The notes below the pieces were generated by a model. The model ran no database searches and was not told the DNA's origin. It saw only the letters and a program-made list of their open reading frames with translations. This document shows, in pieces, positions 1 to 64,000 of a stretch of DNA of 64,000 bases. How positions within the stretch are numbered: the stretch's first letter is position 1; each line of letters begins with the position of its first letter. The stretch spans positions 38,564,001-38,628,000 of the forward strand of contig OX597830.1 of the NCBI GenBank assembly GCA_951406725.2. The letters run 5' to 3'. The translations under genes and the position numbers were made by a program. This DNA is from Octopus vulgaris. Taxonomy: Eukaryota.

Positions 1-125
<125 letters not shown>

Positions 126-149
126 AAGCTAGTGCATACTAATTTGATT

Positions 150-1520
150 AGCAGGGATTTTGTATTGAGGATCGATGACAGCAGCTCTCCTCAACTCACA
201 AGAATCATCATTAGGCTTCTTGTAGAATATAGTATGGTACTTGTCAGCAATTAGACCACGCCAGTTTCGGTTTCAGCCTCTTTCAATCCTTAAGATAACA
301 TTTTGGTTGCTGTACAAAGTGCACCAATTACCACAGATGCAATTGTTGACCTCAGCTCTCTGGTTAGATCCTGATATTTCTCTGTTTTTGCAATTTGATT
401 GGCATTGACTCTTCTACCATAGGGATTTGAAAAGGTCTGTAATCTTACATTGTTTCTGCCGTTTGATCTCTATATATCATATCTGGTCTTCTTACTTCAA
501 TAGTATATACAGGTTTTATGGATAGGTTCCACAATATTCTATATTTATCATTTTCTATCACAGCCTCTCGTGCGTGTTCATTCCACGTTTCTGTTATTTT
601 GTATACATTCGGCTAACATCCTAATACAATTTGTAGTCTACACAGTCGTTCTTAAGGTTCTACTCCTTTTGTGCTAATATACTGCACTCACCGAATATGT
701 ATTTGATACATCCGTCCCCTTTGCTGCAGACCCTACTTGTTCTGTCTGACTGAGTTTTGTTAATCTTTGATTGTATCAGATTTGTTCAAATGTATTGTGC
801 CTCAGGAATTGTAATTAATGCTTTGGGCATTCGTTTCAAGTTTCCGTCCGTCCACCAGATTCACCATTGTTGATTTGTAACATTTTCCGTTTCTTGCATG
901 AATTGGACATGTAAATTCTATTTCTTTCCATTTATTTGTTCTGTTGTTCTCCATTTTCTATTTCAATTCTCCTGCAACCAGTTTTTTTTGTATCTCTGAC
1001 TGACGTTTGTATTCATTCTTTATCCTGCACATCATACGTTTTCAGATACACTATTGCAGAATTATGAGTGTCCGTCCTCTGCTACCTTTGTGTCTTGTTT
1101 TATACAGAAAGTCGGAATTGCTTTTAGGAAGGTGTGCGTCGTGCCTTATGAACTGCATTCTGTTACTTATGTCCAGATACTTTGTCCATTTCCCCAAAAT
1201 GGCATAAAACATGTATTTATAGTTAGAATACATTGTCTTCTAATTCTACTCTTGTATTCTTTAGTAACTTTCTCCTTTTTCGTTCCATCATGCTATCGTA
1301 ATTTTAAACTTCTTAGCATGTGTATCCATTATTCCACAGCGATCTGCGGATATGTCTTGTGGTAATTTTATGTCATTACAGTTTACATTTAGGACTCTCT
1401 TCAACATTGATCCTGCAGACTTATGTTTCTCAAACTGCATTCAAATATCTTTAGTAAATACTTTCATAGTTTTCACATTCCCATTTGGTGTACGTAGTAG
1501 TATGTACCAATTACAATTTG
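150..1520 (-). mobile_element. Degenerate non-LTR retrotransposon with restriction-like endonuclease (R4/Dong-like), RT end to C-terminus
   Basis: Minus-strand translation with stops and frameshifts gives VFTKDI*MQFEKHK (RT, ~1420-1465), KYLDI (~1175), RVCSKGDGCIKYIFGECSILAQKE (CCHC-knuckle region, ~665-735), ILWN...RRPDM (RPD at 481-489), EKYQDL (~366-383) and VVIGAL (~318-335), followed by (TAA)n. Confidence 0.7.
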
Positions 1521-2658
1521 ATTTATATTATTTGTACAAAAGAGCAATTAAACAAAAGATTGAATGGAAATAGATACGATTTCAGGTACAATAACAATAA
1601 TGCAACTATTCTCAGAAAATAATCTCCTATCCTTTCAAAATGCATGATGAGAAATATGGTTGTCAGTTATTAACATTACGCCCTGAAAAGAAAAACAGAA
1701 CGATAAGGGAATTTCATCATATATACAAACACCTGATTAAATATTCTTCTTTTTCCTTTTTTCCTCTTTTCTTTCTTTATCTTTTTGCCAATTAGAAACT
1801 TGAAAATTGAAAAGTAATGTTGTAATCCTGTCAACATGCAAACGCAGGTTGCCCTCGTTCACATTTTTGAATTTGAATTTCTATAATTTTGTATTTCTCT
1901 GTATCACTTCACATTTTGAACTCGACAAAGACAGGCAAGCATTGGAAATATTGTTTAAGATAGTAAGATATATATGGCAATTACATTGTGCTCTTCGTAG
2001 TGTATATTTTTATCATCATGATTATTATTGTTATTAAATTTCTATTTATCACAGGTTTTGATGGAGCGCCTGGAGTCTTGCATGCGTACCGAACTCACTA
2101 CTTGCAGACTACGGTACCGCGCTATTTGTTCTTTTCAGCTATCTGATACTTCCCTGATTATTCTCACCATGCCAAGGAGGCAAGTCTATTGTAACAGCTC
2201 TACTTGGCAATCTATTCTAATTACCTTTATATTCCTCTTAATACCTTCCAAAGTACCCAATAATTGGCACTATCTTTAGCTTCTACATTTTCTATGGCCT
2301 GGCTATTTCGTATTAACAATGTTGTATCTATCTATCTATCTATCTTTTAGCCTTCCTTCTTGACTATTCGTGGGTCAAATGGGCAAGCAGCGTCAACTGT
2401 ATAACACATGTGGTGCACATTGTCCACCACCATAAGATCCCGTTTGTTATGCCCTAACAACTGATCTGTGTGGATTGGGAAATTCCACAGGATTTTGCTA
2501 ATCTCTGACTGATACCACATCTTGCTTCTTTCTAGCCCCCACTTTTCGCTACCTGGTCATATTGCCACATCTTGTAGTTGATTTTGACAAGTCTAGGACA
2601 TTCGCTCGTGATATGGGCAACGGTTTCATCCTATTATTATTATTACTATTATTATTAT

Positions 2659-2790
2659 AGGCGGCGAGCAGGCTCGATGAAATGCTTAGCGGTATTTCAC
2701 CCGTCGCTACGTTCTAAATGAAATACTGTGGTCGATGTAATCGGCTTCTCCCCTCCCCATAAATTTGAGGCTTCATGCTTCCAGTAGAAA
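2659..2790 (+). mobile_element. SINE fragment (abundant GGCGGCGAGCTGGC...GAAATGCTTAGC family)
   Basis: Matches other copies in this window (13013, 17511, 55885), with internal deletions. Confidence 0.6.
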
Positions 2791-2792
2791 GA

Positions 2793-2992
2793 ATTATTAT
2801 TATTATTATTATCATTATTATTATCATTATTATTATTATTATTAATATCATCATCATCATCATCATCATCATTATTATTATCATTATTATCATCATCATC
2901 ATCATTATCATCGTAATTTTCATTTTGAACCTCAGCGTCATTCACGTCTTCAATAATATGACGTGTCCGATTTTTTAGATATTTATTTTAAC

Positions 2993-3072
<80 letters not shown>
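2793..3072. repeat. (ATT/ATC)n and (TA)n microsatellites
   Basis: Visible runs at 2793-2912 and 2996-3072; they explain the poly-I/M/N/D ORFs. Confidence 0.95.
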
Positions 3073-3075
<3 letters not shown>

Positions 3076-3723
3076 GCTATGGGCTCACTTTAGAGTGTCT
3101 TCAGTAATTTTGTATATAGCTTTATAACTGATGCATTAATAATGACACTATAACACATACCATACGAACTTTTCAAAGTATAATGCAAAGATTTGTTATG
3201 ACTTATTTGTTGAATATTTACAAGACAATTTCAGACAAGAAATGTCAGGACATCATCTGTTTTTAGCAGGCTTCAGGGAAAAAATAGAAGATTGAAGTAT
3301 GCATTGACTAGAATGAATCAAATGAGGTTTAAACGCTGAATAATTCAAGCGAAAGTAAAGCAGAAGAGAATTCTAACATTTCTGACAAGATGGTCTCTTC
3401 AGTTCTTTTGCACGAAGCGATGTACTAAGTTTAAGTACTAAAATTGTTTGATTGTTGGAAAAATGCCTCGCGTTATTTCGTCGGGCTCTTTATGTATTTA
3501 AGTTCAAATACTGCGGAATTCACATAAGTGTATCATTAATCTGGAGCCGATTGGTTAAAGGACCACTCAAGTTCCAGTAATTGATAGTATCAATTTAAGA
3601 CAGCCTACCCCACCCAAAAACAGCAATCATCGTGTCAAAATTTGAACCCGTTATTATTATTACAGTTAGCAATAACTAGTAGTAGCTACAATAGTAATAC
3701 CAGCGACAACAGCAGCATTAGCA

Positions 3724-4075
3724 GGAGGCGCAATGGCCCAATGTTTAGGGCAGTGGACTCGCGGTCGGATGATCGCGGTTTCGATTCCCAGACCGGGCGT
3801 TATGTGTGTTTATTGAGCGAAAACACCTAAAGCTGTATGAGGCTCTGGCAGGAGGTGGTGGCGACCCCTGTTGTACTCTTTCGCTCCAACTGTCTCTCAC
3901 TCTTTCTCCCTGTTTCTTGTCCCCGACTTCCTACGCAAGCGCTAAGCCTGGATGCGCATTCATCCATCCGTCGATGCACTCGGTGCCGGGGTTGACCTCC
4001 TTTCTCTTCTGTTAGGTCTTACGAATTAGCAAAGGACCACGTTTCGGACTTCTCTCACTACAGAAGACCGCTTCG
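3724..4075 (+). mobile_element. tRNA-derived SINE (tRNA-Arg-like head; resembles octopus OR-type SINEs)
   Basis: A-box-like TGGCCCAATG and B-box-like GTTTCGATTCC; homologous copies at 5200-5357 (-) and 16651-16960 (+). The family name is inference. Confidence 0.75.
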
Positions 4076-4198
4076 CTCAGCATCATCAACATCAGCAGCA
4101 TTAGCAGCAACAGTAAGTGGATTCGTAATGTACAGTGTCGTGTGAATTGGTTCCTAAAATGTTTAATTAATCCCTAATACACACATACATGTATATGC

Positions 4199-4251
<53 letters not shown>

Positions 4252-5109
4252 TGTGTGTGCGTATAGTATATAATTTGAGTTTAAATTTCACTATTGAAAT
4301 TTTCCCAAGTACTAGTACAGTACCGGAGACGATACAATCAGCTGCTTTCTTCTACACCATATAACCTTATAGCAATGTATATATTATCTATTAGCAAGAT
4401 AGAGCACGGAGGTTTGAAAGAACTGTCAGTGCATTTGACAATAATTCACGCGGTATATATTTGCAGATTTTTATGTTCTAAGTTCAATAAAATACGTACC
4501 AGTCTCCTACCTGGCGATCGATATTTTCGAACGTTACTTTACTTTAAATTTATAGCCTTGTGTCAGTGTAAGAAATCATTACCGAAAGTAAAGTTTGTTG
4601 GTAAATTTTGTAGACAGGCAAATATGATGGCCTGTTTATTATATATTTGTCTCTATGTATGGAAAATTAATTAACGCCACTAAGTACTGTACTAAACATT
4701 GTCAATGTATCAATAAAGAATTAATGATATAAAGAGTCATTCACGTACGGTGCGGTCGATTTAGTTATATACACTCCCGAAAAAGTGTCATCTTGTTTAA
4801 GAAATTATATATAAGGATTTCAAAGCTGAACAAATTCTCTTTTCTCTCTTACGACTTCCAAATAAATCTACAGAAACTTAATATTGTAAAACTTACATTC
4901 GTTTTAAATTAACGAGCACTGGCGTGGTTGTTTGACTTGTTAGTTACATCGGGTAAGTTTTCGTCAATTCACATGCCGCCGATTAAATAAAGTTATTATA
5001 CATACTCCCCAATATAAGTGGGAATAAAACAACGCAACTATAGCAGCAATGTTGAGTGTGAATTTATATTCTTTACTTCGGTTTTAAGATCACCGTAAAC
5101 TAACATTCC

Positions 5110-5138
<29 letters not shown>

Positions 5139-5140
<2 letters not shown>

Positions 5141-5357
5141 GTACTTGTTTCAGTCATTTGACTGCGGCCATGCTGGAGCACCGCCTTTTAGAGTGGTGAA
5201 AGGGTACAGCAGGGATCACCACCTCCTGCCGGAGCCTCGTGGAGCTTTTAGGTGTTTTTCGCTCAATAAACACACACAACGCCCGGTCTGGGAATCGAAA
5301 CCGCGATCCTCCGACCGCAAGTCCGCTGCCCTAACCACTAGGCCATTGCGCCTCCAC
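5139..5357 (-). mobile_element. tRNA-derived SINE head joined to a second SINE-type 3' end with poly(A) tail
   Basis: Reverse complement GTGGAGGCGCAATGGCCTAGTGGTTAGGGCAGCGGACTTGCGGTCGGAGGATCGCGGTTTCGATTCCC. The 5140-5190 part matches 42715-42770. A poly(T) run lies at 5113-5140 on +. Confidence 0.75.
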
Positions 5358-5606
5358 TAGGCCTTGCTTATTATATGCAATAAATACGAATCAGAAGCTT
5401 TCTTTGTAAGGGGATTTAGGAAAATCATTTGCAACAGAGTAATATAAAGTCAGACACGCAATATCAAGTAGATGCTTGCATATTCTGTGAATTCGTAGTA
5501 GTAATACTGATCTTTTCATCAATTCCGTTCAATGATATGAAAATCATATATATATAATTTCCACCAAATTAGTTACTATGTTATGTATGTATATATATGT
5601 GTGTGT

Positions 5607-5650
<44 letters not shown>

Positions 5651-5656
<6 letters not shown>

Positions 5657-5865
5657 TCAATATAGGGTGGCAAAAAAAATTTTGTAGAATTCTTTTGCCA
5701 CCAGCGGCCTAGTAGGAAAAAATTAAATAGTCATAAACCATTTTTACGTTCAACATCACAATCAAGGAACGGCCATAATAGGCCATTCACCCACTAGAAA
5801 TAACAGCCAAAAGCTTTAACCGCAAAATAACATTAATTCCGTAAACCAGGAGAAAATTGAAAAAC
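5651..5865 (-). repeat. Inverted partial copy of the 491-bp unit
   Basis: Near-perfect reverse complement of 5886-6097; flanked on the left by (TA)n. Confidence 0.95.
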
Positions 5866-6254
5866 TAAGAAATTACAGGGTAACAGTTTTTCAATTTTCT
5901 CTTGGTTTACGGAATTAATGTTATTTTGCGGTTAAAGCTTTTGGCTGTTATTTCTAGTGGGTGAATGGCCTATTATGGCCGTTCCTTGATTGTGATGTTG
6001 AACGTAAAAATGGTTTATGACTATTTAATTTTTTCCTACTAGCGCTGGTGGCAAAAGAATTCTACAAAATTTTTTTGCCACCCTATATTGATTAATTATG
6101 AATTTTCTGGTTAGTTCCGTAATGGAATCGGTGGCTTATATTTATTTGCTGCCGATAAATTTGGCGCGAGTGCGACGATTTGAAAATTTTAGGTCAGATA
6201 TTGCCGAGGTAGCAAGAGGAATGCCTCGTGAAAAATATCTGTTCCGACTTGGCT

Positions 6255-6361
6255 ATTTCTTACTGATGAGTCTAAGGGCCTATGGTGGATTAGCTTGATT
6301 TAATTTAATCAGGTTAGTTTACCATTAAACGGTAGATGAAACGGTGCATCGTCTAAGAAAT
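6255..6361 (+). ncRNA. Type I hammerhead ribozyme, copy 1
   Basis: Helix I ATTTCTTA(6255-62)/TAAGAAAT(6354-61); core CTGATGA (6263-69); helix II GTCTA...TAGAT; GAAA (6338-41); helix III ACGGTGCATCGT; GUC triplet with cleavage predicted after C6353. Confidence 0.88.
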
Positions 6362-6745
6362 TACAGGGTAAAAGTTTTTCAATTTTCTCCTGGTTTACGG
6401 AATTAATGTTATTTTGCGGTTAAAGCATTTGGCTGTTATTTCTAGTAGGTGAATGGCCTATTATGGCCGTTCCTTGATTGTGATGTTGAACGTAAAAATG
6501 GTTTATGACTATTTAATTTTTTCCTACTAGGCCGCTGGTGGCAAAAGAATTCTACAAAATTTTTTTTGCCACCCTATATTGATTAATTATGAATTTTCTG
6601 GTTAGTTCCGTAATGGAATCGGTGGCTTATATTTATTTGCTGCCGATAAATTTGGCGCGAGTGCGACGATTTGAAAATTTTAGGTCAGATATTGCCGAGG
6701 TAGCAAGAGGAATGCCTCGTGAAAAATATCTGTTCCGACTTGGCT

Positions 6746-6852
6746 ATTTCTTACTGATGAGTCTAAGGGCCTATGGTGGATTAGCTTGATTTAATTTAAT
6801 CAGGTTAGTTTACCATTAAACGGTAGATGAAACGGTGCATCGTCTAAGAAAT
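6746..6852 (+). ncRNA. Type I hammerhead ribozyme, copy 2
   Basis: Same motif as copy 1; cleavage predicted after C6844. Confidence 0.88.
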
Positions 6853-7237
6853 TACAGGGTAAAAGTTTTTCAATTTTCTCCTGGTTTACGGAATTAATGT
6901 TATTTTGCGGTTAAAGCTTTTGGCTGTTATTTCTAGTGGGTGAATGGCCTATTATGGCCGTTCCTTGATTGTGATGTTGAACGTAAAAATGGTTTATGAC
7001 TATTTAATTTTTTCCTACTAGGCCGCTGGTGGCAAAAGAATTCTACAAAATTTTTTTTTGCCACCCTATATTGATTAATTATGAATTTTCTGGTTAGTTC
7101 CGTAATGGAATCGGTGGCTTATATTTATTTGCTGCCGATAAATTTGGCGCGAGTGCGACGATTTGAAAATTTTAGGTCAGATATTGCCGAGGTAGCAAGA
7201 GGAATGCCTCGTGAAAAATATCTGTTCCGACTTGGCT

Positions 7238-7344
7238 ATTTCTTACTGATGAGTCTAAGGGCCTATGGTGGATTAGCTTGATTTAATTTAATCAGGTTAG
7301 TTTACCATTAAACGGTAGATGAAACGGTGCATCGTCTAAGAAAT
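7238..7344 (+). ncRNA. Type I hammerhead ribozyme, copy 3
   Basis: Same motif; cleavage predicted after C7336. Confidence 0.88.
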
Positions 7345-7728
7345 TACAGGGTAAAAGTTTTTCAATTTTCTCCTGGTTTACGGAATTAATGTTATTTTGC
7401 GGTTAAAGCTTTTGGCTGTTATTTCTAGTGGGTGAATGGCCTATTATGGCCGTTCCTTGATTGTGATGTTGAACGTAAAAATGGTTTATGACTATTTAAT
7501 TTTTTCCTACTAGGCCGCTGGTGGCAAAAGAATTCTACAAAATTTTTTTTGCCACCCTATATTGATTAATTATGAATTTTCTGGTTAGTTCCGTAATGGA
7601 ATCGGTGGCTTATATTTATTTGCTGCCGATAAATTTGGCGCGAGTGCGACGATTTGAAAATTTTAGGTCAGATATTGCCGAGGTAGCAAGAGGAATGCCT
7701 CGTGAAAAATATCTGTTCCGACTTGGCT

Positions 7729-7835
7729 ATTTCTTACTGATGAGTCTAAGGGCCTATGGTGGATTAGCTTGATTTAATTTAATCAGGTTAGTTTACCATT
7801 AAACGGTAGATGAAACGGTGCATCGTCTAAGAAAT
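7729..7835 (+). ncRNA. Type I hammerhead ribozyme, copy 4
   Basis: Same motif; cleavage predicted after C7827. Confidence 0.88.
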
Positions 7836-8219
7836 TACAGGGTAACAGTTTTTCAATTTTCTCCTGGTTTACGGAATTAATGTTATTTTGCGGTTAAAAC
7901 TTTTGGCTGTTATTTCTAGTGGGTGAATGGCCTATTATGGCCGTTCCTTGATTGTGATGTTGAACGTAAAAATGGTTTATGACTATTTAATTTTTTCCTA
8001 CTAGGCCGCTGGTGGCAAAAGAATTCTACAAAATTTTTTTTGCCACCCTATATTGATTAATTATGAATTTTCTGGTTAGTTCCGTAATGGAATCGGTGGC
8101 TTATATTTATTTGCTGCCGATAAATTTGGCGCGAGTGCGACGATTTGAAAATTTTAGGTCAGATATTGCCGAGGTAGCAAGAGGAATGCCTCGTGAAAAA
8201 TATCTGTTCCGACTTGGCT

Positions 8220-8326
8220 ATTTCTTACTGATGAGTCTAAGGGCCTATGGTGGATTAGCTTGATTTAATTTAATCAGGTTAGTTTACCATTAAACGGTAG
8301 ATGAAACGGTGCATCGTCAAAGAAAT
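8220..8326 (+). ncRNA. Type I hammerhead ribozyme, copy 5 (first helix I pair mutated)
   Basis: Same core, but GTC is followed by AAAGAAAT (T>A at 8319), which breaks the pair next to the cleavage site. Confidence 0.8.
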
Positions 8327-8444
8327 TACAGGGTAAAAGTTTTTCAATTTTCTCCTGGTTTACGGAATTAATGTTATTTTGCGGTTAAAGCTTTTGGCTG
8401 TTATTTCTAGTGGGTGAATGGCCTATTATGGCCGTTCCTTGATT

Positions 8445-8529
<85 letters not shown>

Positions 8530-9141
8530 GTGTATGTATGTATGTATGAATGTATGTATGTATATTTGCTGAATTTTCTTGAGAACATTTCTTCGTGGTA
8601 AGACCATAGCGAATCTACTTCTAGCATAAGGGTTGTCGACATAGTGGTCATCCCTCTCATATGTATGTAATATGTATATATGACTGTATGTTTACATATG
8701 TATAAACATATACATACACACATACAAACACACGCATACGCACACGCACATACACATATACGTGTATGTATATATATGTTTGTGTGTGATCGTGCCCGCG
8801 TATAAGTGACTATAGTTTGTTAAAAAAAAGAATAGAAGGATCAGTGGGAAGAACATGACAGACAATATGTCAAATCCTGTGTGGTAATTTGCAAGGCACT
8901 AAATGAGAAGAGACTATTTATGAAAAAACAACTGTTCTCTGAAATTATCTTAATATTGATAAAAAGACTGTCAATTCCTGGAGCCAAAGCTATGCACGTG
9001 TGTTTCTGCTTCAATTGAAACCCACCATCGTCAGAGTCAGTTTCATACTTTATCTCTGGCCAAGTGGATAATTATACACTTATAAACGGCTAGAATATAT
9101 TTACACGGATACTTTCTTCCCTGATCGTCTATCTCTACGAT

Positions 9142-9287
9142 GAGATGCTGAAAAGCCCCTGGCTTTAAAGTTATCGCATAAGGCCTGGTTGGACCACTGC
9201 AATAAGAAGGAATATGTTGAATAAAATCATAATTAACTGATTTTCCTGTATTTTCTTTTGCTCAAAGCCATGAAATCTTCATGCCCT
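9142..9287 (+). mobile_element. Mariner-derived MITE-like relic
   Basis: Imperfect TIRs (TGCTGAAAAGCCCCTGGCTTT ... AAAGCCATGAAATCTTCA) and the transposase-end remnant GAATATGTTGAATAA (EYVE*); homologous to 18239-18447. Confidence 0.55.
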
Positions 9288-9953
9288 GGCATATCGCTGC
9301 CTATTTGTCGCGCCTTCTTTATAGGAGGTAGAGCTTCAGTTTATTTAACTCTCCTAGCAACTCGTCTAGGTTTACTCTGTGTGATGACCTCATTTAGGTG
9401 CAGAAATCCGGAAGACTTAGGAAGAAATTTCTCCACACGTGTAGTATTGTATCCTATTTACTGATTCTGAATGATCTTAGGAAGTCACTGACCTGCACAA
9501 TGTGGCCATCTAAGTAATATACATATGAGATGTTGAGTCATCACCTGTTCTGTGATAGTACGACGCCCCCTGCCGAAAATGGACTGGACCACTACATATC
9601 AATAGTGGCCGTCTGACGTGAGGTAATGTTGATAGTTCAAAGTTGGAGACCAATACGAGAAAAGCGTAGGAACTGAAAAACGGATAGAAAGATTATCAGA
9701 GTGAAACTAGCAGATAAAGCGGTAAATCGAAACATGAAATCGGTACTATTAGAGGATGAAAAGGTAGCCAGACTGAAAGAGATATTCGGAAGTAGGATAG
9801 AAAATAAAGAATTGCGGGTTCGATTCGACGAATTACCACCTGTGATACCTTTTGAAGATTGACGAGTTTTCTGATAATTAAAACAAAAACAAACAAACAA
9901 AGAGATACAAACTCAGCATGGCCACAGCTCGTGAGCTGAAATAAAAAAGAAAA

Positions 9954-10395
9954 CACCGGAGTAGTCAACCGTGAAACCGTGAAACTGTTTCAATACCAGA
10001 ATGGAGTGTTGGAACTTAACAAATAATGAGGAGGGTACTTTTATCACCTACACCGGAGTAGTCAACCGTATGTGCGAAAATTTTAAACTGCAGGACCTCA
10101 CTCAGGATATCTTCAAATTATTTATCTATGTTCAAGGACTTCTAGCACTGGAGACAGAGAAATAAATTCGGGCAAGGTTTCCCTCGGAAGTGGAGCAAGC
10201 GAACCAGGATTTATCTCTAGAGACTATCGCAAACGAATGACGTGAAAAAAGAATAAGATTAAGCCATGTACCCATTTCTCTACAAGAATGAACGACTGCT
10301 TAAAAACTCCTGACTGCAGAGGACATGTTTTCAAAGTTAAATGATAGAAAAACATTTCCCAAATTAGATCTGTCTCAAGCCTATTAACAGATAGT
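9954..10395 (+). mobile_element. Ty3/Gypsy LTR-retrotransposon relic (gag fragment joined by deletion to an RT fragment)
   Basis: TYTGVVNRMCENFKLQDLTQDIFKLFIYVQGL (gag-like, ~10046-10140) and TAEDMFSKLNDRKTFPKLDLSQAY*QI (resembles the Gypsy RT motif FSKLDLxxAY, ~10314-10394). Confidence 0.7.
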
Positions 10396-10540
10396 CTGTC
10401 GCTTTCTCAGACAGACTATCTGGAGACTATGGAAATATTTACCTATTTAGCGACTATGTAAAATATCTATAAAACATTTAACTTAATTATTTTTCTCCAA
10501 TTTAATTGTTTTTCTTGTCAGCTTGTGTGAGTGAATCCTA

Positions 10541-10760
10541 CATTAACATCGGGCCGACCAAAACATTGTGAATCGATTCGTGGACGGAATCTGGAAGACG
10601 TCCGGCTTGTACATACAGATATATATTATGTGTCTGAGTGCATATGTTGTGTGTATGTGTGTGTGTTTCTGTGCGTGTGTGTGTACGTATGAGTGCATGT
10701 GTGCACGTGTGAGTGCGTGCTTGTCTGTGTGTGTGTATTTTTGTCGAGTCCGTTCTTGCC
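10541..10760 (+). mobile_element. SINE body fragment with internal (TG)n
   Basis: CGGGCCGACCAAAACATTGTGAATCGATT resembles the reverse complement of 43505-43535; followed by degenerate TG repeats. Confidence 0.45.
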
Positions 10761-13012
10761 GCGTATAGAAGAGACTCTCATAACATCCGTGGGTCCAGAA
10801 CATCTGATAGATTGATTTCCTGCACGGTACCTCGAGTAAATATCCATGTATTAACTGATCTCGAAAATATAACTTCAGTCCCTTATTTCTTATTTTTTAA
10901 CTGCACCATGTTCAAACTGATCGCTGTATCTCTGGGCATATTCGCAGCAGGTTATAATTCATGTTCCAAAATTAGTGAGGTTTTGGTTGAAACCCTATGT
11001 TATAAATGTTAAATTTTGTGATATGGCTGGATACTTTCTTGGATACTTTCTTGGGAATTCCTGATGTTTCTTACGCTATACGTATATAAACATTTATCTC
11101 TTACTGCATTTTATATTAATATATTGCGCGCAAGTTATAACATGCTAAAATGATTGTTTCGTAACAAAATGTTTAATTATTTACGATCGATAAGCTGTTT
11201 TCTAAAATTGTAATTCATTGGTGAAAGGTTGAGTATTTTACGGCCTTCAGTCCAGTTCCCAAAACTCAACACATTCAAACATCTATCGTGTTAGGTAACG
11301 AATAGAGAAATGCCACCTCACATGATCTAGTATTCGACGAGTCCTCTTGATATATTCCCTTCGAGAATTAAGAAGGAAATTGCATCATTTATATTGTGCA
11401 AAAAATCGGCATTTCAATTTGCGTGAATCAAAACTTATCTTATGTGAAACAAGGAAAAAAAATCAATATTTTCATCTCAGAAATAACAATTTTAATGGTT
11501 TTCATTATCTAGACTTTAGAGAATATACATTAATTTCCTGTATATAAAAATACTGATCTAATATATCCACCTATTACAAAATAGAATTGAGCTGACTATT
11601 GATGTCTCTTATCGTATATCTTAGAAGGAAATAAATATTTTCTGTAAGTATGTGTCATAACATACGTGATGATGATCTCTACCCGTTTCAAGCGAATTTA
11701 GCAATACACTTAACTTAGGTAAAATGAATATGAACTAAAATGTGATTTTGTATTTCAATATTTAGTCTTCGGAAACGTATATTAATACATAAAATTGACA
11801 CTTCGATAGACAAAATAATAGTTTCAGTCCAAATATGACTAATGATAACAAAGGTTCTCGTAGTGATCAGATGGATCGAAGAGACCTACAAGTCTACATG
11901 CTGTAAATTTCCTGAGCTTTATTTGAGTCGCATCATGGTGTTATGTCCGTAGAGATGAGGCTGGTTTATCGTACTCAGCAACCCCGGTTTATCGTACTCT
12001 GATCATTCGCAATTTCTTTAAGTTTTAGTCACTGTTGGAACTCTACAAATCACGAATATTTCTTTTTGTTTTTCCAGGATGCCCGAATTACTGTACGAAA
12101 CATGGAAAATATATTCATTTCTTCAAGTCGAAATACCGATTCTAAGAAAAGAATGATCTCATCTAAAGACACTAAGATTGATGATCTGCGTGAAAACGAG
12201 CAACGAGGAAATCTAGCACGCAGATATGATCTGCTTGTCTCTTCTTTTTACTCACTACCCCAAAAAAGACATTTGCAAGTACTTAACTAAGATGCCATAG
12301 GAAGGGATCGATTGTTGCATTGCGTGATTGCAAAAAGAACGTCAGATCTATTTGGCTACATCGATTACGTGTATCTGTGTCAATTTTGTAAGTAGCAGCA
12401 GCAGCCAGAATTGGTTTTAGATTATTCTATTAATGTATATCGCCCAATTGTCTACTTCTGAATGACAATCATGCTACCTCGGAAATAATTTAACTTTCCT
12501 CTGTTTAATCTAGCCTTTTGAAAACGAATGTTAACTCATCACTCACAATTAATGTTTTTTTTTTTTAGCCCAATTTTCTGGTTGAAATGTCACTTGCTGT
12601 GATATATTTTCAGGCGCGCTTATGTGGGTTGAAAGGGATCACTGTTTTAATGATATAACAGATATTAAATGATCAAATTGTTATATAAAACTAGTGACAA
12701 TATAACCGCTTGAACGTTTCCTGCTTATCCTAGAATGATTCGAATGTGTCATAATAGTAAAAGAATGTGAACTACATAAACTAAGAAATAATAAATAGTA
12801 TAGCAATAACGTATGTGTGCCTGTGTGTTAGGGACAGAATTTTAAACAACATACATACACGCGCGCAGGCACACACACATACATGCGTGTGTGTGTGTGT
12901 GTGCGTGTGTGCGTAATTTGGCACATATAAATACTTTATATACAGTTTACTGCAGAAAGAAGCATTTCACATATCTTTGCTGAGATTTCAATTACCATTT
13001 TACATGTAGCAG

Positions 13013-13645
13013 TGGCGGCGAGCTGGCACGTTGAGAAAAATGCTTAGCGGCATTTAGTCCAATTTATGGTCGGCGTTCGGATTCCACCGACGTCGATTTT
13101 AACATTCATCATTTTGATGTCAATAGATTAACTACCATTTGAGCAGTAGGATCGATGTGATTGATTTAACCGTTCCCCGAAATTGCTGACCATGTGCCAA
13201 AATATGAAACCAATATTTCACATGTAGCAAAATAGACAATCCTAATCGGCTTGCAAAATTACTGAAAATACGCTATATATTGGTTTCAAATTTTGATACA
13301 AAGACAGTATTTTCCAGAAAGGGTCAAGTCGATTACACCGCTCTCAGTGTTCAACTGGTACTGAAAGGTAAAGTCGACTTCGGTGGAATTTCAGGACTTA
13401 GAAGCATTTTGTCCGTCGTGCAAATAATTCTGCCAGCTCACTGCCTTAAATTTTGGCACATGGTTAGCAAGATCATTGTAGAGGTGCAGTTGATTACATC
13501 GACCCTTGGTACTTGATTTATCGACCCCGAAAGAATTAAACGCTAAGTCGATCTCGGCGCAATTTAAACTAAGTATTCGAAGACGGACGAAATGCCGCTA
13601 AGCATATTACCCGGCTTGCTAAATATTCAGTTAGTTCGCTGCCTT
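13013..13645. mobile_element. Cluster of SINE copies in both orientations
   Basis: Plus copy at 13013-13215; minus copies at 13280-13447 and 13455-13645 (TTTATCGACCCCGAAAG...AAGTCGA motif). Confidence 0.75.
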
Positions 13646-14487
13646 AAATTCGTTAGATATTAATACCAAATAATCTTTGAACACTCAAAGGATGGCGGGT
13701 AACTGAAGGATTCATATTTTTTCCGTATCCCTTTCCTTTATTAATTAAACCCATCTCTTCTTACACTCTCCATCTCTCGCTCAAAATCGATAACAAACAT
13801 TCCGGCTATGCACCGAGGACAAGGTTACACTACAGTAATATCAGTCACTACGCAAACTCTCTCCTCCACATTTATGTTCTTTGTTGTACTTCGAGCTATC
13901 ACTCCCACATACTCATATAATAAAAATACTTCAGATTAAAAAGGAAAAAAACAATAAATGTCACTTGATCGGTCTAATAATCACACCATCTCTTTGCATT
14001 GCGATTTTATAGGGCCCAGTTTTTCTTTGTTATTCGTCTATTATCGATAATTGATATATGTGTTATAACTGAGTGTTGATGCTATCGAGTGTTTCCATTT
14101 CATCACACATGTATGTGTCTGTGCTAAACCGATATTAGAATATTGGCGAATAAAGAAGCTGCTGTCGCTGTGTTGTTTAGTCAAACATTAACACTGATTC
14201 AGCAGAACAATCCTCAAAGTCTATAAGAATCATGTCTTTTACACAATATATATAGGATTACACAAAACAGAACATTCTTAATTTTTTACGGTGGAGGTTG
14301 TATTTGGGGGAAGGTGTCTTGTTATACTTCCTGCAACTGAGTACATGCCTTCTTATCAGATAATACGTCTGATAATTATAAATGCTGCTGATATGCAAAG
14401 AAACCTTCTATCTAACTGATATACATATATATACTCTGTCATCCGCTTTGCAATAATACTCCTGTGATCTCATCTTGCTTGTTGTTA

Positions 14488-14532
14488 AAACAACGTTTCG
14501 GCTGATATACCCACCAGCCTTCTTCATGTGTC
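14488..14532 (-). ncRNA. Minimal PLE-type hammerhead, mutated (C3>A)
   Basis: Minus strand GACAC-ATGAAGA-A-GGCTG...CAGCC-GAAA-CGTT-GTTT. Confidence 0.55.
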
Positions 14533-14580
14533 TTGGGAGAAATTTCGAACCTGGGTTCTCATTCCTAAGTTATTTTTCGA

Positions 14581-14668
<88 letters not shown>

Positions 14669-15345
14669 GTTGTTGTTGCTCTGGTCACTGAATCTCGGGA
14701 TCTTGGGGCAAGTAGTCCTCGCTCTTAACCACTACGCCATATGCCCGTGGGCAACTATGGAGTGAATTTTAGGGCTTATAAATCTAATAATTTTCTGACC
14801 TACCTTAATACCGGTGCTGATATGCTACTCATCTGCACTCGGTCTGCTTAGGAGATTGTTGTGTCCTAGCATATGTGCTGCTTCTTTTAGTTTTCGTATT
14901 TACCAGTGGTGTTCTCCGTCTATTATTTTAACTTCATCCGACGATGTTTTAGGCACTGAAAAATCCCTCTCATTACACTGTATGGATGTTGGGAATTGAA
15001 GTTGAGGTATCGTCCAGTAAAGGTCGGCTTGCAGTATACGAATGTACTGAATACATGCTTGGTACATGTTATTAATACGAACAAGAATGCCAAAAACAAA
15101 ACAAAGACAATCAACTGGCATTCCTTGTTAAGAGCGCGGACTACTAACCCCAAGATTGCGAGTTCGATTCCAAGCAGTGACCTGAACAATAACAATAACA
15201 ACAACAACAACAACAGCAACAGCAACAACAATAACAACAACAACGGCAACAACAACAGCAACAACAACAACAACAACAACAATAATAATGATAATAACAT
15301 CGAAAAATACCTTAGGAATGAGAACCCAAGTTCGAAATTTCCGCA

Positions 15346-15391
15346 GACACCTGAAGAAGGCAGGAAGGTATATCAGCCGAAACTTTGTGTT
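15346..15391 (+). ncRNA. Minimal PLE-type hammerhead, helix III mutated
   Basis: GACAC-CTGAAGA-A-GGC...GCC-GAAA-CTTT-GTGTT; helix I GACAC/GTGTT. The two-copy consensus restores CTGAAGA...GAAACGTT. Confidence 0.6.
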
Positions 15392-15951
15392 TACAATAAA
15401 CAACGTGAGGGCAAATATCCGTCGAATCTAAATAATGTAAATAATGTACATAATTCCTCATCTCTTAAACATAGAATTGTATTCTGTAATTTCATCTTCC
15501 TCACCTATATGAAATGTAATATTCGTATATATAATTTAACATTGCATGATTTCCCTGGAACTGTGAGCTTCACATTTAGTTAAATTAACCAGAACTATTA
15601 GTGTGTCGAGTCCAACAACGTATAATAAAGCTGTACTTTGTAGGTTACTGCTGGTGATCGAGTCTCATGTGAACCAAATTCACTTAAGAACCCTTAGCCA
15701 AATTATAAAGATCAAACGTAAAAGATTGTATCTTCCATTAAGCATTTTACAAATTCTAGTTTGTGAAAAGCAACCTGCCTCCTGCTAATTTATCAAAGAT
15801 AAATTTTCAACGATGAAATAACAGAAACTTCATGTAAATAATTTGTATATTTTACGTCCGAATCTTATTGGAAATAACATAATTACGTATAATTGTATTA
15901 TATTTCTTTGCGAAACGAAAAACAAAATAAGTTATTTTGCGTTTCATTACA

Positions 15952-16021
<70 letters not shown>

Positions 16022-16099
16022 TAATTTACTGTGAACATGAATTATATATTAGTAGAAAATGTGTGTTACATCTAATTGTTTTTAATGAACTGAAATTTG

Positions 16100-16411
16100 C
16101 GAAGAGAGTATATAAGAACTATGGAGCATACATAAAATTATATATTTTAATCAATGCTAAATTTTATTTTCAAGAAAATATTTTGTAAACAGAGAAGATA
16201 GGATGAGATAAACATGTGTTATAGAGTATATGAAAGAAGAAACTGACGAATGAAAGGAAAGAAATTGGCAGTCAATTGGGTACTTTTCACCGAAATAATA
16301 TCTCCCCTTCCCCTTACCGTGTAACAGTGTTAGAAATTTATATTTACAGTTTGTTTGAATAAGTAAGAAATTTCCGTTGAATTCAAAATTTTCCTTTGTG
16401 ATCCACTGCAT
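16100..16411 (-). pseudogene. Possible PLE reverse-transcriptase relic
   Basis: ITKENFEFNGNFLLIQ resembles the PLE RT motif NxFxFNGxxYxQ, and YPIDCQFLSFHSS resembles KPTDxxxLxFxS; highly degenerate. Confidence 0.35.
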
Positions 16412-16650
16412 ACTATTCTATCGGTCATGTGATTTCTCAGATATACATGTTTTCAGTAATGTTTTGTAAATATAATTTGTTAGAAAGTGCCTTTCAGCAA
16501 TGTAAATAGTCACCTATGAGGCTAGAATTCTTGATGAATTAAGCGAAGTTATTTTAAGGAATTACAATAATGGGTCTGCAAAGAGAGACAGGAATATCTC
16601 AACGGGGCATAACAGAAAAAAAAAATATTCATATCTGTAACGAATGAACG

Positions 16651-16960
16651 TGGAGGTGCAATGGCCCAGTGGTTAGGGCAGCGGGCTCGCGATCCTCTGA
16701 TCGCGGTTTCAATTCATAGACCAGGTGTTTTGTGTGTTTATTGAGCGAAAGCGACTAAAGCTCCACGAGGCTCCGCAGAGGGTGGTGGCGACCCCTTTTG
16801 TACTATTTCGCCCCAATTGTCTCTCACACTGTCTTCTTCTTTCTTGTGTAACGCTGCGATGGACTGGCGTTCCGTCCAGCTGGGGGGACACACACGCCAT
16901 AGAAACCGGGAAACCGGGCCCATGAGCCAAGATAGGCTTGAAAAGGGCGCATAAAAATAT
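16651..16960 (+). mobile_element. tRNA-derived SINE (same head as 3724)
   Basis: TGGAGGTGCAATGGCCCAGTGGTTAGGGCAGCGGGCTCGCG...GGTTTCAATTC; body homologous to the 3724 copy, with a different 3' tail. Confidence 0.8.
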
Positions 16961-17009
16961 CGAATAAACGAACATAGTACACACCACGTGTAATATTGGT
17001 TTCAAATTA

Positions 17010-18185
17010 TTCCACCGAGGTCGACTTTGCCACTTATCAATTTGGGTTCGAAAAATTTAGTACGAGTTGCATACTGGAGTCGATCTAATCGACTGGCTCC
17101 CTCTCCAAAAATTTCGGACCTTGTTCAAAGCCAGTGGAGGGTCTAAATCGATTCCATCGACCCAACAGGTACGTATTTTAGCCATCCTGAAAAGATGAAA
17201 TTCTTTTCAGGATCGATGAAATCCTTTTTAGGATCGTTGAATTTTTCAGCTTAGAACGTAAAGACGGGTGAAATGCCAGAAATTTCTCTCAGCTCGCCGC
17301 CTTACACCAAGTGTAATATTACGATCGATATGAAAAGTCTTCTATAAATAAATCCTTAAATATCTGTAATATACTACTATAACACTATCTCATTGGGCAA
17401 CAGGATTTGTTGCATTTCTTCCAGCTCTTTACGTTCTGAGTTCAAATTGCACCAATGTCAGTGTGGCATGAGATTCTTTCGGTCTGTTATAATATAACAT
17501 CGGTCATAAAGCGGCGAGCTGGCAGAAACATTAGCACGCCTGGCGAAATGCGTAACCCATTTCGTCTGCCGCTACGTTCTGAGTTCAAATTCCGCCGAGG
17601 TTGACTTTGCCTTTCCTTCTTACGGGGCCGATAAATTAAATACCAGTTACGCACTGTGGTCGATGTAATCGATTTAATCCGTTTGTCTGTCCCTGTTTGT
17701 CCCCTCTGTGTTTAGCCCCTTGTGGGTTGTAAAGAAATAGGTATTTTTTCTGTCCCTACGTTCTGAGTTCAAATTCTGCCGAGGTCGACTTTGCCTCTTA
17801 TCCTTTCGGGGGTCGATAAATTAAGCACCAGTTGCGTACTGAGGACGATCTAATCGAATGGCCCTCTCCCCAAATATTTCGGGCCTTGTGCCTAGATTAG
17901 GAAAGAATATAATATCGGTCAAGAAATGTTTCGCCCTTGCGAAAGATTACTGTAATTGTATTAAAGTTGAAACAATATGCTTTTTCTATTCTAGGCACAA
18001 GGCCTGAATTTTCTTTTTGAGAGTGTGGGGGACAGTTGAGTAGATCGACCCCAGTACGGAAATGGTACTTAATTTATCGACCCCGAAAGGATGAAAGGCA
18101 AAGTCGACCTCAGCGGAATTTGAACTCAGGAAGCAGCGACAGATGAAATACCGGTGTGCTAACGTTGTTGCCAGCTCACCGCCGT
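17010..18185. mobile_element. Cluster of SINE copies, including a dimeric copy at 17511-17910 (+) and a minus copy at 17985-18185
   Basis: Repeated TACGTTCTGAGTTCAAATTCCGCCGAGGTCGACTTTGCCTTTCATCCTTTCGGGGTCGATAAATTAAG-type motif. Confidence 0.8.
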
Positions 18186-18238
18186 AAATTTGAATCAATA
18201 TTTACAATCTAATGTTACTATATGGACATGAACGGTTG

Positions 18239-18447
18239 GGTGCTGTAAAGCTTCCGACTTCAAGAGTATCACGAAAGGCCTATTTGGGGGCCAGATCTTA
18301 CGAGTTCTTTTACTGGATTTAGAAAAAAATGAAGGATCGCTGCAATAAGTGCGTTAATTGGAGAGGGTGATATGTTGATTAAAATCATAATTAACTGATC
18401 CTCCTGTATATTTTTTCGCCCAAAGTCAGAAACTTTTCACCACCACC
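18239..18447 (+). mobile_element. Mariner-derived MITE-like relic
   Basis: Imperfect TIRs GGTGCTGTAAAGCTTCCGACTT / AAGTCAGAAACTTTTCACCACC; internal RCNKCV...GDMLIK/YVD transposase C-terminal remnant; matches the 9142 copy. Confidence 0.6.
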
Positions 18448-19238
18448 AATAGTGAGAAATCGATAATGTTGCAGTCACGTTTCCTAGAAGTGAATCGCCG
18501 TTCTTCACAAGTAGAGTTAGATATAAGCCTCTCTGCCTTTGTTTTTTTTTTGGCATTAAACAAGCAAGTATAAGACATACGTGGCCTTGAAATGTCTTTT
18601 AGTAGCCCCTATTCCCGAAGAAAGACATAAAATGTTGTATAGTTGTAGATTATAGCGTACAGATCACAGCAGCCGCATCACTGGAAGAAGGAGAAAAAAC
18701 GAAGTTATGGTGGAATGGCGTTGAAATAAAAGAGAATATGCCCGAGGGGTTTGACTACAAAAATGGTATAGCGCATAATTTCTACGGCTATATACTGCGA
18801 CGATGAACAACTTATAACACCTACGATGATACAGATCCTCTACGAGAAGACCAGTATGAAATTGAAGAGGTTCAATTAATGCAACGTAAAAACAGAAAAC
18901 ATAAGAATGAAATTTGATATTTTGATTTCATTAGCACCTGAAATAGAAAATAAAACGTTGCAGTGACAGAAAATGTCATTTACATCAAAAGTTAAGTTAG
19001 AGGAAAATTTGGTAAATATTCGGTATCAAGTTTCAGAAAGAAAGTTTCTATTTTCCGCTGTATAAGCTGACGTCCAGAAGTAAATTCTCTGAACGTTACT
19101 GACCTCAAACAAGTTAAAGCTACGCAACAGAGAGAAACATTCGTTCAAAATATCTTCCATACATATCTATAAATATGTGGGTGGCTGTTTGGGTGAGTGT
19201 GTGTTCGTGTACTGCGTATGCGCAATTAGTATTTTGGA

Positions 19239-19273
<35 letters not shown>

Positions 19274-19278
<5 letters not shown>

Positions 19279-19725
19279 TAATCCAAACGGGAAAACAGAA
19301 AAAACAACAACACGTGGAACAATTACAGTATTATTATTATTAGGCGCTCAGGAAAATGGAAGAAGGAAGGTGTGACGTTTCGAGCGGAGCTCTTCGTCGG
19401 AAACATAAGAGAAGGAAGAAAGAAGAAAGATCCCGATGTGGGCGAAAGAGGGAAAAAAAACGCGACTGGTGTTTACGAAGTACACATGCTGAAATGCCCG
19501 GAAGTTTTGGAAACCAAGGCCAAAGTAGGTTTTTAAAGCCAAAAGAGTGGAGACAGGAAGTTTGGTAACAAAAAATGATGTGTATGTATGTGTGAGTGTG
19601 TGCATGTGTGTGTGAGGCGAGATAAAAAAACAAAAAATATATGTATATGTTAGTGCGTGCGTCAGTATGTAAGCGTGTAAGGTAGGGCGAACAGTAGTTG
19701 ACATAGCAAGTCTCGAGTGAGTGGT
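19274..19725 (-). mobile_element. PLE terminal-repeat-like insert next to (TA)n, with a variant hammerhead motif (19371-19405)
   Basis: Minus strand TGTTT-CCGACGA-A-GAGC-TCC-GCTC-GAAA-CGTC-ACA; truncated by the assembly gap. Confidence 0.5.
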
Positions 19726-19825
19726 NNNNNNNNNNNNNNNNNNNNNNNNNNNNNNNNNNNNNNNNNNNNNNNNNNNNNNNNNNNNNNNNNNNNNNNNNNN
19801 NNNNNNNNNNNNNNNNNNNNNNNNN
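19726..19825. other. Assembly gap (100 N)
   Basis: Run of N. Confidence 1.
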
Positions 19826-19829
19826 GATA

Positions 19830-20600
19830 TCGCTAGGCATTCTCTTTAGGATTAGGGTCGGCATCACTTTAACCCCAATTCCAAGCAGGAAATCCAAAAT
19901 TGCTTCTGCATCTGCTTTTCACTTGTTGAATTATAACGTTCTCGCCATGACATCTTCCTTCTTCGATAATGTGAGCCCCATCCAACATATCGATGTATCA
20001 TGCAGTATTGAAATGGCCATCCATGATGACAAGTGGTAGCCCCCGCTCCACACCATAAAACCACCCACACTGTTCTTTCACTTGGAATGAATAGAATTTT
20101 GTATGCATTCATCTTACACAGTAATACTTATAAACATCGGCGCCATGCAAATTATATTTTTTCTCATCAGACAACAGAACATTAGTGTATTCACCATTCC
20201 ACATCTAATGCTGCCGAGCAAAATGCAATCTAATAGCTTTGTGGGAAGCGGACAATAACTGACGCCCGAGCTGCTTCTTTAGGTGGAAATCATAGTTCAA
20301 AATCACTCTTCGCGCGTTGGATGTCGAGACGCCTACTCCTGTTGATGTCTTGATTTAAAAAACTTAAGAGAGGCCTGACTTCTTCACAGCTCTGACAATG
20401 GTCCTTCCGTCCTTTTCTGATGTTGCCTTGGAACGTCCACCTGCATGAACCCTGTTGTAGCTGTCAGGATCTTTCAGAAAATTGTCCACCGGGGTTCTGC
20501 TTCGCGGAATCTTTTCGGTAATCTTCTGGATACACATTCCTTCTGCTTTCTGTGCAAGAATATTCCCTTGTTTAATTTTGGAAAGCTTCATAGCTTTAAG
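19830..20600 (-). pseudogene. Tc3-like (Tc1/mariner) transposase pseudogene
   Basis: N-terminal HTH region KLSKIKQGNILAQKAEGMCIQKITEKIPRSRTPVDNFLKDPDSY...GRSKATSEKDGRTIVRA resembles Tc3 transposase; VLLSDEKKYNLHGAD (~20135-20180, cf. VVFSDEKKFNLDGPD); DPNPKENA (~19835-19858, cf. SPDLNPIENLW). Confidence 0.8.
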
Positions 20601-21654
20601 CGTAGTGAAGATGCAATCTGGATCTTGGAGATTACGACTGAGTCGAATATTTTCCGAAATAATCTGAGAAGAAATGGAAATTTATTAGTAGCTTTACAAT
20701 TTTGAAGAGTTGATATGCTAGGGAAAAACCAGGAATATCAGGTGTTGTAATGTGATAATAAAGATATATAGTGTGCATTTCAAAATATAAACGATATACC
20801 AGTTTAAAATATTTTATGCCCCTTTGGGCCCTTAAATACAGAGTTAAAATTCTAAACAATTAAAAACAAATATACATGTTATAGTTTTGAAAAACCTCAT
20901 TCCAGATTTCGTGATGGTTTCTTTCAATATACAATCTCAAATTATTCATCATTTACACACACACGCACGCATAAAACACGCAGGTTCATACACATATACA
21001 CACACATACATTTACATTTAAATATATATATTGATATCTACATAAAGGATTCGCTTGCATACATTCTTACACAGCAAGATAGAGACAATACTCGATTATC
21101 AAAGGCACTTGAAAATATAGTTCTGTGGTAAGCCTGGAAAATTAACAGCATTTACTTCGATTTGCCATAGCTGATCAGTAAACAGAGGTGAAATTTTGGA
21201 AAGATACTATGGTTTTTAAATGTCTTTAAATGGTGCAGAGAAGATTATTTGGCAAATAACAAAATTAACATTTATAACCGGGGGAGCGTGGCTCGTGACA
21301 TTTGAAAATAAACGAAACTATAACGGAAAGCAGTATAATCCTTAATCTCAAAGGAAATAATTTTGAATAAAACGACGAGCGGTGCATGGTGTTGGGAAAG
21401 GGTTACACTATCTACTTCCAAGCAAAATAAGCAGGCAAGTATCGTTGAAGAACAGAGACAGAGCAAGAATACATTGAACATTTAAAAGAAACAATGAATA
21501 TGAAAAGAGAATAATTAAAACAAGAGTAAATGTGCATGAAAAATAGGAAATGATTTTGTTGAAGAGTAAGAGGGTGAAGAAGAGATTACAAAAGAAATAG
21601 AAAGCGTGATAAGATAAAAAGATTGGAAAGTAAAAATCGATTGAGATTGTGTTT

Positions 21655-22160
<506 letters not shown>

Positions 22161-22162
22161 TA

Positions 22163-23365
22163 CAGGGTGCGTAAGGTACTTCAGGAGAGATTTATGTTTA
22201 TAAAAAAAAACAGATATAAAATAAGTGATAATTTTTTATATCAAAATAACATTATCAAAATATTGCTATGAGGATAAAAATAAACCCTCTTTTCGATAAT
22301 GGTATTTAATAAATCCGCCTTCAGCTTCAACAAGTGCTTCTATATGAGACCATCTACAATCTAGATTCTACATGCTCGAATCAAGTGGTCCTGGTTCGTT
22401 TTGGGCATTACTCTGACTGTGGCAACTTTCAAAGATTCTTTGGTGTTATGGGCGTTTTAATTCGCATCTTGCTCAACAACGCTCCACGTGTAATAGTCCA
22501 ATTGATTGAGATCTGGGTAATTAGGAGGCCAAATGTTAGGAGTTGTGTGATCATGGAAAATTTCAGCCATTCATTCCTGTGTTACTAGAGCCATGTGTGA
22601 TAGTGCAGAGTCTTACTGAAACACATATGGCCTTCCATTGCATACACTGTCTACTGATTATTTACTGGATCGCAATGTAGGAGGCAGAGTTAAATCTAAG
22701 GCCTTGTGCAAACAAGTAAGATGGCATCACATGTTTTCATTGCTGACAACTCCTTAAACTATGACAGCTACATACAATGTTGTATGCATAATGTTTGGAA
22801 CTTCAGAAGGGTCTGCACCCAACCACCTGTCATTTTTTCTTTTAAGTTTTTGAACTTTTATCGACGATTTTCGAGAAAAACCGAATCAAATCATCTTCTG
22901 CTGGATTTTTTCGTGATTTTCTTTTGCTTTTTCTCACAAATTGACCTTTCATCATCATATAAAACATATATTTCATATCTTCGTTCTGACACGTGGAGAT
23001 CTTTTCCATTTGACCTCATGGATTTTCTCGGATTTTAATCATGGTCTGTTGAACTTGCTGGATCAATTCAGCTGTTTCAAATCGTTTAGAACGCTTTTTA
23101 GGCGTTGATACTGGTGATAATTTACCATCTTCAGTACCTGGCTCCTTACAAAATTTGTAGACGAAAGATTTGGCAACTTTTAAAAATTCAGATATTAGTT
23201 AATTGCTATGCTCAGCTTTTATAACCACAATAGCAGCATGCCTTTTCATTACTTGAGTACGCCGAGGGTCTGCCATTATTATTTTCTGAAACAAAGATTA
23301 TACAGTTATGAAAAAATGCAGGAATGAGCCCAAAATATTTGTCCTCAACTATCTTACGCACATTG
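22163..23365 (-). mobile_element. Tc1/mariner-superfamily DNA transposon (maT/DD37D-like), degenerate, with TIRs and TA target duplication
   Basis: TA-CAGGGTGCGTAAG ... CTTACGCACATTG-TA. Minus strand PYVFQ*DSALSH...FHDHTTPNIWPPNYPDLNQLDYYTWSVVE and HNTKESLKVA. Confidence 0.8.
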
Positions 23366-23375
23366 TATATATATG

Positions 23376-23448
<73 letters not shown>

Positions 23449-24179
23449 CATACATACATACATGCATACATATATATATGTATATATATATATATACACA
23501 CATATATAGATGAAGAGACAGATACAAAACTCATAAGACATGCATACATGGCGTGTGTAGATAAATTTAGATAAACTTGAATGGCTGTTCACGGGAATAA
23601 GGATCCAGCTGGGATCTTTCAATCATTTCATTAGTTTTTGTAATGGGAATATATGCTCCGACAGCTTATGTTGCGACGCATTTTGAAGAATTACTATTCT
23701 TGTTGTGACTTATACTGCACTGATGATGAGAAAAACAATTCAGATACCTAAAAAAGGTACCTCATAACATTCAGAACAGAGGGTAAAGGGCCTAGGGCAT
23801 CTTTACACGGCTGGCATGAGTGGAAGAGATTGCTGTATTGGATTTCAGTAATTAGTGAAATAGAGTGAAAGGATCTTTATTACTGGAATGGCAAATATTT
23901 AATGTTTAATTGCACTTTGGTATCAACGTTCTGTTTTTCTCTCGTTCCAGGAGGCTGTGACAGCTACTACCATCGGTATTCAAAGAATTTCATACAAGTA
24001 AGGGCTTTATGAACATGAATGTTTTTGGGGATGCTCCAATTAGTAACGCGTGGCCTCTAATTTATCATAAGGTAAGTGATTGTCGGAAAACCTACAGGCG
24101 GACCTTTAGTTGATGCAAATTGGAGGTGATTTGAGGCGTGGTTCGACCTTGTAGGAAGGGTTTGGCTTTTCTTCCTACA

Positions 24180-24460
24180 ACTCAATTATTCCCCAAGAAA
24201 ACTTTGAAGAATTGGCAGGTAGACATTTTCAGAAAGAAATAAGAGAAGCTTGAAGCAAAAACTCTACTAATTTTATCGTGCATCTTCAGCATTGCGCAAG
24301 TGGTACGCAAGCGCATATCGTGCACCGATCTATATTCAATGTCAGTGGAATAAATTTAGTTTGTAATTGGTTCCATATTTCATGGACGCTCATACTCATT
24401 GAATAAAATTGATATGGGAACTTGATAAGAAGAAATTGCGCAAAACCTGCAATAAATCAA
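24180..24460 (+). pseudogene. Possible pogo/Tigger (CENP-B HTH) transposase relic
   Basis: Frameshifted pieces NKEKL-like, RKR and WF are spaced as in Tigger N-termini; weak. Confidence 0.25.
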
Positions 24461-27400
24461 TTAGTGTGGTGTTGCTGAGAATCTCAACTTTTATTTTTTT
24501 TTTTATCTAGAGAAAATCGTACATCGGCAGATAAAAGATATTACGTGAAAGAAGGATACAGAGGAGTGTGAGAAAATACCAAAGTAAGCGAAAATTATTA
24601 AACATTAAGGTTAAGAAAGGAGACACAATAAGATTGTATTCTTTCTGTTTTGATCGTTGGAGTTTTAGTACATGCAGATGTTATGGAAGGATTAGCAAAT
24701 GAGAAAGGAGGGTAGATGAGGCAAGCAACAATAGATAAAATGACATCGAAACTTTGTATAGTTTTTGGAAATGTGCAAAACAGGAACGATGAACATTTTG
24801 TAAAGCAAGGCAAGTAAAATATGTGGCGGGTAGATCTGAGGACAGGAGACTGGATGTACGTGCTCTACAAGGATAACTATTTGGAGATGGTTTCAAGTAA
24901 TATGTATGGTTCGGTGTGCATTGGAAATGTGGGTAGAGCGAACTACTGGGCTGCATAGAAGAGTAGTTCTTATTGGATAGCTCAGAAGTTGTCAAGGAGC
25001 ATTCGAGAAGTTGAAGGCTATGTTCTTCCGATGTAGGCAGCTAGAGAGTTACAATAATATATGCAGAAGAATAAATTGAGATCTAGTGTGACATTAATGA
25101 TCTTCCGCTGTTGATAATTTAATTTGACCATAATCATATAATCATGGAGTAGAGTTAAAAAATGCTTGAAATTTTTAACATGATAAATTCTTACATAACT
25201 CTGCTTTATTGTTTTACGATAGTGTAAGTTAATATTAAGATGTTCTATAAATGGATTAAAAAATAAGTTAGCCAAACCACACTATGTGTGTATTGATATC
25301 ATATTTCTTACACAATATTAGTAGCGCAGACCATACAATGTTGATGCTTAGTTATCGATTATTGATACCTTAAAGACAGTTGCTCTGGTGCCGAGGATAT
25401 GTCATACTAATGTTAAAGTAGTTGATTCTTAAAATGAAATTTGATACCTTAATACTCCGATATTAATATCGAGAGGAAGTTGTAGCGAATGATAGTATAG
25501 AAATGTAGTTTTGACTACTGATGAGGGTGATGAAAAACCATTAATTGGAATATATCCCCTCAATTATGAATGATTGGAATAAAGTAAGATGAAATTAAAC
25601 TAGTCCAATACAATGTGTGTAGCACGTAAATAATCTTTTAAGTTGACACATAGCTGATACGATATTTCCGTTTTGATCATAAAATCAAACTGTATTACAT
25701 ATTTACTTCGAGCTGTTGCGTTTTCGAAAAAGAAGAATGTTTTTCTGCTGTTAAAATTCATTTCAATGGCGATGTTCATTTATAAAGTTACTAACATACC
25801 ACTATCAATAACAATTATCCTTCTACATAAAGCACGTTTCTATAGTCTATAATGTTGATTAAAATATCTTCATTTACTACGGTTTATAATTTCTTATTAT
25901 GCTCGAAGAGCTAGGTGCTGGAGCAACGTAAAACGACTTTTTATGCTAGTCTTCAAAAACAATAGAATGTCTTATGGTCAATGATAAACCTCCGTAGAGA
26001 AATCAACACAAGATTAGTATACAGTTTGTTGACGGAAACACGCACACATCATTATTTATGTTTTGAACTATTTCTTTGTAAATATTGTATCGTTTTTATA
26101 TTTATTTATTCTTCACACATTTTTATATTTCTAATAAACATTTACGTCAATACGATTCTTTTCATTTGCAACTATTCTGATCATAAAACACATAAAAAAT
26201 ATGATAAGCGCTAACTAAAATAATAAAATAATTTTAATTTGTTTCATCTAATGTTGAAGAATCATAATCGTTTTATATTTGTTCTTTTATAATCAGCCTA
26301 ATAATAATTCACATTTTTTACGCTTGGCTTCATCAATTCAGCACTTAAAATAATATATTGATTCAATTTATTTCACTACGTTTATATTGTTTCTTCGTTC
26401 CTTTTCTTTCTTATTTTTGATTTTTATTTAAGACTGCGATTATTATATTTTCACTATATTTGTATAACTTTTTATATAATTTTTCCAATTAGAGAAAATT
26501 GGAAAAGTTCCGGTAAAAATCATCCATTTTTATTCGGAACTTTCTGCACATTGACGCCTCAGAGATTATTTTACAGTCGCCCTCAAATATGACCTTAATA
26601 TCGACTTCACTAAATAATTCTCATCGCTTCTTTCATTTCATAATTTTACTTTCATATTATTAGTCCATATTTTAATAAGCGAAGAATAATTTTGTATAAC
26701 TTCTCTAGGTATAAGGACAGCGAAATGTGATTTTATAGATGGGAAACTACTTCGTCGTATAATCAATATTTCTTATTGTCTGCTGTTTTCAAGCCATTTT
26801 TAACGTATTAATTATGAATATTAATCGTTCATACATTCATTGAGATACGTCAATAATTTATGTTAACGAGAGACAATAATTCAACATCAAAGTAAGTTTA
26901 GTGTATCGAATGTGTATAGTAAAAGATGTGTGAGGTATCAAAGAAAGTGTCATAACTGCGACATGGTACTAGATTATTTCTTTATTCGCTTATTTATTTC
27001 ACTCGGCCACTCAAAACAACACACGATGATGTTTAGGGAAAAACAATTCAAACAGTATTGTGAACTTCCAGTCCTGGAATGAGTGATAGTTGATCATATT
27101 CTGAAGAACGTGTTCCTCGTAAATATATTCCTAATATCCCTAGGCGAAGTATGTAAATATGTTTCATAAATCTAAGAATTTTACAATACGTTTGCCTGCC
27201 TCCAAAATATATGTTCACAGTCCTCGGGAAGTGGAAAGATGGATACATCTGGGCATTTTGTGCAGCAGCGAGTAAATCTGAATTCCAGCTGCAGAACTAG
27301 ATTATTTTCTCGATATCCTCTTTACTTTCAAACGATCTTGCAATAACCCAATGCGCATTGTACACCTTCTTTTCATTACACAATCGTAAAAAATTGGAAA

Positions 27401-27952
27401 AAATACGTTTATAAAACTTCTGGAATTTACCTTTTTCTTTTTATTTACTTATACTAGCTACAAGGTGTTTTAAATACTACCAAATACATAAGGTATTTTT
27501 TCTTAAATGTTCTTCGTGTTCTTAGTCATCGAAGAAGTCGATTATAATTGTGTATCGTTGCGATATCTATTCAGAAGTAGAAACCTTTCCGGTTGACCTT
27601 CCGTATTTCAGCAGCATCTGTGAAGTAGGGCAGCTGATAGCATTCTACAGCGGTGGTATAGTTCGGTTGGTTTGGTTACTATAGTAATAGTGGTCATGGT
27701 GTCCTTTAAACTGTAGCCGTATGCTCGAAAATACTGATAGAGTTTCTTACACCCACGGTCTTTTCCAGTAAATGTGCAACGTACTGTAAATATGTAACCA
27801 AATGTTATCCCCTATATTACTTGGTAACGTTATCTCTATAGATATTCTACAGAACTTATAGCAAGCAATGCATTTTGTTACGACTGTTCGTACACGAGAC
27901 GTCAGATGTAAACAAACAATGATATCGAAGATGAAAAGTGGGTAATAGTTGC

Positions 27953-27993
27953 TTATGCCATATTTCGGGCGTTTTTGCCTCTTCATCAGCACC
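27953..27993 (-). ncRNA. Degenerate minimal hammerhead-like motif
   Basis: Minus strand GGTG-CTGATGA-AGAGGC-AAAAAC-GCCC-GAAA-TATGG-CAT; the cleavage triplet is non-canonical. Confidence 0.35.
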
Positions 27994-30900
27994 CATCCAA
28001 ACCATTAATCATCCTCGAACAAATTTCTTAAAAAGCCTCTATACAGAGTGTAGTATGGCTATTGGATATACAATTTTACAAAGTAAACGGATTCGTGGAG
28101 TCTGGTACAAGCTACAAGACACGCTCATTCATTTCTGAGGAATGCTTGTTTCTGCAGAAATATAAAACTGATCTGAAGAAAAATGTACGCAGCAGTAAGG
28201 TTTTTTTTTAATTGATGGATCGACGACTGGTTCACAACACAAAGAAGACGGAATATTAAGCAATATTCAGCACAGCAACGAGAAATTAAAGAGCATAAAG
28301 AAGAAACGTATATGTTGTGTGCATACTCTTACAAGTTGAAGGGTCGTTGTTATATCTCACGGGAAATTTGATATTATAGCTGAACAATCTACGATTGTTA
28401 ATTATCATTTGAAGTCAACGTCTATCTTGCTTCCACGATTCATGGATTGACAGTGTAATTTACTTTGTCTGCGTTTTAAACTACTTGCGCATTAGATATA
28501 TATATATATAAGTTTAGGTGTACTTTAAATATGCCTTCATTCTACGTAGACAAACGTAACACATACCAATGATTTGAGATTAATTGGCATAGGAAACGTG
28601 TTGTAACATGACCAAGCAGAAAAAAGGGCCAAATACCAATATATTCTGGTGTGTTATTTGATACGAAATTTATTTTCTCCACAATATCGTTTCAAATTTG
28701 TCCTGTATATAATTGTTGTTGAGGCTACTAATGGTTGTAAATTACCTCGTATTTTTATATTTACAACGGAAAAAAATTCCTATAAGGATTAAATTAATAT
28801 ATTGTTTGTAATATGGAGAAAGTTTTTTTTTTGTTTTCAATAGGTGCGCTCATAATATGTTCCAACCAAATCAATATTTGCCACGTAGTTTCAGTATCAA
28901 GTTACAGTTCATATAAAACGATCTACAATAGAATCCTATAGTTATTAGATGTCTGCATTAAATACTTCAAATTATTATATAGTAAATACATTCACAACCA
29001 TGACTTCAATGAAATAGCACTGAAGTAGATTCGAAGGTCTTCCAGCCATTGTGTATATCATGCTGCTCCCGGGGCATACTTGATTATCAGATTTATAAAT
29101 ATACTAAACAGATCAAACTGCGTTTATGAGTTGGAAAAATAGTGAGAAAAATAGTTGATTTTAATTTTTACTGTTAACAAATTTTGTAAATTTTGTTGTG
29201 TCAGGAGGGAGTCATACTGCCTTAATATCTGCCACTCACCGGTTCAATTTTCACTCACTTATTTATTTAATTTTTTTGTCTTCCAAAAATGTCCGTTGCT
29301 CTTGCAGCCTTGTCAATGGATGTCGACTCTATTCGTCATCGGTAAAGATCAGTATTCATCCATTTCAATTGAAAATAGAATTTATAAATGAAAGCAGTCA
29401 TAAATTTACTTCGAAAATAACTTTTATTTTACTCTGCCACAAATTACTACACAATGTAATCTTAAATTTGGCACAGAAGTGTTTAAGATTCTCAAGATGG
29501 TTTTGTTTTATGTTTCTTCATACTATTTAGAGACTTAAACATTGTGACATGAATTATAACGTTTTGAAATACCTACGTCACATATTGCATTTCTGTTCAT
29601 TCGCAGTAATTAATGCCGCTGTCTAGGTTCTAAGCAGAGTAAATTATTGGTTCCATTATATTGACCATCCTTTGTTATTGAACGTGATATAAGAAAATAT
29701 AAACTGTAAGTGAAATAATTCAAAATCAGAACATTGACGCAACACAACAGTTAGGCTACTATAAATCATTTCGTGAGAACATGATAATTTTCAAATCATT
29801 TGTATGGTCAGTGATTTTGAAGAACCAAAGCACATAGAAAATAGAAAAGAAAATTATTCAATGTAAATATTTCTCATTAATGCCTAATGAAATTTCTGAT
29901 TAGCGCGTTAATCCTCCAATGTGTTGTGTTACAGGTTAATGCATAATTCTATTCATAAGAGACATAATTCAAGAGTAATAAGTCTGACTAAATCAATTAT
30001 GATTATACTGCAGCGTGAAATTGTTTCATTATTTCCAGTGCCTTACAACGAAGAGTCGTAATTTTTTATAATGAGTAAGATGTAGAAATTGGTAAAGGCA
30101 GATTATATATAATATTCCATTTGTAAATATATTGGATTTGATTAGATGTGATTGAGTGATGATTGATTATATACTGTATCTCCTGACAATTATACTAGAA
30201 ATATGCTATGTGGGTATTCATGGCTAACGAATTAAATATATAATATGTAATGCAGACGACGATATTAGAGAATGTTTCAAGGAAACGTGTCGGTTGTTCA
30301 CGGGTATATTTAAAATTAACAGTGGAATAGAATATAAAATGAAGCGCAGAATATTGCATTTTTTCACGATGTATATGTTTTTAAAATATAATTCAGTGTT
30401 GCAGTGTGGAATGATAGAAACTTTTGGTGTAGGCCAATACCACAGTTTGTAATACATAATATAAACGTGTTAAAATGAGATTTCAACAGTGACCACGATT
30501 TCGGGTAAGCATGAGAACATTTAATGGTAAATAACAGGCATTCCGTCGTTAAACAAGATATGGTTGGTTTATACTCTATTGTAAATGAATGTGTTTTTAA
30601 TTTTCGAAGTTCACCATGACACAGAAACAATAGTCCCAAACTTTAGGATCAGAATCTGTTTTTGTGAATTTATCTCACAGCAAATTGTCTCTGACGATTA
30701 GGATTTTCAAGACGCTAACATTTCATGAGTGTACGAAATATGTCATTTATGATTTTCACATATTTTTATGTTTAAGAAAAGTGCAATCATTTCATTTACT
30801 ATCGAAATCCTTTAACTTATGAGACTAATATGATTAAGGAAAATAAGAGTATAAAATAATTTCCTAGGAAGTAATTTTGAAAATGGCAACCAACACGCTT

Positions 30901-31890
30901 ATTTTAGGAAAAGTATACTGAATAAGAATGATTCTTTCAGTGAACAGACACTAAATCGTCCCTGCAAGAGTGAATGGGAAATTGAACCACGGCAAAAGTA
31001 TTATTAACAATGTAGAAACCTAACTACTATTCCAGAGAATATTTCCTCAAATTCATTTCTACCAATCTTCCGCATTAACATTCCAACTTTCATTACGTAA
31101 TACATTCTTCGATAACGGAAATTCTTAAATACTTGATAGTCGTTTCTTGGGTTCCTTTTATGACCACTCTCTCATGTCAAACAATAAATAATAGATTTAT
31201 GTGATCGATATCTTCCCGTATCGCTCATCAAAGCATGTTAAATCAGCCTCAAGTGTATTTTAAAGAGGAATCACTGAATAATAGCGAAGCAAATCTGATG
31301 CAATCATTGGATGAAGATTATCTTTGATGTGTACATATGCCGAATTGGGTGGGATTAAGCGATGTATATAAACCTCGTAGATGTTAGGAAAACATAGAAG
31401 TTTCTCCTACTTAAGTATAATATCACAATCTGCTGATCCCTGTCTTTTGTTGCGACCATCCCTACCAAAGTACATCACTGATTTGTTTTACACGATCCGA
31501 TCACTTGATTTTATCTTGTCGTTCATACTGGTTGAAATCGTTGTCTAAAGCTAGTCCAAAACTCAATTTATATCTAATAGAACGACGAAAGAACACATTG
31601 ATTCACATAGTTACATTATAGCAGAAATAAGTGGGAATGCCTTTGATCATATATCTACTTAACTACTGCTAAAGTAAGGCTAAATAGCAAGAACAATAGC
31701 ATTGACTTGCATTCTAATAATATTTATCAACAACATAATAGAATGAGATTAGGAAAAGTTAAGTCTATTTTCAATACATGACTGGAAATCACGGCAATTC
31801 TCTCGATTGAACTGGTAACTGTCAAGGCACATGACGTTAAATTTCCTTCTTTCTCACTTTGGTTTCCCTCCATCTCTCTCGCATACTTTA

Positions 31891-31966
<76 letters not shown>

Positions 31967-31968
<2 letters not shown>

Positions 31969-32197
31969 GTTGTATACTGTCAATCTAACGTGACAGTAGG
32001 GGATTACTTCACCGCTGTTTAGCCCTGGAAGCATCGACGTTTCCTGATGGCTTCGACACATTTTTCCTGTGTCCTTATATATTTACGAAGGGGAGACAAA
32101 CACCCCCAGCAGCCAGGCCTGCATCTAGATGCTTCCTAGGGCCAAACAGCGGTGGTGTAATCCCCTACTGTCACGTTAGATTGACAGTATACAACCA
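31967..32197. repeat. Fold-back insert with ~70-bp inverted arms
   Basis: 31967-32035 is the reverse complement of 32128-32197 with few mismatches; adjacent to (TA)n(GA)n. Confidence 0.9.
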
Positions 32198-32347
32198 CTC
32201 TATCGCCCCACCACCGTACATATCTCTATGAGATATTTAGAAATTTAATATTTCTGATTATATATATATACAAATATAATATAAGCATAACTGTACACAC
32301 ACACACATATATATATGTATGTAGATTTGTTGTATATATACATGTAT

Positions 32348-32378
<31 letters not shown>

Positions 32379-32379
32379 T

Positions 32380-32472
<93 letters not shown>

Positions 32473-32475
32473 GAT
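32348..32475. repeat. (GATA)n microsatellite
   Basis: Visible. Confidence 0.95.
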
Positions 32476-33196
32476 ATAAAATGTATAATTGATTTATGGA
32501 ATGAAGTTCTAAAAATCCAATCATATTTGTCAAAAATGGAAAAGAGGAGATGTTACAAAGTTGTAATGTATTTATTCGTGCAGACAATCATTTCGTACAT
32601 AGATATAAATTCATTTTCGAATTTGCAAATATCAAAGTACTCATGAGTGCAGAGCAAAATTAGTAGGTATTTAAAAAAAAAAACAGAGAAGTAGTTGGAT
32701 CTATGAATTTCATGTTTACGTGTTCCTATCTATGTGTGATAGTGATGGGAGACATGTCAATTATTAAAGGACAACTCGTTGTAGTTTAATATGTACGCGA
32801 AACGATTGTATGCACGAATAAACGTCTTAGAAATTTTAACATCTTATATCCTCCATTTTGGATAAATATGATTAAATTTGTAGAACATTCCATAAATTAA
32901 ACATAAACTTAATATATTAATGCTACTTTTAATATCTTCGCCAGTTTGTACAAATAAGCACCCAGCAAAGTATGAAGAATCAACGTTAGGAATGTTTTGG
33001 GAAACCACTCAAGTTAATGGACGAATCCACATTCAACCACTTACACACGTATATATGTGCGTATGTATGTGTACGTATATATATATATATGTGTGTGTGT
33101 GTCTATGTGTGTGTTTGTGCGCGTGTGTATGTTTGTATAGGTAATATAAGTGTTATAATATCCTAACACGCATACACACACACGCACGCACACACG

Positions 33197-33274
<78 letters not shown>

Positions 33275-34499
33275 AAACTTGCATCTTTTTCATTTCAAAT
33301 AACTGCAAAGCACTATGCAGTTACTGGGTATATTGGGACGGAAAAGCCTTGCTCTGATTTTCGCTAAATATTTAATACATTCTTTGGTCTGGATCCATCA
33401 GTTAAAACATCTAATTGAATGGATAAATATACATTTGATGAAATATTTTTCCTATCGCCGGAAATAATCCAGCATAATACTGTTTCTCATATACTTTTCT
33501 AACTTTAGAGACAACTGTAGAATAATATTTCCCCCAATCACGTGCGGAACAAATAGAATCAATAAATTTGAAGTCGTGAGTGTTGATGTAACTTAATCTG
33601 CTTAGTAAAAATTAAAATATCTATGCACAGAATACCATATATAAGTTTATATTTCTTCAGAGATGTTCCACAGTGAGCTATGTATGATGCCTATTATAGA
33701 AGTCAAATTGTCGTTTTAACTTCTGAAATGTGTAGAGGCTGAAAACATCTAAACTGTGTACTATTTAATCAGTAATTACATTATTCCTATCTATATTTTT
33801 CTGAATCGATATGAAAAATTCATTGGGAAAATACACTCTATTGACATAGAGTTTGATAAATTAATTGCAAATTATATTTAGCTGTAACTTTATTGTCAAT
33901 ACGTTTTCATTATTACAATTCTTAGAGTGGTAGTTATACATTCTATTTTTTCAAAAGTTTATTCTATATTAAGTTGAATATAAAAAGACACACCTTGTTG
34001 AAATTAAATGCATTTAAAGCGAAATCCGCAAAATATATATCACATTCTATTAAAAAGTCTAGCACTGAAGAAAAGTGATGGTCCAGACTCAATTTTTTTT
34101 TACTATATTTGTATACATCTAAAATAAACATTATTTTCCTCTCTTTTCTATATAAAGAAACTCATTAATCTACAGGAACAATAGACAGTAATTTGTTTTA
34201 ATTCCTTTTAGAATTCACATTTCTTCTCTTTATGTTCAATTTATATCAAGTTAATGGTTTCTTTTTAAAATTAGGATTGTGATAAGTACAAAGGAATAAG
34301 GAGTTAATCTTGGAACACATCGACAAATAAATTCTGATTTCGTCGACAAAGAACGTAAATATATGAAAATAGTAAAGACAAGATGAATGGTAGACAATTC
34401 GATATTTTACTGACTATAAAAACATTGCAAACCATATCTATTTTTCTCCAAGTAACTGTGTGTGTATGCGTGTGTGTATGTGTATGTGGACTGCACACA

Positions 34500-35729
34500 C
34501 TACCGTACCATCACCCTGATCCCCCATGTAAGTAACATTCTCCTTAAAATCATCCAGAAGCGCCTGAACACAACTATTGAGAGAGAATTGCCAGAGGTGC
34601 AAGCTGGCTTCAGAAAGGGAAGGGGCACCCGCGATCACATCGCCAACCTACGGTGGATTATGGCAAAGGCAAGAGAATACCAAAAGAAGCTGTACATGTG
34701 TTTCATCAATTACTCCAAAGCCTTTGACAGCATTGATCATGACAAGTTATAGAAATGTCTGGAGGAAATGGGAGCACCTTTACATCTTGTCCAGCTTATT
34801 AGATCACTCTATCAAAATCAAGAGTACGGACACCATATGGCGAAACTGATTGGTTGCATCCTGTCACCAGAAGCCTTCAATATGTACGCTGAAAAGGCCA
34901 TGAGGAATGCAGGCCTGGAGGATAGCAGCATTGGAGTGAGGATTGGAGGAAGAAATATTAATAACCTTCGCTATGCAGATGATACAACCCTGCTGGCGGA
35001 GAGTGGTAAGAATCTGGAGGATCTTGTCCTGCTCGTCAAGAAAGAGAGTGAGAAATTTGGGCTGTACCTTAATGTTAAGAAAACGAAGATCATGCCCACA
35101 GCAGCCACAACAAACATCAACATCAAGATCGAAGTGGTTGATGATTTCATCTTCCTTGGCTCCAAAATAAATCGAGATGGTGACTGCACTCCAGAAATAA
35201 GACAGCGGATAGTACTAGGCAGAGAGGCAATGGCCAGCATGAGCAGGGTCTGGAAGAGTAGAGACATCAGACGCGCTACCAAATGCAGATTGGTGAATGC
35301 AATTGTCTTCCCAATAGCAACATATGGATGCGAGACCTGGACACTAAAGAAAGCTGACCAGAAGAGAATTAATTCATTCGAGCTTTGGTGTTGGAGAAGG
35401 CATTTACGGATTCTATGGACAGCGAGGCTCACCAATGGAGAAGTTCTTGAGCAGGTCATGCCGAAAATGTCGCTAGAAGCTAGGATCACTAAGCATAGAT
35501 CGGCATATCTTGGTCATATTATGCGGAGAAAATCCCTGGGGAAGGACATCATGCTCGGAATGGTCAGTGGCAAGTGACGAAGAGGCTGACCAAGAACCTG
35601 CTGTCTTGACACCATCAGGACTGATACCGGAATCGACATAGCCAATCTGAAAGAAGCGGCCCAGGATAGAACTGACTGGAGGACACTGATCCATATCGAG
35701 TAACCGAGAGTCGACTTCGACTGAGCGGA
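34500..35729 (+). mobile_element. 5'-truncated RTE-clade (BovB-like) LINE, RT and C-terminus, disrupted
   Basis: YRTITLIPH, QAGFRKGRGTRDHI, INYSKAFDSI, GCILSP, NNLRYADDT, FIFLGS, YGCETW, FELWCWRR and YLGHIMR; stop at 34750 plus deletions; ends in (TA)n. Confidence 0.95.
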
Positions 35730-37329
35730 TATATATATATATTTATATATATATATATGCTTGTGTGTGTGTGTATGTGTGTATGTGTGTATGTGTGGGT
35801 GGGTGTGTTTACAAATTCAAAAATACTTTTTAAATACATCTATTACAGGGATTTTGTCGTGAAATACCAAACGATGTTATAATATAAGCGTGTTTATCAT
35901 TCACTTTTGTTTTATTTGAATTGAAATTAGTTTTCACGTCTAATTTCGTGCACAGCCCACCAGGCTCCAGTCAGCATTATTGCGACTGATATGTTGCTAT
36001 ATCGATTTATCTGATTACGATGTCTTTGGTACCCTGATATCAATGAAGAACTGTTTCCGAAATCATTTTATCGTCAAGCGGTGGCCAATGATAGGAGGTG
36101 GAAAACCCATTCAAAGCCCAAAGCGCCGTAATCAATAAACCCACACATCCGGTTTGCCACTTTAGCTATTCTGTCAAAGACCCTTTCTGAACTTTATTCA
36201 TCAACCATTTAAGATTGTAATGTAAAGCTGGTTTCGGCTGGATTGGAAAAACGATCAAATACAGCATAGATAAATACCGAAAATCGGTTCTATGTAACCT
36301 TCTAACGGCTTTACCTGTTTACCAGCTTTATACCGCCATGCTTCCACAATTTCTTAGCAACTCATATGTAAACAAGAAGTGGAATTTGTTTTGAACCTTG
36401 ATTTCTGCCCTGCCACTGTGTGTGTGTGTGTATGTGTGTGTATGATGAAATTCTTTTATATAGAGAGGAACACGAACTGCCTCCTAAACTCACTGTGAGC
36501 AATATTTTGTCCTATAACATCCATCACATGGTAAAACATATTTCATATTCGAAATCATGGTATTTCATATTCGAAATGTTCCCAAACGTACCTCTGTAAG
36601 CTTACACATACAAAATATAATACATCTGTAAGTATTTGCTACATATATATGCATATACACACAAAGTTACAAAGAGATATATAAGAATGAGGTGTGGTAA
36701 ATAGGAAGATAGAGACATGCAATTAATTCCAAAAGACAAGCATGTAGATATGTATGTAAATATAAGTATAACGTATGTGCATACATCATATGTACATAAT
36801 CGTAGAAATACAAATACTTGACAACCAATAAATATCTTCTCAGAAAACTAATAATGTTTTTAAAATGCATTTAACAAATTGACACACATAAACAGAGGTA
36901 GATGCATATTATAAACTTAGCAGAACAGATTAAACTACAAATAGATTTCTCTTAGTCATCGGATTGATCTACGATAAAGTGTACAGTATATGAAATATTA
37001 ATAATATCAAGCCGACAAATCAGAAAATGTTCAAAAGATATTTTTGAAATTTACACTTAAATGTTAGATGTGTGAAATAACTAGACTATTTAATGGCAAC
37101 GTATTTCAAATCTTTTATCAGTTGATGTTATATTACAGGTTTCACAGATATATTATGCTCGGACATATTTTTACAATAACGGTGGATTCAGAATTTCGTC
37201 AAATTTGAAATTAAAGACTTCCCAAATCTCCAACATTACCCTTTGCAATAATAATCAATGGGATTATAAAAGCAATGAAAGTAGATATCGTACAACTGAG
37301 GGTTCCAAACAAATGTTGAAAGTAATACC

Positions 37330-37560
37330 ACGAATGGCGAACATATTCAATATGATGAAAACCAATCTACAAATACTTTCTGAAGCTCCAAATAAGATAG
37401 ATCTGGTTGAAGAAAATATAAGCAAGAGAAAATTTCGAACAAAACCTCACAAATCCAGAATTCACTTCAGGATGGAATTCAGAATTGTCAGTGAAAGCCA
37501 GTAGATACAATGTATATCAAATATACAGTAACAATAATAATTTCAAATATTTGGATATTG
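37330..37560 (+). pseudogene. Possible non-LTR RT relic (domains 6-7)
   Basis: LQILSEAPNKIDL...ISKRK and VTIIISNI/NFKYLD resemble the GLxISxxKT and FKYLG motifs; weak. Confidence 0.3.
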
Positions 37561-37613
37561 GTTCTCTAAAAATTTACAAGTAGGTACTCCTTCAAATAAA
37601 TGCGCAAACGAAT

Positions 37614-37870
37614 TGTAAAACACAGAATCTATTATATTGCATAATCTATTTGCGAAGACAATTATATCGGTGAGACTGGAAACATTTTAAATGCCAGAGA
37701 ATGCATAGATTCTATATTTAAAATGTGGAATTATTTAAGATCCCACTGAGCATACATCTAAAAATATGCGGAAATGATTCGTTTATGACCTTTCCATTCA
37801 CGTTGTGATCGAAATTACCGGAAGGAACGAAAATATATTTTATAAAAAAAGTTCTCACCAAACTTAAACA
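37614..37870 (+). pseudogene. PLE GIY-YIG endonuclease relic
   Basis: CKTQNLLYCII / CEDNYIGETGNILNAR / PLSIHLKICG...FPF / FIKKFSPNLN across frameshifts; homologous to 46632-46840. Confidence 0.7.
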
Positions 37871-40269
37871 TGTAAACAGTATATTTATAAGAAAAACCGA
37901 GAGTTTTATCAAAATAATTTCCTTTCAGGATGACGGAATCTCAACAATTACTGGGCATTATTAATGATGCTCTGATAACTGTTACTAAATTTACAAGAAA
38001 AACTAATTATTAAACAATAACTACACAACACTCAATCTCTCTCACATACTGCCATACATGCACTCACAGACTTATTCACAGACTTATTCACGCACATATT
38101 CACACAAACAGAAATAGACGCGCACGCGCGCGTGCAAGCACATATACACACAGAGACACACCCACACTTTCTGTCAAACATACATATAAAAGTTTTTCCA
38201 AACAATCTCGTAAGTTCTGAAAGTGTAAATTTAACCGTAGTATATTCAGTACTGAATTTTTATTCCGAGTATGCACGTTGTTAATGAAATGCAATTGGAA
38301 AAGCCCGTCATTTACATAGATCTATAAAGGGTGAACATTTCTATGTGCTCTGTTGGATACATTGGTTGTTCGTCTGGTATGTTGATTTTGTTCATTCGTT
38401 ATAAATCTTGAATTATGCTTGCAATGATGATTAAAATGTGCATTATTGCACTAATTATGAAATCACGGTGATATATAGCTAAATTTAGTTTTCAAATGGC
38501 TTGCTTTGAGAATTGCATTCAGTACGATGTGTTTATTTATTTTTTAGTTCTGATTTTAAGAGTACCTCTTAGCGTGTGACATTTATGTATAGTAATGTCT
38601 TATATGTATAATATATATATAAGGAGGAGCAAAAACTTCAAAGGCCCACAATTAGTGAAAGGGATGAAAGCATACCATGTATAGTATTTCTTCGAATTAG
38701 AAAAGCACAATCACACACGCGTGAGCGCATATGTCTGTGAGTGAGTGTGTTTGTGTGTGTGTGTGTATGCGTGTGTGTGTGTATGTTTGTGTATGAAGTG
38801 TAAAGACAACAGTTCCCTTTAAGATATATGCATGTATATACATTTGGTTCCCAACCAGCGAGAAGGATGTACGCTTTCATTGATGTTAGTACGGACCACA
38901 TGATTATATTTTTCTGCGAACAGAACCTTGTGAGTTATCAACACACCTACGTGATCTGAAAGCTGCTATAGTTTCTGTTCATTAGATTATTTATTCTACA
39001 ATATATTCCAATATATCCCTGAATTCTAGTTTCTAACTTTGATGGGCGTAGGGAAATAGCATTCCAGTATCGTTATTATTTAGAAAGTGAGAGCGATCGT
39101 TGTTTTAAATTTTGCTCTACGTTTCGTAATGGCTACGTATATTAGTAAACGTTGTTCATTTATCAAACACACTTAATATTGCCATAACCTTCTCAGACCT
39201 AACATACGGTGTCTTATACTTTAATAGCTTTACAGTCACAATCTTTGAGAACCATCACCGACACCAATGAGTTGTTACCACTTCTTCAATCGTTCATGCT
39301 ATAGTCATGCTGTTTAGCAGACTGGCTAGAACGTATTATAGATTAGCTTTCGTAAGCACATTTATTCAATAAAACATGGCATATTGAATATACTCCGTGT
39401 TAAATGATCTCGAGGTATATGACTCAATATATAAATGTGTACTATATATCTATATTATATAACTCATCAATTTCAATTCTTGACAATTTTCTCAAGAATT
39501 ATACGATCGAAATTGAAGTTGTATTCATTTCTATTACAATCGTTTCATTTCTACATTTATGTTGGAAACATCCATAGTCAAATAATGGATTTTCAATTTG
39601 GTTTACATCAGTTCTCTACTATCTTTCACGAGTTATCAATCTCACTTCAACGTTTCAGTGATATATACAGCATCCACTAAAATTTAATGGCTAACGGTTT
39701 CTGCTGCTTGAAACACACCTACTATGACGTTAATGAAAATTACTCTTAGCAATTTTCGAATTGAGTTGTTTGTATATATCTCAATTTACTTCAGTCGCCA
39801 GTGAGAGGAAACATATTTAGAACGACTACGAGATACTTTCAAAACATTTCATTGAAAAAATGTGTATAGCAGTTATCACATGCATACGACCTTTACCGTT
39901 GTTCAAGAAATCAGTAACTATCTTCCAGCCATAAGTACCTAAATACGCACACACGCAGATACACTTTCACACGTACGTGTATGTGTGTATGTGTGTCTGT
40001 GTATGTGTGCGTATCTGTGTAGAAATATATATTGTCGTGGCAAGAATTTAAATCATTCAAGAGGACATGATATAATTCCTTTTTCTTGAACGGTTTAACT
40101 CGAAGGGAATTTGGCAATAAATAAATATATATTGCGTTAAAAAAATCTTCTGGGCGGAATTTGGACGTTTGGACATTTAAACACGTTATGTTTTATATAC
40201 ACGTTATGTTTTATAGCTTTACCTTCTTACGTTCAGTTACGGATTGAATTATGTGTGTATGTGTGCGTG

Positions 40270-40575
40270 CGCGCATGTGTATATGGCCCTATGTCGATTT
40301 CGACGATGACCGTTCTAGGCGACTCCATCAATGGAATAGCCAGCTCGCGAAATTAACGAGCACGTTGCTGCGTATTATACAGATAAGCATACCTTCCACG
40401 TTTGTGTTAGGTATTTTCGGCATGACCCAGAATTATTGATAGAACGCATTTTGCCAGCTAAGTGAATTGGAAGAACACGAAATAAGGTGTCTTGTTCAAA
40501 GGATCAACACGCACCTCGGAATCGAACTCACGATCGTGAGTCGAATACTTTAAACCACTAAGCCATGCGCCTTCA
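40270..40575 (-). mobile_element. tRNA-derived SINE
   Basis: Minus strand GAAGGCGCATGGCTTAGTGG (A box) ... GAGTTCGATTCC (B box); related to 54155-54480. Confidence 0.65.
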
Positions 40576-41265
40576 TTAAATTATGTAAATACATCAATAT
40601 GTGCACGTTCTATACATGTTCACAGCAACTTTCACCGCACACCCAGTTTTTGATGCAGTTCAAATCTCTTTCATCTCAATTAATGCTTGGTCGTTAAAAT
40701 AGATTAACAAGTAAAATCTTGTTGTTTATGTGAAATATTGTATGTTTGTGACGCTGAAAGTGTTAGAAGGCCAAACAATGCAAAACGGACAGTTATTCTT
40801 GTTACTGTTGGTCTTTTGTGTGTTCAATATTTCAGGCCCTACTGGACACAGAAAAGACCAACAGTAAGAACAATAATGGTCTGTTTTGCAATGTTTGGTC
40901 TAGTAAGTCATTCAGCGTCAGATTACCATTTATCATATGCTCACACAAAAGGGTAGACAACATTCATAATTTGTATGGCTTCTATAGTAAGGTGGAAAAA
41001 ACATCTGGTGATATTGTTTAATTGTTCGTAACAGAACAAATCTTGTAATAATTATGTTTGTCACTGCGATACTTAGCCCGCCGGTAAAGCTTTCACGTGA
41101 TTGGAGAGAAAAAGGGAGAAAGAAAAAGAGAGAGAGGGGGAGAGAGAAGCGGTCGTTGCGTGAGGTAGAAGGAATGTAATTATAACGTTTTCACATCATT
41201 AGTTGAAAGGAAAAGGAGGAGAAAAGAAGGAGAGAGAAAAAAGGATAAAGTAAAAACTGAGACAG

Positions 41266-41310
<45 letters not shown>

Positions 41311-42714
41311 AAACGTTGGAAAGAGAAAACATTGAGAAAAGTGTCCATGACATGAGGAACCTAATAATTTCAGCAGAGGGTGATGTTCTGATGGTGAGGT
41401 TAAAGAAAAACGGAGACGGGGAGGGATGCGATTGGATGATGGTGGCCGTGGTGGTTCTGGTGAAGATGGGGGCGGTGGAGGTGGCAGTGGTGGTGGAGGT
41501 GGCGGTGTTGATTGGTGAAAACTATATTTTTTTTTAATTGCACTAAGATTTTTTTCATACCTCCAATCATTTAACGCTTGCACATGAGGGCAATTCCGTG
41601 AATTATTCACGTGTATTTACGTGGCAGATATATGTAATTAAACTAAAAGTTCTAACTTATATACGGCATTTTTTTTTAGTTAGGGTAAACTGGAAAAAGA
41701 AGAGTGAGCAATTTTTTATGAGTGCTGTGTATTAATTCTATAAAATTGTGCATAAAGTGTATAAAGTACATACGTAAAGTGCATTAAATAATCACTGTAT
41801 TCCAATTTCTTTCACTTTTCAATGAGCAGCAGATGAGCGACTTTCTTTCAATACACACACAACACAGTCCATGCTTTCAGGTTCTATGGATACTGTTTTC
41901 AGAAATAACCTAATAGGTTTACCATTAATTCCGTTAAATATTCACGTGTTCAGCTAGTTATATTAAATATTACACAAGATCATTTGCAAGATAATGACAT
42001 TATAAGAAATTGTATGTGTCTCATGGCGTCAGTCGATGCGACGGTTTATATTTGGTTAATGTGGTATTTTGCTTCATTTGAATTCTTATGCGAAATATTA
42101 CTCACCGGGAGATTTCATTTGCATTGAAAAAGTGTCTTTTGTGTTATAAAAAGAATTTACTGACAACGAAAACAGTCTAAAATTTTAGAGATAAAAAGAA
42201 GGGCTCTACATGATAGAAGGTAAAAAAATACATCAGAATCTTCCGTGTACAGCTGACTTTAAATGGGAGTTCAGTAAAATTGTGTGACTTTATTTCTTGC
42301 AAATAAATTTACTTATCAGTGACTTCTTATCAGCATTAAGGTCAACATTGAAAACGAACGTAAAACTATAATCAATTTATCTTCAATGAATAAATTTGTT
42401 TTGGCATTTGTACAAACAAGATTTCATCGGATTTTCTGTGTTTGCGTGTGTCTGTATGTACGTATACGTGCGCGCATGACATGCTCTCATTTAGAAAACG
42501 CAAAATGGAAGACTATTAACATGGTTTTCTATATTTAATCCCCTACGTGTGAGTGTTTGTGTACGTAATCTGTAACTGAGATAACTCTTCGTGTCACCTT
42601 CGCTCCTATATTCATGTGTTACGTCAGATACATGGAGTCATTGGTTATTGAAATTCAGGAAAAGAGGAAGCGAGCGACAAAGCTGGAATAAGTAAACCTT
42701 TTATTCTATTAATC

Positions 42715-42830
42715 TTTTACTCGTTTCAGTCAATAGAGTGTGGCCATGCAGGTCGCCTCCTTGGCGTTTTAGTTGAATGAATCGACTCCAGCACTTATTT
42801 TTTGAAGCCTAGTACCTAAGCAGCGGTGGG
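42715..42830 (-). mobile_element. SINE 3' fragment
   Basis: TTTTACTCGTTTCAGTCAATAGAGTGTGGCCATGC matches 5140-5175 and 62355-62390. Confidence 0.55.
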
Positions 42831-42854
42831 GGACATGCACACAGACACACAACA

Positions 42855-42985
42855 CTTCTTCTTCTTCTTCTTCTTCGTCTTCTTCTTCTTCTTCTTCTTC
42901 TTCTTCTTCTTCTTCTTCTTCTTCTTCTTCTTCTTCTTCTTCTTCTTCTTCTTCTTCTTCTTCTTCTTTTTCTTCTTCTTCTTTT
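42855..42985. repeat. (TTC)n microsatellite
   Basis: Visible; explains the poly-F/K/R ORFs. Confidence 0.95.
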
Positions 42986-43232
42986 TTTCTGCCAAAAATT
43001 CACAATGGTCTCGAACCCACAATAGTAAACAAGAGAGACAAAGAAAGGTAGAAATATGGAAATTGCTCCATATATTTGAATACTATACAAATATTATGTT
43101 AAAAAACTTATTTAATTTTTCTAAAATTTAATTGCTTCCCATACAGTTGAAAAATTCTCAAGGACCGACACCGGTACTGAATTTTTTTTAATAAAATTAT
43201 TCTAAGTATATTCTACCTTGACTTTTTTTCTA

Positions 43233-43254
<22 letters not shown>

Positions 43255-43263
<9 letters not shown>

Positions 43264-43418
43264 TTTTCTCTCCTTGTTTTTTTTTGTGTCTCTTTCTGTA
43301 GAAGAGTGTAGGCTTGAAAAGTAAAAGATTGTTTCTATTTTTGAGCGTTCTACTAATACATCTGTTTGTTTTGTACACCACCTGTCTTCGTCTTTTGTTT
43401 TTTTTCGTAAACTCTCCC
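43255..43418 (+). mobile_element. Short (TA)n-flanked insert with a degenerate hammerhead-like motif (43291-43328)
   Basis: TCTTT-CTGTAGA-A-GAGT-GTAG-GCTT-GAAA-AGTA-AAAGA; helix I TCTTT/AAAGA; layout parallels the 19371-19405 motif. Confidence 0.4.
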
Positions 43419-43478
<60 letters not shown>

Positions 43479-43479
43479 A

Positions 43480-43640
43480 CGTCCTTCTTTCAGTTTCCTT
43501 CAAGTAAATCCACACACAAGGCTTGATCAGCCCAAAATTATAGTAGACGACGCCTGTCCAAGATGCCACACGGTGAGACTGAACTCAGAACCATATAGTT
43601 GGGAAGCAATCTACTTATCACACCACCACGTCTGCACTTC
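43480..43640 (-). mobile_element. tRNA-derived SINE 5' part
   Basis: Homologous to 62430-62512; followed by another SINE fragment at 43690-43810 (+). Confidence 0.6.
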
Positions 43641-46199
43641 CATTAATATTTATATTGTTATATTTATATACGTATTGATATTTTTCATTTATCAAGTTCA
43701 AAGTCTGCACTGTCGTCGTGCCCAATGCCTAGATTTATTTCTTCCGATCCCTTCTGTCTTAAGTTCAAATGCCACCGAATTAACTTTGCTTTTCAACACC
43801 CCGACATCCTAAAAGCAAAGCAAGAAAATATAAGAATGAATGTAATCGTAGAAAAGCGTTGTTACCCGCTATGTAATGTAATTAAACAACTGTTCGAAAT
43901 GTCATGCTAATGCAATATTGCAACATCATATAATATAGCATATCCGTTACTTAATACTATATCAATACTAAATAGTTTGTTTTATTCAGTTTCGGATTTT
44001 GTTTTGAATACAAATCATGCCGAGATCGAATATGCAATTTTTTCCTGCCCCTAAAACTACGGTATTTGTGCAGCAACAATAGTTATTAAGTTCTCATACA
44101 CTGCAAATGATAATCCCTAACGAATATTTTTAATGCCTTTACCGTGTTAAATATCGTTGTGGGTATAAAATCACTAGAGCCACAGTATTTTCTTTAGTAA
44201 CGCAACTGCAGTTCTTATTAGCTTCGTTAAACATACATAATAAACAAATTCCACATAGCAGTCTTATAATTAACGAGAGAAGTGACGAATGCCTCATCCT
44301 ACCTGACGCAGCACAAAAGAACAACTGGCAATTGTATTTCTAAAGCAGATTACTAATAAACGTACGCATATTGTTGATTATGAAATGCAAGTAACATCCC
44401 TAGGTATCTATATGATGCATGTTTTTTAATTCTGTGTAGTGTTGCCCAAGTTCTTCTGCTCGAGATGTTGCGCGTTTTCTTGTAGTCGATAGAGCTCCTT
44501 GGAATACTGCTATTATCATTCGTAGTGCTATGTATAATATCTAGACATGAACATATTTATTTGCAGATCACAAAATGTTCGAGAATTCTATTGTTTCCAA
44601 GGGATTATTGAAATGCCTTTGACAATACATTTCGAAATAATAGATAACCAGAAACATAGAATATTGTTGAAACCAAGAGGATTTGTAATCCTGTAGTCTT
44701 ATGCACATTTCCCAACAGTATAATATATTTATTATCTTCATAGAATATTAACCTCAATTCTGTAATTAGGTTTTAATTTCCGGCCTTGAAATTGTATTAC
44801 CTATCAAACTTCGACGAACAATGTAACTCTACTTTTCTGCAGAATGTAACTGCAATTATTGATCGAAGATAGTTAAAAATAAACAAGAATGTTTATTATA
44901 AAAGTGAGATGCAAAGATTATTGAATTTTATTCCTAAAGGCCGTTGATAAGTCTAAAGTGGTGGTTCAAGATATCGCTAAATTATAGTTATTTCAGTAAA
45001 GAAATCAGAAAATATGAATTGCGAAACTAGCAATTTCAGAAGAAGCGTATTTTCAAAGATTATGTAATATAGTAGTTTGATACGTTCCAACTAATCATTG
45101 TATCACGATTCAAAAATTTTGCTCAGCCAAAATATTTCTGGACCTGTTGAAATTATGTTAAATTTAGTATCGCATTCTAATTAAATGCAAATATCAAAAT
45201 TATTTCTTTAATTATTAATGGAATTACAATTTATGTGCACATCAATGATTTGATTGTAATTGTCATGTAGAGATGCAGCATGTGTTTTTAATATTTTGTT
45301 TTAGCTTAATCTCTTGAAAGTGTATCTGACCATGAATTTCACAGATCCACTGAACCATATTTATTCGAAGCAGTTTCAGTCCCTTTTGACTCTTTACATA
45401 TGAAGCCTACAGAAGGGTTATGACACCTTTTATTCTTAGAAGGAATTAATAAATGTAGTAGCTGATGTGGATTCAGATAATGAGAGATGAAGAGAGTGGT
45501 GGAGGTGAATGACGTCAATCATCTCCCAAGACCCAGAAAATATTGTATTAGTGAAAAAAGATACAGAGTTAGACAGCAGAATGCCTGTGAGAAATAAAAA
45601 AAAAACAGGATGTCAGTATGCCACTTTGTACTAAATAATAGATTCTCCTTCATTAGATTGTGTGTTTCAGGTGCATCTTTCCAGTGCGGTAATGGATAAT
45701 AGTACAATATTTTCTTCTGCAACACAATACTATCGATTACAAAATGTTCATACGTAGACTGTTGGTGTATCGTATTAAGAATTCGCGGTGCAAACAGGAA
45801 CATTGGGATAAGTAGTGAAAAGAACATATGCGGCCAAGGATACTCTCTCTTTTTTCTTTCCCATACACTCATACACATAACCAATTTATGTCCATCATAC
45901 TTTCTCGCTTTACATACATATTTATAATAAGAATACATCATTCAGAACGCTGCCAAAATGTTGCCTGGATTTACATCCGATTTTAACTAAAATTTTCTAT
46001 ATTCGTGTAAGTACCGACCAAAACCCATATCTTCTGGAAAAAGATGAGTTGTGAACATTATTCTCCTGCCTATATTCTTCTAACTAGTTTTACTCTTTCT
46101 TCTATTTTACTCATTTATTCAATTTTATTCTTTATAAACTGTGTATTCTATTCCCCGTAATCTGTACATTTTTCCCGTCTAAATTATTGATACATTGCC

Positions 46200-46845
46200 T
46201 TTAATGACGGAGGGTGATCCCACAAACAACTGTAAGACTTCAAATACCCCTTACCCTAATTAAATTATTCTAAATGATTTAAGATATTCGTTCTGCCTTG
46301 GTTTTGATATTTCGTAGAATATAGTATGCACGTGCTACAAGGAAAACCTAACGCGGAACCCTTGCTCCAGCCTTAACTGATCTTGGAAATTAATGGTCGA
46401 CCAAATATACCGCTTATCCAGCATACATATTCATTAATATCACAAGCGATCTAAACCCCTTATATATATATATATATTCTCATCAGAGAATAAAACTGAA
46501 TTTTTTGTATTACAGTGTGGAGATGGTAGATGTGGGATCTGCTGTAACCCCATCTAGAAATACATAGATGGAAACAAACAAATAAAATTTAAGAGTGGTC
46601 ACGCATTCAAAGTAAATGCAGACATGAACGTAAGACACAGAACGTAATATACTGCATAACCTGTCCAACATTCAAGGAGAATTACATAGGCGAAACGTGA
46701 AATGCTTTATGCCAATGTGCCAGAATTCACCGACAACATGTCCGACAAGAGGAACTGCGAAAACGTCCACTGAGTAAACACTTAGAAACATGTGGAGAAG
46801 GAAAATTTAAGATCTTTCCCTTCTATAAATGCCCAAAGAATGACA
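46200..46845 (+). pseudogene. PLE (Neptune-type) relic: Cys knuckle plus GIY-YIG endonuclease
   Basis: CGDGRCGIC (46516-46542), then KTQNVIYCITCPTFKENYIGET*NALCQCARIHRQHVRQEELRKRPLSKHLETCGEGKFKIFPFYKC (from 46632). The left boundary is approximate. Confidence 0.8.
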
Positions 46846-47602
46846 ACTTCAGCCTTGCTTTTATGATGATTTTGAAACTCGAAAATTTTGAACGTATTTT
46901 TGAGTTCCTTTGTACATTTATAGAATCCACTTCTATCAATTTATTATGACGTTGCTAGGTTATCGTTTATATCTTATTCTAGATGACGTGGATATTCCAT
47001 TCAATGTTACAGTGTATGTCGTTTTACTACATTACGAGTGCCCACTCCATCGTAACATCATTTTCTTACATAGGGATAGGCCTCAATTTCTTTCCATGCA
47101 TAGCGGCCACTTCGCAAAAACATGCATTATGATGGATACCTTCTATTGTATGCATGGGAACGAGTTTTTGTAAAGGCCACTTCTGTTATACAAGTATCAA
47201 TTCAGTTCAGGTTGCGGCAGCACATGATGCCACATTGTCTTGATATTATGATTTGCATCTAGTTATGAAGGAATAGTTGGCTTTCGTCAGTTTTGCATTT
47301 GATACGTGAAGCGCTCAAAGCAATTCGTTATCATCAGATAACAGGCATTAACAAATACAGCAATGATACGGAGAAAATATAACAAAATTAAAATAGAAAA
47401 GAAATTTACTGTACACTGCGGTACAAACAGGCAAAATATGAGCTCTATTTCAATCTATAAAGCTAATATTAAATCGTACAGGAAAATTTTTAGGCTTAAA
47501 CATCATAGTGGCTTGAAAGTTGTGAAATGGTCATCCAGTGTTAGAAAATTAGAAAATAATATATTTTAAAACAACTGAGTACATTTTAAGCGTGCATAAG
47601 AG

Positions 47603-47648
<46 letters not shown>

Positions 47649-47649
47649 T

Positions 47650-47891
47650 AATGTTGCCTGGGTGTTATTAAACACGTGCATTTCTAGAAATAAGAGCTAA
47701 GGCGCTCTAATTCTGTAGTTAACGGACATGAATGAAAACAAACACTAACAGGTACCATAATTGTCCAAAAAGTGGGCTTTTTTCGAGCTATTAGTATATA
47801 TATTTTAATTCCTGTGCGTTAACTACAGCATTAGAGCGTCTTATCTCTTATTTCTAGCAATGTAGATGTTTAATATCATCCTGGTAATATT
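47650..47891. repeat. Fold-back insert with ~85-bp diverged inverted arms, between (TA)n tracts
   Basis: CTAGAAATAAGAGCTAAGGCGCTCTAATTCTGTAGTTAACG versus CGTTAACTACAGCATTAGAGCGTCTTATCTCTTATTTCTAG. Confidence 0.85.
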
Positions 47892-47971
47892 TAATGATAA
47901 TTATAATTCTCCTTTTGGGCGAAACACTGCCAACTGCTGTTTATATTGATTATATATACACAAATACATAC

Positions 47972-48021
<50 letters not shown>

Positions 48022-48598
48022 GTATATATGTATATATATGTATATATATATATAGAGAGAGAGAGAGAGATTGATAGATAGATAGATATATACACATATA
48101 TACATATATGAACAGACATATATACATAGGTATATACATACAAATTTATATGCATGCATGTATATACATACAATCATATATTGTGTATGATTACATATAC
48201 ATACAAACGCACATTTATATATCTATATGCGTGTCCGTGTGTGTTGCTGTAGTTGCCTCTGACCGTGTGTATGTGTGGGTATGTGTGTGTGTATGTGTGT
48301 GCTAGCGCGTGAATCAGTTTGTGTGTGTTTGAGTATGTGTGTAAGACAACCTGTTTTTAATACTGACTTGAACAAAACAAAAATAATTTTCATGCGGAGA
48401 ATGTTATTGACATGAAATATCATAAGTTTCCGATGAAATAGCAATAGCGTATATTAAAACAGGTGCAAATATGTTTAGAATCTCAGGAAAATCGGCTTTT
48501 ATTAACGATCAAATATTTTTGCATAATGATACACATGTAACTCAAAATTTTTATTTAGACCCACGTGTAAATAAATATACATGGACAGCAAAATAATA

Positions 48599-48639
48599 AT
48601 TTGCTGTATGTATTGGAGGTAGCAATACATACAGCAAAT
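48599..48639. repeat. Perfect 17-bp inverted repeat with 7-nt loop
   Basis: ATTTGCTGTATGTATTG-GAGGTAG-CAATACATACAGCAAAT. Confidence 0.9.
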
Positions 48640-49675
48640 ACGAATGCAACAGCAGGCAACTCACGAGCAGAGCTGATGTTCGCAAGGAAAGTAAAGTCAG
48701 TTCTCGATAAATTGCTACCTAGCAAGAAAAGAAAAATTGACAGGAAGACATAGCAAGATATTTTTTAAGTTGCTGATAAGGTGTATATGAGGACGTACAA
48801 AAATAGAAAACAGAACTGGGAAGAAGGTGAAATTACCAAATACATAGCTAAAATGGTGTAATGAGTAAAAAACAGAAAAACATACAAAAGAGACAGAAAC
48901 CAATTAGAAAAGAGATTCGTGGAACCAAAAAAGCTGGAAGAACCCATGGAATGGTTGTACGATACGTTCGAATTACCAACACCACTACAGGTGATTGTAT
49001 CCAAGCGTACAAGTGAAAGGAAAAGAAAAGATACAAAGTTACTGAAAATAGATGCCAAGAGAAAAAATTAAATCGTTGGATTCTTGGTACAGAATCTTTT
49101 GCTGTGCAACCATAATAGCGTTAACTGTATTAGTATTTAACTTAGTTCGATAGGTTAGAAATATAGAAACTTATATAAAATAGCAAATCCCCTTCAGCAC
49201 CGAGGTTATATTGAAATAGTTTACACCAGTTACTTTTGTTTGTTATATATTTGTCACATAACCATCTGCTGGAGAAATGTCATTTCGTGTTCATATGTTT
49301 CAGAACCATTGCTATCTCTTCAACACACACAGCACTGACAGACAATGAACGTCATCTATTTATAGATAACAAATAGACTATTATTAAATGTGGCTTCAAT
49401 GTCGTAGCATTCTTTTTGTACTTTTCCCATTATTTCAATGTAAGGTATTTAATTAATTCTTCCGCGAGATACAGATTCAAATTACGTTCTAGTTATAGTA
49501 ATCTATAATCCGATGGAAATATAGCTTTCGCCGATCAAATGGCAAGCAGGATATCATATGAAGAAATATATGCATCCCGGATTAATTTAAATGTCACGTA
49601 GGAAGGGCTTAGTGTGCTGAAATAAGAAGTTCATAGTTGAATATTTGAGAGAGTACATCATCAACTGAATAAAGA

Positions 49676-49683
49676 TTATTATT

Positions 49684-49718
<35 letters not shown>

Positions 49719-49779
49719 TATTATTACCGGTTTATTATTATTATTATTATTAGTAGTAGTAGTAGTAGTGTGAGTAGAC

Positions 49780-49858
<79 letters not shown>

Positions 49859-49926
49859 CAGTAGTAGTAGTAGCAGCAGCAGCACTAGTAGTAGTAGTAG
49901 TAGCAGTAGTAGTAGTAGTAGTAGTA
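49676..49926. repeat. (ATC)/(ATT)/(AGT)/(AGC) compound microsatellite
   Basis: Visible. Confidence 0.95.
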
Positions 49927-50759
49927 AGCGAAGTAAACTAAAGCTGCTTAGAAGCCACTCCCTGAATCGTAAATGGAAATCAATAACCAAATGAATCAGT
50001 AATATAATAGCATGTTACCGAATCACTAAGCTAAGAGTTTGACTAATTGATATAATAAATGCCATTTTACAATATTTATCTCCGCCGCGATAGAATTAAA
50101 GAAGGGATTCAATACAAACGACGACCATTGCAGATTAAATTCGTCAACTGTTATATATCAGGAAAATATTACCATGGAAACGTGTCTCTGATACCACTTT
50201 AAGTAACTACAATACACCTTAAAGTCATTCATCTTCACAAATGTATACTTCTGTTCATACAAATGGATAAAGTACTTCACATAAAACTTCTGAGCCACTA
50301 TCAAATATATTAGGAGTTAACCACTCGTTTTCGTGGAAATTGAAATCAAATATTTGCTTTTATTAGAATAAATGTGTAAAAAAAGTCTTTAAATACCAAT
50401 CTACACAAAACATTGGGCATCAACTTCAAACTTTCTGATATTTGAAGATGTTGTGTTAAGAGAGTTAACAAGAAAGTTCTTGGGAAAAGAATATATAGAG
50501 CAATGTATTGGAAAAAGAAATCGAAATAGAGTGTTTAGGAGATATTTACGGCGAATAGAACACGTATCAATTGCGTTTTAATTGTGTAGAGAGATATAAA
50601 ATAGAAGTGTGTTGATCGTGATTTTAGTAAGAAAAATAGGCTAGATAAGTCCAAAATATTTCCGCCCAAGATTAATAACAAAGATATTGCGCCAAGAAAC
50701 ACGAGAAAAGTTGCTCTAAATATTTAAACACGACTATACATCACTGTCTCAACAAGAGC

Positions 50760-50790
50760 TACAACAACGACAATGGTAATAATAATAATG

Positions 50791-50851
<61 letters not shown>

Positions 50852-50897
50852 TAATAATAACAACAACAATAATAATAATAACAATAACAATAATAAC

Positions 50898-50983
<86 letters not shown>

Positions 50984-50990
50984 TAATAAC

Positions 50991-51050
<60 letters not shown>
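50760..51050. repeat. Long (AAT)n microsatellite
   Basis: Visible, about 290 bp. Confidence 0.95.
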
Positions 51051-51052
<2 letters not shown>

Positions 51053-51690
51053 AGAGAAGACAGGAGGAGGAGGCAGAAGAGACATTCAGAATAATGTAAA
51101 CAATTCTTATAAGAATACAATATATGAAACGTTCAATCTATAAGGCTAGAGAATGTGGAGTAGGAGAAACAAGTTCTGTAACATTTGAGGTAAGCTGTGA
51201 GAGGTAATAGAAGTAAGGACAACTTATAAACAACGTTACGAGAAACATAATAATTACATAGAAATATTATAATAACATTAATACACGTATAATAAATATA
51301 AGGCACAAAAAGAAAATGACTCTCCTCAGACACAACAGAATATGCTTCAACACACGAACTCAAATAAAGAATCTTGCCAACCAAATCCAAAAACGAAAAA
51401 TAAATTAAATAAATAATTAGATAATTAAATAATTAAAAATAAGCTTATAATGCGTGCACATCTCCCGTGCAACAAATTACATTGTCTCCGAGTCTATTCT
51501 CCCTAATTTTCAGTGCTAGGAAATCTTAAGCTTTATTCGTATTAGGTTAAATAAGAGCCAGTCATTTATTTAGCCGATTTGTAATATAAAGAAAAGTATT
51601 CGTATCAACCTCAAAAATCTGTTCTCTACAATCTCTGTGGCATGACTTCATTCATTTCCTAGATAGCATGTCGTCCAGCATACCGTGATG

Positions 51691-51759
<69 letters not shown>

Positions 51760-51807
51760 GTTGTATTTCAAGATATTTTTCTTTTGTTCTTTCCAAATAA
51801 ACACACG

Positions 51808-51856
<49 letters not shown>

Positions 51857-54023
51857 CGTTCTTCATTCGTTTATTACTTTTCTTATTAATACAGTCGTCA
51901 CATACACGATTATGAAATCAGTGCACGTCATACTGTATTGTTTCGAAAAAATTATGAAGCTGATTCCAACATCTGTCTGCGAGTATTTCCTCCTATTTCT
52001 CATTGGAGAGCGTAAAAAAACCCTCTTTTGATTTGAATTCATAAAGTTATGCTGCTTTTCCTTTCTGGATATAGTATTAGGGTAGAAGCGCCCATTGTAT
52101 AAACGTAATGCCGTTATAATTGTAAATTTCTCCGTGTAATATTTCATATTCGCAAGCTATGCTGTGGTTCTAAATTCAATACACGTTTACCTGAAAGTGT
52201 TTGTGTACGGACATTATTGCTGTGGATGAGTTGCTTCTGTTGATCCAAACAACGTTAGTATGCCGTTAAAGGCAGACAAAAACCAGTTTTTCTGATTTTG
52301 GAAAGCTTGAGTGGACTTACTAGCTTTTACTCTCTCTCTTTCTGTTTCATCACACTAACACAAATTGTTGTCCCGCTTTACATGTAATTTACAGGCAACT
52401 AAAACTAACAAGCTGCACGTTCGTATCTCCATATTCTTTTCGGGAAAGTTGCACTGATTTATAGATTCATACCTTTATGAAAACATATTGTTGCTCCATT
52501 CTATTATGGCCATTCAAAATATTATAAAAAATATCACAGAAAAACTGGATTGCTACAAGGACATGATATTACAAATTAGAAATTTCGCCTTCTTCATAGC
52601 TCTGTAGTAGAAAAGGGTATGCTTGAAATTAGTGGCCAGTCAATATGAATTTAGGATATTTCTCGCTACAAAAATTAAATTCTCACTCTCGGATATATTC
52701 ATATTTATATTGATGTCTGCAGAGAAAAACCCCATTCAATCTCATCATTTTTGTTTAGAAAAACCTCCAAACCTTCTCCTCAACCCAAGAAAACCATGAG
52801 ATCTCTATGAAAATTATCATGGCTTAAGAAGAGGGTGGGAGGCATCCCACGGCGAGAAAATCATTACAAAAGATTTCCTAAAAATACTAGACTGCTCTTC
52901 TCACCGAATGCTGCTAATTGCTTTTGTCTAAAGGCTGCGGATATGCGTTGGTCATTTGTTGGAAATTCAGTAGGAGTTTTAGCTTTTACGCAACTTTTGT
53001 TGTTTCTTCTTTATATCAAATAATTCTTTTTTAAAAATTCAGCAGCTGTTGTGAATTTAATAGACTCCTTGATTATAAAAAAAAAATATCTCGTTTTGTT
53101 CGAGCTATGAAAAACATATTTTGCTTTTCCTGCTGTTGCACAGATGTACAATAGAAAACTATTCCAATATCTCCTCAAAAATAACGAAACTCCAAGAATA
53201 GTTCAAAAGACAATTCTGTCAAGAAACGAATGACGACAAGACAGACGCTGAAACACTTAAATTCCTAGATGCTATTGTAGGTATATTCACTGGATGATTA
53301 AAAGTAATTTCATCACCACATAAATCCATTAACTACGTGCGTCAGTTGTATATAATTAATTTGGCGCCCAATTGGAGATTATATAACTGTGATTAATATT
53401 TATGCCATGTATGTAAAAATTTTAGCAATGATGCTAATTAATTTATTTTTATTTCATTTGTCTTTATTACATGAATGAATCACATGCCTTCATAATGGTA
53501 TACAATCTTAATGTAATATTCCGTCTATTTCCGGAAGAATCGGTGAATCTGAAAACTGGAGGCGATATTTTGCAATGCACAGGAGCTTAAATTCAGACGA
53601 AAGGATTTAATTAAGTTAAAGGCGAGAATTTTAAATCAGAGTAGTGACAATTACGCCACTGTATATTTTCACACCCGCCTATTCTTCTGTGCCTTAAATG
53701 ATCACCAAACATTCTCTCATTATTCATCCTACTCTGCAAATTTCTGTCTATTAAACAATCATATATTATATCTGTGCCATTGCAGTCCTTATATGAGACA
53801 CACATACGAAACATTATGTGTGTGTCGTATAACCAGCTAGAGACGATGTTTCCGGGGGTTAAATAAAAATACCATTCGTCTTTACCAGGACTGAAAAATA
53901 GTCTTTACGATATATATATATATATATATATCAGTTTATGAATTTGTGTTGCGAGATTCTTGATTTGAAGTAGTGTGTTGAAATAGATATTGTTGTATTT
54001 TGGGATGGTCATTTTTAATATAT

Positions 54024-54092
<69 letters not shown>

Positions 54093-54154
54093 TGTGTGTG
54101 CGTGTGTGTGTGTGCGTGTGTGTGTGCGTGTGTACGTGTGTGTGTATGACAGTG

Positions 54155-54477
54155 CATGCCTACGTGGTCAGGGCATTCGGCTCACGATTGTAAGATCGTC
54201 AGTTCAATTCTCAGTGAGGTATTGTGTCCTTCAGCAGAAATGACTTTATTTCACGTTGCTCCAGTCCACTCAGCAGGCAAAAATCAGAAGTTCATCTCTA
54301 TTTCAAAAGACCCAGCCTTGGCACACTCCATGTCACGCTGAATTTCCCAATGAGCTACGTTAAGGGGTAAGGGTACGCCTGTCTGTGGAATGCTCAGCTA
54401 CTTGCACGTTAACCTCACGAGCAAGCTGTTCCGTTGATCAGATCAACTGAAACACTCGTCGTCGTTACCGACGGAGC

Positions 54478-54480
<3 letters not shown>
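54155..54480 (+). mobile_element. tRNA-derived SINE
   Basis: GCCTACGTGGTCAGGG...AGTTCAATTC head; body related to 40270-40575; ends at (TA)n. Confidence 0.6.
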
Positions 54481-54555
<75 letters not shown>

Positions 54556-54602
54556 TGTGTGTGTGTATGTGTGTAGAAGGTTGAAAAGGAACACACGAGT
54601 TG

Positions 54603-54933
54603 ATATATATGGAAAAATGTTAAGATAGAAAATGCTAAAATAATTTTATAAAAAACATTTCAGTACCGGTTTCAGTCATTGAGAAGTTTTCAACTGTAAG
54701 TATAGAAAACAATTGAATATGGAAAAATTAATAGAAAAGTTTTTTAAAAGAATATTTGTATAGTGTTCAAATACAAGTGGCATTTTCCTTGTTTCTCCCT
54801 GTCTCTGTCACTTTTGTTTACTCTTGTCTCAAGAGAGACCGGCAGAAACAAGGAAAATGCCACTGCACTGAAACCGGTACTGAAATGTTTTTTTATAAAA
54901 TTATTTTAGCATTATCTTTCTTGACATTTTTCC

Positions 54934-54940
<7 letters not shown>
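54603..54940. repeat. Nested fold-back insert (outer ~70-bp and inner ~21-bp inverted repeats)
   Basis: Outer arms 54603-54675 / 54867-54940; inner arms AGTGGCATTTTCCTTGTTTCT (54776-54796) / AGAAACAAGGAAAATGCCACT (54844-54864). Confidence 0.9.
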
Positions 54941-54980
<40 letters not shown>

Positions 54981-55884
54981 CGTGTGTGTGTGTGTGTATA
55001 CGTATGTATAGGTACAAAAAAGGAGAAAATAATCGAGAACAAATGGATGTAATAACTGAGAAATTTGCATGTTGTAGGAAGATGACACCTTTTTAAAAAA
55101 CATTACAAATAAATTGCAGGTTGAAAGCGAATAAAAGTTAATAAAATACATAAGAAGAACCTGCATATATGTTTCTGTCAAAAATAAGTAGTTAGGAATG
55201 TCCAAAAGGATGTTTAATATCAAGAAAATTTTTTATCCGAAATACAGAATGTACTGGAAGCATTCCCATAGAAATTTTGAACACTACATTATAAAGTCTC
55301 CTACCTAAACTTTAATATATATATATATATTCAGATGTGTGTATGTTTGTGTGCGTCTGTATGCTTGAACGCGTGTTTGAGTGCGTTTGCGCCTAATGTG
55401 TTGCTGTGTAATATCTTTAATTTTGAATTTACTGATTACTCCAAATTAAATGGAGAGGCAGATTCTAAAATGTACTCAGAATAATATTTTAATAAATCTA
55501 ACTTAATAAACACTTGACATATTATTTTCATGGCTTCCTTTGTCTATTGAAGGACCGCAGGCCCAAATTAATTTTGTTTCATTTCATTATTAGAAGTATT
55601 GATGATGGTTTTAATGGTTGTATTCTTTCATCTTTTAAGGTATATGTTTACGTTTATTTTTTATTTAGTATTTTTATTTCCATTTAAATATTTGAAACTT
55701 AATTTGATTCATGTAATTCACCAGTTTACTTTTTTGGCGATATAGTGAACTTAATACTACACGGATGATGGGGAGTTTTTTTCGTCTGAAGGAACAAAAA
55801 TGAATTCATATGGCAAGAGTTTTAGAGAAAACAGTGCAAACGTGCTTAACTGTTTGCACCATATTATTATGTACTTCCTGTAAA

Positions 55885-56265
55885 GTTGCGTGCTTGCAGA
55901 ACTGTTAGCATGCTGGGCGAAATGCTTAGTAGTATTTCGTCTGCCACTACGTTCTGAGTTCAAATTCAGCCGAGGTCGACTTTGCCTTTCATCCTTTCGG
56001 TGTCAATTAAATAAGTGCCAGTTACGCACTGGGGTCGATATAATCGACTTAATCCGTTTGTCTGTCCTTGTTTGTCCTCTCTGTGTTTAGCCTCTTGTGG
56101 GTAGTAAAGATATAGGTATTTCCTTCTGATTTCTAATTCCGCCGAGTTTGACTTACCCTTTCATCCTTTTGGATGGATAAAATATGTACCACTTAAAGAC
56201 TGGGTCGATGTGATCGACTTATTCCCCAAATTGCTGGCCTCGTGGCAAAATTTGAAACCGTTATT
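55885..56265 (+). mobile_element. Dimeric SINE copy
   Basis: Colinear with 17511-17910. Confidence 0.8.
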
Positions 56266-56506
56266 ACCTGTTTCATAATTTTCTCTATAACCTTTTTGTT
56301 TTCACAAATGAGTGAAAGAAAACCATGCATTACATTCAAAAGAAAATCATGGCAACACGATACTTGAATAATCTCAAACAAACAATAAAAAGAAGGGATA
56401 TAAAAATTCTGTTATTTGTAAGAAATATAAAGAAAGTTAACACTTTCTATTAAAATTTGAGGAGAGAGGCCCAGTCGATTAGATCGACCCCGAGAATACG
56501 AAAGGT

Positions 56507-58979
56507 AAGTTAGTTAGTTAGTTAGTTAGTTAGTTAATTTGGCTCAAAAGCAAATAGCAAGGCCATGTAGGGGGACATGGAGTTAAGTACAGGGTGGTGT
56601 TCATGTAAAGAGTTCAGGCCACTTGAGGTCCAGGGAGGCTTTGAACAAAGCGGTCGTCGGCATCTTCACCATCTCGTCTGGCAGCTTGTTCCACGGATCC
56701 GCAACCCGGACGGAGAAAGCTCCTCTCCTTCGATTGAGATGAAATCGTCGCAGGTAGAGCTTTTCGGAATGACCCCACAGCCGACGCTCCGGAGCAGGAG
56801 TGAAGAACAGCTCTTTCGAGAGGTTACACTTCCCGCTTATGATGTTGTGGGCGAGAATGAGATCACCACGGCGGCGGCGTTTTTCAAGAGAATAAAGGTC
56901 GAGCGTCCTCAGCCTTTCTTCGTAGGACAAATTTTTGAGACCATGAACCATGCGGGTAGCCAGCCTCTGGACTCTTTCGAGGTGCTGTATGTCTTTGAGG
57001 AGATAAGGAGAAGAGGCTTGAATCCCATATTCCAATATGGGTCTCACCAGCGTGACATAGAATGGCAGGAATATGGCTGCTGTGAGCATTCCGTATGACC
57101 GTCGAATCAAAAACAGAATTCCGCGCGCTTTGTTGGCAGCATGGACGCACTGGGCCGAAGGCGAAAAGGAGGAATCCACCAAGATACCCAGGTCCTTTAC
57201 CTGATCGGTCCTCTCCAGCAGCAGACGACCCGGCTCGAAATCAAGTTGAGTTGCAGGAGTAGAGCCGACAGGCAGATGACAGCACTTTGACACGTTCAGA
57301 CACAGGTCCCAATCGTTAGACCACTTCCAAATTTGGTGGAGGCATCGACGAAGATCCTCTATACTACCGCGAGGAGCGACCAGTTTGATATCGTCGGCAA
57401 ATAGAAGGGTGTGTTGCGTGAGGTCGTCGGGCAAGTCATTTATGAAGACTAAGAACAACAAGGGCCCAAGCACTGAACCTTGAGGCACGCCACTGCTCGC
57501 ACTGGAGACGTCGGACCGCGAACCATTAACTTGAACTTGGAAGGAGCGATCTGAGAGGAAGGCACCAACCCATCGTACAATATCCGGATGGAAACTATAT
57601 GCTTGAAGCTTGACAAGTAGTAGGCGATGGTTTACCGAGTCAAAAGCTTTGGCAAAGTCCAATAAAACGATGTCAACAGCATCATTATCATCGAGGATGC
57701 GCGTCACCAATTCTTCCATTACTAGTAAGTTGGTCAAGCATGATCTCTTCGGCACGAAGCCGTGTTGGGAATCAGTGATCGAGGCTGTGTTTAGGAGGTG
57801 GAGCATCATACTTTTCTTAAGGATGGTTTCGAACATCTTGCTGATTATTGATGTAAGGGAAACCGGTCGGTAGTTAAGCGGGTCTTCGCGGCTCCCTTTC
57901 TTGAAAATTGGGCAGATTATCGCTGTTCTCCAGTCTGAAGGTATAACACCCGTCGCCAATGACATATTGAATAGTCGTGTTAAGGGCTCGCAGATGACCG
58001 GAGCCAACGCTTTGATAACCCGTGGGTGTATGCCGTCAGGGCTGTGACCCTTGTTGACATCGAGGCCTTGAATAACACGTTTGACTTGGTCCCGCGTGAT
58101 GATCAATCGAAGCATTGGAGGTACCGATCTATCAAATGGAGGGGGTTCACGACCATCATCTTGTTTGAAAATAGTTGAAAAAGCCTCGGCAAATAATTGA
58201 CTCTGTTGATAAGGGTCCTCAATCGATACGCCTGTTGAGTCTACCAACGTTGCAATCTGGTTGTTCAAGCGGGAATTCCGCTGGACATGGGCAAAGAAGG
58301 TTTTTGGATCGCTACTGGCATTTGCCGCGATTTTGTATTCATAACTGAAGCGTTCTTTCTTTTCAATTTTCACGGCTCGGTCTCGTTGAGTTTTGTACAC
58401 CTCAAAAGCTGCAGTCGAATCCAGATTTTTGAATTCAGCCCAAGCAATATCTCTGAGTCGACGTTCTCGTTTAACCTTCTTCGTCACCCAGGGCTTGTGT
58501 TTCTTCCTCTTGGGAAGTCCAACGGGAACTGCCTGGTCAGTCAAACAGATTACATATGCTTTGAGGGATGACCATAGTTCGTGAACTGAGGACAACGTCA
58601 TCAGGGAACGCCAGTCCAGAAGCACGGAAGCCTCGGTTAGAATTTCAAGATTAATTGCAGAGAAGACACTACGTGGCAGCGAAGTAATCGTGGGCGTGGA
58701 AAAAGTTGTGTGCATGACGAACTTCAGGACCGCATGATCACTCTTGGCAAGAGGGGCGCACACAGATACGTCTGACACTGATCTTGGATAGCGGGAGAAT
58801 ACCAGATCTAGCATAGATGGCTGCTGCCCAGACCGATGCCTTGTCGGATATTCAACATGTTGCGAGAGAAAACAATCTTCAGCCACGTCAAGAAGGGCCT
58901 GGCCGAACCGGGAAGATGTTGTACAAATTGATGCGGGCCAATCGATCGTGGGAGCGTTGAAGTCGCCTAGTACCAGTAA
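56507..58979 (-). mobile_element. 5'-truncated CR1-group LINE with (TAAC)n tail
   Basis: (AGTT)n at 56507-56536 on +, a short 3' UTR and an uninterrupted ORF2; visibly more GC-rich than the flanks; splits a SINE (halves at 56460-56506 and 59095-59176). Confidence 0.95.
56601..58979 (-). CDS. LINE ORF2 fragment: C-terminal part of the AP endonuclease plus complete reverse transcriptase (~790 aa, no native start)
   Basis: LVLGDFN, LDLVFS, SDH (APE); YRPVSLTS, QHGF, LDFAKAFDSV, GVPQGSVLGPLLF, LFADD, KDLGI, RRRRGDLI (CR1-type RT and C-terminus). The first ~25 aa of the 816-aa track ORF come from flanking DNA. Confidence 0.92.
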   Translation of the reverse strand, partial: LLVLGDFNAPTIDWPASICTTSSRFGQALLDVAEDCFLSQHVEYPTRHRSGQQPSMLDLVFSRYPRSVSDVSVCAPLAKSDHAVLKFVMHTTFSTPTITSLPRSVFSAINLEILTEASVLLDWRSLMTLSSVHELWSSLKAYVICLTDQAVPVGLPKRKKHKPWVTKKVKRERRLRDIAWAEFKNLDSTAAFEVYKTQRDRAVKIEKKERFSYEYKIAANASSDPKTFFAHVQRNSRLNNQIATLVDSTGVSIEDPYQQSQLFAEAFSTIFKQDDGREPPPFDRSVPPMLRLIITRDQVKRVIQGLDVNKGHSPDGIHPRVIKALAPVICEPLTRLFNMSLATGVIPSDWRTAIICPIFKKGSREDPLNYRPVSLTSIISKMFETILKKSMMLHLLNTASITDSQHGFVPKRSCLTNLLVMEELVTRILDDNDAVDIVLLDFAKAFDSVNHRLLLVKLQAYSFHPDIVRWVGAFLSDRSFQVQVNGSRSDVSSASSGVPQGSVLGPLLFLVFINDLPDDLTQHTLLFADDIKLVAPRGSIEDLRRCLHQIWKWSNDWDLCLNVSKCCHLPVGSTPATQLDFEPGRLLLERTDQVKDLGILVDSSFSPSAQCVHAANKARGILFLIRRSYGMLTAAIFLPFYVTLVRPILEYGIQASSPYLLKDIQHLERVQRLATRMVHGLKNLSYEERLRTLDLYSLEKRRRRGDLILAHNIISGKCNLSKELFFTPAPERRLWGHSEKLYLRRFHLNRRRGAFSVRVADPWNKLPDEMVKMPTTALFKASLDLKWPELFT

Positions 58980-59420
58980 TGTATATGTGTGCGTGCGTGC
59001 GCGTGCATGTGTGAAATTGTGAGAAAGTGATTGGAAAATGCAGTGTGACAAAGTAAAGAAGAGGAAAAAGCAGCCAGAAGAGGCCTAGTAATGTCGAGCT
59101 CAGAACGTAGAGACGGTCAAAATTCCGCTACGCATTTCCTCTGGCCTGCTACCGTTTCTGCCAACTCACCGCCTTTGTATGAAGAAAGGATTAAAACCAA
59201 CAGTATTGCCTTTCTGAAATTTGAAATGATCATATATCACCATCTGAAGTTGAAGATAAGGACAATATATTCTACAATTTAAATAGAAATCTAAGTATTA
59301 CAGAATATACACATGGCCTCTTCTGTCTGCGTTTTCCTCTTCTTTACTTTGTCACACTGCATTTTCCAATCACTTTCTCACAATTTCACACATGCACGCG
59401 CACGCACGCACACATGTACA
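58980..59420. repeat. 106-bp inverted duplication at the LINE 5' junction
   Basis: 58980-59085 is the reverse complement of 59315-59420 with 3 mismatches by eye. Confidence 0.92.
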
Positions 59421-61263
59421 CCCTCTCTCTCTCCTTCCCTCTCTCTCCTTCCCTTTCTATCCTTCCTTCACTGTCTGTCTGCCTGTCTCACTCGTGAGAT
59501 GAAAGAGGAGGTGTAGATAATAGAAAAGCAGTATCAGGAAATTGCCCTTCATTTTAGTTTGTGATGAAGTGTAGAAAGTTGCCAAGTATGACAGATTACA
59601 ATAAATATATAAACAACTCCTCTATTGATAAGGTATCCTCGTTTTCGGTTGGTGTCTAACATGTTAGGTATCGGGGATGGCTGTGTTATCTGTATAGTAT
59701 ATGTGTACAAGTTACTATCTGTATCTTTGTACTATGTGCTTCTTTTGAAGAATATTCTGAAATATATGTCTGCATATAGGAATAGTTGTATAGTAATGTA
59801 GACATGGGTGTGAGCGTGCATCTGTGTGTGTGAGTATATGTGAGTGTGAGTGTATGTGTGTATGTATGTATTTTCCTGTATATGTGAGAGTATACGCTGA
59901 ATGTAACCAGTCTCACAATACCATATGTCACAATGTAAAAGTTTTGTGTAGCGAATTATACTATGACACTCTAACCCATCCCTACTCACACTTCGCTTTG
60001 AGCCTTATCCTCGGCTTCTATCACTCTTTTCTTTATCTGTACCCTCTGATTCATATCTTTTCAATTTATAAAAGTTTCTGATTAAATTTGGCTGGGATAT
60101 TCACAGACACAAAGACTTGCCTCAATGTTATGTAAAGAACGTTATATCCATAACTCCGATAGTTAGAACGCTCTTGTCTTAAATCATTCATTTTTTCTTT
60201 TATTCAGGCTTCACTTTTGTTGATCTACTTTCGTTTAATTTGGTCTATATTCTATAGTGGTTCGTGGATTTAGAATCTGTTGTGCTGCTTGTTTTATATT
60301 GATTATTTTATTTTGTATGCGTTGGTGCAATTCTCCAGGTTGCCTTCCCGTCGTTTCAGTTTTTATAGTACTATTTCTTTCAAGCCTCTTCTTTCTACTT
60401 TTACGTTTTAGACTCTGAGGAGGTATCACATTAAGTTAGCCTGTTTATCTGCGTTCATATATGCTTTCAATTCAATTTCGTATTTGGTCAAAGCAATTTA
60501 AATGTTTGAGAAAAGAGTGGCTGTGAAATTACGCTTGTAGTATCAAAAATATTCCTCTCGTGTATCCTGCTTAAGGATTTATTATTTTCCTTAGGTACCA
60601 GATTACTCATTCTATGCTAGACTGAGATACGCTCTACTGCATATTTGGAATACTATAACCATAAATTTCACCATAAATATGTCCATTTAACTTTCGACTA
60701 ATGGATATCGTTTTTTTAATGCTTTTAATTCCTTGTGTGTGTGTATGTCTGTGTCCCCCGTCTGTTTGTCTTTGTATGAGTGCGTGTCTCTTTATTTAAT
60801 ATTCATATAGGTGCTAATTAATAAAATACCCATAATACATTAACAATGCTATAAAAATCAACGTAATAGAACTAATCAATATATTACACAGAATTCCTAC
60901 GGAATATTTGTACTTAGTGATAGATATTTAACCTATAGTGAAACATTTCAGCAGTGCACTGGAGTGACATCGAAGCGAAACGTCATATTTTTCTAACCGA
61001 TTAAACTGCATTACATATGTGTGTGTGTGTATGTGTGAATGCATGTGTGTGTGTATGCGCGTACGCGAATTTGTGTATGTATGTGTGTGCATATGCTTAT
61101 GCGTGTGTGCTTATACGTGTGGGTATGTGCGCATGTACGTCAGTGCGGGTGGGATGTTTTCATTCTGAATTCAACCTCAAGTGTAACCCTCTTCACATAA
61201 CGTTCTTTCATTTATGGTCGGCAAGTTGTGCGTGACTAATGCACAATGAATCAAGCCATCTCC

Positions 61264-61301
<38 letters not shown>

Positions 61302-61449
61302 ATTGCTTGTAAATTAATACACAATAATAGCTCTGTATTTGTACCTGTTGTTCTAATTATTTGTGTTGCAACTGAAATTCCCCACCTTATAATGTAGATA
61401 TTTTTATCAAATCTTCCACCGAATTATATTAGGCTTAATCTCTACACTT

Positions 61450-62220
61450 GCTCAGAAAGGAATATAAATCGTTCTCGTTTCATACTCTGCTGCGTTAATA
61501 ATTATTTTACTTTGGATCTTTTGCTATCGATTTCACTTTCGGCGAATCAGATAGATTAATTTAGATTCTTGGGGAGAACTTCGGACATAAGTATCGCTAG
61601 TAAATGAACCTAGTAAAGTGCTGGAAGGTAAGAAATACAAGATGTAGGACTCTAACATTCCGACTGACTGAATAATAGAAGTTAGAAGGCTCCATTTGGT
61701 AGTAGTAGATAAAGAGAATACAAAGTGCCAGGTAATTGATTTTGCAGTCCCAAATGATGAAAAAGATTTATGAGCGGTATAGAGGAAATAGCAACGTGCG
61801 AAGACATAGCTATTGGATTACAGATACTATAGAAAGTGCGGGTAAAATGTACCGCAGTAGTTATAGGTGCACTGGGAACTCTCCCTAAATATTTGAACAG
61901 ATAGATAGAGGAAAGAGTTATAAAATCCAGTTTAATACAGGTCCAGAAAACAGTGTTATTATGGACAGCTAGGATAATAAGGAAGATTCTTGGCATCTAA
62001 GGATACTTGCTGTAGCCTATTAGCAGGGTTCATGGCATCTCCGTCCACTTGCTGTAGCTCGATGTTAGGATTCCTTTCGGAAAGGAACATAAATCCTTCT
62101 CGCTTCATACTCTGCTGCGTTAATAATTATTTTACTTTGATCTTCCGCCATCGATTTCACTCGCGGCGAATCAGATAGAACAATTCAGATTCTTGGGGAT
62201 AACTTCGGACATAGTTATCG
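61450..62220 (+). repeat. ~145-bp diverged direct repeats (61450-61597 and 62075-62220)
   Basis: Shared TTCATACTCTGCTGCGTTAATAATTATTTTACTTTG...GGCGAATCAGATAGA...AACTTCGGACATA. Confidence 0.9.
61695..62060 (+). mobile_element. 3' fragment of an RLE-type (R4/Dong-like) LINE
   Basis: VVVDKENTKCQVIDFAVPND ... AVVIGALGTLP ... VQKTVLLWTARIIRKILGI*. Confidence 0.75.
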
Positions 62221-62344
62221 TTGATTAGAGCTTATCATGTACTAAAGATGGAAAGGGGCATTAACAACAACATCATCATCAGAAAGTGTATTTACGTGAT
62301 TATTTTATCTGCCCAAAATAACAGAGATACCAGCTTGTATTCTT

Positions 62345-62512
62345 TTTGTATTCTTTTACTTGAGTTATTTGACTCAGTCCATACTGGAGGACCCAAGGAT
62401 TTATTCTTTGTAAGCCCTGTACTTATACTATTGGTGCCACGCTGTGAGACTAAACCCAGGACCATGTTGTTAGGAAGCAGACTTCTTACCCCTCAGCCAC
62501 GCTTGCGCCTAT
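62345..62512 (-). mobile_element. Internally deleted tRNA-derived SINE
   Basis: Head homologous to 43560-43640; tail homologous to 42715. Confidence 0.55.
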
Positions 62513-63599
62513 TTTAAAAGATGAAATATTAACTACAAATGCAATTCAAGAAATAGGAAATGATAGATTAATCCCGGACGGAACGTATTTTCCCTTAGGT
62601 TCACTCTAACATTGAAGTATTTTCGATAAATAACAAAAAACAATTAAATAGAAATATTTATAATATGCATATGTTTGTGATAAATATGGTAATTTGGTGC
62701 ATTAATTCTGGTAATCTAATGTTCAGATGGATAACGTCATAAAAAATAAAATAATATAGATTATGTTTATTCTATAACACAAAACGAAGATTTATAATAA
62801 CAGTAATGATCGTCAGAATTATGATGCACGTAGGAGGACGAGGAGTCGGAAGACGAGAGACATGTGATTGCGTAGTGAAACAATCTAATTTCACACACAT
62901 TCCTTTTGTCTGCTATCCCCCTGCTCTTACTCTTCGCCACCGCCTCTCCTTTTCACTAGCAGCCGTAGCGGCATTTCCTTTGTCGAAAACTATGAGTATA
63001 TTTGTATACTTATTTTACTTTCCGCCAGACACAATGAATTAAAGTGTTTTCAATAAATAAGTGACAATCTATAGTAGAAATGCATAAGTTACTTAATGTA
63101 AATAAAGTAATATCTTCAATTTTATAATGAAAACTATCTATCTTACAAGTAGAAAACAATAAACAGACTGAAAGTGAGAAGCATTGTTGAAATCTCAGAC
63201 ATGTTGTAACACGAGTGGGTTTCTGTTATCAGGAAACTAAAAGAGTCTTACTGTCTCCTCAGTTATACTGGCAGGTTTATAAAGATGTTATCAAGGTAAA
63301 GCTACTGACTTTAATTCTGAACCTTACAAGTGTAAGATTTCTGAAACTTACACGCGCAAGCCCTTAAGTACAAGCGCAATTTAACTATACGTCTCTATAT
63401 GATCGTCAAAATTTATGTTGGAGATGACCAAAATATACTTAATAACATAAAGGCAAATAATTTTTTGAATTAATATTTTTCAAAATTTCAAACAATCAAC
63501 ATAAGCATTTTATTTTTTTCATTTCGATTATTGCAATCTTACGCGTGCCTGCCTACATACATATATAGGTGTATAAGTATGTGTGCATAAATATGCATA

Positions 63600-63760
63600 A
63601 ATGGGACATTACCTGATGGGAAAATGCAAAAGCCGAATCGACCACATCATAATAAAAAAAAATGGCGACGATCCCTACGTCATGTGCGAGTGATCCGATT
63701 GTAGACGTCGGCAGTGATCACTACTTACTCAGCAAAACGCAGACTCAAACTAAACAAATA
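63600..63760 (+). pseudogene. RTE-type AP endonuclease relic
   Basis: PDG ... IDHII ... KWRRSLRHVRV ... VDVGSDHYLL across frameshifts. Confidence 0.65.
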
Positions 63761-64000
63761 TTTCGTATAGCAAATGCAGTTTTGTGCAAATGAAAATGAT
63801 TACTCAGTTCCTGATATATTGACCTTTGATTATCAATATTAAGCTTCTTACTCGGCTAATGTAGAGCATATATACGGCTAAAGCATATGTATATATATTG
63901 AGTTCCACCAAGTGGTGATTGGCATAGGTAACCTTTAAAAATTAAACTCTTTCTCTATATATAATATATGAATCTATCCATCCATACGTATATGTGTATA

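Follow-up and report, generated by a model that had tools for sequence, protein, structure and literature searches.

A non-LTR retrozyme of Octopus vulgaris whose two-armed insertions into TA microsatellites likely reflect a single small RNA copied at both strands of the cut target by a Penelope-type enzyme

Animal non-LTR retrozymes are described, in the parts of the published accounts considered here, as dispersed tandem arrays of non-coding, low-GC units that carry one type I hammerhead each, are flanked by long target duplications and are proposed to depend on Penelope elements. Examples come from coral and Mytilus (350-390 bp) and from axolotl (330/350 bp) (Cervera and de la Pena 2020, PMC7229834), with a unit range given as 150-450 bp in the main text of that source and as 51-972 bp in that of a later one (Li, Clavereau and Pollet 2026, 10.64898/2026.07.22.740005). 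The element of Octopus vulgaris described here resembles them in all these respects. It differs in its unit of 491 nt, which lies above the first range and inside the second, in a long extra hairpin in loop II and, as far as those accounts extend, in insertions that have two arms and a pair of fixed ends separated by 106 nt. A second group for comparison consists of the EN+ Penelope/Poseidon, Neptune and Naiad elements, for which the portions of the literature consulted report an inverted 5'-truncated copy, a tail at one end, AT-rich or (TA)n targets (PMC8557442, PMC3846280), a hammerhead slightly upstream of the ends and two internal start sites (PMC8557442, PMC3846280, PMC11167929). The octopus element shares these features; unlike the EN+ Penelopes, it has no ORF, a tail of 106 nt instead of 30-40 nt, a full three-helix hammerhead and arms that can both be multimeric, and its target duplication measures 14-15 bp as against 8-10 bp in rotifer Penelope. 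A third group, the dimer-acting hammerheads of newt satellite 2 and axolotl, has in common with it a short helix III, a palindromic loop and tandem copies, going by the main texts (PMC4209133, PMC7229834), whereas the octopus helix III has four pairs and its helix II bears a 19-bp hairpin. The literature covered, mainly open main texts, contained no cephalopod retrozyme and no two-site priming on a retrozyme.

The element lies in a 64-kb window, this being the whole stretch of DNA analysed and the frame of all coordinates given without a locus, on contig 17; the assembly, over which the genome counts were taken, comprises 227 contigs and 2.8 Gb. Unit positions are numbered so that 6354, the base following the predicted hammerhead cut, is position 1. 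TRF returned a 491-bp period with 5.3 copies and a 99% match at 5865-8449 (+), and the lengths from cut to cut are 489, 491, 492, 491 and 491 bp, followed by a partial unit of 131 bp, in agreement with the original prediction of five near-identical units of about 491 bp plus a partial one. This long arm ends outwardly at 8449 (fixed end A). The 218 bp to its left (5649-5866, - strand) are not flank, being an inverted copy of unit positions 20-237 that is 99% identical and has its outer (3') end at 5649 (fixed end B). The two arms are joined head to head with an overlap of 2 nt (5865-5866), the long arm beginning at the predicted hammerhead cut site, and both 3' ends face outward into (TA)n. 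On the left this is a TA-rich microsatellite, the target, with pure TA beside the element (5582-5648), and on the right a (TA)n tract followed by a (TATG)n microsatellite (8450-8563), so that the predicted insertion into (TA)n holds on both sides. The reference monomer, from cut site to cut site (6354-6844, +), is 491 nt long with approximately 36% GC and no evident LTR arrangement, and unit-specific differences are present within the array. The longest ORF in the unit has 66 codons; a coding role was rejected for it, as it shows a frameshift or lacks the ATG in other subfamilies, which leaves the array without protein, as had been foreseen. As a whole, the 2.8-kb repeat represents a single young insertion of a multi-copy element that has no coding capacity.

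Several other features occur in the window. Left of the array, a very common short repeat (5141-5360; 165 BLAST rows among the examined loci) is presumably SINE-like. A tRNA-derived SINE was rejected as an explanation of the array, ARAGORN finding no tRNA-like head in the window, a search that degenerate heads can escape. Just past the right microsatellite, a fragment of another abundant repeat (8570-8672) has matches of 74-81% in four other loci and is likely a piece of a different retrozyme-like family, resembling by eye the stretch downstream of another hammerhead, in L171. Farther away lie an 827-codon open frame encoding the endonuclease and reverse transcriptase domains of a LINE-type element (56601-59084, - strand), the broken reverse transcriptase of a LINE-type element (34456-35577, + strand) and a putative Tc1 transposase remnant (20364-20681, - strand). 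Four translated stretches yielded no clear host exon.

Each full unit contains the motifs CUGAUGA, GAAAC and GUC in a predicted hammerhead with a helix I of 8 bp, a helix II of 5 bp plus a 19-bp hairpin, and a helix III of 4 bp with a palindromic loop. At the DNA level, CTGATGA starts at 6263, 6754, 7246, 7737 and 8228, and the GAAAC..GTC segment ends at 6353, 6844, 7336, 7827 and 8318. Hammerhead 1 (6255-6361, +; core 6263-6269) is predicted to cut after 6353, hammerhead 2 (6746-6852, +) after 6844, hammerhead 3 (7238-7344, +) after 7336 and hammerhead 4 (7729-7835, +) after 7827. In hammerhead 5 (8220-8326, +), T>A at 8319 disrupts the first helix I pair, beside the cut, and likely weakens the ribozyme; of the claim that every full unit holds a type I hammerhead with helices I-III, the five cores therefore stand, with helix I intact in four of them. 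The Rfam check that had been proposed matched Hammerhead_1 (RF00163) at 22.1 bits (E 0.011), below the gathering score of 34, which nothing in the window passes. The low score is ascribed to the long extra hairpin in loop II, all core positions being present. A relaxed hammerhead pattern arose in one of 20,000 dinucleotide shuffles of the unit, and the circular monomer folded with a z of -5.4 against 60 shuffles.

Conservation among 11 representatives points in the same direction as the motif itself. Paired bases filled 95.7% of the cells, compared with 28-44% in slid controls, and eight of 35 hammerhead pairs had changed on both sides, a covariation that stems from rows of two families and hence from few independent events. 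The core is intact in the representatives, with variation at the free position N7; the cut triplet is GUC or GUA only, the closing pair of helix III is G-U, G-C or A-U (11 rows), and the helix III loop is palindromic in nine of the 11 rows. Fold prediction gave -18.9 kcal/mol for the palindrome duplex versus -0.9 kcal/mol for the palindrome alone, and favoured an inactive fold of the isolated hammerhead by 5.6 kcal/mol; both predicted values fit hammerheads that would cut as a pair. Pairwise cutting is described for other animal type I hammerheads in the consulted part of PMC4209133. The preference of the isolated hammerhead for an inactive fold also weighs against the ribozyme step, as does the main text of 10.64898/2026.07.22.740005, according to which only one of nine Xenopus retrozyme dimers cut in vitro. 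Canonical contacts between loops 1 and 2 are not evident in the octopus hammerhead, given the 19-bp extension of helix II.

The genome search for further dispersed arrays, which had likewise been suggested, revealed hundreds of copies. At least 966 exact matches to a 19-nt core, at least 438 to end A plus TA and at least 693 to end B plus TA were counted genome-wide, all lower bounds, and the reversed controls gave 0. Most full-length dispersed units are 97-100% identical, in keeping with the recent insertion that had been proposed, and older subfamilies with 88-96% identity were recovered as well. Twenty B ends without a nearby core match all belonged to older subfamily copies, and none was linked to an ORF. 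A sister family of about 474 bp (1826 candidates; L184-L213) is 72-73% identical and keeps both ends. Distant relatives were sought among 62 sequence sources, and a more distant one, whose helix II is shorter and whose hairpin B is alike, was seen at L178:3640-4110. On sequence grounds, the retrozyme, the sister family and this relative form a superfamily. Type I hammerhead motifs unrelated to it are frequent in the fetched flanks (L047, L052, L063, L073, L077, L081, L108, L112 and L124, and further L151, L162, L188, L243, L244, L250, L254 and L260), the genome being rich in them. Sequencing runs under three organism labels contain about half or more of the unit words. Three presumed-RNA runs held the unit and the neighbouring repeat at about a DNA-like proportion, with no enrichment of the unit, and three other runs held no unit. 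RNA editing was rejected as a source of A>G differences, which occur in a DNA run too and are thus subfamily variants. Taken as a whole, the assignment to the known kind of element, the non-LTR retrozymes, is supported by every feature that a sequence can display, namely tandem hammerhead units, absence of coding capacity, small size, GC below 50%, dispersal and duplications longer than 4 bp.

The outer ends of the insertions are located approximately 131 nt (A) or 237 nt (B) past the predicted cut, and two-armed insertions almost always combine one of each. In a first set of 91 loci, 65 were two-armed, and the 57 with both ends canonical comprised 56 A+B, one A+A and no B+B. In a set selected by ends on contig 1 (78 loci, 63 two-armed), which has 18 loci in common with the first, all 56 canonical pairs were A+B. 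Pooling the distinct loci of both sets gave A+B in 97 of 98, and coordinates alone gave it in 21 of 21 on contigs 1-2. The sole A+A exception to the pairing rule is L182 (G000:C3:182401000-182409500). Each end is preceded by a conserved hairpin and then by a short ATTG-containing stretch; in the window, hairpin A (8416-8437, +) stands just before end A, and hairpin B (5666-5702, - strand; copy at 6537-6573 in unit 2) just before end B. Compensatory pairs were found in hairpin B, in the sister family, and in the helix that encloses site A. Target duplications were 14-15 bp long in six of 66 loci, ambiguous or absent in 12 and unreadable in 48 because the target was pure TA; three further ones measured 17-19 bp and were edged by TA. 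Neither arm is consistently the longer (A in 17 of 50), and both arms exceed one unit in 21 of 50 insertions. The inverted 5'-truncated copy and the tail at one end only, here of 106 nt, constitute the Penelope-type signature, in keeping with the mobilisation proposed in the original prediction. LINE-1 twin priming also produces head-to-head arms with their 3' ends outward, from two primed strands. Unlike in that process, the retrozyme has two fixed start sites, both of them internal, and its arms are copies of one and the same sequence; an L1-style stop of one arm at the start site of the other was rejected, no excess of ends being present near 132 or 238. What the A+B rule likely reflects is simultaneous reverse transcription of a single small RNA, by a Penelope-type enzyme, from the two strands of the cut target. 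In full, the reading that is considered probable is that a non-LTR retrozyme was pasted into a TA microsatellite by a Penelope-like enzyme acting in trans, with both nicked strands priming on one small RNA.

The form of that RNA is reflected in the inner ends of the arms and in variants shared between units. Inner ends are spread round the unit, and 21 of 136 arms stop in the 30-nt interval at the cut site, which corresponds to a hazard ratio of 2.4 (p 5e-4; A arms p 0.008, B arms p 0.015); within 5 nt, the excess had a p of 0.11 in the first locus set. The stop rate per pass was 0.11 at the cut site, 0.08 in the next interval and 0.04-0.05 in four others, so the effect of the cut site is modest, and the site was read through in 144 of 162 passes. 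The templates are read as some cut linear RNA, most of them being continuous. Among the locus-private variants, seven were fixed in all units of both arms, 14 occurred in some units and 100 in one unit, and the helix II variant of the window itself is present in five of five units and in only one other locus. Fixation through both arms points to a bottleneck of one unit. Variants common to only some of the units were found in 14 of 143 loci, this window included, some with a period of 2-4 units, a pattern for which a single monomer circle does not account. Variants shared two, three or four units apart were seen in L059 (18 units), L155, L239, L258 and, at position 19 of units 1 and 5, in the window; they may represent higher-order repeats derived from multimeric circles or from later duplication.

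The strongest competing explanation retains the same element and enzyme and takes as template a linear multimeric array transcript, of which the ribozyme trims some 5' ends, the arrays growing later by DNA duplication. It would agree with the excess of inner ends at the cut site, with the periodic variants of L059, L155, L258 and this window, and with inner ends of the two arms that agree in register to within 30 nt in 16 of 50 loci, where chance would give 6.4, as if both had reached one RNA 5' end; the main in vitro substrate, in the part of PMC11167929 considered, was indeed uncleaved RNA. It is nevertheless judged unlikely, as most passes cross the cut site, the seven variants fixed in both arms need the one-unit bottleneck, and arrays would shrink at each generation without regeneration, whereas 21 of 50 insertions are multi-unit on both arms. 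A less probable alternative derives the inverted arm from fold-back self-priming of one cDNA, or from an antisense template, the endonuclease cutting the second end afterwards. Fold-back has been proposed for rotifer Penelopes in the consulted part of PMC3846280, and it too could produce the above-chance register; against it, register is missed by over 30 nt at 34 of 50 junctions, the longer arm may be of either type, and the strict alternation of A and B is left without a reason; the few shared variants that could be compared across the junction showed no mirror order, which may be a further sign against it.

A search for the enzyme in the octopus genome with GIY-YIG gave 6136 candidates, of which 150 were scored, and several Neptune-type families were found. 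Intact ORFs of this type (765 aa from the ATG, about 99% identical) encode RT, CxxxxCxxC and GIY-YIG, the clade label following the zinc-finger-like linker motif as described in the main text of PMC8557442. The young family L100-L113 inserts in (TA)n and has a long 5' region and a degenerate minimal hammerhead near its end; Neptune-type tails are approximately 34-39 nt long and were confined to one end in all three two-armed copies seen. This family is a candidate source of active enzyme. No similarity to the unit was found in 50 GIY-YIG loci, and a BLAST match at L072 was rejected as a Penelope partner, being a fragment of the retrozyme itself. According to a third and very improbable explanation, which the original prediction had itself named as contrary to its reading, the unit would be a terminal repeat (pLTR) orphaned from an unsampled autonomous Penelope family, with the arrays as truncated copies of it. 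Penelope copies are mostly 5'-truncated, the scored fraction of the GIY-YIG candidates leaves room for such a family, and Xenopus retrozymes match pLTRs in the main text of 10.64898/2026.07.22.740005. In the octopus, however, units follow one another head to tail without an ORF, up to 18 in succession, and no arm enters coding sequence or continues into an ORF in the approximately 150 loci examined; Penelope ORF fragments lie near 12 arrays and are separated from them by (TA)n or flank. Comparison with 20 Penelope flanking regions showed no lasting similarity above shuffles (L085 scored 39, the shuffled maximum being 34). Among the loci and regions compared, no family thus emerged as the partner, and this, like the shorter Neptune-type tails, counts against the preferred reading. 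Finally, that the array is an ordinary satellite or assembly artefact in which a hammerhead arose by chance, as the sub-gathering Rfam score and an array unspanned by any short-read contig might be held to suggest, is hardly credible in view of the rarity of the pattern in shuffles, the covarying helices, the individually different units and the hundreds of copies that are scattered over the genome, with their fixed ends and target duplications.

Under the preferred reading, that of a retrozyme copied in trans by a Penelope-like enzyme, the cycle would start with transcription of an array, probably by read-through. The predicted hammerheads would then cut after GUC, probably in pairs through the palindromic helix III, into 491-nt monomers, which may be ligated to circles as in other retrozymes. 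The enzyme would nick the two (TA)n strands approximately 14-15 bp apart, as the duplications of six loci suggest, and copying would start from one nick at site A and from the second nick at site B, both sites lying just past their conserved hairpin and the shared ATTG motif. Each cDNA would run back through the unit, mostly past the ribozyme site, round a circle or by jumping, and would stop at a variable point, above chance just past the cut site. Lastly, the two cDNA ends would be joined into a head-to-head array with little or no microhomology, as the observed junctions suggest. A more specific version, in which a Penelope enzyme of two subunits occupies one circular RNA at two hairpin sites, with one site per nicked strand and both cDNAs rolling at once, is advanced tentatively, at slightly less than even chances. 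The accessible part of PMC11167929 reports that a Penelope protein from Anolis nicks the two strands, extends them and initiates at two internal sites that correspond to the tail ends. In vitro, by the same account, its start site was alike on both strands and ribozyme cleavage was unneeded; both observations count against the preferred reading.

No complete mechanism yet accounts for the inverted copies and tailed ends of Penelope elements, and retrozymes, according to a current proposal, spread as circular RNA that Penelope enzymes copy. If true, the two-subunit model would account for the inverted repeats and the one-sided tail of all Penelope elements, as well as for the regeneration of retrozyme arrays at each jump, and the 106-nt spacing would make it easier to test. 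The effect on the host is likely small. For the biology of these elements, the octopus family offers hundreds of young ORF-free insertions, a near-perfect one-of-each rule, a target duplication that can be read and a pattern in the genome that hints at in vivo cutting, and its 491-nt unit is a ready substrate with which the ideas of spread by circles and of two start sites may be tested.

What the first reader, a model, noticed from the sequence alone, without database searches (positions are those of the whole stretch)
5651..6097. The array starts at the ribozyme cleavage site and is preceded by an inverted partial copy
Seen: internal junctions read CATCGTC|TAAGAAATTACAGGG. The first unit starts at TAAGAAATTACAGGG (5866; the preceding C could belong to either part) with none of the upstream hammerhead. 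Directly 5' lies a 215-bp inverted copy of 5886-6097. Inference: the integrated DNA was copied from an RNA whose 5' end was made by self-cleavage, which would be genomic evidence that the ribozyme works in vivo. The 5' inverted segment is a known hallmark of Penelope-type integration and points to a PLE RT as the mobilising enzyme. A multimer with a cleaved 5' end and a partial last unit fits either rolling reverse transcription of a circle or a partly cleaved multimer.
Basis: partly seen in the sequence, partly recalled or inferred. Interest (0 to 1): 0.8.

Follow-up and report, generated by a model that had tools for sequence, protein, structure and literature searches.

The report
Two-armed hammerhead retrozyme, Penelope-type insertion
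This is one of more than a thousand copies of a small self-cutting RNA element that an animal genome has pasted in as two back-to-back arms, each started at its own fixed site in the RNA; the pattern constrains how Penelope-type jumping genes insert and hints that the RNA cuts itself in living cells.

Summary
In detail: a 491-bp type I hammerhead (retrozyme) array starts at the cut site (2-nt ambiguity), preceded by an inverted 218-bp arm. Other copies change the reading. Both outer ends are fixed 3' ends joined to (TA)n: one arm ends at unit position 131, the other at 237, one of each (28 of 28 pairs on contig C1; 75 of 91 read loci, no true like-with-like pair). A young autonomous Penelope-like element (Neptune/Nematis type) in the same genome follows the same rule (15 of 15, 30-nt tail). 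Inner 5' ends are mostly scattered (2 of 130 unselected arms at the cut site), and about 98.5% of passes read through the cut site. Genome-wide there is still a small peak there: 40 arms in 35 loci; 15 against 4 and 5 at control positions in the matched test. Best model: a Penelope-like RT/endonuclease primes two cDNAs, one from each target strand, at two fixed RNA sites; a minority of templates have a ribozyme-made 5' end. Fold-back from one cDNA cannot explain 25 of 75 pairs. Retrozymes, PLE inversions and tails are known; the strict pairing and the cut-site peak were not found in my searches.

The parts
5582..5650 (.). Left part of the (TA)n-type target tract
   Evidence: Tandem repeat 5582-5651; sequence
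5649..5866 (-). Arm A: unit positions 20-237; outer end at the fixed '237' site joined to (TA)n
   Evidence: BLAST 20-237 at 99%; same end in 62 of 127 unselected arms with a readable outer end
5649..5754 (-). 106-nt 'tail' (unit 132-237), present at one end only of each two-armed insertion
   Evidence: counterpart of the 30-nt tail of the autonomous PLE
5865..5866 (.). Head-to-head junction of the two arms, 2-nt overlap CT, at the ribozyme cut site of arm B
5866..8449 (+). Arm B: five 491-bp units (starts 5866, 6354, 6845, 7337, 7828) plus unit positions 1-131 (8319-8449); outer end at the fixed '131' site joined to (TA)n
   Evidence: same end in 57 of 127 unselected arms
6257..6359 (+). Type I hammerhead 1 (cut after 6353)
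   Evidence: Sequence; motif analysis
6748..6850 (+). Type I hammerhead 2: helix I UUCUUA/UAAGAA, core CUGAUGA 6754-6760, long helix II insert, GAAA, palindromic helix III, GUC cut after 6844
   Evidence: Sequence
7240..7342 (+). Type I hammerhead 3 (cut after 7336)
7731..7833 (+). Type I hammerhead 4 (cut after 7827)
8222..8324 (+). Type I hammerhead 5; A instead of U just after the cut breaks the first pair of helix I
8449..8563 (.). Right part of the (TA)n/(TATG)n target tract

Best explanation
A non-autonomous non-LTR retrozyme (491-nt unit, type I hammerhead) inserted by the RT/GIY-YIG protein of a Penelope-like element through double target-primed reverse transcription. Shown: the insert is two divergent arms in (TA)n; their outer ends are two fixed sites, 131 and 237 nt after the ribozyme cut, one of each; the arms share template variants; 13-15 nt duplications flank the whole insert where the target is readable; inner ends are scattered with a small peak at the cut. 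Inferred: the enzyme, probably a dimer, nicks both strands about 14 nt apart; one 3' OH primes at site 131, the other at site 237 of the same RNA or of RNAs from one source locus; each cDNA runs until it falls off; the two cDNA 3' ends are joined head to head, often over a few shared bases. Templates are mostly continuous across the cut site (circle or uncut multimer); a minority have a ribozyme-made 5' end at which one or both cDNAs stop. This locus is most likely such a case (about 0.6).
For: 28 of 28 end pairs on C1 0-120 Mb are 131/237. 75 of 91 two-armed loci read are 131/237, none 131/131; the two '237/237' calls are artefacts. 74 of those 75 have (TA)n at both ends. 7 loci show a 13-15 nt duplicated, interrupted word on both sides. 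Arms of one insert differ at 1.7 sites, arms of different inserts at 5.7; 0 of 20000 permutations as low (61 loci). An autonomous PLE (775-aa RT + GIY-YIG frame; scored copies 99-100% alike) shows tail-at-one-end in 15 of 15 two-armed inserts in (TA)n. Cut-site starts: 40 arms among 61 pattern matches against 2662 intact junctions; controls 4 of 17 matches at position 78 against 4225 read-throughs and 5 of 11 at position 445. Five loci are palindromes centred on the cut; the partner arm ends within -20..+40 of the cut in 19 of 28 such loci, against 17 of 60 close pairs elsewhere (p=0.0009). Core invariant in 20 of 20 aligned common variants, N7 and H17 free, compensatory changes in helices I and II. 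Two internal RT start sites and a predicted dimer are reported for the anole PLE (PMC11167929).
Against: No DNA similarity between the retrozyme and the PLE I examined, so the actual partner is not identified; the tail is 106 nt against 30 nt. Only 2 of 130 unselected arms (one locus) start at the cut; alone that is weak (p=0.03 by arm, 0.23 by locus). The cut site begins with TA, which favours joins to (TA)n and to itself; 5 of the 40 starts are such (TA)n joins and 2 more (L108, L144) are doubtful. Only two usable control positions. The PLE shows no peak at its own hammerhead cut (3 clear starts vs 2). 14 of 91 pairs have one end outside both classes; some of these are over-extended alignments or a gap, others were not resolved. 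Cleavage was not assayed; the free-energy fold of a monomer does not form the active core. The covariation count follows few lineages (one helix II change shared by 7 sequences).
Confidence: 0.72

Rival explanations
1. One reading: arrays are copies of RNAs whose 5' end is the ribozyme cut, with an incidental 5' inversion.
For: True at this locus within 2 nt; genome-wide excess at the cut.
Against: 128 of 130 unselected arms start elsewhere, flat over 12 bins; 2662 intact junctions against 40 starts; the inverted part has its own fixed end.
Confidence: 0.05
2. One cDNA folds back and primes on itself (self-priming, as proposed for Penelope palindromes), the copy being resolved by the endonuclease at the other fixed site.
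For: Excess of pairs whose inner ends coincide (9 of 61 within 5 nt); this locus is geometrically compatible (19-nt loop); palindromic junctions were read this way in PMC3846280.
Against: In 25 of 75 pairs neither arm contains the other; among unselected pairs 18 of 51, as expected for independent arms (15, range 10-21). In L246 the units of one arm share three variants absent from the other.
Confidence: 0.12
3. Two-site priming is right, but the peak at the cut site comes from sequence or structure (TA microhomology, an RT pause at helix I or at the ligation scar of a circle), not from a cleaved 5' end.
For: Cut site starts TAAG; (TA)n joins and TTAA palindromes are among the 40; five other positions hold 3 of 129 arms each.
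Against: An AT-rich control at a hairpin loop (445) gives only 5; both arms crowd toward the same limit in single-unit inserts, which a shared RNA end explains most simply. A ligation scar would itself need earlier cleavage.
Confidence: 0.3
4. Classical L1-type twin priming (recalled from memory): the second primer lands upstream on the RNA, so that the arms abut and do not overlap.
For: Inverted 5' segment and short overlaps at the junction.
Against: The inner end of one arm meets the start of the other in only 2 and 4 of 51 pairs; the second start is a fixed site; arms copy overlapping sequence.
Confidence: 0.03
5. Library fold-back chimera or assembly error; or a satellite that grew locally by unequal crossover.
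For: No single record of the four runs laid spans the locus. Recurrent unit variants in one long array (L059) suggest some local shuffling.
Against: Fixed unlike ends, (TA)n on both sides and target duplications in dozens of loci; the inverted arm lacks unit 1's private changes; the 131-(AT)n junction occurs in contigs of three other runs (table 7).
Confidence: 0.03

Closest known systems
Non-LTR retrozymes of animals (Cervera and de la Pena 2020, PMC7229834; Li, Clavereau, Pollet, bioRxiv 10.64898/2026.07.22.740005)
   Same: Tandem non-coding units, each with a type I hammerhead, low GC, dispersed; PLE mobilisation proposed.
   Different: Unit of 491 nt, above the 170-400 nt of the first paper but inside the 51-972 bp of the second. 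In the parts I read, neither describes inverted two-armed inserts, fixed paired ends or 5' ends at the cut; the preprint argues from pLTR homology and co-occurrence and invokes local amplification for arrays.
EN+ Penelope-like elements, Neptune/Nematis type (Craig et al. 2021, PMC8557442; Arkhipova et al. 2013, PMC3846280)
   Same: [quoted passage not shown]
   Different: No ORF; tail 106 nt instead of 30-40; the one-end rule is strict here; Arkhipova 2013 explained inversions by self-priming, which a third of these pairs cannot fit.
Poseidon PAc of Anolis in vitro (Frangieh et al. 2024, PMC11167929)
   Same: Both target strands cut and extended; RT starts internally at two sites that bound the tail; AT-rich target; hammerhead cleavage not required.
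   Different: No difference in start site between strands was seen in vitro and no RNA-seq reads ended at the hammerhead cut; here the two sites are always paired and DNA copies show a small peak at the cut.
L1 twin priming (recalled, not read)
   Same: Two primers from the two target strands, inverted 5' part, microhomology at the junction.
   Different: Second start fixed rather than random; arms overlap in template.

Membership tests
Non-LTR retrozyme | Tandem units, each with a type I hammerhead | tested here: met
   no Rfam model reached its cut-off
Non-LTR retrozyme | No LTR, PBS or coding frame | tested here: inconclusive
   No stop-free stretch of 130 aa or more was listed inside the window array (low-complexity frames filtered); LTR/PBS not searched specifically
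Non-LTR retrozyme | Dispersed, recently mobile copies | tested here: met
   1043 candidates, 237 matches among the 40 scored; listed full-length units 95-100% alike; 692 and 508 forward-strand end matches
Non-LTR retrozyme | Self-cleavage of the transcript | not testable with these tools
   Indirect only: conserved core, covariation, peak of 5' ends at the cut
Non-LTR retrozyme | Linear and circular monomer RNAs in tissue | not testable with these tools
   Only contigs of runs not on record as RNA were available
PLE-mobilised element | Inverted 5'-truncated copy next to direct tandem | tested here: met
PLE-mobilised element | Tail at one end only (two RT start sites) | tested here: met
   106 nt, longer than the published 30-40
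PLE-mobilised element | AT-rich or microsatellite target with duplication | tested here: met
   74 of 75; 7 loci with 13-15 nt duplications
PLE-mobilised element | Sequence homology to the pLTR of an autonomous PLE | tested here: not met
   None with the one full family examined; other PLE families of the genome were not assembled, so the partner stays open
Autonomous PLE | Own RT and GIY-YIG frame | tested here: not met
   The insert is non-coding; not filed as autonomous

The most novel reading that the evidence does not exclude
PLE integration is an obligately asymmetric double priming: the two subunits start at two different fixed RNA sites, one per target strand, and this alone makes the inverted arms and the one-ended tail. 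A retrozyme exploits it in trans with a 106-nt spacing, and its genomic copies record ribozyme-made 5' ends in the germline, including perfect palindromes centred on the cut.
Probability: 0.5. Interest if true: 0.72.

Novelty: new variant of a known kind. Interest (0 to 1): 0.57.

Why it matters
How Penelope-like elements make their tandem/inverted inserts and one-ended tails is called open in PMC8557442 and only partly answered in vitro in PMC11167929. A family with over a thousand short, young inserts gives numbers: strict pairing of two start sites, about 14-nt stagger, independent arm lengths, no general self-priming. It also gives junction-level evidence that PLE machinery moves retrozymes, which earlier work inferred from co-occurrence and homology, and a DNA record of about 1.5% stops at the ribozyme cut. 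An active-looking PLE frame and defined RNA sites make this directly testable.

Tried and rejected
Rfam scan: no match. Control at position 476: swamped by a GAC variant (220 matches, 30 read, 1 true start); not used. The planned positional sample of 77 C1 loci was read for the first 20 only; the rest rest on coordinates. Constrained hammerhead fold failed (malformed constraint); no result taken. Search for the retrozyme's parent PLE: no similarity to the L278 family; unique 5' flanks of 22 single arms showed no shared longer element in the part of the output I could see. Circle versus multimer from unit variants: inconclusive; units 1 and 5 share A19C, seen only at this locus among loci read. 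Expression: no RNA holder listed; contigs cannot show ends or strand. Target-duplication denominator (53) is inflated by the element's own end letters and is not used. Automated end calls misplace palindromic junctions (484 for +1); corrected by eye. Earlier findings of the scan: none. Translation was in an uninformative frame.

Full report
Observation. The window holds a 491-bp tandem array at 5866-8449, five full units and 131 nt, between (TA)n tracts. Each junction carries a type I hammerhead: helix I UUCUUA/UAAGAA, CUGAUGA, a five-pair helix II with a long hairpin insert, GAAA, a short palindromic helix III that can pair between two units (-18.1 kcal/mol), and GUC. Rfam did not detect it. 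In 20 common variants from other loci the core is invariant, N7 and H17 vary within the allowed letters, and helices I and II show changes on both sides (3 pairs, 9 cells; covariation above 500 of 500 shuffles, with the caveat of relatedness). The first unit starts at the cut with a 2-nt overlap, and 5649-5866 is an inverted copy of unit positions 20-237 that lacks unit 1's private changes.

Other copies. The unit has 1043 candidate places in the 2.8-Gb genome. Reading 39 other loci showed that most are two divergent arms whose outer ends are fixed: one at unit position 131, one at 237, each running into (TA)n. Patterns for these junctions gave 692 and 508 forward-strand matches (reverse counts are multiply counted), so roughly 2400 arms. 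On C1 up to 120 Mb, 28 of 28 close end pairs were 131/237, with 50 ends unpaired. Over all loci read, 75 of 91 two-armed inserts were 131/237, none 131/131, two '237/237' were artefacts and 14 had one end outside both classes. Both ends lay in (TA)n in 74 of the 75; seven loci with an interrupted target show a 13-15 nt duplication around the whole insert. So in this window the 'inverted partial copy' is the 237 arm and the 'partial last unit' is the 131 end.

5' ends. In loci not chosen for a boundary, 129 distinct inner ends were flat over the unit; after correcting one palindrome, 2 of 130 (one locus) lie at the cut. A genome-wide search for units starting at the cut gave 61 matches; 60 were read and one is the mirror of a read palindrome. 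Forty are true arm starts in 35 loci (3 of 4, 19 of 34, 15 of 19, 3 of 4); the rest are point changes or small deletions. Two of the 40 are doubtful and five are (TA)n joins with an ambiguous register. Against 2662 intact junctions this is 1.5% per pass. Controls: 4 starts at position 78 against 4225 read-throughs and 5 at position 445 (that pattern misses matches with C 14 nt upstream). The matched comparison, 15 arms using only two of three possible bases against 4 and 5, gives p=0.003 (0.012 by locus). Five loci are palindromes centred on the cut, and in 19 of 28 two-armed loci with a cut-site arm the partner also ends within -20 to +40 of it, against 17 of 60 close pairs elsewhere. This fits a shared RNA 5' end; TA microhomology or an RT pause remain possible.

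How the arms arise. The two arms share variants (1.7 against 5.7 differences, 61 loci), so they come from one RNA or one source locus. A single cDNA folding back is impossible in 25 of 75 pairs, and among unselected pairs the rate (18 of 51) is what independent arms give. Abutting, L1-type twin priming is seen in only 2 and 4 of 51. Two separate primings at two fixed sites fit all of this. Circle, uncut multimer or end-to-end jumping could each supply the read-through; unit variants did not decide.

The enzyme. Flanks of L066 and L047 held a GIY-YIG frame. It belongs to a young, abundant PLE: 138 scored matches at 99-100% identity, many with a 775-aa frame, RT plus C-terminal GIY-YIG (the RT score is just under Pfam's cut-off) with a CX4CXXC linker, which PMC8557442 gives for Neptune and Nematis. 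Its repeat has a minimal hammerhead 139 nt before a short end and a 30-nt AC-rich tail; 15 of 15 two-armed inserts, picked from the match list, have one end of each kind in (TA)n. It shows no peak at its own cut (3 clear starts against 2) and no DNA similarity to the retrozyme. It shows that the machinery is present and of similar age, not that it is the partner; a second PLE family lies in L068 and L114.

Literature. Read: PMC11167929, main text and start of methods; bioRxiv 10.64898/2026.07.22.740005, parts 1-3 of 5 (to the end of the discussion); PMC7229834, abstract, passages, discussion; PMC4209133, passages, discussion; PMC8557442 and PMC3846280, passages. No supplements were read; Fig. 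S2 of PMC11167929 may bear on end pairing. L1 twin priming is recalled. Retrozymes, their proposed PLE link, inverted PLE copies, a tail 'often' at one end, and two internal RT starts are known. Six searches found no report of strict pairing of the two sites, of PLE-type two-armed retrozyme inserts, or of genomic 5' ends at the hammerhead cut; the library lacks most subscription papers.

Verdict. A real feature; a non-LTR retrozyme that works like a PLE passenger. The stronger result is the fixed, always unlike pair of start sites.

Noticed in passing
L278:61-4331 (G000:C3 near 5.86 Mb); also L066:1-1521, L047:1-1306: Very young, abundant Neptune/Nematis-type PLE, 4270-bp unit, 775-aa RT-GIY-YIG frame preceded by two further open stretches (223 and 266 aa, no family), minimal hammerhead with CCGAAGA in place of CUGANGA, 30-nt tail at one end in 15 of 15 two-armed inserts.
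   Followed up: partly
L068:1-609, L114:783-1253: A second PLE family with a C-terminal GIY-YIG domain, next to retrozyme inserts.
   Followed up: no
L126/L127, L131/L132, L134, L138/L139, L147/L148: Palindromic inserts centred on the ribozyme cut, joined flush or over a shared TA.
   Followed up: yes
window 5884 and 7846: Units 1 and 5 share a change (A19C) seen in no other locus read; four units apart.
   Followed up: partly
L059/L060 (G000:C10 near 17.48 Mb): Array of about 18 units with recurring blocks of variants, suggesting local duplication or a mixed multimer template.
   Followed up: no
L071-L100, L184-L213: Older subfamilies (about 90-95% alike) cut after GUA, with A-U or other closing pairs in helix II, keep the same 131 and 237 ends.
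   Followed up: partly
L137: Direct junction from the cut site to about position 472 of the preceding unit, as a template jump at the RNA 5' end would give.
   Followed up: no
window 56604-59084 (-): 827-aa open frame with endonuclease and RT domains, a LINE copy.
   Followed up: partly
window 34753-35574 (+): RT fragment of another LINE.
   Followed up: partly
window 5113-5360: T28 run followed by a short repeat whose start recurs in flanks of other loci; looks like a SINE, not tested.
   Followed up: no
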